Source of the DNA: the human T2T-CHM13v2.0 reference genome, Homo sapiens
Length of the DNA: 64,000 nt
Direction: 5' to 3' (one strand)
NCBI RefSeq assembly: GCF_009914755.1
Contig: NC_060930.1
The stretch's first letter is position 1. The number at the start of each line of letters is the position of its first letter. Shown here in pieces: positions 1 to 64,000 of the stretch. The position numbers and the translations under genes were made by a program. The notes under the pieces were generated by a model, which saw only the letters and a program-made list of their open reading frames with translations, did not search any database and was not told the origin of the DNA.

Positions 1-1089
1 AGGTAAAACCTGAGTCATATAGAGGGATCTGAATTGAGACCACAGGCAAATGACTTTTAGTGAAAAAGAAAGGAGAAATTAACAAGATAATAGGAGGTTT
101 AAGAAAGGCAAGATCATAAGGTCTTCTATGTTAGCAAACAGTAAATGTTCCAAGAATATCAAGCATTCATATACACAGTGTAGACCTCAAACCCATATTT
201 GCTACTTTGTATTTCCATTTCTTCTAATTTCCCCAATTTTTTATTGGTCATATTATTGAAATTTTGATTTTGAAAATGTATTCTTGGGAGAAAATGCAAA
301 TGTCTTATTCTCATTTAAATATACCATAGGCTAAACCTCATTCCCCTTATGTCATCATTTAAAACACCTAAATTATTTTACAGAAGTTGAGGGTTGTTAA
401 ATATATTAAATCTATAGACAGCTTCATGTTTTTAAATTTGTCTTCAGTTTAGAGAACAAGGTTGGAAGTGTTTCTTAAAATAATCAGAAGTTCCATCCAA
501 AAGCCAACATCTTATGAAAGAGAATAATGGATTATCGTGGACATACATCTCAGGAATGTCTTTCCACTGCACACCAACTCTAACAAAATAAAGGTGCACA
601 CCACCTCTAACAGAATGAAAATCTGACCAAACCTGCAGTAATACAAGTTTTTACCTACAAAATAGTCACTTGAGCTACTCTGTTTTGGGCGCTGTAGAGC
701 CGTGCCAAGGGAGAAATTGAGTGATAATTTTCTGTAAGGGAAATATCAAAGCAAAGTTAAGTTTGTTAAGGCAGAAATACAAATCACGTGAAAAAAGTAA
801 ATGATAAAAGTCTGTGAAAGTTTAGAAAGAAAAATCTTGACTCTCAATCTTCCAGTTCCTGTTGCATCTTCTGATGACTGTTTCTTGCCATTTGATTTTG
901 CGTATGTTTTAATATATTCCTCTTTTTGCCTTAACTAATCGAATAATCATTCCTGTTGATTGCAACCAAATGGCCCCTGATTAAAGCCAACCTTGGCATT
1001 CTGTTTCGATTAACAACTTCTGAAATTCTGATATCATTTCTTAATTTCTACCTTACTGTCCTTTACTTTTCTTGAATCTTTATAATTAA

Positions 1090-1305
1090 TATACATTTTA
1101 GCACCTCTTAGCATCAAGACACTGTTCTGAGCACTTTAAAAATATGAATTAATCTAATTCTTTTGGCAGCATTATGAAACAGATACAATTTTCAACCAAG
1201 GTTAACACAGGAAGAAATGTGGCACTGGCTAAGTAGATTGCGGAAGATCACACAGTGATACATGGCAGAGTAAAGATTGAACCCCAGGCATCTGGCTACA
1301 GAGAT
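1090..1305 (-). mobile_element. MIR SINE (degenerate)
   Basis: Resembles the reverse-complement MIR core: cactgttctgagcacttt...aagatcacacag...ggcagag...attgaaccccaggcatctggctacagag. Confidence 0.7.
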
Positions 1306-2566
1306 ATAACCGATATCCTAGACATTTTCTATTTCTACTTGGAAGGACTTTTGAGGATATAAATATTGATTATTTAGACTAGATTGTTCTTTAAAACTCT
1401 GCAAAGCATTACATAGCATGTGTTCAAACTTAGTTCAGCATCTAAGAGCAGAGCAAGTTTGGTAAACTGTAATAATGTTGACTGTAGCTGGATATAAGTA
1501 TATTTAGAAATACCATTTTAAAATAAATAGTAATTAATATATGAAGAAGAACAAACTATATTCTCTCTTTTGCATGAGATAAGCAGGTTTCCCTGGCAAG
1601 AAGCATCTCTCTTTCTATCAAACTGTAGTGTTCTTTTCCAATTTGGTTTATTTACCCAAACACAAGAGCTTTCTTGGACTTCTTTAAAGAGTTGAACCAT
1701 AGTTCCTGCCAGAATCTAGACCAGCCTATTTCTGAGCAACTAGCTACTTGCCTATATTTTGGAGCAGCCAGAATTAAATATAAAGAACTAAGCACTGTCT
1801 TCTTCAAGGGCTGTTAAGCAAAGGTGGCCAAAGGCTGAGGAAATTATACATCTGAGCTCCCAATTACATGAGATGGAATTTATATAGGCTGACATTTTAC
1901 TGAGTAACAAACTAATTTCTTACACCACGGAAGTGTGGTAATAAATTAATATGTCACTATTTGACTTGCCTTTCAAAATGAGAAACAAATACCTGGCCAT
2001 AGGTTGAGTGTGGAAGCAAAGATCTTCATCACACACCAGCAAGTTTCCATCTGTAGCTTTCAAAGGAATTAAATAAATTAAATAAAATATTTGATAACAC
2101 GTTAGAAAAATTCAGAATATATGAAATAATTTCAATTTCTAAGTGTCTATTCTATCTTAATGAAAGATACCTGAGCATTAACTCCTCACCATGTGTCCTG
2201 GGCCAAATCCTTTCATGCAGGTATAGCACCACACCTATTGCCTTGCTGCCTGTGGTGTAATCATCAACCTATCATCATTCTACCATTACTATAGTAGCCT
2301 ATTACAGTTGCAAATGACCACAAACCTAGTGGCTTAATGCCACATATTTTTTTTTTTCTTTTTGCATTACTGGATTTCCAGAGAACACAAACGCAAAGGC
2401 TGCCAGTTTCCAAACTCAGACTGAGTAGTCTCAGACTATTAATCTGGCTGCCTTATATTGGTAAATGAAGAAAACAGACAGACTAAATTCAATAAGGACC
2501 ACAAAAGAACATGAATACCAGAAGCATCATTGATTGTGGGCCAGGTGTTTAGTGACCATTAAGAAA

Positions 2567-2685
2567 TAGGGTGACCAACTTTTGCAGTTTGACTAGGATT
2601 AAGGAGACTTCCAAGACATGAGACTTTCAATGGTACAACTGGAAAACTCCAAAAAAAAAAAAAGTGAAATGAGTTGCCCACCCCA
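2567..2685. mobile_element. MER96-like hAT-Tip100 MITE
   Basis: Terminal inverted repeats tagggtgaccaact (2567) and agttgcccacccca (2672-2685); internal gagactttca...actggaaaa resembles MER96. Confidence 0.65.
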
Positions 2686-2764
2686 AAATAAAGCAACCAT
2701 TGGAAAGTTTGGCAGATGGAAGTTATCTACTAATTGCTTTGAAGCATTATTAAGACAAAAGGTA

Positions 2765-2945
2765 TTTGCATTTTATAGGAATTAACTCATTTATTCCTTC
2801 TCCAGATCTATTATCTAAGAAAATTTCAGTAATCTTTAGACATAAGGATACAGAGCCTCAACAATTTTATTTTTCTTGCCTACAGTCTGCTGGTCATGGG
2901 TGGAAGAATTCAGATTTAAACTTAATATATTTTCCATCATAACAC
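2765..2945 (-). mobile_element. MIR fragment (very degenerate)
   Basis: aactcatttattcct...gacataaggatacagagcct...cttgcc...agatttaaac resembles the reverse MIR core. Confidence 0.4.
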
Positions 2946-3287
2946 ACTGTCTAGAAGTTGATTACAGTGAATTTGGTCATATTTCTGCTTGCCTCTTATT
3001 CCATTAAAGCTTGATATTTAGCTTTTTGAGCTACGTTGTACATATGATATAGATGGGACATGTTGCTATATTGTGAAATCCTGAAGAGGCGAGACCAAAC
3101 CTTTTTTTAATCCTTGTGGTGGCCATCATAGAGCTTGGGACATTATATTGATTCAATACATGATTAAGAGATATAACTACTAATTTTTGAAATTAAAATA
3201 ATAGTATCTTTGTGTTCTTTAAGTCTCAACAATTATTTCTGAATGTGTAAAATTTTCATAGTCTTTTCTTTTATTTTCCAAGGATAC

Positions 3288-3730
3288 TGTATTGCTTTTC
3301 TGAGGCTACTGTGATACTTTTCCATGAACCTGATGGCTCAAAACAATAGAAATTTATTATCTCACAATTTTGGAGCCTAGACTTCGGAAATCTGTCATGG
3401 TTAGACTCTCTCTGGGGTAATATAAAGAATAATTTGTGTGTTTTTTGCCTCTTCTAGCTTTTGGTGGTTGTTGGCATTTTGTGACTCTCCACATCACTCC
3501 ACTTTCTACCCTTGTGATCACATTGCTTCCCATTCTGTTTCTCTACCAAATCACTCTCTGCTTTACTCTTACAAGGGCACTTGGATTTAGGGCCTACCTA
3601 TATCATCCAAGATAACCCAATCTCTCAAAATCCTTAATTTAATCGCATCTTTTGCCATATAAGGCAATACTCACAGATCCTTGAAATTAAGATATGAAAA
3701 TATCTTTTAGGGGACTATCATCAAGCTCAT
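3288..3730 (-). mobile_element. MLT1 (MaLR) solo LTR, MLT1C/D-like
   Basis: Starts tgtattgcttttctgaggctactg...ggctcaaaacaatagaaatttattatctcacaattttggag; contains cttacaagggcacttggatttagggcctacc, typical of reverse MLT1. Confidence 0.75.
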
Positions 3731-6700
3731 GAGAGTAGCGTATATGTTCATGTGCCCAAATATTCAGAACTAAAAATCAAAGTCTAAAGTACTTTAAGGA
3801 TAAGTAAGAAAGCTGTATGGTGAAAACAAGACAATTTTAACTCAGATTATTATAATAGCTTTGTGTTTTTATGTTTATATAGTCAAATAAATTTATATGT
3901 ACTTTGTTTCCTTAAACTAATAAAAATATAAATAAAGAATTGAATAAATTAATTTCTGGTTTCCACGCAAGAACACTGGAATTCACAAGTCCAGGATAAA
4001 AGCTAATGAGCTCAGCTAGAGATCTTGTAATTCTTCCAGAAAATGAGTTTCACAGTCATGTACTGAGGTCAGCTGAGGAGTAGTCAAAGAAAAAGCACTT
4101 TCCCGCAAATGAGAACAATGCAATGGTTCTTCTTCCTTCTGAAGGGCATATCTGTGCGTGCGTACATGCGTGTGTGTGTGTGTGTGAGATTTACTGTCCT
4201 ATAAATTGACATAATCCTAAGAAAGAGCATTTACATTGAGAGATAGTCATCTAAAACCAGAATATTATTACTGCACAGTTATGTAAAACCATCCTTGGAC
4301 TCATGCCATAAATAACTCAATAAAAAGTCTGTGTTTAGAGAATATAGCACATATTTTATAAAACAACAGTTTGATACTTATAAACTGTTTTCTACAAATA
4401 TTTAAATTAATTAACACAAAATGCTTTCTTATCTGTTATCATTTCCTACTATGTGGGAATACCTACATACGTTTAATTAAAGAATGTGGCCCAACAATAT
4501 ATTTCTTACTTATTAGTATTCCAAAGAATAGTTTGATTAAAATTTATTTTACTTTGTATCGCTAAGAAATATCATATTTCTATGTAAATATTTCCAAACA
4601 TATCAAAGGCAAGGTATGATGAGAAGATTCAACTTTCATTATTTTTCCATCCTGTTCTGAACCTTCTTGTCATTTTATTTATTTTGGTTTCTTTCTCTTT
4701 GATACAGTATATTCTCTTAAATTACATTTTAACATTGATATCCAAAAGTGTCTATTGTCCTTCTTTCTGCAAAAGCTTACACAGCAGATGGTGCAAATGG
4801 TTCAGCATATATTTGTGGAACTGATAGAAAAAGTCATCCGCCAGAATGCTAACTTTTTTGGCATTTTGTCAAATTATAACAAAGACATGTTACAAAAATT
4901 CAGAGTATATGAAATAATTGCAATGTTTATCTTTATTTTCTGTATATTCTATAGTAAAATATGATGCAATTATCCTGTCTTCAGAAATTTCTCAATTTCT
5001 TTCTTCTGTCTATTTCTAATGCATCATGCTTGACCATGTGTTTTTTCCCTTTGTTTTCATCTATAACAGTGTCAATTTTTTAGCTTCTTCCAACCTACGA
5101 TAGATTAAAATTATATATATATAAATATATATATAAATATATATATGTTTTTAAATCTAGGCTTATTTTTAATGTAAGAAAAAAGAAGACATAATGACTT
5201 TAATTTTTAAAACATTTTCTCAATGCTAATTTCTTAATTGGTAAAGTTTTTATTAAAAAAATAGACCAATGGAGGAAACTACAATGCATATGGCTTATTC
5301 TTTCAGCTATTTGTAAATAAAATAAGCAGCTAAATACAATTACCAAAAGAAAAGTAAGAACTATAACTTTAAGAAAATATTTTATTTTTTCTCTATTATT
5401 TGTTACATATTCTATAAATATTTTATTGACATTTTGTTCTTGAAAATCAATATGGGAAAAACAATTGGCATGTAAACCTTAGCCACACTAGCCTTTCAAC
5501 CCTGACTTTCCAGTGGGAAAGATTTTTCAAAGATAGAAATTGATGGAAGGGAAGGCAATTTCATCTTGGTTGACCAAGAAAGATTTAATTTTGTATTATA
5601 AATTTCCTATTGTTTTTAGACCACCTTAATGACATTTTTATGATTGCTTTATATATTTCAGGTACATAGTCTTTTTTATTACCATTTAAAAAATAGAAAG
5701 CTTATTTTTAATATAATGTAGCGCTAATATACACATATATTAACAAATACAACAATAGGAGATGTGTCTGAAAAGGTAATCTGACAGCTAGATTTAGGAG
5801 AAAGGAGAATAGATAGAGTTAAATAATTGTCTGGCTGGGCAATAATGAAAGCATTAACTAGTGTAGCAGCTGTGTAAATGTGTTATTAGAAGCAAAATAT
5901 CTGGGTAAAATAGAAGTGGTGAAAGCTGAGAGGTGAAGGAAATGGGAAATAGGAAAGAACAAATAGAAAAAGCATAAAAACAAAACAAAACTAGAAACAA
6001 CATTGATTCCAATGTATTGAACTGAGGAGAACAGAATAATAATGATGTCAAGGAATATCATTTATGAGAGTGGATTCTCAAAATAAAATACCTAGCTTAC
6101 ATGAACATTGAATGTAATCCTCTTTTCTACTTATCCTGTCCTTTCATTTTCCACCTATGCTAGCTCTCCGTAAACACATCGGCCTTAGGGAAAACCTTAT
6201 GAAATAATCTTATAATTTTGAATGTTTTTTGTTACATACACAGTGGTAGACCTATATGCAATTATCATTCTATGTTGTATAAATAAATACATACCAAAAA
6301 GAACTACTATACATTCTTTCACTGTAAATATTTAACGTCATAATGGATTCTTAAAATATAATCCAATGTGCTTCTTAGAAACATCTCACTGTCAGATTAT
6401 GTGTTTTGAGATAATATAAATTAATTATCATATCATCCTGAATAATAGTTGATTGGCAAGGTAAATATTCTTTGAACTCCAATAGTAAATTTAAGTAATG
6501 AAACTACAGCTTCTTTTTACTGACATATTGGAGGTTAAGTATATCTTTCTCAGCGCTTTGGAGATGCCATCATTTCTGAAACTACCTTTTTTTTTTCCTA
6601 TTTGTTTCTTTATTTTTAATATCACCTTTGAAACTACAAAATATTTTTACTTACCCAGTTAGATGGCAAGTTCAATGTTCACATATTTATGATTGCAAGC

Positions 6701-7386
6701 ATTAGAATATCATATTGAAGATGTGAGGTGGGAAGAATGGGACAATTGTCTAAAATTGTTTCATTTCATTGACATGCAAATCTACCCTGAAGCAAGATCC
6801 CATGCTATGAAATATTACAATGCCCAAGCAGTAAATGAGTGGACATTTTAGAAGTTGTCACAGCCCTAGAATGTATATCATATTCTATCATTCTACTTAG
6901 TTTCTCTGCTCCTAACAAACTCACCACCTTCCCAACATATCTCTCTACAGGCTTTTCACATGATACATGGCCAATGGCATTCTCTTACACTCCTCAGTGT
7001 TAGATCCTCATTAGAGACTTTCATTTTATAGTTCAGTATTCCACTTTGTTCAATGATAAAAGTATTTTATCCTCCGAATTAAACTAATTTTATGCCAGTT
7101 GATTGGAGGTCTCCAACTCCCATCTGCAAAGGCTCACAGGTCAGGTTTTATGCTTCCAGTTTTTTAGTGACTAATGCATCATTTTGCAATGTGCTTTTAC
7201 TTTTTCTATTTTTTAATTTAATTTAATTTTATCATTTTACTCAACTTTATGAGGTATAAGTGACAAATAGGAAGGCTTGTAAGTATATTTAAGGTGTAAA
7301 TGTGGTGTTTTGATGTAAGTATACTTTATGTAATGACTCTCACAATCAAGATAATTAACATATATATCACCTCACATAGTTACCCA

Positions 7387-7388
<2 letters not shown>

Positions 7389-7418
<30 letters not shown>
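7389..7418. repeat. (TG)n microsatellite
   Basis: Pure TG run. Confidence 0.95.
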
Positions 7419-7419
<1 letters not shown>

Positions 7420-8107
7420 TGAGAAACAGCACACTTCCAGTGTACATTATTAACTATAGTTACCATGCTGCACATTGGATATCTAGAACTTGTTCATCTT
7501 AGATGTGAAAGATAGTATAATCTGAACCAACATCTCCCCATTTTTCCCACAGCCCAAGCCCGAGAAGACCGTATTTTACTTAAAATTTCTCTAAGTTATG
7601 CCAAGTCTCTAAGTTAGAATGTTTTAGATTCCACATATAAGTGATATCATGCAATATTTGTCTTTCTATAACTAGTTTATTTCGCTTAGCATAATGTTTT
7701 CCAGATTTATCCAACTTGTCACAAATGGCAGGATGTTCTTCTTTTTAAAGACTGAATAATATTCAGACACACATATTTCCTTATCCATCAACAGATGCTT
7801 TGACTGACTCCGTATCTTGGCTATTGTGAATAACGCTGCAGTGGATATCAAGTTCAAAACATTGATTTTATTTCCCGCAGATATATGCTCAGAAGTAGAT
7901 CTTGGGTCATACGGTAGTGCTATTTTTAATTTTTTGAGGATCCTTCGTATTATTTTCCAAAATGGCAAGAATAATTTACATTTTCACTCATAGCCTACAA
8001 GGGTTCCCTTTTCTCCACATCCTTGCAAACACTTGTTATCTTTTTTCTTTTTGCTAATAGCTTTCCTAACATATATAATATAATATAATAAAAATATACA
8101 TATTTTG

Positions 8108-8425
<318 letters not shown>

Positions 8426-11400
8426 TGAGTTTCTTATATATTTTGGAAATAAACCACTTATCAGATATAAATTGTGGCATTGCACCTATGTGAATGCAGG
8501 GACATTTGCTTCTTCACAAAAAGGCTTCATTTATTCACTGAGGCATGCTCCCTGCAGGTTTGTATCCATTGAGAAGGACTGCCCTTTTCATATTTGCTTA
8601 AATTCTATAGGCTGATATTGTGTGTGTGCATATTTGTATATGCACATATGTAAGTGTACATATCCATGTGCACATAAACATATTTTCATTTACTGGCAGA
8701 GGGAGGAGAAAAGAGCGATTATTCTTGTTCTGTTTTATTCTGACTAATGAGCATAGAAAATACTTGAATCTCCTTTATAATTCAAAACGGTGTGGCCAAA
8801 ATTTCCACAAGTGAAGATCACTTTACTAGCTAATTTCTATGGCTGTCTTGTGAGCATTCTCCTGATTCCCATTAAGATCATGCTCCAAGTTTCTGAGGTA
8901 CTATGTATTACCTTATACACATATAAATATAAATATATTGTATGTATATGCACTACATTTGTATATATGTAAACATATGCACTATACATATTAAATAAAA
9001 AATATAGAAATATATTTAGTTAATTGTATTAATCTAATATATACCTATAACATTATTACCAATTAAAGCTTAAGATGTAAGAACGGTAGAAATGTAGGAT
9101 TTTATCTTTATCATACATATTTTTAAATTTGCCATATCACTTTAGACTAAAACTGACCTGTTTTCTGTGCCCAGTTGCAAAGCAAGTAATACTTGCAGAA
9201 CTCTAGAAGTGACTATGAAAATAAAATAGCATGTGAATATATTTTTAAAAATACAGATTGTATATTACATATCACTACTCTGAACTGGACTTCTAGTCTT
9301 ACTACTAAACCATACTCATGTACTTTGACCAAATTGAGCATTAACTCCCCAATGTTTAATCATAGTACATATCAGTTTACTCACCCTAAGTACTTCTTTT
9401 TTAAATTTCTTTTTCTGATTTGTTCTATCCTACTGAATTCCATGTTGAGAAAAAGTCACAAAGGTGATGTCTTAACCAATCTTTTAAATTACATGAAAAT
9501 GAAAGAGCATATTTTATGCTATTCTCCTTGCATATATACATGCCTCTAGTCTTGAAATAATTTGCTTGGAGTCTGTGCTAAGCATAGAATAAAGAAAAAA
9601 ACCCTCTAGAGAATGACTAAAATTAGGATAGTTACTAGCTATATAAGGATTTGCAAGTTTTCACTGAAAATCTCTTTATATTACTTCATCAAATAAAATC
9701 GTGGATCTGTGTGTTTGCTTGGTTATATTTTGTGCTTTAGAAACAGTCATATGTAAAAATTGTAAAGTGCAGACATTTATAAGTACATTTTTAAGTTGCT
9801 GCTAGTGTGACTCCACCTTGACTTGAAGTTTAAATCTACAACCTACAAAAGAAAAGAAAAGTAGATCCAGATAATACAGTCATTATAAATAAATCTGACT
9901 TGGGTGTCAGATTTTGCAATGAAAAAATGACTGCTTAAGAGGAATTTTTATTCTTTCAGCATTATATCAATTATCATATTTACTTTATGGAAATACAGTA
10001 ACATATATAAATGTATGGAATAAATGTTAGATTAACTATATTTGTAATTTATAGTTTCTGTGCAATTTTAGTGCTAGCTTAAAAATGAACTCCTGCCCAT
10101 CAGTTTTTAATTGCTGATAAATTTCTATATTGCTATTCAGATCAAATTTATTTTATATTCAATGCAGACTCCCCATTTATTTTTTATTAAAACTATTATT
10201 TGAAACTTATACTATGAAATTATTTCTTTTCATATTGTTCTTTCACATCATGGTTTTGCTTGTCTATCCATACTAGAAGCCTGAATAAAATAGAAACAAT
10301 TATGTTCTAGCTGTATGTTTCAATGCTATATTGTAATGATTATGAGTCTTCACAAAATGTTCTAAGCCCTGATGAGCAATTTGTTGCCTGTCAGCCACAA
10401 CTATCTTTCACTTTTCTTTTGATAACAAAGATTATTTATTTTAGTTAACAGAACCTTAGCTAAACAACGGGAGCAATGATAATGCATCATTGTTAATGTA
10501 TTTCTTGTAAACAAAATTCTTCATTTAAATAAATGAGTTTGCTTTCTTGTTATTTCACTAGGAATCGTAGCTTTATTATTTACAAATTGTAAATGTATAG
10601 AGTGCTGAGAACAATTTCTGATATGGGAAGATGTGATGAAAAGTGTTTTTCTAGAATTACTAACGTGCTTCCTTTTTCTTTTCAGTTTCCCAAATGTCTT
10701 AAGATATTTTGTAAAATATACGTTTTAAAAATGTCATCTTTGGAAGGAATAAATTTAAAATTACTCTAATGGTACCAAGGGAGGGAGAATATAGAGAATT
10801 TAATCAAGTAATTATCAAAAACTTTTAATTGAATTATTTCACCTATAACTTTGGGACAACTACTAAGTAATTCAAAATTGACCCATTAAGTTATGTCTAT
10901 ATTATAGTAAGTTAAAGAGATCCACAAAGTAAAAAGACTCATATACAGGTTTATTTCTCAGTCAGGCAATAGAGGTAGATGTTTTCTTCCATGTAAGGAT
11001 TCAAGGACCTAGCCTATTTTTTCCACCTTATAGCTTCACCATTTTTTGGTCACCTTGTCTTCCATATCTAGTCAGCTGATGGGAAATGTGGCCTTACCTA
11101 AGGTAATATATTTTTTTAAAAGCCTTTGTTCAAAACTGTCATGCTTTATTTGCACACATGGTCACAGGTAAAGTCACATGCAAGAATTAAAAACAGCATA
11201 AAATGGTGTGCCCAAGTAGAAGGCTAATTTGATAAACAGCTCTGGCTCTCTTATAACTACTCTTATAGGTTCAGAAATAAGCAACTGAAAGTAGAAGAGA
11301 AATTAAAAACTGAATTAATAAATGCATTAGAATATAGTTCCCTAAATAACTGAAATGTTAACATATGAATATTTGAATTTTTACTTTAGATGTAAAAGTA

Positions 11401-11819
11401 AATATAAAATGAAACCATATATGTTAGAATAAATCAGAGTAATACAATTATTTTCAAAAATAATTTTCAAACATAAAAATATTTTAACACTTGTTTCTTA
11501 TTTATGGTGTGTGTAGAAATAAGCCATTCTCAGTGTTTCTACCATGATGTTGTGAAGCATCCAAGAACTAGTTTTCTTCTGAAATTTTGTATATCAACCT
11601 AGCTTTGTATTTGAATATTATCAAATTTTATCACCAAGAGTAATTTAAATTGTCACTGCCCTTTGGTAATTTTTAATACATTAGACTAATGCATTTTATT
11701 TTTTCTTCTAAATTTCCTCTGTGTACAGTGTGGTTTTTGTTGTTGCTACTAAAAGTAGTGGCAGCATTGCAAAATTTGCTCAAAAACTTGAATACTGTGA
11801 AGAAATAAGAAAGTGTACA

Positions 11820-12095
<276 letters not shown>

Positions 12096-12383
12096 TACAT
12101 GAACATAAACAATATGTACAACATGAGTAAACCATTCCATGCATAGCCAAATACCAACTATTTTTTGTTCTCCTTTATGTATCAACTACAAAGCATATTA
12201 TTCCATCGTGTATTACAGGAAAATATATTTGTATATATTCTTGTTTATGGAAAAAAATAAAATCAGAGATTTTAATAACTATCTCCTTTGAAATTGTATT
12301 ATTGTGTTAAAGCCCGATTTGTGAATCATTCATTGCTCAAACTCCTTTAAATTTAATTCAGCTGAAGTTTTTCTTTTCACGGA

Positions 12384-12401
12384 TGGTGTCAGAAGTGGGA
12401 T
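12384..12401 (+). promoter_or_regulatory. Retroviral primer-binding site, tRNA-Leu(CAA)
   Basis: tggtgtcagaagtgggat is complementary to the tRNA-Leu 3' end (...ATCCCACTTCTGACACCA) and lies just after the LTR end. Confidence 0.85.
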
Positions 12402-12889
12402 CTGAAGTAGAGCTTCTAACTATCCCTAGGAGCACTAAGTAAACAAGCAAGGTTCCCGCCGGACCCACTTGTGTCTTATAATCTCTCAGAGCAGCTGAGG
12501 ATCATGGTAAGTTCTCTCTTAGATTTCAGAGCTCCATGGATTTCTGTTTTGAGCTCTCCAAGTTTCTTTGAGCAAATGTCTATTCCAAACTGGGTTTTGA
12601 AGTCCTGACAGAAACTAGAATGGGTCCAGCATGAGATATGATCTGGTAATTAACCAGCTTGGATCCAGTTAGAGGCCACTTACATCTGACTGGGTTAGAA
12701 AGAAACTGGTAGGAAATGGTAATATTGCAGGGATTGTCAAATTTTGCTTTTGGAAATTCACGGGGACTTTTGTGTTCTACTCCTTTGTTTCATTTTTCTT
12801 GTGCACTTAGGTAGGAAAAATGATTAGATAAATTTTTTTAACCTGAAAGCAAAGCTGAATGATTTTATCATATATACGTCACACAGAAG

Positions 12890-13200
12890 ATTCTACTGTA
12901 AAGGCTATGGTTACACAACACACCTTAAATTCTTTTGTGTAAGTTATGCTAAATAGTAGAATTATCTAAACAGAGAATTATCTGTGCAGCTGCTGGCAGT
13001 TTTGGCCTATGGAAAAATATATCCGGTATTATAAAGGGTCAGTTGTAGTGGATTAACAAAAAGACCACCTAGTTAAGTGAGTAGGTTCCTTAACTAGCTC
13101 ATTCTTTCATCAATTTGATTTTAAGTGGTTTGGTTTATCGGGACCCAGGGTAAGGAGCATACTCTAAACTCTTGGTATTATCCTCCTAATAGTCATAAGT
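12890..13200 (+). pseudogene. env: env TM remnant of the MER57 internal region
   Basis: Manual translation STVKAMVTQHTLNSFV*VMLNSRI...ICAAAG..LWKNISG resembles an immunosuppressive domain/CX6CC region, with stops and deletions. Confidence 0.55.
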
Positions 13201-14361
13201 GTGGTCTCCCTGGCTCACTGTATTCTCTCAGAGGTTTTAAATGTTTTCATGCATTCATCTCCAAAATGCTAAATGGTCTCTATTCAACAGGAATTGCAAA
13301 AGCTGAAAGAAATGTGTAACCATGAGAACACTATAACCTATTAGTGATATGCTGAGACTAGAAATCCAAATTGATGGTAACTGAGAGTGGCACTAAGGCA
13401 CTGAGTTTTGATCAAACTGTCATCTGACAACCTGACCAAAAAGGGGAAATTTTTGTGAGCAAAATTATGGGAGGACATTGTTTTGAACTGAGCTCTTGCA
13501 CTAGGCCTCAACAGACCAAACCAAACCACAATGGAGTCACTCGTGTTAAATATGCCTAAAACGGACCAGGTTTTGTTTTTCTCCTGCCAACAGAATGTTT
13601 CAGCATAAGGAGGTACCCTCTACTCATTCTTTGTTCCCTCCTTGCAAAACCCATTGTTCTACTGTTTCCCAGTGGGTTTCAAGATCAAATAAGTACATTT
13701 ACAATGGCGAAAGTGATATCGATGACTAAAGTTTTGGTCAATCTCTCAAAATTGAGAAAATTACCAAAAGAGGGGAATTGTTAAAGCAAACTAAATATGG
13801 CCTGAGAAAGGCTCTGTACTTCTACATTTGAGTCCTTGTGGATAAACTGTAATCTAACTTTATAGGCAGACAAGATTGAAAACCTAATTTAAGAATATCT
13901 GCCTGTAACAATAGCTGAGTCTTGGCCAATCCCACGGTCATACTTCAACCACTCATAGACTACTAAGTGTTCAAACTGTGTTCAAATAAGGCAAATGCCA
14001 ACCTGTAACCAATCCACCTGTAACCAATCCAGCTGTTTCTCTGCCTCACTGCCAATTTCTGTATATCACTTCCGTTTTTTTGTCTATAAATTTGTTCTGC
14101 ACCAGGAGATATCACAGGAGTCTCTCTGAATCTGCTGTGATTCTGAGAATTGACTGATTAGACAATCATTCATTGTTCAATTAAACTCGTTTAAATTTAA
14201 TTTGGTTGAAGTTTTTCTTTTAACAATTGAAAAAAGTGAAAATTTCTTAAATGAATTATTAATAGGTAATATTTTAATTTATTCCCTCAAATAATGATTA
14301 CAAAAGATAAACTATATTTTTTGAAATATTTAAACAAAAATAAAAACACATATCAAAACAC

Positions 14362-14453
14362 AGGAAGGAAGGAAGAAAGGAAGGAGGGAAGGAAGGAAGG
14401 AAGGAGGGAAGGAATGAAGGAAGGAAGGAAGGAAGGAGGGAAGGAAGGAAGAA
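14362..14453. repeat. (GGAA/GGGA)n purine-rich simple repeat
   Basis: Directly visible. Confidence 0.95.
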
Positions 14454-15596
14454 AACAAACAGAAAAAAAAAGGAACCGTGTTAAAAAAGACATAAAAGTC
14501 TTACTCAGTGTATCAAAAAGTTGTGATGTGCCACCAGCTATGTTTCTAAAATCATCAAATGGTAAAGCGTAATTAAAGTTTGTTTTGGTGTCTCTATTTT
14601 TAATGGGCCAGACTCAAAATGGCCTTTGCTCTTGTATAACACCAAAATCATAACCACGATTTATTTAGTACACTTAATGAGAGCTCATCCATTCTACACC
14701 ACTCAAGTGTTTTAGGATAGGTAATTATTTAAAATCTGCCCCCCAAAACTTTTAATTATAATGTTAGGCATATGCAGACATAATTAATTATAATAATAAA
14801 CATCCTTTAAAAATGAAATCACTAAATAGAGATTCTCTTTTTACCTCTTTTGTTTCATTCTTGGATCAGATATTAGTAATTGATGAATGAGAAAAAAATC
14901 TGTTAAGATGTCTTAAGACTCCTCAATCTGAAGTTTCCCTACCAAAAATACGTTCTTTTCTATGCATATCTGAGAAACTTCTACCCTTTCCTCAGAGTCC
15001 AAGGGCATACTTTTTTTCTGATGCATTTCTCTACTCTCCTAAAGTGAGTCACTCTATATTCCCTTGGAGATCTCTTCGAATGTTTATTATAACATCAATG
15101 GGTATATTATAGGGCCCCCTTCCTATGTCTGTATTCATTACCAAATTGTGGGTACCTTGAAGTCTGGAAATTGGTCTTCTAATTTTATTATTAGACACTT
15201 AGTTCCCATTATGATTCATGTAATGGAGATTTTTTAGATGTACTTTCAATAAAGAAATTACTTGACTAATTATATTAATTAACCAAATATGATAGCATGA
15301 GCCTCAAAGAGTTAGGAAAAAAATACCTTTGAAGTTCGTTAAAAAAGAACCATATTTCTAGAGTTTATCTCTGAAATTCTGTTTCTGTAAATTTAAAGTG
15401 AGGTACACTTTGCTCCAATTTTGATTCATCTACTTATCTGTCATTTAAATGATATATATTTATGTTTTTAAAATATAAGTAAAGATATATAGAAAGTTAG
15501 CAGTATGAGAACACCCACTCTCCTCAAATCACACATCTCATCATTCAGAAAGAATTATTAATAATATTAGGTAAATAGCAATATAAACATTTCTAC

Positions 15597-16299
15597 TGTG
15601 AGGGCAAATATAAATTAAAAATACGAGTTTTGATTCTTCCTGTTGAAAATAAGGGAAGAGACTCCTCCTTTCCCTTTTCCTAGAGCATTTACTGTAAAAA
15701 ATGTGTCATTATAAATTATTTTTCTGTCTCTTCCAAGTGTACCTATGTAAATCTTTTTTAAAAGCTAAATAACGCTCTTGACAGCTTAAAGACCCAGCAA
15801 TGTCTTTCTATGACCTGAGAACTGTCTCTTTGATATGCAATCACAAGGAAGATAACACCCTTATCTCTCAGTTTCTATGGGAGGATAGACGCCTCACTTA
15901 AGCAGTAGCTTAGCTACAAGGTACAAAACTGTCTCTTGTCATAAAGATATGAGAAGTGTATTTTTCCTTTGGATAAGGCCAATTAGGTAAAACAGTTGGT
16001 CACCTTAATTCACAAGTGAGTTTAGAATAAATTTTGTTTGACAAATGGTCTTTTCAAGTGTTCTGTTGGGGGCTAGCTATTGTTTATCTTGAGAACACTT
16101 TGCAAGGGTTGTATCTACTTAGCTACTTAATAAGGCGGGATTTCTTTCAGTCTTTGTCATCTCTTAGTAGACTGCCTGTGATGTACTTCACAATCTGGTT
16201 TAATGCTTATTCAATAATACATTTTTTTTCTCCTCTATATTTGTGGAGAGGTTTTCAGGGTTGAGGGGAGATTTTGCTTTTAATTATATATTACCAACA
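15597..16299 (+). mobile_element. ERV1 (MER4-group; LTR51-like, tentative) solo LTR
   Basis: TG...CA ends; perfect 4-bp TSD ctac (15593-15596 and 16300-16303); ERV1-LTR-like interior. Confidence 0.75.
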
Positions 16300-16579
16300 C
16301 TACACAAAACTAAACATTATTTCTTGTGCAAAAGCTTCTATCTTTGACTATTTTTATCTGTTGCACGTGTTGATTGGTTGAATTTCATTATTGAGCAGAA
16401 CCACCATTCCTCCTGACCCCCCTTCACTCAGCCAAAAGGATCAATAACTACTCTACCCTTAAACCCTTAAATTGAAATTTTCCTTGGTATTTTCTATATA
16501 ATTTATTCACTCCTAAGCTTGTTTGTTTGTTTTTCCCAGACTTGTAAAGATGGTACTCGATCTTTCTTATTTTTTTTTA

Positions 16580-16925
16580 ATTTTTCTTAATTTTGAAGAC
16601 ATTTCTTCTCAGCCAAATATGAGTGACCAATGGCCTGTGATACAGTTCCAGGACATCTTGAGAACAAGTGCCAAGGCTACAGCTTGTTTTTTTTTTTATG
16701 TTTTAAAGAGACATAATACATCAATCAATACATGTAAGATGTATATGGGTTTTGTCCAGAAAGGTGAGACGACTTGAAGTGGGGGCTTCCAGGTCATCAG
16801 TGGATTCAAATATTTTCTTATTAGCAATTGGCTGAACAACTTATTTTAAGCTAGACTTGCCTAAAGACTTGGAACCAATAGAAAAGAATGTCTGGGTTTA
16901 GACAAGGGGTTGTGGAGACTCAATG
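16580..16925 (-). mobile_element. MER4-family LTR fragment
   Basis: agccaaatatgagtgacc...gagacataatacatcaatcaatacatgtaagatg...gggggcttccaggtcat matches reverse MER4. Confidence 0.75.
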
Positions 16926-16944
16926 TTATTATTATTATTATCAT

Positions 16945-17195
16945 TTGAGACAGGATTTCACTTTGTCACTCAGGCTGCTAGAGTGCAGTTATCACTGCTC
17001 ACTGCAGCCTGTACCTCTTGGGCTCAAGCAATCCTCTCATCTCAGCCTTCAGCATACCAGGAACCACAGTTGTGTGTCACCATGCCCAACTAACTTTTTT
17101 TTTCTATGTTTTGTACAGATGGAGTCTCATTATGTTGCCCCAGCTGGTCTTGAGCTCCTGGGCTCAAGAAATCCTTCTTCCTCTGCCTCCCAAAG
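16945..17195 (-). mobile_element. AluJ (diverged, truncated)
   Basis: ttgagacagg...gctcaagcaatcctc...tatgttgccc...ctcctgggctcaag (AluJ diagnostics). Confidence 0.85.
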
Positions 17196-17339
17196 ACAGG
17201 ATACCAGAGAGAAAGATACTTTTTAAATAGAGTAAGTAGCATGTAAAATAAAAATTAAAGCGTATTAATAACAAATGGATAATAAATCGGGAGCCACTCT
17301 TTTTAAATCACAATTTATTAAAAAAACACTATTATTCAT

Positions 17340-18330
17340 GATCCATTCATTCAACACATGTTAATTGAGTTTCTGCCACACAACAGGCTCTATGCTAGCT
17401 GATAAGAATACACTAGTGAGCAAAACAAAACCTCATCTTCCTGGAGCTTATATTCTTATTGGGTTCTATTGTCAACTTATAGAAAAAAAATCTCTATAAA
17501 CTGATTTGTAATACATAGTATAGAGAAAATATAAATAAAGAATGATAAGAGTGACACTTTAAATATAGTGATAAGAAAATTATCTCTGATGAGGTAACAT
17601 TTAGGCCAAAATTTGAAAGGAGTCGAGAAAGATATAAAAAGTAGAGAATGAGCAAATGCAAAGGCCTTTAAAGAAAAAAGTAATTGGATATTTAGAAGAA
17701 CATCATGAAAACCATCATAATTGATGATCAAGGAATGAGGGAGTGAAAGGGAAGGTTGTAAAGGTAGGCAGAGAACAGGAATTTACCCTCAGTCATGTGG
17801 GAAGCTATTGGAGGATGTCGAGCAAAGAATGACGTGATCAAACTCACAGTTTAAGAGCACCGTTAATGCGAAAATAAACTAAAAGCAAGGGAAGGTGGGT
17901 GGAGAGAAAATTTAGGAGGTTATTACAATAAACCAGGTAAGAAATGAAGAAGTTTAAACCATGATGTTAGTGGTGATTGTGGTGAGAAGTTATTTTGACT
18001 ATATTCTGAAGGTAACGATAACAGAATTTGCTAAAGAATTGGATGTAAGTTATGAAGTGAGAGCTACGAAATGGTAATTCTAGGGCTTATGGTTAGGGTA
18101 ACTGAAAAGGGCAGTTGGTCTTAAGGGAAACACGGTAGGCTGGAGACCAGAAAATTTGGAGAGGCAAAAAAGGCATATTATTTTCAGCATGCTAGTTGAG
18201 ATGTCTTTGGTTGTTAGATGTCCACATCTGGCAATCAGAACAGAAATAAAAACTAGAGATATAATTTGGGATTCACCCACATATAGATGGTGTTTAAGTA
18301 CTGACACTAGAGGATAACACTTACAGAGTC
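17340..18330 (-). mobile_element. L2 LINE 3' region
   Basis: attcattcaacacatgttaattgag (reverse L2 3' terminus), followed by a typical purine-rich L2 body. Confidence 0.75.
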
Positions 18331-18689
18331 CATGGTCTTGATATAATATGAAAGCAGCTATATTCTTTGGTTGGTTCTTAGATAATAAATAGCTGGAGAT
18401 ACTAACTTGAGTATAACGTACGTAGAATTCATAGGTAACACTGAGAAGGGACAAATCGTCTGTTATTCTCCAGCTTAAAGTTACAAAGTTAGAAAATAAA
18501 CCATTTGCCTAATAACGATATTACCAGAAATGTCCTCTCCTCTGCTGTACATGAGAAAATAAACACCCACAGTAAAATGTCTTTAATGTTAACCGTAGCA
18601 TGCTACTCAATAGCAGTCTCATAGTATCTGTAGAAAGTATCTATAGTGGACATGGCATCTAGCAATGCTATCTTGGAAAATGGAGTTGT

Positions 18690-19136
<447 letters not shown>

Positions 19137-19478
19137 GAAAATGGAGTTGCATTTAACTATTTCTGTCTTTTGCCATCATGATGCTTGATGTTAACAAATA
19201 AATATTTTCTTTTTATTATATATTTAAATAGTAGGTAGATTTTAAATTGCTCACCATTTTTAATTACTTTGTGATTTTTACTAGCCTTTTCAGTTTGAAC
19301 ATTTTATATTTTATCTTTGTAATATATTACATATTATTTCACTGTTATGTCTTGTTTCACTATTAAACCCCTACTTAGCAACTCTCTTCAACCATGTAAC
19401 ATCAAGTCCAATATTGCATTTAAACAAACGTTAAATATTTAAAGGCTTTCGAGGTGTTTGTCCGTTATTAGTCTACTA

Positions 19479-19533
19479 TTAGATTGGTATAAAAGTAATT
19501 GTGGTTTTTGCCATTGCTTCTGCACCAACCTAA
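19479..19533. mobile_element. MADE1 (Hsmar1-derived MITE) with internal deletion
   Basis: ttagattggtataaaagtaattgtggtttttgccatt...tgcaccaacctaa; 55 bp versus the 80-bp consensus. Confidence 0.8.
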
Positions 19534-20913
19534 CATAATCATGGAAAGAAAGTTAATTCTAATTTTGAAAAAAAATTGTTCCTAGCTTGAGAAAATAGTA
19601 GAAGTCCTCTACGCTTTAATCACTATTTCTAGTTGTGTTCTCTTTATTTCAGTGTGGTGCCTTCTGGTTGTATGAAAGCAGCTAAGACATAACTGAATAA
19701 ATGTATAAATGCATTAACATTTCTCACCTTAAAATATCTAGAAATTTTAAATGCAGGGATAAATTAGATGGTTTGCCATTTTTATGATTCTAAGAATTCC
19801 ATTTCAGATGTGAATCTGTGAATTCATATATTAGTTTTAAGACAGAAAATTGTATACTCTTTGTCCTGTTCAAAGTAAATTTTACAATATTAATATTTTA
19901 TCTCCAGCACTGTGAATCATATTAGCACATGCTAAGTACTTGTACTGATGTAATAAAATTATATATCCATGCAGCAATATAAACTGAATGCCTACTATGT
20001 GCCAGAAAAAGCTAAGGTAGATATTTGGCATAGAAGTGAACTATATTAAAATGTGAAATTAACTCAAACATATGATGCTGGAATAATTGGAATGAAATGC
20101 CCCTGTTTGCTCTCTAGGGTATCATCATAGTTCACAATATTACCAAGGATTTTTTCAAGATTTTCATGGAAACTTACTGTCATTTTCTAGTCTATTTTCT
20201 AATCTCTGCTTTCCAAAATATCCTTCACAGTATATGTTTTATTACCTTGTCAAAATTAATTTTTGATACAGCCTATCTTCTTGCATAGTTCCTCCCATGG
20301 TACATATTTGCCCTACTTTTTCTTTATCCTCTCAATTTTGAAGAAAAAAATGCATGTATTATTTTTATTCCTCCATAATAATTCCCATTTGGTTGGTTTT
20401 CAACAGCAGAAGCAGCATCTCTAAAGGTTTAATTGGAAGAGCATATCATATTCTGTAGAAATGAGGAGACCCTAAGTGGTATTAATTTATCAAAGGTGGT
20501 CCGATTACCTGAGTAAGAGTCAGAGGATACTTTTAAAAGATAATTAAACTAGGTTCAGTAACAGGTACAGAAAATTACAGAAACTTACAAGTCTTCACTT
20601 TAGAATCTTTCCCACTCCTTATTTCAGGAATAAATTAATTCAAGAAGAGTGTTCCAAGTTGCTAAAATAACTTAGCCTTTGGGGAAATAGCTAAGCTTTA
20701 TATTATTCTTTTTAATTTTAATAATACAAATGTGAATTAAGTGTGACAGAGAGAACCATAATGTGGATTTCCATTCCCTTATTTTTTAGCAGTTTCTATG
20801 TGGTGGGCACTATAATATTTGTTTCTAGTGAAAGTAAGGATATAGGGCATAATTATTTCTCCCCAAAAATTTATAAACTGATGGGATTTACTTTGGCCAT
20901 GAAATATAAAATA

Positions 20914-20936
20914 TGTGTGTGTGTGTGTGTGTGTGT
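20914..20936. repeat. (TG)n microsatellite
   Basis: Directly visible. Confidence 0.9.
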
Positions 20937-21038
20937 TTAAACTAAAATCAGAATTTTAGTAATCATTTTGGTAAATTGCATGAACTGAGTTTACTAATAA
21001 ATACAAAGTTATTTCAAAATTTACTAATTTTAATTATC

Positions 21039-21132
21039 TTTTAAAAACTTATATTAAATTCGGGGTACATGTGAAGGTTTGTTACACAGGTAAACTTGTG
21101 CCATGGGAGTTTGTTGTACAGATTATTTCATT
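21039..21132 (-). mobile_element. Old L1PA 3'-end fragment
   Basis: ggggtacatgtgaaggtttgttacacaggtaaacttgtgccatggg...tgtacagattattt. Confidence 0.75.
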
Positions 21133-22696
21133 GTTGTATCTCATGCACCCTTTGAACTAATGGCTGTTAGAAAACAATCCCATAGTAATTTCTAACTTCC
21201 CTGAGCCTTCTGTACTGTCTATATTACTCCTTCTTTGTTCTTAAACAGCTCCATATCCCAGTTTTCTCATCTTTCCCAAATATCCACAGCTCTTGTACCT
21301 TGCTCTATTCTAACACTTATCCTTAACTCAGAGCACAACCTAACAGAATATTAAATCAACAAAGAAACCTCTCAACATATGCATTTCCATTATTGTCTGT
21401 GGTTAATTTTAATTTCAGGGGAAGAAATCCCTTAAGCCAGTTATGAACAACACAGCCTCTCATGGGATTGCCCCAACACTCATCTCTCTTATCTCTGTCT
21501 GCAGCCCAGCCCACAGCTGGCTATTTTTTAATGACAAATTTCTCTCAGCCTGCAAATATGTTTATGTCTATTTCATTCATCTTCATCTTATAATTATTTC
21601 TTGATCAGATATTATCCCTAGCATTTTTCAAAATTTCTTCAACTCTCAAAGTCTACCAGGGATTTTATATAAAAGCAGACAATACATTTCAGGTAAATTA
21701 AAAATACCATCATAGTGTTTAAATTGAAAAATAAAATGTAAATAAGAGTAAAAAGAACTATTAATAGTTTTAATTGATGAGGAAGTTGGCATTGTTTATA
21801 ATATTTTTAAAGCTCTCTAAAACATAATGTTGATGAATGGCTGAAAACACTCTTCTGGTTTAATCTTTAATAGGTTTCCTTGCTTACTCATTATAAATAA
21901 TAAATTGGAATATCCTAACTTACAATTATCATTCATATGAAATGACTGGAAGTGTTTGGCAGTTTTGTCAGGCAACTTAAGATGCTGGATTCAATGTAGA
22001 TTAAAAACTATGAAGTTATTTCTCACTTGTCAGGGAAAACTTACTTTGCATTGCTTCTTGGAAATGAATCAATTCATATTCCTAAAAAGGCATGTAGAAT
22101 AACTTTACAACAAAAAGAAAATCTTGCTTTTTCTTATTGTGAAGTCAACTGATTTACATGTGAGATAACCAAATAAAATTAATATGGCCTTATATAGTGA
22201 GTTAAGCATCATATTTTAGCAAACACATATTTTACAAAAATTTGTAATAATTAAATGAAAATGTCCACGACAAATACTTAAATAAGCAGAGACTTGAAAA
22301 GCAAAAAATAAAAAAGTAAGCATTTTAGAGTTAAATGCAAAAATAACAAGGGAAGGTTTCTTTACAAATAAACTGGTCAGATGCACTTTGACTATAAACT
22401 TGTAAGTTATAAATATAAGTCCAATTTGAAATAACATGAAGCTTAATCTAAGTTATACCAACATTTTAGGTTTTTAACATATTTTACATTCAAGTAATTT
22501 TTCAGCCTTCTGCTTTATGCTTTTCATAAAATATCTGTGCATTCAAAATACTTGCGCTTTCATATCCTTAAGGTGTCTTATTTAGAAATAGTGAACATTT
22601 TGGTCTATGATTTCAACAGTAATTTTAGGCAAACTAAAGCAAACTATTTAAGGTTTTTAATCTCCACTATTACTCACTAAAGAATATATTCAGTGC

Positions 22697-23068
<372 letters not shown>

Positions 23069-24056
23069 TCAATACTCTAGAGGATATTTTAGTTACTTTC
23101 AAATCTCAAAGATTAAACATTTATTGATAATGTCAATTCAATGCCTACTTTTGGTTAAATAAAACTCCAAAAATATTTCTTCTACTTTATGAATGTAGTT
23201 ATTACATTTACCCATTGGTATGTTATCTATTTCCTTTCTAAGCCATATTGAAACCTCAGTTGTTAGGATAGTGTTCAGTTCTCAATGATTATGCTATCTG
23301 TACTAGTTTTGTTTTTCTAAGAAATATTGAAATATTATTATTATTTAAAATCCTGGCACTTCCACCTCTGGTAAAATATTCCAGATATTTAAAATATAGA
23401 ATACATATAACTAAACTATTTTAGTTTGATAACCTGATGGAAATTTTAAATTTATTTTTCACTAACATTATCAGTTATAAAATCTAATCATGTGTAATCA
23501 TAAGTAGAAAAATAATGAAGTAAAATCAACAACAGGAACAGCTAAATCTCAAGAGAGTAATTTCCATTTTAACAACTACCTGACTTCAGTATAGAAAAGC
23601 TATATTAAAATGAATAAATTTTCTTAAAATTATCACACAGCAGTTCGAAAAAATTGTGTACCTACAGACAAAGGTTTGACCAAAGTTATGATTTTTCTAT
23701 CTTTGTCAACACTAAGGTCAGACAGTATATTATCGATGATCACTTTCTCACTCTAATAAAGCAGAATGTGAATTGCCCTTTTATTCAATCTCTATTTGCA
23801 CATGAATGAATTTTCTTGCTGTACAGAGATGAATTTCCATCAATACCAAATCCAACTCATCTTTTCTAGTTTTGTCTCTTCCGTGATAAACAGTTACAGC
23901 CGTTTACACCCACATACACGCAGACACACAATTAATGTCAAGAGCTAAGTCTTATTATCTAAGATTATTGGTTTTATCCTTGATAGCATATTACCTAATA
24001 CTAATACTTGCTCTTCTACAATATATGACTTTGATATTATGTGGAATTAATTAGTA

Positions 24057-24873
24057 CAGTAGTCCCTTTATTTTATATAGTTTTTCTTTCCTCCGTATCA
24101 GTCAATTACAGTCTGAAAAAAAACAAAACCATTGCTATTACACTTGGGGGCCAGAACACATGAACACAGGGAGGGGAACATCACACACTGGGGCCTGTCA
24201 GGGGGTGGGGAGCTAAGGGAAGGATAGCATTAGGAGAAATACCTAATGTAGGTTATGGGTTGATGGGTGCAGCAAACCACCATGGCACCTGTATACCTGT
24301 GTAACAAACCTGCACGTTCTGCACGTGTATCCCAGAACTTAAAGTATAATACATTTTTTTAAATGGCTACTTGAACACCAAGCACTGTGATAGTGAGATA
24401 GTTGAGTTGACAACCAATATACCTACTGAGTAAGAAAAATCTGAGCAGAATAAAGCAGGATGGTGTGAGATTTTATTATACCACTCAGAACAATGCACAA
24501 TTTAAAACTCGAGAATTGTTTATTTCTGTATTTTCAAATTTATGTTACAATGCCAACACTAGTCACACACTTACCTCACCATGTAGGCATTTTATTATAT
24601 CATTACAAGAAGAGTGAGTGCAGTACAATGAGATATTTTGAGATGAAAGACAACATTAATATATATTTCATTACAAAATATTATTATAATTGTTCTATTT
24701 TATAATTAGTTATTGTTGTTAGTTTCTTACTTTGCCTAATTTATAAATTAAACTTTATTTTAGGTGTGTACATATAGGAAAAGGTAGTGTATATCAGGTT
24801 CAGTGTAATCTGTGGTTTCAGGCATCCACTGGGGGTGTTTGAATGTAGCTCCATGGGTGAGGGTGAACTATAG
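24057..24873. mobile_element. MER44 (Tigger7) DNA transposon with an internal inversion
   Basis: TA-flanked TIRs cagtagtccc... and ...gggtgaactatag; right arm ggcatccactggggg; middle (24130-24545) reads as the reverse complement of the MER44 interior. Confidence 0.8.
24154..24350 (+). mobile_element. L1PA7/8-like 3'-end fragment inside MER44
   Basis: gaacacatgaacacagggaggggaacatcacacactgggg...cagaacttaaagtataat. Confidence 0.9.
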
Positions 24874-25149
24874 TATATGATGAATAAATTTTGCTCTAGA
24901 AATTTTTTTAAATAACAGATTAAAAATAACTTTTAACATCTCAAGGTAATGAAACTTGTGTCTGATTTTGCTACTAGGAATCCTCATCTTTAATAGATTC
25001 TCTGTAGTTTTCATTGTTTTTTCTCTCCTAGAGACAAAATTCTCTTTTTAGTAATCAAAATATTTACTTTTGATTGTTCTAATAAACCAAATAGCATAAA
25101 TAGGTTTAAACATATTAGACACATATGAAAAATAGATGGGTAAGATCAC

Positions 25150-26655
25150 TAGAAAGAAAATTACAAAAAATGTTGAAAGAAATTGTGAAGTCCTAAATAA
25201 ATGTTTCCTTTATGTGGACGGATTGTAAGACTCAATACCAGAATGTTTGGTAAGATATCAATCCTTTCTTAATCTATAAATAGAATCTCATTTAAGAAAT
25301 AATCGTTTGGGGAATAAAAACTTGGGGTTAATTGATTATATTTATTTTAAAATTAATCAAATACAAAATAATAGAATACCCAAATTAAAGAAAATGTGTA
25401 GATAGACATAAAACTCTATAAAATATTTAATCTATCTATGTAGAGATAAAGGGGAGGAGAAAGAGGAGAAGAAAGTTGGAATAAGTATACTGTTAATATT
25501 AGCACCTGATTTTGAAGCTTACTATAAAGGTACAATAATTCAGAAAAGTGTGGAACTGGTAAAAGAACAAAATTAATGACCAATGATACCAAACAGAGGG
25601 CTCAGAAATAGAACCACACAAACATCATGAGTTAATTTTATACAAAGGTATCAAAGCAATTAATTAAAAAAGGAAAGTCTTTTAACAAATGATGCAGAAA
25701 AAACTGGATAAAGTTGGAATAAAGGAAACTTAAATACTCAAACAAAAAAAGCAACCCCAATAGTAGGAAAACATAATAAAATATATTAATGACATTTATT
25801 AATCAAAGATTTCATAGGTAAGACAAAAAAGGACAAAGCATAGAAGTAAAAAATAGACTTCATCAAAATTAAAACTTTATGCAAATCAATAAGCATCATT
25901 AGGAAATTAAATGTTGCTCAAGAGTATCAGTTATATGGTAAATTAGTTGTCACATTAAAACAAACTAATGGCTAATAGAAAAATCATAGGCAAAACCAAA
26001 AGTTGATAAGGATATGGAAATATTGGAACTGTCATATTTTCTGGAAGGCTTATAAATTTATACAACCACTCTGGAAAACTATTTTATAGTTTCTTGTAAA
26101 ACTAAATATACACCCATTTTTTTTCTCAGTTCTAGTCTTAAGTGCTTACCCAAGAGATAGAAACAATTATTTTCAAACAAAACTACTTATATGAGAATAT
26201 TACATAAATTTCACTTATAACAGGCAAAACTCCAAACAACCCAATTTTCCATCAACTACATAATAGAAAAATTTAGTTTATTAAATCAATTGAATGCTAC
26301 TCAACAATACAAGGAATTAACTACTGACATTCACAATATAGATGAATCTCAAAAATATTATATTGAGATGATAAAGCCAGAAACAACAGTTATTTCAGTT
26401 ATATAAATTCTTCGATACCAAGATAAATAACAGAAAAAAACTAATTTATGGTAATAAAAATCAGAAGAGTATTTTCTTGTAGAGGTAAATATTTACAGGA
26501 AGAATCAGAATGAAGTACTCTGAGGTGATAGAAATGTTAGATGTATCCTGACCAGAGTATTGATTACATGGGTGTGCACAAATATCAAAACAAATTACAT
26601 TGTACACTTAAGATAGGCTCATTTTACTGTATATTAACTTGACCCCAATATTTAA
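25150..26655 (+). mobile_element. Old L1M (L1MC/ME-like) ORF2 end and 3'UTR
   Basis: Degenerate L1 motifs: agacttcatcaaaattaaaact; tacaaccactctggaaaac; gatgaatctcaaaaatattatattgag; gtacacttaagat. Confidence 0.7.
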
Positions 26656-27789
26656 AAATATAATAGAGTGATAATCAGGTGCAAAACAATCACTAATATA
26701 ATAAAATCAATAAAGTCCAGATTTCTCTTAAATTTGGCTTCTCGTGCCAATTCACACAATAGTAGATTTTTTAAAATTACAACTAGAATTTCATTATATA
26801 ATTTAATCATATTTGTCTTTACTATTAGTAGAAAGGAAATTAGGTAGGAATTTAGTAATTATTTTTGAATAAATGGTACATAAATGGTTATTACATATTC
26901 ACTGTCATATACATATGCATATAAATACAATCTTTATATATATTTTTACTTTCAGTGAACCCTCCTTAATGCCAGATACCTTTGTTCAGTTAGAAATATA
27001 ACATAGCACAATAATGGAATCAAAATTACGAAGTTTTCTATTGTTACATTGTTGATGAAAAAATGTGAAAATAATTTTGTTAAAATGAGCTACATCCACT
27101 TAATTTTAAATTACCTAAATTAGACTAGGGCAATGGTACATGCAGTTTTTGTTTCACATGAGCAAACAATAAGAGTTATGTATTATTAAGATCACAGTGA
27201 GAGCTCTGCAAAGCTATAAAAATTATAGAAAGTACAAATTGTGAAAACATATGAAAGCAAACATTTTAACTGTTTTTCTTCTTAAGCTCCCATAATTTCT
27301 TTCATCTTTTTGACCAAATGCCATGAATTATCAAAGACTCACAAACCCCTTTTTCAATGAAAAACTCCTCTAGAACAAGATATGTTTCATAGCATTGCCC
27401 TACCCTTCTCATTCAATCTGTTCAAATAAGCTTTTTTTTCCCATGAGTATTCACTTCATCTTTCATCTATTTTGCTATAAAGTACATTATGACACCAGTC
27501 CCTTTCATCTCTTCAATAAAATTCTCCACTATGTGCCAAATGTAAAGCCAATTTCTAGGCCCTTATTTTAATAGACCATTTTCCTGTGTTTGTCACAATT
27601 CATCTATATTTCCTTCTGGAAAACTGATTCTGTAGGGCTGTGTGAGGTCTTTCACTTCAGTCATCTTTGCTTCCTTAATCTCATCTTATGGAAGTGATTT
27701 TTTATAAGCCTCCAAAGCTGATTTATATACGGTTTATATGTGCTCTTCAAATAATAACATATTGCAATAGCATACTGTATTTTGGCATT

Positions 27790-27915
27790 TGCATTTTCCT
27801 CTATCCTTCACTTGATTGTAAGTTACTCAAGGAAAGTTTGTCTTATTCATATTTGCTTTTCCAGTGCCTGATACTTGTTAGATGACTAGTAAAAAATGTT
27901 CTTAATAAATTAATA
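27790..27915 (+). mobile_element. L2 3' end fragment
   Basis: gattgtaagttactcaagg...tgtcttattcat...ccagtgcctg. Confidence 0.55.
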
Positions 27916-28182
27916 TTGAGAATATATTTAAAAATCCTAACAATAATATACATCAGTATGTATCACTTTTAACAGCAGGCTATGGGAACATGATAAAGTA
28001 ACGATTTGAGATCTGGAAAAGCTTTCTTGTAGAGATCACCTTTTTTCTCATTAGGAAGTGAATTCCATTGACAAAGAAAGTAATAGAGAAGGGGGCACTG
28101 AATTTAGAAGCAAGTATTTGTAAATAAGAGAAATACAAATACCTTATGGTTTCAAAAATAATATTTGTACTTTTGTCCCTGA

Positions 28183-28616
28183 GCACTGGTTAAGTTTATG
28201 TTTCAACATGGATAGGACACAGTACCCAGATATTTGGTCTAGCATGCATGGATTTGGCCGTGAAGGTATTTTTAAAGATAAGATTAACATTTAAATTAGT
28301 AGACTTGAGTAAAGCAAATTAACCCCCCAATATAGTTACATTTTATCCATATCCGTATCTTAACCCATAAGGATTTTAAGAAAAGAATTGACCTCCAAAG
28401 AAGAGGAAGTTCTGCAAGTAGACTGTCTTCAGACTTCAGGTGCAACATAAACTGTTTCCTGAATTTCCAGTCTGCCAGCCTACTGTGCAGAATTTGGACT
28501 TCCAATTCTGCACAATCACATGAACCAATTCCTTAAAATCAACCTCTTTCTGTCCTTCTCTCTTCTTTTTTCTCTCTGTCTCTGTCTCTTTCTCTCTCTC
28601 TGTCTCTTTCTCTCTA

Positions 28617-28649
<33 letters not shown>

Positions 28650-28689
28650 CCTAGTAGTACTGTGTCTCTGGAGAACCCTGACTACTACA
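28183..28689 (+). mobile_element. MLT2 (ERVL) solo LTR with internal (TC)n(CA)n
   Basis: ggttaagtttatgtttcaac...acagtacccagatatttggtc...ctggagaaccctgactactaca. Confidence 0.85.
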
Positions 28690-30610
28690 CCTCCTTTATA
28701 CTTATGAATGGCAATTTGACAGACATGAGCTCTTTTTGTTGATATAAGATTAGATTTATAAAGGCTTATATGCAATTTTAGTAATAACATAAATCAAAGG
28801 ATGAACTGAGGCTATGTGTTAGAGGTGCTTATGTTTTTAATGTTATAGATTATATTCAGTGTAAGGACAATACTGGAGAAAGTGCAAAAATGTGACAGAT
28901 AAGAATTTAATTTACTGATAAAAAGTAAAATAGTATAAAAAAAGCATTTTGATTAATACTAAGATAGAGAAAATTTGACTGAAAATTTTTGGCAGATAAT
29001 AACATTTTTAAACGAACACTTTATCTCTTTGATTAAAGTTAGCATCAGGTGTAAAAAAACTATCATCTTTTTACTGTTATTTTAATTATAGTTTATTGGG
29101 GGACTATAAAATGGTACATTATTTATTTTAAATACTTTTTCTTATTTCAGTCAGATTTAGTTAGGATAATGTACTACTTTAATTTTTTAAATTTATTATA
29201 CTCTTTTTTCAAAAAATAAAATAATAGCATGCAGTAATAGTAATTATTTGAAATAAGGTAATATGCAATAGTAAATTTGCAGCAATTTGGAATTATATGT
29301 GTTTTTCATGTTTAATTTTGTTTAAAAATCATCATAGATACAGTTTTATGGGAAATATGCAAAGAAAATATCTCAGTTGATAAAAACTAAGTTGATAATC
29401 ATGAAGATATCTTGCCTCTGGGTAAAAGATTCAGTATACTTAAAAGTGCTACTGTTTGTTGTTATTTAATATTGTTTTCTATTAAACATAACTTAAAAAA
29501 GAGAACTTTCACCAAAAAAAAGTAAATTTTTTCATGGATGTAAATTTTAAGTACTGACATATTTTAAACTCACGTAAGTTATAAATTAATATACTCTCTA
29601 TGTTTTAAAAAATATGTTTGGTATACAGTGACAAAAATGTTTATCTTTATATCTCTGTTTTTAGATATTATGTTTTCTAACTAAACCTCTACAGTGAGAA
29701 ATATGTATTTGTTTTTACTTTTTGTTGCACAAATATTGAGCAGCATGGAAAATCAGCTTTAAATGAATTTAAATTACTTTAGCACGTAGAAAGAAAGAAA
29801 GAACCAAAATGACTGCATCTTTGTTAAGTATAAAGACATTTGTGGCGTTTTAATTAGCCCATTTTAATTCCCACTTTCTCAGGTCCGCAATAGTTTTGAG
29901 AACTAGCAGCCTAACAATCACAATTGCTGTGGATACCAGCAATTTGGCAATTATTGAAGGGTATAGAAATGATTTGGATCGCCTTCAAAAAAATCTGCAG
30001 AGAATTATCATTGTTTTAACTTTCCAGCAGTACTCTAGAAAATCTAGTCTCACTTTTAGGGTTTGCAGTTATTTAATGTGACGCAGGGCTCACTCAGGAG
30101 AAAAGGTCCTATATCAACTGAGGAGAGCAAAGATCACCTGGTGGCCATCACGCAGTCCATCCAGAGGCAAAACTTCTTATTTGAGGAATTTAGACATAAT
30201 TAGACTTTCTTATTATAAAGCCGGCATCTGGTTCCAGGCTTCTTTCCTAAAAATTTGTAAATAACTAGAATTTCTATACATCTCCAGAATGCATGCATGT
30301 CGAAACTCATTGTGAAACCTTTCCTGACATCAAGGCACTAAATGTCTACAAATGTAATCATTTATCATGACACACATGGCTAATATGCTCCAAATTTCCC
30401 TCAAGCTCTGCTTTAAAGTCCATAAAGAAAAACTCACTGTGGCGTGATCAGTCTTCTCCTACTGGACACCTTGCTGCACTCTTCTGCAGGATTATTTCTA
30501 TCTAATACAACTTTTCTTTTCAAACCTATGCCGTTTTTGGTAAATATGTCTTACTACTCACATGCCAATCAGTTTCCCTTGCTGGGGCTCTGTCACCTCG
30601 CCCAGCATCT

Positions 30611-30628
30611 TGGTGGCCCATACGGGGA
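30611..30628 (+). promoter_or_regulatory. Primer-binding site, tRNA-Ile(AAT)
   Basis: tggtggcccatacgggga versus TGGTGGCCCGTACGGGGA, the complement of the tRNA-Ile 3' end (1 mismatch). Confidence 0.85.
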
Positions 30629-31255
30629 CTACACTGGGATTTCTCCCTTTTCTTTTCTTCCTATTTCCCTCGACAGTCTTGTTCTTTACTCTTGGGAACT
30701 GACCATCCCTGGCTGAGGCCATGTTCTGGTGGGATCCTGAAGCCCTGGAGAAAAGATACCTGTCTGTCACTGCCGTTAGGGATGGGGAACTGGCCAGGGC
30801 TCTTTTCTGTTTTCAGACTGCCAGTAAAAAGCAATTAACGGCTTCTGGCTAAGGGCCATTCCCCGGGGTTACCTGCAGGCCAAGACAAAAGAGCTAATTT
30901 GCTCTTGTACAATAGGGTGGCAGGTCCACTTTCACTTCAACACTCTGTAAAGGGTGGCTTGTAAATGAGCAGCAGTGATTTCAACTTTGTGCAGACACGC
31001 TCTACTGGTTGTGGACCCAATTTTGGATTCAACTTTTTCACAGACACTACATCTCAAATTATGAGAGAGTTCTCCTTCACATTAGGTTTGAGCTGACTGC
31101 TCAGACAAGGGCGCACCTGGACTAGTCGTACAGGCAAGGGCAGGCCCTCTATCAGTGGTGAGGTGCCCCTGAAAAGAGTGCGCCAAAGGGAAAAGGGAGG
31201 TCCAAAAGCCTCAGGGACGCCTCAGGGATTTTGTAGTCCCTGATCTAAACCCAAC

Positions 31256-33760
31256 ATGGGTTCAATTCATTCTTCAATTCCATTCGACTCACACTTGGAT
31301 TGCATTCTTAAATATTGGCCCCATTTTTGCCCACAGACTCTCAAAAATAAGCATTAACTTTCTTTTGTAATACAGCTTGGGTTCAATATAAAAACCAAGT
31401 AAATTAAATTGGCCTATCAATGGGACCTTGGATTCAAATATTATTTTGTAACTAGACTCATTTTGTTGGAACCTCTGAAAAGATTCAGAGTTCCTGTATG
31501 TTCAGCTCTTTTTCTCTCTATCTCAAAACCCAAAATTATATGAAAATTGTCATGTATGTGTCCAGGAAACTTCCTCCCTCCCTGATTCTAATGTTTTAAA
31601 TGACCCTTCCTTTTGCCTATCACACTCTCCCCAGCCTGCTCCCACTTCATCTACACCCTCTCCATGTGCTGCATTGGCTAATCAACCGCCTCATAACCAG
31701 ATACTTTATTCCCCTCGCATGCTCACACAGGAGTCACAGATGCCACTAATACACAGTCCTTAGAAAGTTCTAAAAATATTTTACCTCTCTGCAAGGTGGC
31801 AAATGGAGACTTGGGAACAATTTGAATTCATGTCTCTTTTCCAATGTCTGATCTTTTGCAAATTCAATTCAAGTTGCATTTATTTAGCCAAGATCCCTCG
31901 GAATTCATTCAAGAATTTTGGGCTTTAATGATTGCCTCTGATTTAACCTGGCAAGACGTAGTTGCGGTATTAAATATTTGCTGTTCCCATGAAGAAAAAT
32001 CATGCATATGGTCGTCAGCTCGAGCATGGCCTAATTAAGTTTATGCTCATTATCCTAATTATGATAGAGCTGGGGCAAAAGCTGTCTTTGAGACAGAACC
32101 CAATTGGCAGTACCAGGCCACTGATGCTGTGTCTGGAATTGGTGGGTTCTTGGTCTCACTGAATTCAAGAATGAAGCCACGGCCCCTGGTGGTGAGTGTT
32201 ACAGTTCTTAAAAGTGATGTATCTGGAGTTTGTTCCTTCTGATAGTTGGATATGTCCAGAATTTCTTCCTTCTGGTGGGTTCGTGGTTTCAATGGCTTCA
32301 GTAGTGAAGCTACAGACTTCCACGGTAAGTGCTAAAGTTCTTAAGGAGGCATGTCTGGAGTTGTTCATTCCTCCTGGTGGGTTCGTGGTCTCGCTGGCCT
32401 CAGGAGTGAAACTGCAGACCTTCGCGATGAGTGTTACAGCTCATAAAGGCAATGCAGACCCAAAGAGTGAGCAGCAGCAAGATCTATTACCAAAAGCAAA
32501 AGAACACAGCTCCCACAGTGTGGAAGAGGACCTGAGAGGGTTGCCACTGCTGCTTAGGGTAGCCTGCGTTTATTCCCTTATCTGGCCCCACCCACATCCT
32601 GCTGATTGGTCCATTTTACAGAGAGCTGATTGGTCTGTTTTACAGAGAGCTGATTGGTCCATTTTCACAGGGTGCTGATTGGTGTGTTTATAATCCCTGA
32701 GCTAGACACAAAAGTTCTCCAAGTCCCCACTAGATTAGCTAGACACAGAGCACTGATTGGTGCATTCACAAACCCTGAGCTAGACACAGGGTGCTGATTG
32801 GTGCATTTACAAACCTTGAGCTAGACACAGAGTGCTGATTGGTGCATTCACAATCCCTTAGCTAGAAATAAAGGTTCTCCAAGTCCCCACCAAATCAGCT
32901 AAACACAGAGCGCTGATTGGTACATTTACAAACCAAGCTGAGGGAGCCGGCTCAGGCCTCCGCCAGCCCAGAGAAGGGCTCCCACTGTGCAGCCGCGGGC
33001 TGAAGGGCCCCTCAAGCACGGCCAGAGTGGGCACCCAGGCCGAGGAGGTGCTGAGAGCAAGTGAGGGCTGCAGCATGCTGTCGCCTCTCAATGCCAATCC
33101 AAACAGAGGCAGGGCAGATAAGATGATATGATAACTTGTTTGTTGAAAGGAATGAAAAAGGCGGTAATAAAACCCATTAATTTTTCTAAATTAGAATAAT
33201 CACTCAGGAGCCATATGAGAGCCTTGCTCTTTTCCAAGCTAGACTTGGGGAGGACATGCATAAATACACAAATTTAGGCTCTGAAAGCCCTGAGAGCCTT
33301 TCCATTGAGCCATATATTTTATAAGAAGTTAGGCTTCCCCAGATATTGGATAAAACTTCCAAAAGTTAGAGCAAGGCCCACAATCTCCCCTTCCTACTTT
33401 ATTAAATGTAGCCTTTAACATTTTCAGTAACCAGGAGGAAACAAAAAATATAAAAGCTCAAATGGAGGAGAAAAAAAGCCAACGCCAAGCATATTATATA
33501 GCCATGGCATTGGCACATTCTTTTTGTTAGCTAACTACCCCAAGGCTTGTCCTTATAACACTAAAAGAACGGGCCTGTCATCACTGCGGGAATCCAGGAC
33601 ACTGGGGTAGAGAATGTCCCAAGCCTCTGGGTTACAAGCCACCCCTGGAACCCTGTCCTTATTGTAAACAAGAGGGTCATTGGAAGAGTGAGTGTTCCTT
33701 TCTCCCTCATGGTGGGGAAGGTACGTCTTCCTTCTAGACTATTACAGCTACAACCTCACC
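31256..33760 (+). pseudogene. gag: ERV1 gag pseudogene (MA-CA-NC) split by LTR12
   Basis: MGSIHSSIPFDSHLDCILKYWPHFCPQTLK (MA); MSDLLQIQFKLHLFSQDPSEFIQEF..LTWQD (CA); two in-frame CCHC knuckles CHHCGNPGHWGREC (33576-33617) and CPYCKQEGHWKSEC (33654-33695); stops and frameshifts. Confidence 0.9.
32128..33090 (-). mobile_element. LTR12 (ERV9; LTR12C/D-like) solo LTR, internally deleted
   Basis: tgtgtctggaattggtgggttcttgg ... tgctgtcgcctctca; perfect TSD atgc (32124-32127 and 33091-33094); eight ctgattgg (CCAAT) repeats. Confidence 0.95.
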
Positions 33761-33844
33761 AACCTACCTGACAAGGGAGTCCTGCAGAACAGGGCAAGGG
33801 CAAAAATAAGCACATCTAACTCTATTCTTGGATTATAATCAAGC

Positions 33845-33996
33845 AGATATCATGAGAACTCACTATCATAAGAACAGCAAGGAGGAAACCAGCCCCAGAT
33901 CCAATCATCTCCCATCAGGTCCCTTTTCCAACAGTGAGGATTACAATTCAACATTATATTTGGGGGGATGGGAAGATACAGAGCCAAACCATATCA
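33845..33996 (-). mobile_element. MST (MaLR) LTR 5' fragment at the gag/pol deletion junction
   Basis: gagaactcactatcat...ggattacaattcaaca...acagagccaaaccatatca is the reverse complement of the MST LTR start. Confidence 0.8.
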
Positions 33997-34390
33997 CCCA
34001 GTAAATAAACAATAGCTTCAGTCCTTTTTGAATATGGCCAGGTTTTCGAATATATAGATTCTTTCCTTCAGAGTAGTAGCAAAACCTTTATATGAGGCCC
34101 TCAAGGGAACTGGGGAACATCTCTATGCTGGAATAATGATATGAAGCATGCTCTAAACACTTTAAAATAGGTTTTCATCTCAGCCTTGATCTTACCCTCA
34201 TTAGGACTGAATAAACTGTTCTTTTTGTATATACACAGATGGAGGGGAATAGCTTTGGGAGTCTTAGCCCAAAATCTTGGTCCTTCTAAGCACCTATAGC
34301 ATATATTTCAAAAAATTTAAATGTACTATCCCGGGGATGGCCCCCAGTTTAAGACGGTTAGCAGCATGGCCCTCTTACTCCAAGAAGGCC
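33997..34390 (+). pseudogene. pol: ERV1 pol remnant (RT thumb/connection)
   Basis: KQ*LQSFLNMARF..*I.SFRVVAKPLYEALKG resembles the gammaretroviral QLRxFLGMAGFCRxWIP..AKPLY motif. Confidence 0.75.
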
Positions 34391-34599
34391 CGCGGCTCTG
34401 GGGCTCCTATGGCTGTGCTGCACTGCTTATAATTATTTAAACCCTGTTAAAGGTTTAGTCCTATCTTATTTTTGTAATTCTCTTTATTATGGGATTGTAC
34501 TCTGGGTGCAGTATCTTCCACCCAAATTGCTGTCTTAAACATAACTCTCAATCTAGAATCTCATTCTAGAAAAAAAAAGAGCCCTAGGACTTATTATGG

Positions 34600-35130
34600 A
34601 TAGTGTTTTAGGAACTATCACAACTCTCACCCCTTGGGGAGGTTTTATTTACTATGAAATCACATTACAGGAACTTACTACCTCCCTTATCATAGTCTAA
34701 GCAAGAACTGAAGTAAGATTTTTGGTGCTAGAAAAGTCTGTAGACTCACTAGCAGGAATAATTTTTGATAATAGACAAACTCTACCTCCTATCTGAACAA
34801 GTAGGAGTCTGTGATGTCATCAATAAATCCTGTTGCACCTACATCAGTGGGTCTAAAAAAGTGGAAACTAATATCCAAGAAATTTTTTTAACAAGTTGCA
34901 TGGCTACACACACTTTCCCAGAGGAACCAAGACTGGGCCAAAACCTTTACTAATTCATTTCCAAAATCACATGGCTTCTCCCATTACTAGGACCTTTATT
35001 CCTCATCATTCTTTTAATATTTGGTCCCTGCATTTTTGATGCTCTGATTAAGTTTCTATCTTCCAGATTACAATTGTTCCACTTACAGATGACTATGCAG
35101 TCCCAATACCAGCCTGCAACAGCAACGCCC
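34600..35130 (+). pseudogene. env: ERV1 env TM remnant
   Basis: DSLAGIIFDNRQTL/YLLSEQVGVCDVINKSCCTYI (ISD plus CX6CC); transmembrane segment WLLPLLGPLFLIILLIFGPCIF. Confidence 0.85.
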
Positions 35131-37058
35131 ATTTACATGGGGCCTCTTGAAAGAATCTGGTCTTTCCCCATGAATAAGTTTTTCATGACTCTTCTTTTCC
35201 TTCATGAGAGAGAGCAAGAAAAGGAAAATGCAACTTATCCTTTCAATGCCTTCTTTTCAGCAGGAAGTAGCCAGACAGACTCAACACCCCTTTTCACTGT
35301 GCCATTTTCCCTTTCTTGAGAACCTAATTGGCAGCAGGTAAACTGAGCTTAGGGAAACATAAAGGATAAAAGATTTGACCAAGATATTTGTCAGGGAGAA
35401 AATGAAGAGAGCAAAGATCACCTAGTGACCATCAAACAGGCCATCCAGAGGTAAAACTCCTTATCTGAGAAATTTAGAAGTAACTAGACTTTCCTATTAT
35501 CTAAATGTGACATCTGGTTCCAGGCTTCTTTCCCTTCAATTCGTAAATAACTAGAATTTCTATACATCTCTGGAATTCATGAATGTCGAAACTCATTGTG
35601 CAACTCTTGCTAATATCAAGGCACCAAAATATCTACTACAAGTGTAATAATTATCATGACCTATGTGGCTAATAAGATCCAAATTTCCCTGCTTTAGGGT
35701 CCATAAACACCTCTAAGGAAAAATCCACAGTGACTTACTCAGTCCTCTCTTGCTGAGGCTTCTCACTTCACTCTTCTGCAGCATTCTTCTAATCTAATAA
35801 AACTTTTCTCTTCATACCTATATTGTTGTTGGTAAGTTCTTCTTGCAAATCACTTCCCTTGCTGGTGCTCTGACACTTCTCCTGGAAACAACAGTATTTG
35901 GAGGACAAAAAATCACTGGCAAATTGTTTAACATTAAAAATGTGATGCCAAAGATCAGATGATTGTAGATGTGTGGTGTGATTTCTGAGGCCTCTGCTCT
36001 GTCCCATTGGTCTATATATCTGTTTTGGTACCAGTACCATACTGTTTTGGTTACTATAGCCTTGTAGTATAGTTTAAAGTCCAGTAGCATGATGCCTCCA
36101 GCTTTTTTCTTTTTGCTTAGAATTGTCTTGGCTACACAGGCTCTTTTTTGGTTCCATATGAACTTTGAAGTAGTTTTTTCCAATTCTGTGAACAAAGTTA
36201 GTGGTAGCTTGATGGTGATAGCATTGAATCTATAAATTACCTTGGGCAGTATGGCCATTTTCACGATATTGATTCTTCCTATCCATGAGCATGAAATGTT
36301 CTTCCATTTGTTTGTGTCCTCTTTTGTTTCATTGAGCAGGGGTTTGTAGTTCTCTTTGATGAGGTCCTTCACATCCCTTGTAAGTATGATTCCCAGGTAT
36401 TTTATTCTCTTTGTAGTAATTGTGAATGGGAGTTCACTCATGATTTGGCTGTTTATCTATTATTGGTGTATAGGAATGTTTGTGATTTTGGCACATTGAT
36501 TTCGTATCCTGAGACTTTGCTGAAGTTGCTTATCAGCTTAATTAAATTTTGGGCTGAGATGATGGGGTTTTCTGAATATACAATCATGTCTCTGCAAACA
36601 GAGATAATTTGACTTCCTCTTTTCCTAATTTAATACCCTTTCTTTCTTTCTCTTGCCTGATGGCCCTAGCCAGAACTTCCAACACTATGTTGAACAGGAT
36701 TGTTGAGAGAGGGCCTCCTTGTCTTGTGCCGGTTTTCAAAGGGAATGCTTCCAGTTTTTGCCCATTCAATATGATATTGGCTGTGGGTTTGTCATAGATA
36801 GCTCTTATTATTTTGAGATAAGTCCCATCAATACCTAGCTTATTGAGAGTTTTTAGCATGAAGGGCTGTTGAATTTTATCAAAGGCCTTTTCTGCATCTA
36901 TTGAGATAATCATGTGGTTTTTGATGTTGGTTCTGTTTTTGTGACAGATTACAATTATTGATTTGCGTATGTTGAACCAGCATTGCATCTCAGTGATGAA
37001 GCCACTTGATCGTGGTGGATAAGTTTTTTGATGTGCTGCTGGATTCGGTTTGCCAGGA

Positions 37059-38783
37059 TTTTTTTTTTTTTTAACTATGAAAGGATCAATTAATTGTGGT
37101 TCAAATACATAAACTGACATTCAAACATCTTAAACTTTAGAACAAAAGTTTAACATTTAAACAGAAGTACAGTTTTCAGGAAACATCCAGAAAGTAATTT
37201 GTCTAATCCAGAGTATTGACAAAGATTGCTTCATGATAAAGTGTGTTTCACCAGCAGTTTTTTTCTTTTTTTCATTCCTCTATAAAAATCACTGGCAGTT
37301 TGATTTAGACCAACTTCATAATGACTGTGGCTCCATACCTTAGAAGAAACTGCTAAATAAATCCCTTAGGTTAATCACCAAGATTGGCCTATAATTTAGA
37401 GGGTATAAGCAAAATATATAAGTGAAAAAATTAAATTGTTCTTTAGAGATGATTTACAAGCATGTCCATTACAGTAATTTTCGCCTCTGACAGATTATTC
37501 AATTTTCAGAGTTTTACTTTTTTCTGGGGGGCGGGGGTAGGGGGGAAGGGAGGGTCTTGCTCTGTTTCCAGGCTGAAGTGCAATGACGTGTTCATGGCTC
37601 ACTGCAGCCTCAACCTCCTGGGCTAAATGCAATCCTCCCACCTCCGCCTCCGGAGTAGCTGGAATTACAGGCACATGCCTCCTTGCCCAGCTAATTTTTC
37701 AATGTTTTGTAGAGGCAGGGTCCCACTATGTTGCCCAGGCTCTTCTCAAACACCTGGGCTCAAGCAATCCTCCCACCTCAGCCTCCCAAAGTGTGTGGAT
37801 TACTTGTGTAAGCCACAGTGCCCGGCCTTACCTGCTTTAAAAAACTAAAAACTTAGGTTTTCTTGGAGTCTGTGCTAGTTGAATCTTGCAAATGCAAACC
37901 ACATATGCTCTTTAATGAAAACCTTTCCATGCACACCACTGTTAGGAAGAGCATCATTAAATCACTGACTTCTACACCCATAAAAGGATGATTTTGAGTT
38001 TCAAGATTTTAGATTTACTAGAGATAGCATGTATTTATCAATAATGTCACACAAAAAATATTTCCAAAGTGTTCTCTGTTCAGAAATGTCACAAATGCTT
38101 CTATTTGTCAGATCATCTTGCAACAGGTCAACTAATACTTATGTACATAAAAACCTGAAAATTGGCACAGGCAGGCATTTTGAATTAGTAGATTACCCCC
38201 ATGGAACAGTATTCAGAATTATTTTGTCTTGTGGGCTCTGAGGCTCTGGGAGGTAGAGGTGGACCCTGACAGTCCAGGTCATCAACATCCACATTCAGTT
38301 GATGCCTCTCAGGCACAGTCCAGTACTCGATACCATTTATCATTCTGCAAAATGTTGTCTACATCTTTCAGGTGCTGGTCATTCTTAGATTAGCTTCTTA
38401 GCTGTTCTGTTGATGAACAGAAGGCTTCAATTTTCAGGATGGATGATTCCAACATCTTCCACAAGCTTTTACTTTCACTATATTATTTGTTATAAATTTG
38501 ATCTCCTTCAAAAGTGCCTTGAAGTCAACTTTGGTTGTAACGTATTTGTCTCTGACGTATTCTTCAAATTCTCTTTGTTTTTTTTTTCCTGTCATTGGAG
38601 AACTGCACCCAGAATCTTATTTTTACTACTTCCACGTGAATGTTAAGGTACTCACAGAGGTTTCATCCAGAAGTCTTCCCTCTTCTTTCTGGTAAGTGCT
38701 TCAATGTGCTCATTAAGCTTCTCTTTCTCTTCCCTTTTCAACAAAGGTCAAGATTCCCAGTGGTGATCTTTTTGATGAGTCCT
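37059..38783 (-). pseudogene. TCERG1: 5'-truncated processed pseudogene of TCERG1 (CA150): C-terminal FF domains, 3'UTR and poly(A)
   Basis: Minus-strand translation fragments KDHHWE..EEKEKL/NEHIEALTRKKRE..DRKK/QREFEEYVRDKYVTTKVDFKALLKEIKFIT..DQHLKDVDNILQNDKWYRVLDC..VDDLDCQGPPLPPRASEPTR match the TCERG1 C-terminus; stop at about 38219-38221; poly(A) is the T-run 37059-37072; frameshifted and intronless. Confidence 0.92.
37518..37827 (-). mobile_element. AluJ within the TCERG1 retrocopy 3'UTR
   Basis: agggtcttgctctg...catggctcactgcagcctcaacctcctgggct...ctatgttgcccaggct...ctgggctcaagcaatcctcccacc (AluJ diagnostics); tail region is G-rich on the plus strand. Confidence 0.9.
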
Positions 38784-39895
38784 TATTGAGGATTTTCGCA
38801 TTGATGTTCATCAGGGATATTGGGCTAAAATTCTCTTTTTTTTGTTGTGTCTCTACCAGGCATTGGTATCAGAATGATGCTAGCCTCATAAAATGAGTTA
38901 AGGAGGATTCCCTCTTTTTCTATCAATTAAAATAGTTTCAGAAGGAATGGTACCAACTCTTCTTTTTACCTCTGGTAGAATTGGGCTGTGAATGTGTCCA
39001 GTCCTGATCTTTTTTTGATTGGTAGGCTATTAATTATTGCCTCAACTTCAGAACCTGTTATTCGTCTATTCAGAGATTCAACTTCTTCCTGGTTTAGTCT
39101 TGGGAGGGTGTATGTGTCCAGGAGTTTATCCATTTCTTCTAGATTTTCTAGTTTATTTGCATAGAGGTGTTTATAGTATTCTCTGATGGTAGTTTGTATT
39201 TCTGTGGGATCAGTGGTGATATCACGTTTATCATTTTTTATTACATCTATTTGATTCTTCTCTTTTTTCTTCTTTATTAGTCTTGCTAGCAGTCTATTTT
39301 GTTGATCTTTTCATAAAGCCAGCTGCTGGATTCATTGATTTTTTGAAGGTTTTTTTGTGTCTCTATCTCCTTCAGTTCTACTCTGATCTTAGTTATTTCT
39401 TGCCTTCTACTAGCTTTTGAATGTGTTTGCTCTTGCTTCTCTAGTTCTTTTAATTGTGATGTTAGGGTGTCAATTTTAGATCTTTCCTGCTTTCTCTTGT
39501 GTACATTTAGTGCTATAAATTTCCCTCTACACACTGCTTTAAGTGTGTCCCAGAGATTCCAGTATGTTATATCTTTGTTCTCATTGGTCAAACCTGACAA
39601 AAAGAAGCAATGGGAAAAGGATTCCCTGTTTAATAAATGGTGCTGGGAAAACCGGCTAGCCATATTTAGAAAGCTGAAACTGGGTCCCTTCCTTACACCA
39701 TATACAAAAATTAACTCAAGGTGGATTAAAGACTTAAATGTAAGACCTAACACCATAAAAACCCTAGAAGAAAACCTAGGCAATACCATTCAGGACATAG
39801 GCATGGGCAAAGACTTCATGACTAAAACACAAAAAGCAATGACAACAAAAGTCAAAATAGACAAATGGGATCTAATTAAACTAAACAGCTTCTGC

Positions 39896-39933
<38 letters not shown>

Positions 39934-41218
39934 AAGAAAGAAAGAAAAGAAAAGAAAAAAATACTATCTTCAGAGTGAACAGGCAACCTGCAGAACGGGA
40001 GAAAATCTTTGCAATCTACCCATCTGACAAAGGGCTAATATCCAGAATCTACAAAGAACTTATACAAATTTACAAGAAAAAATCAAACAACCCTATCAAA
40101 AAGTGGGTGAAGGATACGAACAGACACTTCTCAAAGGAAGACGTTTATGCAGCCAACAGACATGTGAAAAAATGCTCATTACCACTGGTCATCAGATAAA
40201 TGCAAATCAAAACCATAATGAGATACCATCTCACACCAGTTAGAATCACAATCATTAACAAGTCAGAAAACAACAGATGTTGGAGAGGATGTGAAGAAAT
40301 AGGAATGCTTTTACACTGTTGGTGGGAGTGTAAATTTGTTCAACCATTGTGGAAGACAGTGCAAAGTTTCCTCAAGGATCTAGAACTAGAAATACTATTT
40401 GACCCAGTGATCCCATTACTGGGTATATACCCAAGGGATTATAAATCATGCATACTATAAAGACACATGCACATGTATGTTTATTGCATCACTATTCACA
40501 ATAGCAAAAACTTGGAACCAACCCAAATGTCCATCAGTGATAGACTGGATTAAGAAATTGTGGCACATATACACCATGGAATACTATGCAGCCATAACAA
40601 AAGATGAGTTCATGTCCTTTGCAGGGACATGGATGAAGCTGGAAACCATCATTCTAAGCAAACTATCACAAGGACAGAAAACCAAACACTGCATGCTCTC
40701 ACTCATAGATGGGAGTTGAACCACAAGAACACATGGACAGTGCAGGGAACATCACACACCAAGACCTGTCGTGGGGTGGGGTGCTGGGGGAGGGATATCT
40801 TTAAGAGAATACCTAATGTAAATGACGAGTTAATGGGTGCAGCAAACCAACATGGTACATGTATACCTATGTATCAAACCTGCTCATTGTGCACATGTAC
40901 CTTAGAACTTAAGGTATAAAAAAAAGTATGATGCATGTGGAGGTAATACAAGTTGGGACAAACAAGAGACTCTCTAGCAAAAGAAAAAAATAATTCAAAC
41001 AAAATAATATCAGAAATGTGATGTTCATAAGAAACTTTGAAGAGCTTGAAATATATCACTGAGATCTAAAAAGTAATTCATATATGTAGGGCTATGTACA
41101 TGATGAGGAAAGACTTGAGAAGGCAACGGGCTTTCAGATATGACCATGAGCTTCTGAACAAGTAGTCAGTGAAAGTTAATGAAGAGTCCTAAAGTGCTGG
41201 AGCATGAAAGAATGCCCC

Positions 41219-41219
<1 letters not shown>

Positions 41220-41271
<52 letters not shown>
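41220..41271. repeat. (CA)n microsatellite, about 25 units
   Basis: Directly visible. Confidence 0.97.
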
Positions 41272-41273
<2 letters not shown>

Positions 41274-42204
41274 CTAGACATCTTTTGGAAGATTTGGGGA
41301 GGCTTATTGACTTAAGATATTTAAGAAAATTTTTGTTCAATAATGATTTAACCACTAAGCTAACACTTGTCAAGCAAAAAATTTCATGGTTTCATATTGA
41401 AAAAAGATTACAGAATTACTCCAAAAAGTCAATAAAAAAGCAATAGCCAAATCAACAACAAACTCCCATGAACAAAATCTAGTGGGGAAAGCGAGTTGGA
41501 TTTTTATATAGACCTCATTATATTAGAAATTAGATTAGATATAATATCTAGTTATCAAGCAACAGTTGATAACCAACAGTTATGAAATATGCAAAGAAAT
41601 AAGAAAGTATAACTAATACCTAAAGAATAAAAGCAGTAAATACAAAACATTGTTGAAGAAACCCCCAAGATTTTGGACTTTTTAGTAAAAAGATTTTAAT
41701 TGATAATTACAAAGTTTTTTTAAAAATCCAAGGAAACCACCTATAAGTAATGAAAATATGAAAATGACTTCTCATCAAGTACACAACATCAAAATGGAGA
41801 GAATTACATATAAAAAGTAAAAATATAAATGCTGGAGTATCTTCAAAATGATAAAGGCCATTAACCAAAAAAATTCTGCTGCTAATATATCACATTTAAT
41901 CATAAAATATGAAAAGTTTTTCCCTAAAATCAGAAAAAAAGACAAATAACGTCCACCCTTCTAATTTCTACAGCACTGTAGTGAAAATTATAGACAAGGC
42001 AAATATTCAAGAAAAATAAATTAAAGGTATCCAGATTAGGAATAGTGAATACACACACAAAAGCTGCATATCTACAAATAACAATGAAAATTCTGAAAAT
42101 GAATTTAAGAAAACATTTTCATTTTTATAATCAAATAGAATAAAATATGTAGAATCTTTTAGAGTAAAAATATTAAAGATTTGTACACAAACTATTCAAG
42201 TTTG

Positions 42205-43262
42205 AATATTAATGACAAGCCATTAATAACCAGAATATATAAGGAGGTCAAACAACTCAATAGCAATTAATTAGAATCATCATCACCATCCAATTTAAAA
42301 AGTATAAATGATCCGAATAGACATAGCTCAAAAGAAGGCATACGAATGGCCAAAAAGTATGTGAAAAAATGTTCAACATCACTAATTATCAGGGAAATGC
42401 AAATTAAAACTACAAAGAATATTATATTATTCCTATTAAAAAGTATTTTGTCCACAAGACAAAAAATAATGGATGTTAATTAGGATGCAGAGAAAAGAGA
42501 ATGCTTGTATACTGTGAGAAAGTAAATTAGTACAGGCGATATGGAAAGCAATACGGAGATTCCTCTAAAAGCTAGAAATAGAATTACCATATAATCTGGC
42601 AATCCCACTGCTGGATATGAATGCAAAATAAAGAAAATCAGCATATCGAAGACATATCTGCATTTCCATCTATTGTAGCCCTGTTCACAATAGCTAAAAT
42701 ATAGAATCAACTTAATTATCCATCAGTGCATGAATGGACAAAAAAAAAGGTGGTACATATATACAGTAGAATGCTATTCAGCCATAAAAAAAGAATAAAA
42801 TCCTGACATTTGCAACAGTATAAATGGAATTGGAGAACACTGTTAACTGAAATAAGCCAAGGCCAGACAGGTAAATATTGCATGTTTTCACTCAGATGTG
42901 GGAGTTAAAAAAATTTATCTCATGAAAGTGGAAAGTAGAATGATGGTTACCAGAGTATCAGAAGGGTAATGGGAGGCAGTGAGGGGAAGAGAGGATGGTT
43001 ACTGGGTACCAAAAATAAGTTAGTAGAAATAAGACCTAGTGTTCAGTAGCACCGTGGTGTGATTATAGTTAACGATAATTTATTGTATATTTCAAAAAGA
43101 ACTAGAGGAGTAGATTGGGAATGCTCCAGATATAAAGAAATAATGTGTTTGAGGTGATGGATATCCTACTTGCCCTGATTTGATCAGAACACACCATATT
43201 CTTGTATCAAAATAACACATGTATCCCATAAAAGTGTACAACTAATATGTACGTAAAACATT
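42205..43262 (+). mobile_element. L1MA (MA2-5-like) 3' end
   Basis: ttaataaccagaatatataaggag...gaggtgatggatatcc...ccctgatttgatc...cacatgtatcccataaa. Confidence 0.85.
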
Positions 43263-43269
43263 TTTTAAA

Positions 43270-43787
43270 AGAACAGCAATTCCACTACTGGGTATATACC
43301 CAAAGGAATATAAATCATTCTGTTATAAAGACACATGCATGTGAACGTTCATTGCAGCACTATACACAATGGCAAACACATGGAATCAACATAAATGCCT
43401 ATCAATAATTGACTGGATAAAGAAAATGCAGTACATATACACCATGAAATACCATGCACCCATAAACAAGAATGAAATCATGTCCTTAGCAGGAGCTTGG
43501 ATGGGGCTGGAGGCCATGATTCTTAGCAACCAAAGGAACAGAAAACCAAATACTGCATGTTCTCACTTATAAGTGGGAGCTAAATGATGAGAACACATGG
43601 ACACAGAGAGAGAAACAATACACACTGGAACCTTTCGGAGGGTGAGGATCAGGAAAAATAAATAATGGGTACTAGCATTAATACCTAGAAAGGAAACAAT
43701 CTGTACAGCAAACTCCCATGACACAAGTCTACCTATGTAACAAACCTGCACTTGCACTTCTGAACTTAAAAGTTATATTTAAAAAAG
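43270..43787 (+). mobile_element. Older L1PA (PA11-15-like) 3' end
   Basis: cagcaattccactactgggtatatacccaaagg...ggatcaggaaaaata...catgacacaagt...aacttaaaagtt. Confidence 0.85.
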
Positions 43788-45979
43788 CACATAATGCTTC
43801 TATAAAGAGGCATGCTTTAGATTGAGCTTTTAAACACATGTATTTAAATCCATCATAATAAGGACTAATGCAAAAAGAAAATAAACATGTTGTATTAAAT
43901 GAAAAAAAAGGGCTACAAGACATAATGGGAAGTAATTTAAGAAAACCAGAATAAGCGGAAAAACATCCTTTGTTTGTGGATAGAGACTTAACTTTGTTAA
44001 GATGGCAATGCCAATACTTCTCAGAATTATCCACAGATTAAACACAATCCCTATCAAAATCCCAATGACTTCTTTGCAGACCTGGCAAGCTGTTACTAAA
44101 AGACTTATATAAATGTAAGGGGCCTAGTATACCCAAAGTAATCTGATCCTAAAGGACATATAGATGCCTAGTATACCCAAAGCAATCTTAGACAAATAAA
44201 TTTGGAGAGGCCATACTTGTCAGTTTCAAAACACACAACAAAGTTGCAGTAATCAGGACAGTGAGGCACTGGCACAAGAGTCAACATAGACATCAATAAT
44301 GTATTTAAGAGTTTATAGCTAAATGCTTATATTTATTATATTAATAATTCATTTTTGACTAGATACCAAGAAAATTTGATGGAGAACGGGGTAGTCATTT
44401 TAATAAATGGCACTAGAATATGGGGTTATCCACATGCAAGTCAAAGAAGTTGTATTCTTACCCCATACCATATAGAAAATTATCTCTGAATGGGTCATAT
44501 ACCTAAACATAGAAACAAAAACTGTAAAACTGTAAGAATAAAATTAAGTAAATCTTTGTAATACTGGATTAGGTAGTGGCTTATTTTACATAGTATCAAA
44601 AGTATAAGCAATAAAAGAAAAAAATGGACACAATTAACTTTATCAAAATTAAAAACGTTTGTGCTTCAGGTGTGCTACCAGGAAAGTGAAACAACCCACT
44701 GAATGGGAAAATATTTGCAAAATGTATTGCCACCTAACATAAAATTACAATTCAGCTTTAACAATTTTAAAAATGGAATTTTAATAGACATTTAATCAAT
44801 GAAAATATATAAATGTTCAATAAGCACATGAAGAGATCTTTACTTTTGTCTTATTACTCATTAGTGAAATACAAATTAAAGGTGCAATGTTATACTACCT
44901 TGCACTCACTAGTATGTTTAAAAGTAAAAAGATTGATACCAAGAACTACTGGTAAGGTTGTAGAAAATTTGGAACCCTCATATATTGCTGATGGGATCAT
45001 AAAATGATGCACCTGCTTTGGAAAACAATTTGGCAGGTTCTCAAATGGTTAAACATAGAGTTACCAAACAACCCATCACTTTCACTCTTATGCATATATC
45101 CAAGACAAATGAAAATATATGTCCCCATAAAAAATGTATACATGACTATTTATAGCAGAATTATTATTAATAACAAAATACAAAAACAACCAAAGTGTCT
45201 ACAACATGGGTGAACCTCGAACACATTAGGCTTAGTACAAAGACTCTACCATAAAATGATACATACATATCATATAGTTTTATTTATGGGAGATATCCAG
45301 AATAGGAAAATCCATAGAGATAGAAAGTAGGTTATTGGCTGCCTGAGGTTGGGAGAGAAAATGGAGAGTGACTACTGATGGGTACAAAGGTTTTTTTGGA
45401 TGATAAATTGTTCTAAAATTAGATAGTAGTGATGATCATCCAACTTGGTAAACATATATAAAATCGCTGAATTATAGACTTTGAAAGAGTGAATTTTATG
45501 ATGTGTGAATTATATCTTGATAAAGTTGTTATTTTCTAAAAGTAGAAAAAAGGAGAAGCATTTATCTGAATGATGACAAGAATGGAAGAATAGCTGTGCA
45601 GTTTGGATTGCTGCTGTTTTACTGTGCTCTCACAAATTCCAAATACAAATGTTGGTGAGACTTGTTGCATAATGGATTAAGGATATCCTGTGTATAAATA
45701 ATTTCCTGTGATTCATAATTTCTAACTGAATTTGTCAAGTGGGAGGCTTTAGCAAGTATTGGAAAGAAAGAAGAATGTAGAAATCAATACATCTATTTTC
45801 CTACTTTTCTATCTTAAATGTCATTTCTTCGAGTAAGCCAGATTGCCACCCCTCAGTGATGGACAGATGTATTGTACTTAACCTGCCATTAGGTAGTTGG
45901 ATATTCTTTCTGAGTAATGGCGCCATGTTGAGTGTTTAGCTTACTGTTGGCTTCTGCTCATTCTGGGCATTCAGTAGAA

Positions 45980-46790
45980 GGATAATCATATGAGCATACC
46001 ATGTACCCAATGATGCAGAAGAAGCTGGCCTAATGGAATTTGACAGGCCAGCTGAAGGGTCAGTCACAGTGCCAAATGGCAAACAATACCCAGTGAGACT
46101 GGTAATTTTTTCTTCAATTTTTTTTCATTAATTAAAAATCGAAGATACTGTTTTTACCATAGGCGGGATTACATAGATAAGAGAACGAAGATATAAATGT
46201 TAAAATGACCCATCCTACCATTATACCAAATAATGTACTTGGAGATTTTTGGTTTCTTGTCTCTGCAACTTTGGTCTGCAATTCTGCAGGTTTTAGTTTT
46301 CAAACAAGAATGTTTCTATCAGGGAAACAATAGCAATCTTATTAAAAGAAGTAGATTTGATACTTTTTTGGGGATATTTTGGTATTCTTGAGCCTTTATA
46401 TTCGAATACTCTTCCGGTCATGATAGATATAGGTATAGATATAGAGATAGACATAGATGGAGATGGACATGTATTATCAAGGAAAGTTTTAGTTGCCACT
46501 ATACAGTACTTGGAAGTAAGACAGTGTTTGGAGCTCAGGCGATTTCTTGTACCTCTTCATGAGTTCATGTCCTACATTAAAGATCACTGAAATATTTGAG
46601 TAATGTAATAAATGTAGTACTACTAATATGTCAGATGTTTTAAGAATAAAGTTGTACTATCAGGTAAAATAACAAAATAAATAAGAGCTAATATTCCAAC
46701 TGAAGACAACAGAAAAATGATATAGGTGGTTAAACAGGAAACAATAAATGCAAATCTGTGTTCTGTTTCAAAAATGAGTTCTGTAGCAGC
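45980..46790 (+). mobile_element. ERVL-class internal remnant (integrase region)
   Basis: taccatgtacccaat...gaagctggcctaatggaa...cagtgccaa...aacaataccc resembles ERVL IN YHVP..PEAAGL.E. Confidence 0.5.
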
Positions 46791-47094
46791 AATATATACA
46801 TTTCTTTTCCCCTTTTCCTTTCCTCCACTACTTTGAATGAAGAGTATTGATTAGGTTGATTTAACATTTAGTTCATAGGTCATCGATATATCATGAGCAG
46901 CCACAGCAGATGGTTATTTCACCTGGAAAAATTAAACTCTAAATGGATATGTCTTTGAGATACTTCCTGGGTAGAAGGAAAGAGACCATTTCTTTATTCA
47001 AGTGGAGATGTCTCATATTAGGCAGAAATATGAAGGCTTTTTTTTTGAGTCAAACCTGCCAAAAAATTAAAATGCACACAAGGTAGAACAAGAG

Positions 47095-47590
47095 GTGTAG
47101 AGTGCCTTTCCTGAACCTGCATGGCCAAGAATTTTTTCTTTGCCAATCGTGTGTCATAGTCTTTACTGCAGCTAGGCTGACTGCAATAGCGATATTTCCC
47201 AGGTGGCCTCAACAGCTGACTTCCAGCTAGATTTTACTCATGGGAAGAACCAACGGAAGAATGGAATGCAATATTTTCCCCTGTATATGTGGGCAGCATC
47301 TGTGTCAGTGACTGAATCTCCTCCATAAAACTAGCTCTCACCAGACTCCCAACCTTACAGTTTCTGCTGAGTAATGCCAGCCATTGTGCTCCAATTCTAA
47401 TAGCCCTTCCCACTGGCTTTCCTTCCTAGCTTTAGAGGTGGTTATATGTTGTTAATTTCTGAGTTGTCTTACTGTTTCCTGCTCAGATCCTAAGGTCTCT
47501 TATAAGTTGTATATGCAAAATGCCTCTGGTAAAATTTCCTTAAATATTAAATGTATCTCTCTTTTTTAATTAGATATTATCCATATGGTA
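47095..47590 (+). mobile_element. LTR33-like ERVL LTR (degenerate)
   Basis: gctgacttccagctagatttt..catgggaag; ctagctttagaggtggt...gttaatttctgagttgtcttactgtttcctg. Confidence 0.45.
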
Positions 47591-48068
47591 CCCCTTATAT
47601 CCCATATACCTAGTAAAAACACTTGATGCACAAATTTTAATTATTTATAAAATGACACGTATGTGACCAAGATATTATTCACTTATAAAATCTACATTAA
47701 AGTAGATATATTAAAATTGCCTTACAATAATGGAGCTAGTGTAAGATTTATACTTTTCATGTTTTTTTGAGAAAAAAATATGCTGTGAATCAGGCAGGCT
47801 TTTAAATGCAGATTAAAATAAGCAGTATTCAAGTCTCCACGAATATTGTCTTTTGGAATCTCATGTAGATTTTTCAAATCTGCAATCCTAATACTTGTCA
47901 TGCAAATGATTTGTGATCTGGAACTGGCCACCTCTTCAATCAGTCATTTAGTGATGAAATTACAGCCTCTGTACCCTTTTGTCCTTTCTACTACTTCCGT
48001 GGACCTCAACAAAGTATATATCGATATGCAGTATAATTTGAATTGGAACATGCTTTTGTGGGGAGCTA

Positions 48069-48494
<426 letters not shown>

Positions 48495-49533
48495 TTAATA
48501 TACATTAAATAAGACTTGCTTCTTTCTTTCAATTTTCCAGTTATTTGGATTGCATGCATTTGTGAATGTGACCTTTTCTGATGTTTTTCAAATTCTGAAG
48601 TCATGCTCTTGGTTGAGGTTAAAAAAAGTGCATTTGTTTTCTTTAATAATATAAAATTATTCCTGATGCAATTTTTTATTTCCATGACTGGTACCTCATA
48701 ATGGAGGGAATGATTAAAATTTATTTTAAGAAATGGCTTTGAACTCAAGTTCATGTCATAGACTTTCATAATCAGAAGCCATAAATAGATTTGCAAAATG
48801 CCATTGTATCTCTTAACAAATAACAACCAATTCTACTCACAGCTGAATTCCACAATGATTTAGATGATTCTGTTTATTTCAGCTAGTCTTTAAGATATAT
48901 GTCATTACTCAAGCTTCATCCTCAGTGCTATGAAGTAAAGTAAAATGATGTCATTTTGCTTATCTTAGTTAATAATGTCCTCGCTTCCCAAATCATTATA
49001 ACAAGGAATAAACATGAAAAACGTTATATCTGAAAAATCTTTTTGGCATTTATTTCTGAATTATTCTCCCTTTGGAGCTCCATATTCCTTGTTGTTTTAT
49101 TCACCATAACCTCTAAACCATTTTCTACCAAATATCTGGCCCTATCTAGTAAAGGTACTCCGTTGTGTACTGAATTCCCTTCTCTCTGCATCAATATGGT
49201 TGCTGATTATATATCTATATATTTAACTAGCTTTATCATTACAGGGAAATAAAAAAAAATGCCTTAGGTGTTATTAAACAGCATTTGCTCAAGCAAGGTT
49301 CACATATAAAAATTTGTGCAAATAAGTATGTACTCAGTACTACAAAACTCTAAATGTATTCTAGGTAAGCTATTCTGGTATTTGGTATTAGAGTTTAAAA
49401 TTGAAAGCTAGCTGAAAACATCACAGAGACATTTTATTATAAATTATAACATGTTTCTATAGGATAAATTTCAGTCAATTATATTTAATTGTTGGAACTA
49501 CAGTATCATCAAATCAGAATCTAACACCTTTGT

Positions 49534-49634
49534 TGCTGAAATTCAGCAGAGGCAGAAAGGCCTGGCTGTGAATTTTGAAACTTCTGCTGAAATTCAGCAG
49601 AGGCAGAAAGGCCTGGCTGTGAATTTTGAAACTT
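49534..49634. repeat. Perfect 51-bp-period tandem duplication
   Basis: tgctgaaattcagcagaggcagaaaggcctggctgtgaattttgaaactt at 49534 and 49585. Confidence 0.97.
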
Positions 49635-50359
49635 ATGCTTCTTTTATATCATGGATTCTGTCATCTGAGTTATACTTCCACTCAAATCCTGTCCTTGTTC
49701 AAACATTCTGGTATTAGAAAATGGAAAAAGTAAATCAGATGAAATGGGATACAGTGTCCATATAAATCTAAAAACTTAGAACAGGATAAATTACTGTTAA
49801 TTTAAGGCAGAATATTTTTCCTCAAATATAAATGCAATTATGCAATAATTATTGGAATGAATTAGAAATTCATATCTTTAAAGTTAAAATGATGCATAAC
49901 TTTACTATTCTAAATCAATAAAGCATAACTTGTGTAAATCATTGCTAATATATGCCTAAATTATGCAAATTAATAGGTTTAAAATTAATTTAATACATTA
50001 TACAAATTAATAGATTTAAAATTAATTTAATACAAATCAGTATTAAATTAATATTACTCAATAACTACTAAAATAAATAATTAGTCTGACCAAATAAAAT
50101 GGTGATGCAATTAGGAAGATGTTTTACAAAGAATAAAAATACCAATTTGATTTTGGGTGATCAGAAATAAAAATTTATTCAGGATATAGCTTTTTTTCCT
50201 GCTATAGAGAACCCTCTTATTCTCTAGATTTACATCAAATTGTCAAAAATAAGGAAATTCACAAATGCATAGAAATTAACACATTTTATATGTGTATTAA
50301 ACTGTGCTAAATCTTCCATGTATTACAATTAGGTATTATTTACAAGAATACCTCATTCA

Positions 50360-50655
<296 letters not shown>

Positions 50656-50801
50656 AAGAATACTTCATTTAGGATAATTGCAAAAAAAGTTAAGCACACT
50701 TGACGAAATAAGAGGAAAATACTAGGGTAGGTGTAGGTAATACATTCTTTAATTTAAAAAGATTATATATACATATGATATATATACATATTTATATTTA
50801 T

Positions 50802-50938
50802 ATGAAGACAAAGATAGCGGCTTGAACATCCATTACTGTGATCCTGCCTTAATGTCTATAAATAAGATGACTTTTAATACATTGAGTCTGTGTTGAGTTT
50901 TACTTTTCATGGTCACATAGTTCATATATATATATATG

Positions 50939-50969
<31 letters not shown>

Positions 50970-51533
50970 TTCATATATATATATATACACATACACACAC
51001 ACACACACATATGGCTTTGACCTGTGAAATATACACTATTCAAGATAGTGAAAAATTAGTGGAATATCTGCTCTGAAAACTTGCTTTAATGTAGGGGAAC
51101 CAGGCAATAACAAAATAAAAATATAAATATATAATATGTCCTGTAGTTACATGTGTTATGAATAAAATAAAACAGACTGTGGAGAGTAGAGAACACTGGG
51201 GCCCAGAAGAGGAGTTGCTATTTTATGGTAGAGGAAAGCTCTCTTTAAATGTCAACAGGAAGCTAAAGTAAATGAAGAACCACACTATGTGGATAACCAG
51301 GATAAGAATACTCCAGTCAGAAAGGGTAGCAAATTCGTAAGTTCTGAAATTGGAGATTACTTAGAGTTGCAATAAACACCATGGAGGCCATTACGGGCCT
51401 ATCACAATAAATGAAGAGAAAGATAGTGGCTTGAACATCAATTATTGTGATCCTGCCTTAATGTCTATAAACAAGATGACTGTTAATACATTGAGCCTGT
51501 GTTGAGCTTTGCTTTATATGATCACATAGTTCA
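50802..51533. repeat. Dispersed 123-bp direct repeat (50802-50924 and 51411-51533)
   Basis: Ungapped alignment with 12 mismatches, counted by eye. Confidence 0.93.
51030..51420 (-). mobile_element. L2 fragment
   Basis: ggggaaccaggcaataac...gtgttatgaataaaataaaacag...aagaatactccagtcagaaagggtagcaaat, a typical L2 body. Confidence 0.6.
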
Positions 51534-53689
51534 GGATGTATATCTTCATTGGGAGCATCTATCATATCAACTTGCTGTCCATTGATCTTGAAAGATGAAG
51601 CATTGTTTTTGGGTGTCTAATTTTGTTTTGAAGTTGATTAAACAAATTAGCAAAATTTTGGTAAATAATTCTAATAGAAAAAATATAATTTAAAAATAAT
51701 TTTAAAAGGATAAAAGAATAAAGCATATGCATATAACTTTATATTGAGAGATGAAATAGGAATACAAACTCAATTACATATCATTGGTGGTAGCACAAAT
51801 GTTTATTATGTATTTAGAATTGTTTATCATTTAACATCAATTATAAAATGGCAGTTTACAGTCATCAACAAATCTTGTTTATTAACTAGGAAAAGCTATA
51901 TTTTATTACAAATGAAAAAATAACAAATAAATATAAAGTAATTTTAATATTTTTCATTCTATTTTGATGACTCTGTAACAGGACTTAACTCTAGATTTAT
52001 AATGCATGTTTGAAAGGAATAGAATATATCACAGATCAATATTTTGCTTTCTTTGAACTATTCTTTCATACGATCTGGAAGGAATTAATTAAAACATATT
52101 ATTGCTTATGTGTACATACACATAAGCAGACAAACACTCTTAATCAACCTAGAAGCTGTATGGGATAATGGAAAGAATATAGGTCTGTGGTTAGGCTTAT
52201 CTTTAACTCCTGTCTCCAGCAGTAAAATGTATACATGCTCTGGGAATTTGCTTAATTTGAACACTGTTTGAAGAATGGGGATATTAAATATTTATGACAA
52301 TACCCCTCATGAAAAGATGATTTAAATATTAGTCATAACACATATAAAATAAGCATATACACTTTTAATTAACATTAGTAGTATTTTTATTGTGTACTTT
52401 TTATGCCATATTAAATAAGTCACATACATAGTCAAATACAAGGTAAACAAATGCAAAGCATGTAATCAAAACCCTGTAGGGAAACCTCATCATCTCTGAA
52501 TATTATGGAAGTAATTTCTGTCATGTTTTATTAGTTTTATAGACAATGATTTAGAGGATTTCTTGGTTTTCTTATTACTGAATATTAAAGGATAAGAAAT
52601 GTAGCATATTCTTTGATTCCATGTTGAACAGATTCTTCAGCACTATCGTGTCAAAAATTGTTCAATAGGTGATAAATGGACAAATAAATTCAAATAGCAA
52701 TAAACAAATCTGGATAAGTTCACCTGAGATATATGTCAAATATCCCTAAAGTAACATTAAATGCTTAACTTATGCAATACACATCATTGTCACCTAAATA
52801 TTAAAATCATTTATTTTCTCTTTTTTCCATTCTACTTAGTGGGAAGTGGCTAGCAATATAACAAATGTCTCAAACTTAGAGCTCTACTTTGATTGTTCTA
52901 AATCATTTTATAAATTCAGTTTTAAATACACTGAGGCCAAAAAAGAGCAATAAATATGCTTGAGTTTTTGAAATAAAAAATAAAAAGCTTTTTTTTGAGT
53001 TACTGCCATGTTGCATACCATAACAATGTATTAGTAATTAATTCAATTTATATAACATGTTTTTCTAATGATCTTTCTTACATATTATTAAATGTTTATT
53101 TTATATTTAAATTATTTCAAGGTGAGGAAAACTAAACAGGAATTAAAAGACTGCTCTCTCAATCTCAAGAGCAAATTAACAGTATATTATTAGTTTGCTT
53201 TTTGGAATAAATAGCAGATTTGAAAATTGTTTTTAAGTTTTCTTATACTCTCTGACACTATCTTTTGCTCTTTCTTTTAATCTCCTTGCACACACACACA
53301 CCACACACACATTACACATGCACACACTACATACACATACAATTTTGGTTACTAAGCCCTGAACAACTATGAATAGTTTGTGTTCTCTGTGGTAATCAAC
53401 GGTCTCTGGTGATCTGAAAGTTGGGATACATGTATGAATAAGATACCAGGTGGCAAATACTACACTAAGTATTTAGCATGTGCTTAGAGTGAAATTCACC
53501 ATTTAAAGTAATGGTGTCTGCCTTAAAAAGGATCATATAAAACATCAGGAAACATTATTTATTGCTCATTACTTTTTTCTGTAAAATGAATTATGATAAA
53601 TTCTTTAAAAGTCAGTGATATGTGTTATGTACTTTTGCATACTTTTGTACTTAGAACTGTATCTTTTTCAAAGTAGTAGCAAAAATACA

Positions 53690-55150
53690 TATCAATTCCT
53701 AGGCAATGGCCAATGACCTAATCACTTAATCAGCATTTAAAAAGAAATAGTCGAAAGGAGTGTAGATACAAAGGTCTGGGTAGAGGTATGTCAATGAACA
53801 TACGGTAATGAGCATGCAGTGATAAGATTTTTATCACATAAATAAGAATCCACCATGAAAAAGTACTAAATAGCTGAATAGGCTAAAAAACTTAGTCAGT
53901 TGATCATTCACCAAAGAGCTGGTAAAAGGGACACAATAGTACAGAGTAGCCATGGTGATAGATGAAGGATATGGATGGGACCAACAGCGTAGTCTCACTT
54001 ACCACAGTCAGCTTTGTTACTGCTATCCTTGAATGTCCAACCTGTAAGCAAAAAAGTCTAATGCTGAACCTCCAGTATGGCATTATTCCTTGAGAAGTTA
54101 AAAAGCCATTCGATTACAAATCAAGTACATTGGGACCCTTTCTTCTTTCAGAGTCCACAGTTTGTTTTTTGTTTTGTTTTGTTTTGTTTCTATTTTGTTT
54201 TTCTTTTCGTTTTGCTTTGTTTTTTTAGTACAGCGATAGATACCTATTATGCACATGGAGTTGCCTTCCCCGTAGGTAGAGCCTCAGTCAAAAACTGTCT
54301 GGAGGTTTGCAACATTCCTTACCAACAGACATAACCCCTCTTCCCCCACCAAACAACAAAACAAAACAAAAAAAACCCAAAAACTTCCAGTGATATAAAA
54401 TTTCACAGCAAAGAAGGTGTAAAATTGAACCCAATACCAAAGAATTGTATCCACACATCCTAGAGCACTGAAACTGCCTCCTAGGCTCAGCTGAAACACA
54501 AGAATAGAGAAACACTCTTTAAAAATAAGGCATTATACATCAGATAGAGTATACTCATTAAAGCAATAACCTCTGTATGTTGTTGTGCCCCCAAAAGAGG
54601 AGTGAATGGGTCCAAAAACCAAGAGAGGTAACCTGAGAGGCAGAGGTTCTGGTGAGCCAAGATGGCACCACTGCACTCCAGCCCAAGTGACAGAGTGAGA
54701 CTCCAAGGGGGTGAAGGGGTAGGGGATAGGATTGACTTTATATACCATCTCACTCACTGGGATCTCAATGGTTTCTGTCCATGCAAATCTGGTTCCTCAG
54801 GTTTAGAAGTCCTGGTCCCTAAAGTGAGAACACTGGCCTGAGAACACAGCAAGTGTTCCATTATATTACAAAGTTATGATCGCCACCATGACACTTTAAT
54901 TTCTTCTGTTCAGGGAACAACAGGAGAAAGGAGGAGTCTCAGCCATGACAGGTTTGTAATTCATATCAGAAGCTGGATATAGGGCTGCTTTTACACAAAG
55001 CAGTTGGGATATTTACAGAACACAGTTGATCCACTTCGGTACCTCTTGGTACTCTCTTGCTTTGTTATAAATTTGCATGCCTGTGTGCAGCAACCCAAGC
55101 TGAGAAGAGTGCATTCTCGAGGGCTTATACCCTTCAGAATGAAGGTTGAA
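53690..55150 (+). mobile_element. ERVL/MaLR-type internal pol remnant (RNase H-integrase)
   Basis: ggcaatggccaatg...ggtctgggtagaggtatgt (VWGRGM); agtagccatggtgatagatgaaggat..gaatgtccaacctgt (HHCC region); tacattgggaccctt; atagatacctat. Confidence 0.7.
54631..54704 (+). mobile_element. Tailless Alu right-arm 3' fragment
   Basis: acctgagaggcagaggtt...ccactgcactccagcc...gacagagtgagactcc with no poly-A. Confidence 0.8.
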
Positions 55151-56174
55151 TCTAAAATGTGTCTCTTATTAATAGTATATAGTTGGATCATGATTTGTGT
55201 GTGTGTGTGTGTGTGTTTCTTTAATCTCAGTTTTTTTATTGGAAGGACTAATCCATTTATAATTCATACAATTATTAATAATGTGGGATTCATATCTATC
55301 AAGTTCCTAGTTGTTTCCTATATGTCTTAGGTCATTAAGTTTCTCTATTCCTGTCTTCTATTAAATAGATATTTTCTAATGTTCATTTTAATTCACCAGA
55401 TGTTTCCTTTTACTATATTTTAGGTTATTTTCTTATTGGTTTCCTTGAGGATTATAATTAGCATGTTAGCTATAATCATATAGTTCAGATTTATAGCAAT
55501 TTATCTTACATACAATATAAAATATCAAGTTAGCTCAATTTCTTCTCTCCTCCTTTGTACTAGTGATGGTACAATTTTATGACTATTGCTGTACACAGGT
55601 CTATGCATGCTTTAAACTATATTCTTTGTCATGTGTGCCCATGATAGACTCAACTTATTTAGCTTATTGAACAGCTAGTAATCAAACAGAGAATTCTACA
55701 AATATCGTGAACCAGTAAGACATACGAATTATAAAGAAGAAGAAGAGTTACAAACTAAAACTACATTTATACTGTTTTTTAAATTATTATTTTTACCTAT
55801 GTAGTTACCTTTTCCATATACTTTCTCTTTATTTCTTGGCATAGATTCAAGTCATTCAGCAGTGTTTCTTCATTTGGCCATATGATATTTCTGTACTATT
55901 TTTTACAGAGTAGGGCTACTAGCTATGAATTCTCTCAGGCTTTCTTTTTAATTAATTCAAGAATGTCTATATTTTTCCTTTATTTTAGAAACATAGTTTT
56001 GCTGGCTAGATAATTATTGATTGACAGTCTTTTTTTCCCCAACACTTTAATATGTCATTTCACCACTTTATGGCTCTAGTGCTTCTGATGATTAGTCAGC
56101 TGTTGAACTTACTGAAGCTCCCTTGTATATTTTGAGTCATTTTTCACTTGCCACTTTAAAAATTATCTGTTTTG

Positions 56175-56292
56175 TACTATGCTCACTCCTGGATGTGGGT
56201 TAAATCACACCCCAAACCTCAGTATCACACAATATACTTTTGTAACAAACATGTGCGTGTAGCCCCTGAATCTAACATAAAAGTTGGAAAAA
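56175..56292 (+). mobile_element. Short L1PA16/L1PB-like 3'-end insert
   Basis: tactatgctcact...ccccaaacctcagtatcacacaatatac...cccctgaatctaacataaaagttg. Confidence 0.7.
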
Positions 56293-57330
56293 AATATCTT
56301 TTTGGCTTTCAACAGTTTGACTACGACGTTTCTAGATGTTTATGTTTAAACTCTTTGAGTTATCTCCTTGGGAGTTTTTTGAGCCTTTTTAGTGTATCCA
56401 TTAATGTGTTGTTGTTTTTTTTAAACACTCTTGGAAAATGAAGATTAAGGCAGAGTTTAGACTTTCCAAAGTCACAGATATTATTCCTGCCACTTTTTGT
56501 CTGTCTTTTCTTGTGACACTCTCAACACATGTCAATAAGCGTGATGATGCCCTGGAGGCTACTGGAGCTCTGTTTATTGTTCTTTCTCTTTTTTTTTAAA
56601 GACTAAATAACCTCAATTGGTGTATCTTTGAATTTTATGATTTGTTCTCTTGCCAGATGAAAATGTTGTACCTCTGTTTCATTTCAGTTATTATACTTTT
56701 CAAATTTAGCATTTACATATGGTTCTTTTTTAAAAATTATATTTCTTTATATTGTCATTGTAAACATCATTCTATATTTTCTTTTAATTCTTTGTGCATA
56801 ATTTTCTTTAGTTCTTCGAACATATTTTCAATCTTTTTTTTTTGGTAGCAGGGAGTCTTTCTGGTAAAGACAAGAAAATCTACTAGACACATTCTAAAAG
56901 AGTATGTAAAACTGAAAAATATATTTTAATAGCTAATTTAAAAACTTTTGTCTAGTAAGTTCAACATCTGGGCTTCATCGTTGCAGTTTCTATTGACTGT
57001 TTTGCTTGGCTTTTCTTCTGTGTGTGGTTCATACTTTCCTGTTTCTTTTTGTACCTCATTTTTTAACAGTCACACATATTAAATAATACAGCATGGAAAT
57101 ACAACCATGGAAATCAATTTTATCCCTTGTCTTCAGAGTTGTGTTATTGCTGCTGCTATTATTATTGTTCTTTGTTCATTTAATGACTTTCCTGAACTAA
57201 TTCTTCAAAATATTGATATAGTTTGGATGTGTGTACTTGCCCAAATCACATATTGAAATGTAATCCCAATGTTGGAGGTGGAGCCTGGTGGGAGGTGACT
57301 AAATCATGCAGGTGGAATTCTCATGAGTGG

Positions 57331-58612
57331 TGATATAATTTGCCTCTGTGTCCCAACCCAAATCTCACATTGTAGCTCCCATAGTTCCCACCACCATCCT
57401 CCAGACACCAGAATGGTAGATCCACCAACAGCTTGAACCCTGTGCCTGGAAAAACCACTGACACTGAGCACCAGTCAGTGAAAGCAGCCAGGAGGGAGGT
57501 TGCAACCTGCAGAGCCACAGGGGCAGAGCTGCCCAAGTTCAGGGTAACCCACCTCTTGCATCAGCATGACCTGGAAGTGAGACATGGAGTCAAAGGAGAT
57601 CATTTTGGAGTTTTAAGATTTGACTGCGCTGCTGGATTTTAGACTTGTGTGGACCCTGTAGCCTCTGTGTTTAGGCTAATTTAGGGCTGTATCTACCCAA
57701 TGCTTGTACCTTCATTGTATCTAGAAAGTAATTAACTTGCTTTTGATTTTACAGGCTCATGGGTGAAAAGGACTTGCTTTGTTTAGGATGAGACTTTGGA
57801 TTGTGGACTTTTGAGTTAATACTGAAATGAGTTAAGACTTTGGGGGACTGTTGGGAAGGCATGATTGATTTTGAAGTGTGAAGACATGAGATTCGGAAGG
57901 GGCCATGGTCAGAATGATATGGTTTGGCTTTGTGTGTCCACCCAAATTACATCTTGTAGCTCCCATAATTCCCACATGTTGTAGGAGGGACCCGGTGGGA
58001 GATAATTGAATCATGGGGCAGTTCTTTCCCATGCTGTTCTCCTGGTAGTGAATAAGTCTCAGGAGATCTGATGTTTTAAAAACAAGAGTTTGGGTCTGGT
58101 GTGGTGGCTCACACCTGTAATCCCAACACTTTGGGAGACTGAGGCTGGTGAATCACTTGACATCAGAAGTTTGAGACCAGCCTGCCAACATGGTGAAACC
58201 CCTCTCCACTAAAAATACAAAATTAGCCTGGTGCAGTGGCACACGCCTCTAATCCCAGGTACTCAGGAGGCTGAGACAGGAGAATCACTTGAACCTGGGG
58301 GACAGAGTTTGCAGTGAGCCAAGGTCGTGCTACTGAACTCCAGCCAGTCTTGAACTCCAGTCTCGTGCTGTCTCAAGACAAAAAACAAAAAGAAAAACAA
58401 AACAAACAAAAATGGGAGTTTGCCTGCACAAGCTCTGTATCTCTTTGCCTGCCACCATCCACTTAAGATGTGACTTGCTCTCCTTGCCTTCTGCCATGAT
58501 TGTGATGCCTCCCCAGCCATGTGGAACTATAAGTCCATTAAACACTTTTTCCTGTATAAATTACCTAGTCTCGGGTACGTCTTCATCAGCAGCATGAAAA
58601 CAGACTAATACA
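57331..58612 (+). mobile_element. THE1 (B/C-like): truncated 5' LTR, internal 3' part and 3' LTR
   Basis: 5' LTR stub 57331-57390 fused to the internal region (ccaccatcctccagac...); 3' LTR 57915-58612; TSD agtgg/aatgg. Confidence 0.88.
58092..58407 (+). mobile_element. AluS inside the THE1 3' LTR
   Basis: Alu dimer; TSD aaaaacaagagttt/aaaaatgggagttt. Confidence 0.9.
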
Positions 58613-60249
58613 AATGGTTTAGCACCAGCTACCTTGGTACTGTCCCCATTATAGTGAGTGAGTTCTCATGAGATCTGGTTGTTGAAAAGTGTACAGCATC
58701 TCCTCTACTTGCTCTTTTGCTCCTGCCTCAGCCATGGGAAGTGACTGCTCCTGCTTTGCCTTCTGCCATGAGTAAAACTCCTTGAGGCCTCCTCAGAAGC
58801 AGATGCCATCATGCTTTCTGTACAGCCTGCAGAAGTGTGAGAAAATTAAACTTCTTTTCTTATAAATTACCCACTCTAAGATATTTCTTTATAGAAATGC
58901 AAGAACAGCCTAATACTTTTATATATTCTTTGTCATATACAGCCATGGTAGACTCAACTTATTTTGCTTATTAATCAGCTAATAATTGGACAGATATTTC
59001 ATTAAATGCCTTGAATCAGTAAGTCTCCCAGCCTTTGCCGAGGGGTTCTGGATGTGTGCTAAAGCATTCCTTTGATGTTTTGCAATTTTACAGCTCTGTC
59101 TTAACCTTTATTTCCTGCATGCAAAGATCCTTAAAAATCAATCGGAAGTAAGGAATTAGGCCTTCTCAACTCTCTTTTGGCTGTGCACACAGTTCTGTGT
59201 ATATGTGTGGCATAATAGATAAATATGTTGGAGTTTTTAAAGCCCCCTGTGGACATCTTATTTTCCAGTTCTTTCTTTTCAGAGTTTTAGCTCTGCCTCT
59301 TGTTTTTTCCAGCTGGTATTGCCACTTTAGGAAGATAAGACATTAAAAATCACTGATTATTTGCAAAACATCACCGAAAGAAACATATGAGTTCAGGTAT
59401 CTTTTTTTATGTAATTATTTATTTTTCTTTGGGTATATACCCAGTAGTAGGATTGCTGGATTGAATGGTAGTTCTATTTTTAGCTCTCTGAGTAATATCC
59501 ATACTGTTTTCCATAGTATATTAGTCAGACAGTGGTCACATTAAAATCCCAGACTTTACACTCTGCAATACAGCCAGGTGACAAAACCATATTTGTACTC
59601 CTTAAATGTATAAAAATAAACAAAACAAAACAAAACAAAACCTGTATTGAGGATAGGTTAGTTCCCACCTACTGAGCTCTAAATCAGATAAAATAAAGAC
59701 CATCCCTGAGAATAAGATTTTACTAGGAAACTAATTTAATTGCTAGGCAATACAGTGACAATACTCTGCAGCTAGGGTGAGTTCCAATCTAATTCTGTTT
59801 TCTCCAATGGCTGTTAAGCTGCTACTTTCAATTGTTACCACTCTTGCATGACTACTCGTTTTTGAGGCTGTCATGGGGCTGGAAACAGGATGTAGGAACA
59901 GGGCAATTTAAAACCCGACAAGCCTGCCATTCTCACTCAGATTCCGACATTTTTTTCTTAAATAAATGCTCTTCCGGTTGTTGAAAGCCTTTTATTAATT
60001 TAGAGTGTTTACAAAGTTGATTTTGCCAATTTTTGCTGTTGTCCTCACCACTTTTACAGAAGATAAAATTTTCAGAGGTTGTGTATTAATCATCCATTCT
60101 AGGAGTGGTTCACTCTGACTTTTTAGTATAAGACTAGTGCTACTTTATGAAAACATTAAACGTAGAAATTAGTTGGTAACTTTTGTACTTTCACTTTATT
60201 GCAGAGTTGTTAAAATGAAATCAGTACTACTCCTTATTTAAAATTTTGA

Positions 60250-60630
<381 letters not shown>

Positions 60631-61286
60631 TCAATATCGTGTTAATTGTTCTTGTAGATTTCTTTAGTATGTTCTTTTTTAAATATTTGTAATACCGCAT
60701 TTTCTCTAAAAACTGTCCCAAATTTTTCCAAATGTATTTGTAGTGAATTAAAATTTATTTTAATATTTTTCTCTAAAATTGCAGTTATTTTCATATTCAT
60801 ATTTCTAAATTTGTTTATATACATATTATTATTATTGTTATTATTTTTGCTTCTGTCTCCCCTAAGGTTTTTTTGGTTGTTATTATTATTATATTTTTAA
60901 TCGAAGAAACAACTCTTTGTTTTATTGATTAATTTTTCTTCTCTTATTTCAGTTAATTTCTGTTTATGACTTTCTTTTTCTCTTTATATCTTTAATTTAT
61001 TTTGTTATTTTTCTTGAGATGAGTGCTTCAGTACAATTTCTGTTGAATTATGGGGTGTGTGGATTTAATTTGCATGCTGTTGTTTCCTTTAATTTAATAA
61101 AACCTGCTTTACAACATAAATTTGTGTTTGCTCATTTACTTTATCTAATTTACTTTAAAATATAAGGGATTTTTTAGTTCTTTTATAAAATTGTTTTTCA
61201 ACAATTTTTAAATCTCTATTTTTTCAAATTTTGCTATACATTCTGCCTTTTTGTTTTCTAATAAAATCTATGCATTATATAAAGTA

Positions 61287-61820
61287 CTATATTCACCAAT
61301 TCTAAGATACATTTTTCCCTACATTTAGATATCTCCATAATAAAAATACATCTTACAACCATTTCGGTTAAACTGTAGTCCAAATTTGGTTATTACTGAC
61401 TTGTATAGTTGAACTTGGTCATGCTGTACATATGGTCATTAGTTATAATAAGTTACTGGAATTTGTGTACTAGGCATGTTGAGTTTAACTCTAAATATGT
61501 CTCTGAAAAGATTACATTATAATTTAGCATTAAAATAAAACTAAGTTATTTTGTACCCAAAATATTCCAGAAATAAAATAGGAATGAGTAAAATTTTGAT
61601 ATTAGTGAGGTCAATATCCATTATTGGAAGAATGAATGAATTTTATATTTACTATCAAACACCGAGGAAGGGTTTCATAGGACCTAAGAAAAGAAGATTT
61701 TCAAAAATGGAGAAAATTTTGATAGTTTAACTAATAGCATCTATTTTCTTTCCTTTATGATATAAAATTTTGGGTATATCATTAAAACATTGATGGAGGC
61801 TTTGATTTGGTGAAATGTAG
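61287..61820 (+). mobile_element. Kanga1/MER104-type TcMar-Tc2 DNA transposon fossil
   Basis: TIR-like ends ctatattcaccaattctaagatac and ctttgatttggtgaaatgtag; internal atgtctctgaaaagattacattat (MSLKRLHY) resembles a transposase start. Confidence 0.6.
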
Positions 61821-64000
61821 CTTTTTCTTTCTGGTAACTTGATTTGTTCTCTATTATTAATTAATTTATTTATTTAATGAGTTAGTGTTTGTCTTCATCT
61901 GCAAAATTTAAAATGAACACATTTATTGTTTCCATAGTTATTGATTTTTAATACGATATTATTTTTTCATAAAAGCCGGAGTTACCAACATTTTCTTCTT
62001 TTGACATTTATTTACTCTTTTTAATGATATTATATTATTTTTCTATTTCCAAAATTGATATTCAACACAAGCTTCCATAGTTAGAATTGTCTTATTTTGT
62101 TAGATTTCAAAAATAATGCAGAACTCACTCTCAACCCTGCAACCGCTACTTCTTCATTGCCTAATTAACACTCTTCTAGTTTTTTGAAATCTGTGGTAAC
62201 TTAAAATTATTTTTCCAAGGGTCTGAGAAATTCTGTATCTTATGAGTTTTAGCATACTAAGCATTGCACTTATACTTAAATAAAAATGTTTCTGCATTGA
62301 GTTTTCCTGGGTGATACATTTTAATCAGAATTTATTTCTTGTTCCAGTGTCTTCTAGCAATTGAATGTTGCACTGGAGAAATCTGAGATGAGCTTGCTGT
62401 CTTTTCCTTGTCTTTTTGCCTGAATCCATACTGTCTTTTCTGATTCTTTGAAATTTAACTTCATTGTACTTTTTCTTGATATTGGTTTTCTGTAGAGTTT
62501 TTTCCTTGAGACACAGAGGTCACATTTAAGCAGAAGAATTAATTCTTTCTTTACTTCAGAAAAATTTTCTTTGGTCATGTACCTAAATGTGTATTTGTCT
62601 CCTAGGTTTTTGTGCCTGAATAATACAAATGAGGCATATCACAATGACTTGCTCTTTTTTCTAATGTCTCTAATCTTTATTTATTACTTAATTATTTAAT
62701 TTAATTTTTTCCTAGCAGTTCTGTCATTTTTCTTATTAAAGATTGTGTTACCAGTATAAAATATTTAATTTTGCTACTTCTATATGGCTCTGCTCTCAGT
62801 TTTGAACATCCTTATTTTCCATTTATTTTCTGAAACATGAGACATATGAAAAATATTATTAGCTTTAGCTCATCTGTTAGCTAAATTTCATTTGTTTTCT
62901 CTTCTCCTGTGTCTCAATAGAGAAATATTTTTATAGGGTCCTTTTTTTTTACCCTTTAATTTGGTTTAGAATATTGAACATTATTTTCTGGCAAATTCTT
63001 ACTTCTTCTAGAATTATTATTCTCATGTATAATATCTTTCTTGAAGTTTTGTATGTTTGTTTTCTGTTTTGGAGATATTCTGAATGAGTAAATTATCTGA
63101 TATTACTTACGATTTGTTTATTTGATAAAAGTGGTTTAATCTTGACCTTCTATGTGCTGAAAAATATGACAGAAGGAAGTGAAGAAATGAGCTAAAGCAG
63201 CTGGAAGCTGTAATCAGATTTTTCAAAACATTTTCTCTTGCGTGTTAGCTCCATTTGCTAATTTGGATGTATAGTGCCTCTCAGCTTTTTATCTTTCCAC
63301 TTCCTACGTTTGAGCAAGAGGTCATCATGACTCATTGGGAGGCTAAGTATAAGGTTAGGACTTTTTTTTTTTTTAATTTACATTTCTCTACTCAGTTGCC
63401 TCAGGTTAATAGCAGAAAACTTCTCTGTTTAACAAAGTAGGCCAAAAAAAAAGGATGTTTTTTTATGTCACGATATTTCTTCCATCATATTTTGGGTGTG
63501 GAATTCAGTGGACCAATTTTCGTACCTTCTCTGTGATCCTATCCAAATCACTGAATTTTCATTGTTCTCATATTTTGCTTGGGTTTTCAAAAATGTGCTA
63601 CTTCTTGGTAGAAAAACCTGTACCCTGTCACTTTGTTCAGTATTTTAGTGTTAGGCAAGGAGGTTATAAGCATCTTAACAAATCACATTAACATGAGAAT
63701 CGTGTGCTTGACTGTTTATTTGTTCACTCTGTATGCATATCTTTGTGAATGTGTATGTGAGTTCCTAAGTGTATGTGCTGGAGGCATGATTATAAAGAGT
63801 AAAGATATACAAGTACTTATTTCAGTGTTTTCTTTTTGTCCACTACAACCAGAGAAATAATACATTTAGTGTCATCAACTTAGAAACAATCTAATATTCT
63901 TTTTTATTCATGAACTAGGAAACTTTTTAAAATAGCAAAACGTTATTTTAAATTATTTCTGAAGGTGTAATCTATCTGTAGGCACAGTTTGATCATATTA

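What the first reader, a model, noticed from the sequence alone, without database searches (positions are those of the whole stretch)
37059..38783. Age paradox: an old, AluJ-bearing TCERG1 retrocopy inside a much younger L1PA, probably a second-generation retrocopy
Seen: a polyadenylated TCERG1 retrocopy with many substitutions and indels contains a diverged AluJ. It interrupts an L1 whose ORF2 still gives open fragments of 170-200 aa and whose 3'UTR looks like L1PA6/7. Established: AluJ activity predates L1PA6/7 by tens of millions of years, and an insert cannot be older at this site than its host. Inference: the template was not TCERG1 mRNA. It was a transcript of an older TCERG1 pseudogene that already held the AluJ. 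This implies a germline-expressed source locus elsewhere, such as a lncRNA or another gene's 3'UTR.
Basis: partly seen in the sequence, partly recalled or inferred. Interest (0 to 1): 0.85.

Follow-up and report, generated by a model that had tools for sequence, protein, structure and literature searches.

The report
LYRM2 3'UTR retrocopy carrying old TCERG1 pseudogene
The "TCERG1 pseudogene" in this window is a young, 5'-truncated retrocopy of the long 3'UTR of the gene LYRM2, which holds a much older TCERG1 pseudogene and an old Alu, so the age paradox has an ordinary explanation.

Summary
Window 37059-38776 (minus strand) is a poly(A)-tailed TCERG1-like piece with an internal dimeric Alu, inserted into the ORF2 of an older L1.

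- TCERG1 (chr5) is only about 82% identical, and its 3'UTR has no Alu at that point.
- The same unit, with the same Alu at the same site and the same indels, lies in the last exon of an intron-bearing gene at C6:90.84 Mb. That copy is 97.4% identical (24 differences in 928 nt).
- That gene is LYRM2 (exon-2 translation 94-98% identical to proteins named LYR motif-containing protein 2).
- Spliced LYRM2 retrocopies on chr16, chrX and chr11 carry the same TCERG1-derived 3'UTR. One on chr19 used the proximal poly(A) site.

The ML tree is (TCERG1,(chrX,(chr16,(window,LYRM2)))). The window copy has 10 private substitutions in 918 nt, against a host-L1 own branch of about 3-6%. The copy is therefore young, roughly 10-15 My by inference. 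Its "old" look was inherited.

Today's LYRM2 locus has a chimeric Alu and lacks the distal 0.45 kb. That points to an Alu-Alu deletion after this copy was made.

Verdict: real and nicely resolved, but an ordinary mechanism. Interest 0.3.

The parts
35946..37058 (-). Host L1, inverted arm, part 1 (ORF2 with the reverse-transcriptase region), left flank of the insert.
   Evidence: Pfam RVT_1 on ORF 36584-37120. Best genomic L1 matches to 36759-37058 are 92-94% identical. The arm ends at ...ctgatctttggca, which abuts the direct arm in L1 coordinates.
37059..37072 (-). Poly(A) tail of the retrocopy (T14 on the + strand). Up to 4 of the T's belong to the L1 target TATTTT/ATTGAGG.
   Evidence: The nick site TTTT/A fits the L1 endonuclease preference, which is recalled.
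37073..37517 (-). Distal TCERG1-3'UTR-derived part, which was the ancestral end of the LYRM2 3'UTR. The poly(A) signal, now AATTAA, is at 37090-37095.
   Evidence: Genome search: 91% to the chr16 copy, 89% to chrX, 71% to TCERG1, and no match at the LYRM2 locus (5 of 5 candidates scored). The local blast of this part against the 10 kb of the parent locus also found nothing. Alignment.
37518..37827 (-). Dimeric Alu (AluJ by recalled diagnostics) with a C-rich tract and short A run at 37518-37549. It was carried in with the transcript and did not insert here.
   Evidence: Rfam Metazoa_SRP hits for two monomers. The chr16, chrX and LYRM2 copies have the Alu at the same site, and TCERG1 has none. 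Nearest genomic Alus are 81-83% identical.
37828..38218 (-). Proximal TCERG1-3'UTR-derived part.
   Evidence: Alignment. The 944-nt query 37840-38783 is 97% identical to the LYRM2 3'UTR and 76% to TCERG1.
38219..38776 (-). TCERG1 coding-exon-derived part. It runs from inside the exon encoding residues 911-970 to the stop codon (stop at 38219-38221). The frame is broken by indels.
   Evidence: Exon-by-exon mapping to C5. The chr5 exon matches PDB chains named Transcription elongation regulator 1 and the Pfam FF domain.
38402..38486 (-). It derives from a 94-nt AG/GT-flanked cassette in the last TCERG1 intron (C5:147045936-147046029), whose inclusion gives an immediate in-frame TAA.
   Evidence: Identity is 66/85 to TCERG1 and 81/85 to the LYRM2 3'UTR.
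38777..39589 (-). Host L1, inverted arm, part 2 (ORF2), right flank of the insert.
   Evidence: Continuous with the left flank in 3 of 3 uninterrupted L1 copies. Masked as repeat in the hub's table.
39590..40925 (+). Host L1, direct arm (end of ORF2, 3'UTR, A tail). It contains an A/GAAA-rich expansion at about 39905-39960.

Best explanation
Window 37059-38776 (minus strand) is a 5'-truncated, L1-mediated processed copy of the long-3'UTR mRNA of LYRM2 (6q15). It is not a copy of TCERG1 mRNA.

The inferred history is as follows.
1. An ancient 5'-truncated TCERG1 processed pseudogene landed just downstream of LYRM2's original poly(A) site, on the order of 100 My ago. It came from an isoform containing a 94-nt stop-bearing cassette exon.
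2. Read-through LYRM2 transcripts then ended at the pseudogene's own poly(A) signal. The pseudogene became the distal part of LYRM2's last exon.
3. An old Alu (AluJ type) inserted into the pseudogene's 3'UTR part.
4. LYRM2 mRNAs were then retrocopied repeatedly: chr11 (old, alternatively spliced), chrX, chr16, a chr1 fragment, chr19 (short UTR), and last the window copy.
5. The window copy was reverse-transcribed from the poly(A) tail at a TTTT/A nick inside an older L1 ORF2. Reverse transcription stopped within the TCERG1-derived region.

The copy therefore holds only TCERG1-like sequence plus the Alu, and it looks like an old TCERG1 pseudogene.

Shown: the relationships, shared indels and Alu, introns in the parent, poly(A) tails, target-site duplications of sister copies, and the tree. 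Inferred: absolute dates, germline expression of LYRM2, and use of the pseudogene's poly(A) signal.
For: 1) Genome search with the whole piece (40 of 9815 candidates scored).
- Full-length matches including the Alu: C16:17100095-17101882 (90%) and C23:115776069-115777817 (88%).
- C6:90844203-90845378 matches query positions 1-1216 at 91%.
- TCERG1 (C5:147046320-147047359) matches at only 76% and 71%, with the Alu interval missing.

2) Non-Alu 944 nt (8 of 8 candidates scored): C6:90.84 Mb 97%, chr16 93%, chrX 90%, TCERG1 76-87%.

3) Flanks are not shared with any sister copy.

4) Alignment. The window, C6, chr16 and chrX copies share 9 deletions and 5 insertions relative to TCERG1, and the Alu at the same site. 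Differences: window-C6 24/928, window-chr16 38/923, window-chrX 55/923, window-TCERG1 162/914.

5) Tree and private changes.
- The ML tree is (TCERG1,(chrX,(chr16,(window,C6)))) with supports 97/95 and 91/92. End branches are 0.015 for the window and 0.013 for C6.
- Window and C6 alone share 6 substitutions and 4 indels.
- Private substitutions are 10/918 (window) and 9/918 (C6).

6) The C6 locus is the parent gene.
- It has two GT-AG introns of about 0.79 and 0.39 kb, absent from the chrX, chr19 and chr11 copies (the chr16 copy lacks the second and begins at an alternative exon inside the first), and an intact 88-codon ORF.
- Exon 2 hits Pfam Complex1_LYR at 52 bits.
- Exon 2 is 94-98% identical to proteins named LYR motif-containing protein 2. 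74 of 79 candidates had E<=1e-5.
- LYRM2 maps to 6q15 (PMC10424445, one table passage seen).

7) Sister copies are true retrocopies.
- chr16 has a 14-nt target-site duplication and a spliced alternative first exon that matches LYRM2 intron 1 at 92%.
- chr19 has a 9-nt duplication and a tail right after the proximal AATAAA.
- chr11 joins exon 2 to an acceptor inside the TCERG1-derived part.
- Cleavage sites differ between the window/chr16 copies and the chrX copy.

8) The insertion is at TATTTT/ATTGAGG of L1, with the L1 sequence otherwise continuous.

9) The host L1 is older than the insert. Its own branch is 0.058-0.063 by a star estimate, and it has 30/900 strictly private differences. The insert has 10/918.
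Against: - The window copy lies wholly inside what is one LYRM2 exon. It contains no LYRM2-specific sequence and no LYRM2 splice junction, so its LYRM2 origin rests on similarity, shared indels and the tree, not on a junction.
- There is no clear target-site duplication. At most 2-4 T/A bases are duplicated, and they cannot be told from the tail.
- The present LYRM2 locus lacks the distal 0.45 kb that the window copy has. A later deletion in the parent must therefore be assumed. A lost intermediate copy cannot be strictly excluded.
- The window+LYRM2 clade has support 91/92, good but not maximal, on 6 substitutions.
- Repeat subfamily names and absolute ages rest on recalled diagnostics and rates, not on a library or on other primate genomes.
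Confidence: 0.93

Rival explanations
1. First-generation TCERG1 retrocopy: TCERG1 mRNA was copied into the L1, and an Alu later inserted into the copy at this site.
For: RefSeq labels it a TCERG1 pseudogene (hub table). Its exon order and poly(A) site are those of TCERG1.
Against: - Identity to TCERG1 is about 82%, against 97.4% to the LYRM2 3'UTR.
- 14 indels and the Alu are shared with three other loci, and TCERG1 has no Alu there.
- Only 10 of 918 positions are private to this copy.
- An in-situ Alu insertion could not be shared site-for-site with copies on chr16, chrX and chr6:90.84 Mb that have unrelated flanks.
Confidence: 0.01
2. DNA-level duplication or gene conversion: a piece of the LYRM2 3' region was copied as DNA into the L1, without an RNA intermediate.
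For: There is no clear target-site duplication. The copy contains no LYRM2 splice junction.
Against: - The copy ends in a T14/A14 tail about 17 nt after the poly(A) signal, at the same cleavage region as the chr16 copy.
- The tail is not templated in TCERG1, and the chrX copy reads on into other sequence at that point.
- The insertion sits at a TTTT/A site.
- The 5' end is truncated in the usual way, and no homology extends beyond the transcript.
- Four sister copies are demonstrably spliced.
Confidence: 0.03
3. Third-generation copy: the template was a transcript of another LYRM2 retrocopy (for example chr16 or chrX) or of a lost duplicate, not of the LYRM2 gene itself.
For: The present LYRM2 locus lacks the distal 0.45 kb, and chr16 and chrX have it.
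Against: - The window is nearest to LYRM2: K2P 0.026, against 0.042 for chr16 and 0.062 for chrX.
- It shares 6 substitutions and 4 indels with LYRM2 alone, with tree support 91/92.
- The first ~60 columns of the Alu stretch of the alignment (a few flank bases, then the start of the Alu) are 59/60 identical between window and LYRM2, after which the LYRM2 Alu switches to another Alu type. That is as expected of a later recombination.
Confidence: 0.03

Closest known systems
Ordinary L1-mediated processed pseudogenes (5'-truncated retrocopies of mRNAs)
   Same: Poly(A) tail after the poly(A) signal, 5' truncation, insertion at a TTTT/A site, no shared flanks, and sister copies that lack introns and have target-site duplications.
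   Different: The retained part holds none of the parent's own sequence. It holds only a passenger pseudogene from a different gene plus an Alu, so similarity-based naming assigns the wrong parent and an apparent age that is far too old.
[quoted passage not shown]
   Same: The old TCERG1 pseudogene forms the distal part of LYRM2's last exon, in sense orientation. It ancestrally supplied the distal poly(A) site.
   Different: Here the recruited retrocopy was itself re-copied several times as part of the host mRNA. LYRM2 and TCERG1 do not occur in the one supplementary file of that paper held as text.
L1 3' transduction (flanking DNA carried along by read-through transcripts; recalled)
   Same: The logic is the same. 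Sequence downstream of a transcription unit is mobilised because transcription runs through to a downstream poly(A) signal. Severely 5'-truncated copies contain only the passenger.
   Different: The carrier is a cellular mRNA (LYRM2) copied in trans, not an L1 transcript. No L1 sequence precedes the unit in the full-length sister copies.
Alu recombination-mediated deletion (recalled concept)
   Same: The present LYRM2 locus has a hybrid Alu. The first ~60 columns of the Alu stretch of the alignment (a few flank bases, then the start of the Alu) match the family Alu at 59/60, and the rest is of another Alu type. The intervening sequence is gone.
   Different: The pre-deletion state is documented here only by retrocopies, not by an outgroup genome. 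The size of the deletion is unknown.

Membership tests
L1-mediated processed pseudogene of LYRM2 | Closest relative is the parent's mature transcript, with shared derived changes | tested here: met
   24/928 differences to the LYRM2 last exon, against 162/914 to TCERG1. Window and LYRM2 exclusively share 6 substitutions and 4 indels. Tree support is 91/92.
L1-mediated processed pseudogene of LYRM2 | Lacks the parent's introns | tested here: inconclusive
   The window copy is truncated inside the last exon, so no LYRM2 junction is covered. The sister copies on chrX, chr16, chr19 and chr11 lack the introns they span.
L1-mediated processed pseudogene of LYRM2 | Untemplated poly(A) tail just downstream of a poly(A) signal | tested here: met
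   A T14 run at 37059-37072 follows AATTAA (from AATAAA). The cleavage region is the same as in the chr16 copy, and the chrX copy was cleaved about 45 nt further on.
L1-mediated processed pseudogene of LYRM2 | Insertion at an L1 endonuclease-type site with a target-site duplication | tested here: inconclusive
   The site TATTTT/ATTGAGG fits. Any duplication is at most 2-4 T/A bases and cannot be told from the tail. The chr16 and chr19 sisters have 14-nt and 9-nt duplications.
First-generation TCERG1 processed pseudogene (RefSeq label LOC100420940) | Derived directly from TCERG1 mRNA: nearest to TCERG1 and colinear with its mRNA | tested here: not met
   It is TCERG1-derived only at second hand. 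It is about 82% identical to TCERG1 and carries an Alu absent from TCERG1's 3'UTR. The RefSeq span 38221-39516 also runs about 740 nt into L1 ORF2.
AluJ | Dimeric 7SL-derived element of about 280-300 nt | tested here: met
   Two Metazoa_SRP-like monomers on the minus strand. The body is 282 nt with 4 CpG left.
AluJ | Subfamily-diagnostic positions | not testable with these tools
   No repeat library is on hand. Motifs such as GGAGGATTGCTTGAGCCCAGG in both monomers and GAGGCTGCAGTGAGCCATGA match the AluJ consensus as I recall it. The nearest genomic Alus are 81-83% identical.
Middle-aged primate L1 (reader: L1PA6/7) | L1 ORF2 with reverse transcriptase; divergence of a 25-45 My old copy | tested here: inconclusive
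   RVT_1 is present. The star-tree own branch is 0.058-0.063 and private differences are 30/900. Best genomic matches are 86-91% for the 3' 926 nt and 92-94% for 300 nt of ORF2. The subfamily name was not testable, and the age-to-name link is recalled.
Alu recombination-mediated deletion in the parent LYRM2 3'UTR | Hybrid Alu at the junction and loss of the sequence between two Alus | tested here: met
   Window-parent identity along the Alu is 30/30 and 29/30, then 20/30, 5/30, 8/30 and so on. The distal 0.45 kb is absent from the 10 kb around LYRM2 and from the genome at more than 91% identity. An ancestral state from an outgroup species was not tested.

The most novel reading that the evidence does not exclude
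The LYRM2 retrocopies are dated fossils of the gene's transcript history, and they suggest three things.

(a) For tens of millions of years LYRM2's long isoform ended at the poly(A) signal of a captured TCERG1 pseudogene.

(b) Within roughly the last 10-15 My an AluJ x AluS-type recombination removed that end from the lineage represented by this assembly. This would be an ape-lineage remodelling of the 3'UTR of a mitochondrial LYR-motif gene.

(c) The captured pseudogene preserves a roughly 100-My-old TCERG1 isoform that includes a 94-nt stop-bearing cassette exon still flanked by AG/GT in TCERG1. This hints at a conserved, undescribed poison exon in that gene.

More generally, 'hitch-hiker' pseudogenes of this kind would be assigned the wrong parent and the wrong age by similarity-based pipelines.
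Probability: 0.55. Interest if true: 0.4.

Novelty: new member of a known kind. Interest (0 to 1): 0.3.

Why it matters
- **Resolved paradox.** An old Alu sits inside an insert that sits inside a younger L1. This needs only standard retroposition and no new mechanism.
- **Annotation error.** RefSeq names this piece a TCERG1 pseudogene, but its direct parent is LYRM2. Its high divergence from TCERG1 would date it about tenfold too old.
- **Survey bias.** Surveys that date or assign retrocopies by similarity to a protein-coding parent will misplace such passengers.
- **Record of the ancestral 3' end.** The sister copies record the earlier 3' end of LYRM2, which the present locus has lost. They give a simple handle for dating that loss.

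Tried and rejected
- **Apparent shared 5' end.** In one search all copies start at query position 1, which at first looked like a defined transcript start. It was an artefact of where my query ended. The chr16, chrX and C6 copies extend about 1.5 kb further.
- **L1 3' transduction and segmental duplication.** I considered both for the family. I rejected them because flanks differ, full-length copies start with LYRM2 exons, and tails and target-site duplications are present.
- **Naming the repeat subfamilies.** No repeat library is available. Rfam only confirms the 7SL-like Alu monomers. Its third hit, mir-3135 at 38 bits against a gathering score of 80, lies inside the Alu, and I take it as Alu-derived noise.
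- **Star estimate for the Alu.** It gave an own branch of 0.087. It is biased by picking the six nearest Alus, so I do not use it for dating.
- **Pfam on host ORFs.** 5 of the 6 host ORFs gave no family.
- **PDB.** No chain matches the LYRM2 exon.
- **Literature.**
  - No listed paper links LYRM2 and TCERG1 (43 papers hold at least 2 of the 3 terms; of the 15 listed, none holds both names).
  - 'LYRM2' with 'processed pseudogene' gives one unrelated paper.
  - Six phrasings of 'retrocopy of a retrocopy' give 0 papers.
  - 'TCERG1' with 'poison exon' gives 0 papers.
  - These searches cover only the held open-access library.
Full report
**What is in the window**

Reading 35800-41000 shows the following layout.
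- L1 ORF2 sequence in antisense runs up to 37058.
- A T14 run follows at 37059-37072.
- About 1.7 kb of antisense TCERG1-like sequence follows, interrupted at about 37518-37827 by an antisense Alu.
- L1 ORF2 resumes from about 38777.

Rfam finds two 7SL-like monomers on the minus strand inside the Alu.

The flanks are one L1.
- Three of three uninterrupted genomic L1 copies read ...gccagtatttt|attgaggattttt... across the point where the window has the insert.
- The left-flank ORF carries Pfam RVT_1. It is the only one of the 6 ORFs scanned that hit a family.
- Open ORF2 fragments of 212, 178, 167 and 114 aa exist.

The true 5' end of the insert is about 38776, not 38783. That is where the alignment to sister copies stops.

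The full 1725-nt piece was searched first (40 of 9815 candidates scored).
- It matches chr16:17100095-17101882 at 90% and chrX:115776069-115777817 at 88%, over its whole length including the Alu.
- It matches chr6:90844203-90845378 at 91% over positions 1-1216.
- TCERG1 (chr5:147046320-147047359) matches at only 76% and 71%, and the Alu interval is missing there.

The two non-Alu parts were then searched separately.
- For the 944 non-Alu nt, the chr6:90.84 Mb locus is 97% identical, chr16 93%, chrX 90% and TCERG1 76-87% (8 of 8 candidates scored).
- The distal 442 nt matches chr16 (91%), chrX (89%), chr11 (75%) and TCERG1 (71%). It does not match chr6:90.84 Mb (5 of 5 scored).

Flanking DNA is not shared between any of these loci, so they are separate insertions. 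The chr5 locus is TCERG1. One of its exons translates to residues 911-970 of PDB chains named Transcription elongation regulator 1, with FF-domain hits.

**Identifying the source**

The chr16 and chrX copies extend about 1.5 kb further 5' than the window copy. That extra part has no match in the 74 kb spanning TCERG1. Searching with it found the chr6:90.84 Mb locus in two pieces, plus a further copy on chr19.

The upstream part begins with a small ORF. At chr6:90.84 Mb this ORF is split by two GT-AG introns of about 0.79 and 0.39 kb. The chrX, chr19 and chr11 copies lack both introns. The chr16 copy lacks the second and starts from an alternative exon inside the first. The ORF at chr6:90.84 Mb is intact at 88 codons.

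The gene is LYRM2.
- Exon 2 hits Pfam Complex1_LYR.
- Exon 2 is 94-98% identical to primate and other mammalian proteins named LYR motif-containing protein 2. 74 of 79 candidates had E<=1e-5.
- A table passage in PMC10424445 places LYRM2 at 6q15.

So chr6:90.84 Mb is the LYRM2 gene, and the TCERG1-like unit with its Alu lies in sense orientation in LYRM2's long last exon.

**Shared derived characters**

I aligned TCERG1 (its five 3'-most exon stretches), the window copy, the LYRM2 last exon, and the chr16 and chrX copies.
- The four LYRM2-type sequences share 9 deletions and 5 insertions relative to TCERG1 before the Alu.
- They share the Alu at the same position. TCERG1 reads straight through at that point.

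Differences before the Alu:

| Pair | Differences |
|---|---|
| window-LYRM2 | 24/928 |
| window-chr16 | 38/923 |
| window-chrX | 55/923 |
| window-TCERG1 | 162/914 |

- Window and LYRM2 alone share 6 substitutions and 4 indels (3, 9, 5 and 6 nt).
- Private substitutions are window 10, LYRM2 9, chr16 18 and chrX 35, each of 918.
- The ML tree is (TCERG1,(chrX,(chr16,(window,LYRM2)))) with supports 97/95 and 91/92. The window's end branch is 0.015.

**Sister copies are genuine retrocopies of different LYRM2 transcripts**

- chr16 has a 14-nt target-site duplication. Its 77-nt 5' exon matches a stretch inside LYRM2 intron 1 at 92% and is spliced to exon 2.
- chr19 has a 9-nt duplication. Its tail starts right after the proximal AATAAA, just upstream of where the TCERG1 pseudogene begins.
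- chr11 is older. It joins LYRM2 exon 2 directly to an AG acceptor inside the TCERG1-derived distal part, equivalent to window 37338.
- chr1 holds a 222-nt fragment of family type: 86-88% to the four aligned family sequences and 75% to TCERG1.
- The window and chr16 copies were cleaved at about the same place after the TCERG1-derived AATAAA. The chrX copy was cleaved about 45 nt further on.

**How the window copy arose (inferred from the anatomy)**

- The + strand reads L1 ...GGATTTT, then the T run, then antisense 3'UTR. Uninterrupted L1 copies have TATTTT/ATTGAGG at that point.
- This is the pattern expected if the L1 endonuclease nicked at TTTT/A and the T's primed on the poly(A) tail. The site preference is recalled.
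- Reverse transcription ended inside the TCERG1-derived region, so no LYRM2-specific sequence was copied.
- Any target-site duplication is at most 2-4 bases and ambiguous.

**Ages**

- The insert's private divergence is 10/918 (1.1%), and its ML branch is 0.015.
- With recalled great-ape per-lineage divergences, this suggests roughly 10-15 My, with a wide Poisson range. This is an inference.
- For the host L1 I used its 3' 926 nt and 8 genomic relatives taken from the top of the table, which lists 39 non-self matches. The mean distance from the window copy to them is 0.100. The mean distance among them is 0.075.
- That gives a star-tree own branch of 0.058-0.063, with 30/900 strictly private differences against 14-22/900 for each relative.
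- The best genomic matches are 86-91% for that 926-nt stretch and 92-94% for 300 nt of ORF2.
- The L1 is therefore clearly older than the insert.
- The TCERG1-to-family distance (K2P about 0.20 before the Alu and about 0.23 after it) puts the original pseudogene at the order of 100 My. This is an inference.
- The Alu is at least as old as the chrX copy.

There is thus no paradox. The divergence and the Alu were inherited from the LYRM2 3'UTR.

**The 'extra segment'**

- Window 38402-38486 corresponds to a 94-nt AG/GT-flanked stretch in the last TCERG1 intron, C5:147045936-147046029.
- In the incoming reading frame it gives an immediate TAA, and its length is not a multiple of three.
- The ancient pseudogene therefore came from a spliced isoform containing this cassette.
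- No paper in the held library pairs 'TCERG1' with 'poison exon'.

**The parent has changed since**

- In today's LYRM2 locus, the first ~60 columns of the Alu stretch of the alignment (a few flank bases, then the start of the Alu) match the window's at 59/60. Identity then drops to 5/30-20/30 in most later 30-nt blocks.
- The remainder looks like an AluS-type element by recalled motifs.
- The distal 0.45 kb is absent from the 10 kb around the gene and from the genome at more than 91% identity.
- The simplest reading is an Alu-Alu recombination deletion after the window copy was made.
- Whether it is fixed in humans, and how large it was, cannot be told here.

**Comparison with what is known**

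- Retrocopies recruited into host-gene UTRs are described (PMC7290577, section 3.3.4; passages seen). LYRM2 and TCERG1 are not in its held supplement.
- I found no paper linking LYRM2 and TCERG1 pseudogenes. I found none using the phrases I tried for retrocopies of retrocopies. These searches cover only the held library.
- The mechanism is standard.
- The particular case, and the RefSeq misattribution of parent, seem undescribed. The RefSeq span 38221-39516 also runs into L1.

**Verdict**

The kind of event is ordinary. Interest is 0.3.

Noticed in passing
window 35946-40925: The host L1 is a single 5'-inverted insertion of the twin-priming type. The inverted arm (35946-39589, minus strand) ends at ...ctgatctttggca, and the direct arm starts at ...aaacctgacaaaaag. 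These two points are adjacent in the 3 uninterrupted L1 copies fetched.
   Followed up: yes
window 39905-39960: An A-run followed by GAAA-type repeats expands a short A-rich spot inside the ORF2 end of the L1 direct arm.
   Followed up: no
L034 (C5:147045936-147046029), window 38402-38486: A 94-nt AG/GT-flanked cassette lies in the last TCERG1 intron and gives an immediate TAA when included. It is preserved in the ancient pseudogene, so it was spliced in long ago. It is a candidate conserved poison exon. No paper pairs 'TCERG1' with 'poison exon'.
   Followed up: partly
L027 (C6:90844164-90844425): The Alu in the present LYRM2 3'UTR is a hybrid, and the distal 0.45 kb of the TCERG1-derived part is gone. 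This is probably an Alu-Alu recombination deletion younger than the window copy.
   Followed up: partly
L023 (C11:44812918-44813203 and upstream): An older LYRM2 retrocopy in which exon 2 is spliced to an acceptor inside the TCERG1-derived 3' part. A later Alu insertion sits around the exon 1/exon 2 join. It shows that the pseudogene served as an alternative terminal exon long ago.
   Followed up: partly
L024 (chr16 copy 5' end) and L027 (LYRM2 intron 1, C6:90847779-90847855): The chr16 retrocopy starts with 77 nt that match a stretch inside LYRM2 intron 1 (92%), joined to exon 2. This indicates an alternative first exon.
   Followed up: partly
L038 (chr19 copy) and L027 (about C6:90845515): LYRM2's proximal poly(A) signal (CTCAATAAAGCTG) lies at the end of what looks like an old L1 3' end (recalled, not tested). 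The TCERG1 pseudogene starts a few tens of bases downstream. The chr19 retrocopy used this proximal site.
   Followed up: no
window 38221-39516: The RefSeq span of LOC100420940 starts at the TCERG1 stop codon but runs about 740 nt past the real 5' end of the insert (about 38776) into L1 ORF2. It also omits the 3'UTR-derived 1.1 kb.
   Followed up: partly
window 37524-37549: A C-rich tract (on the Alu's strand) lies between the Alu body and its short A run. It is also present, with length variation, in the chr16 and chrX copies, so it predates them. Its origin is unexplained.
   Followed up: no
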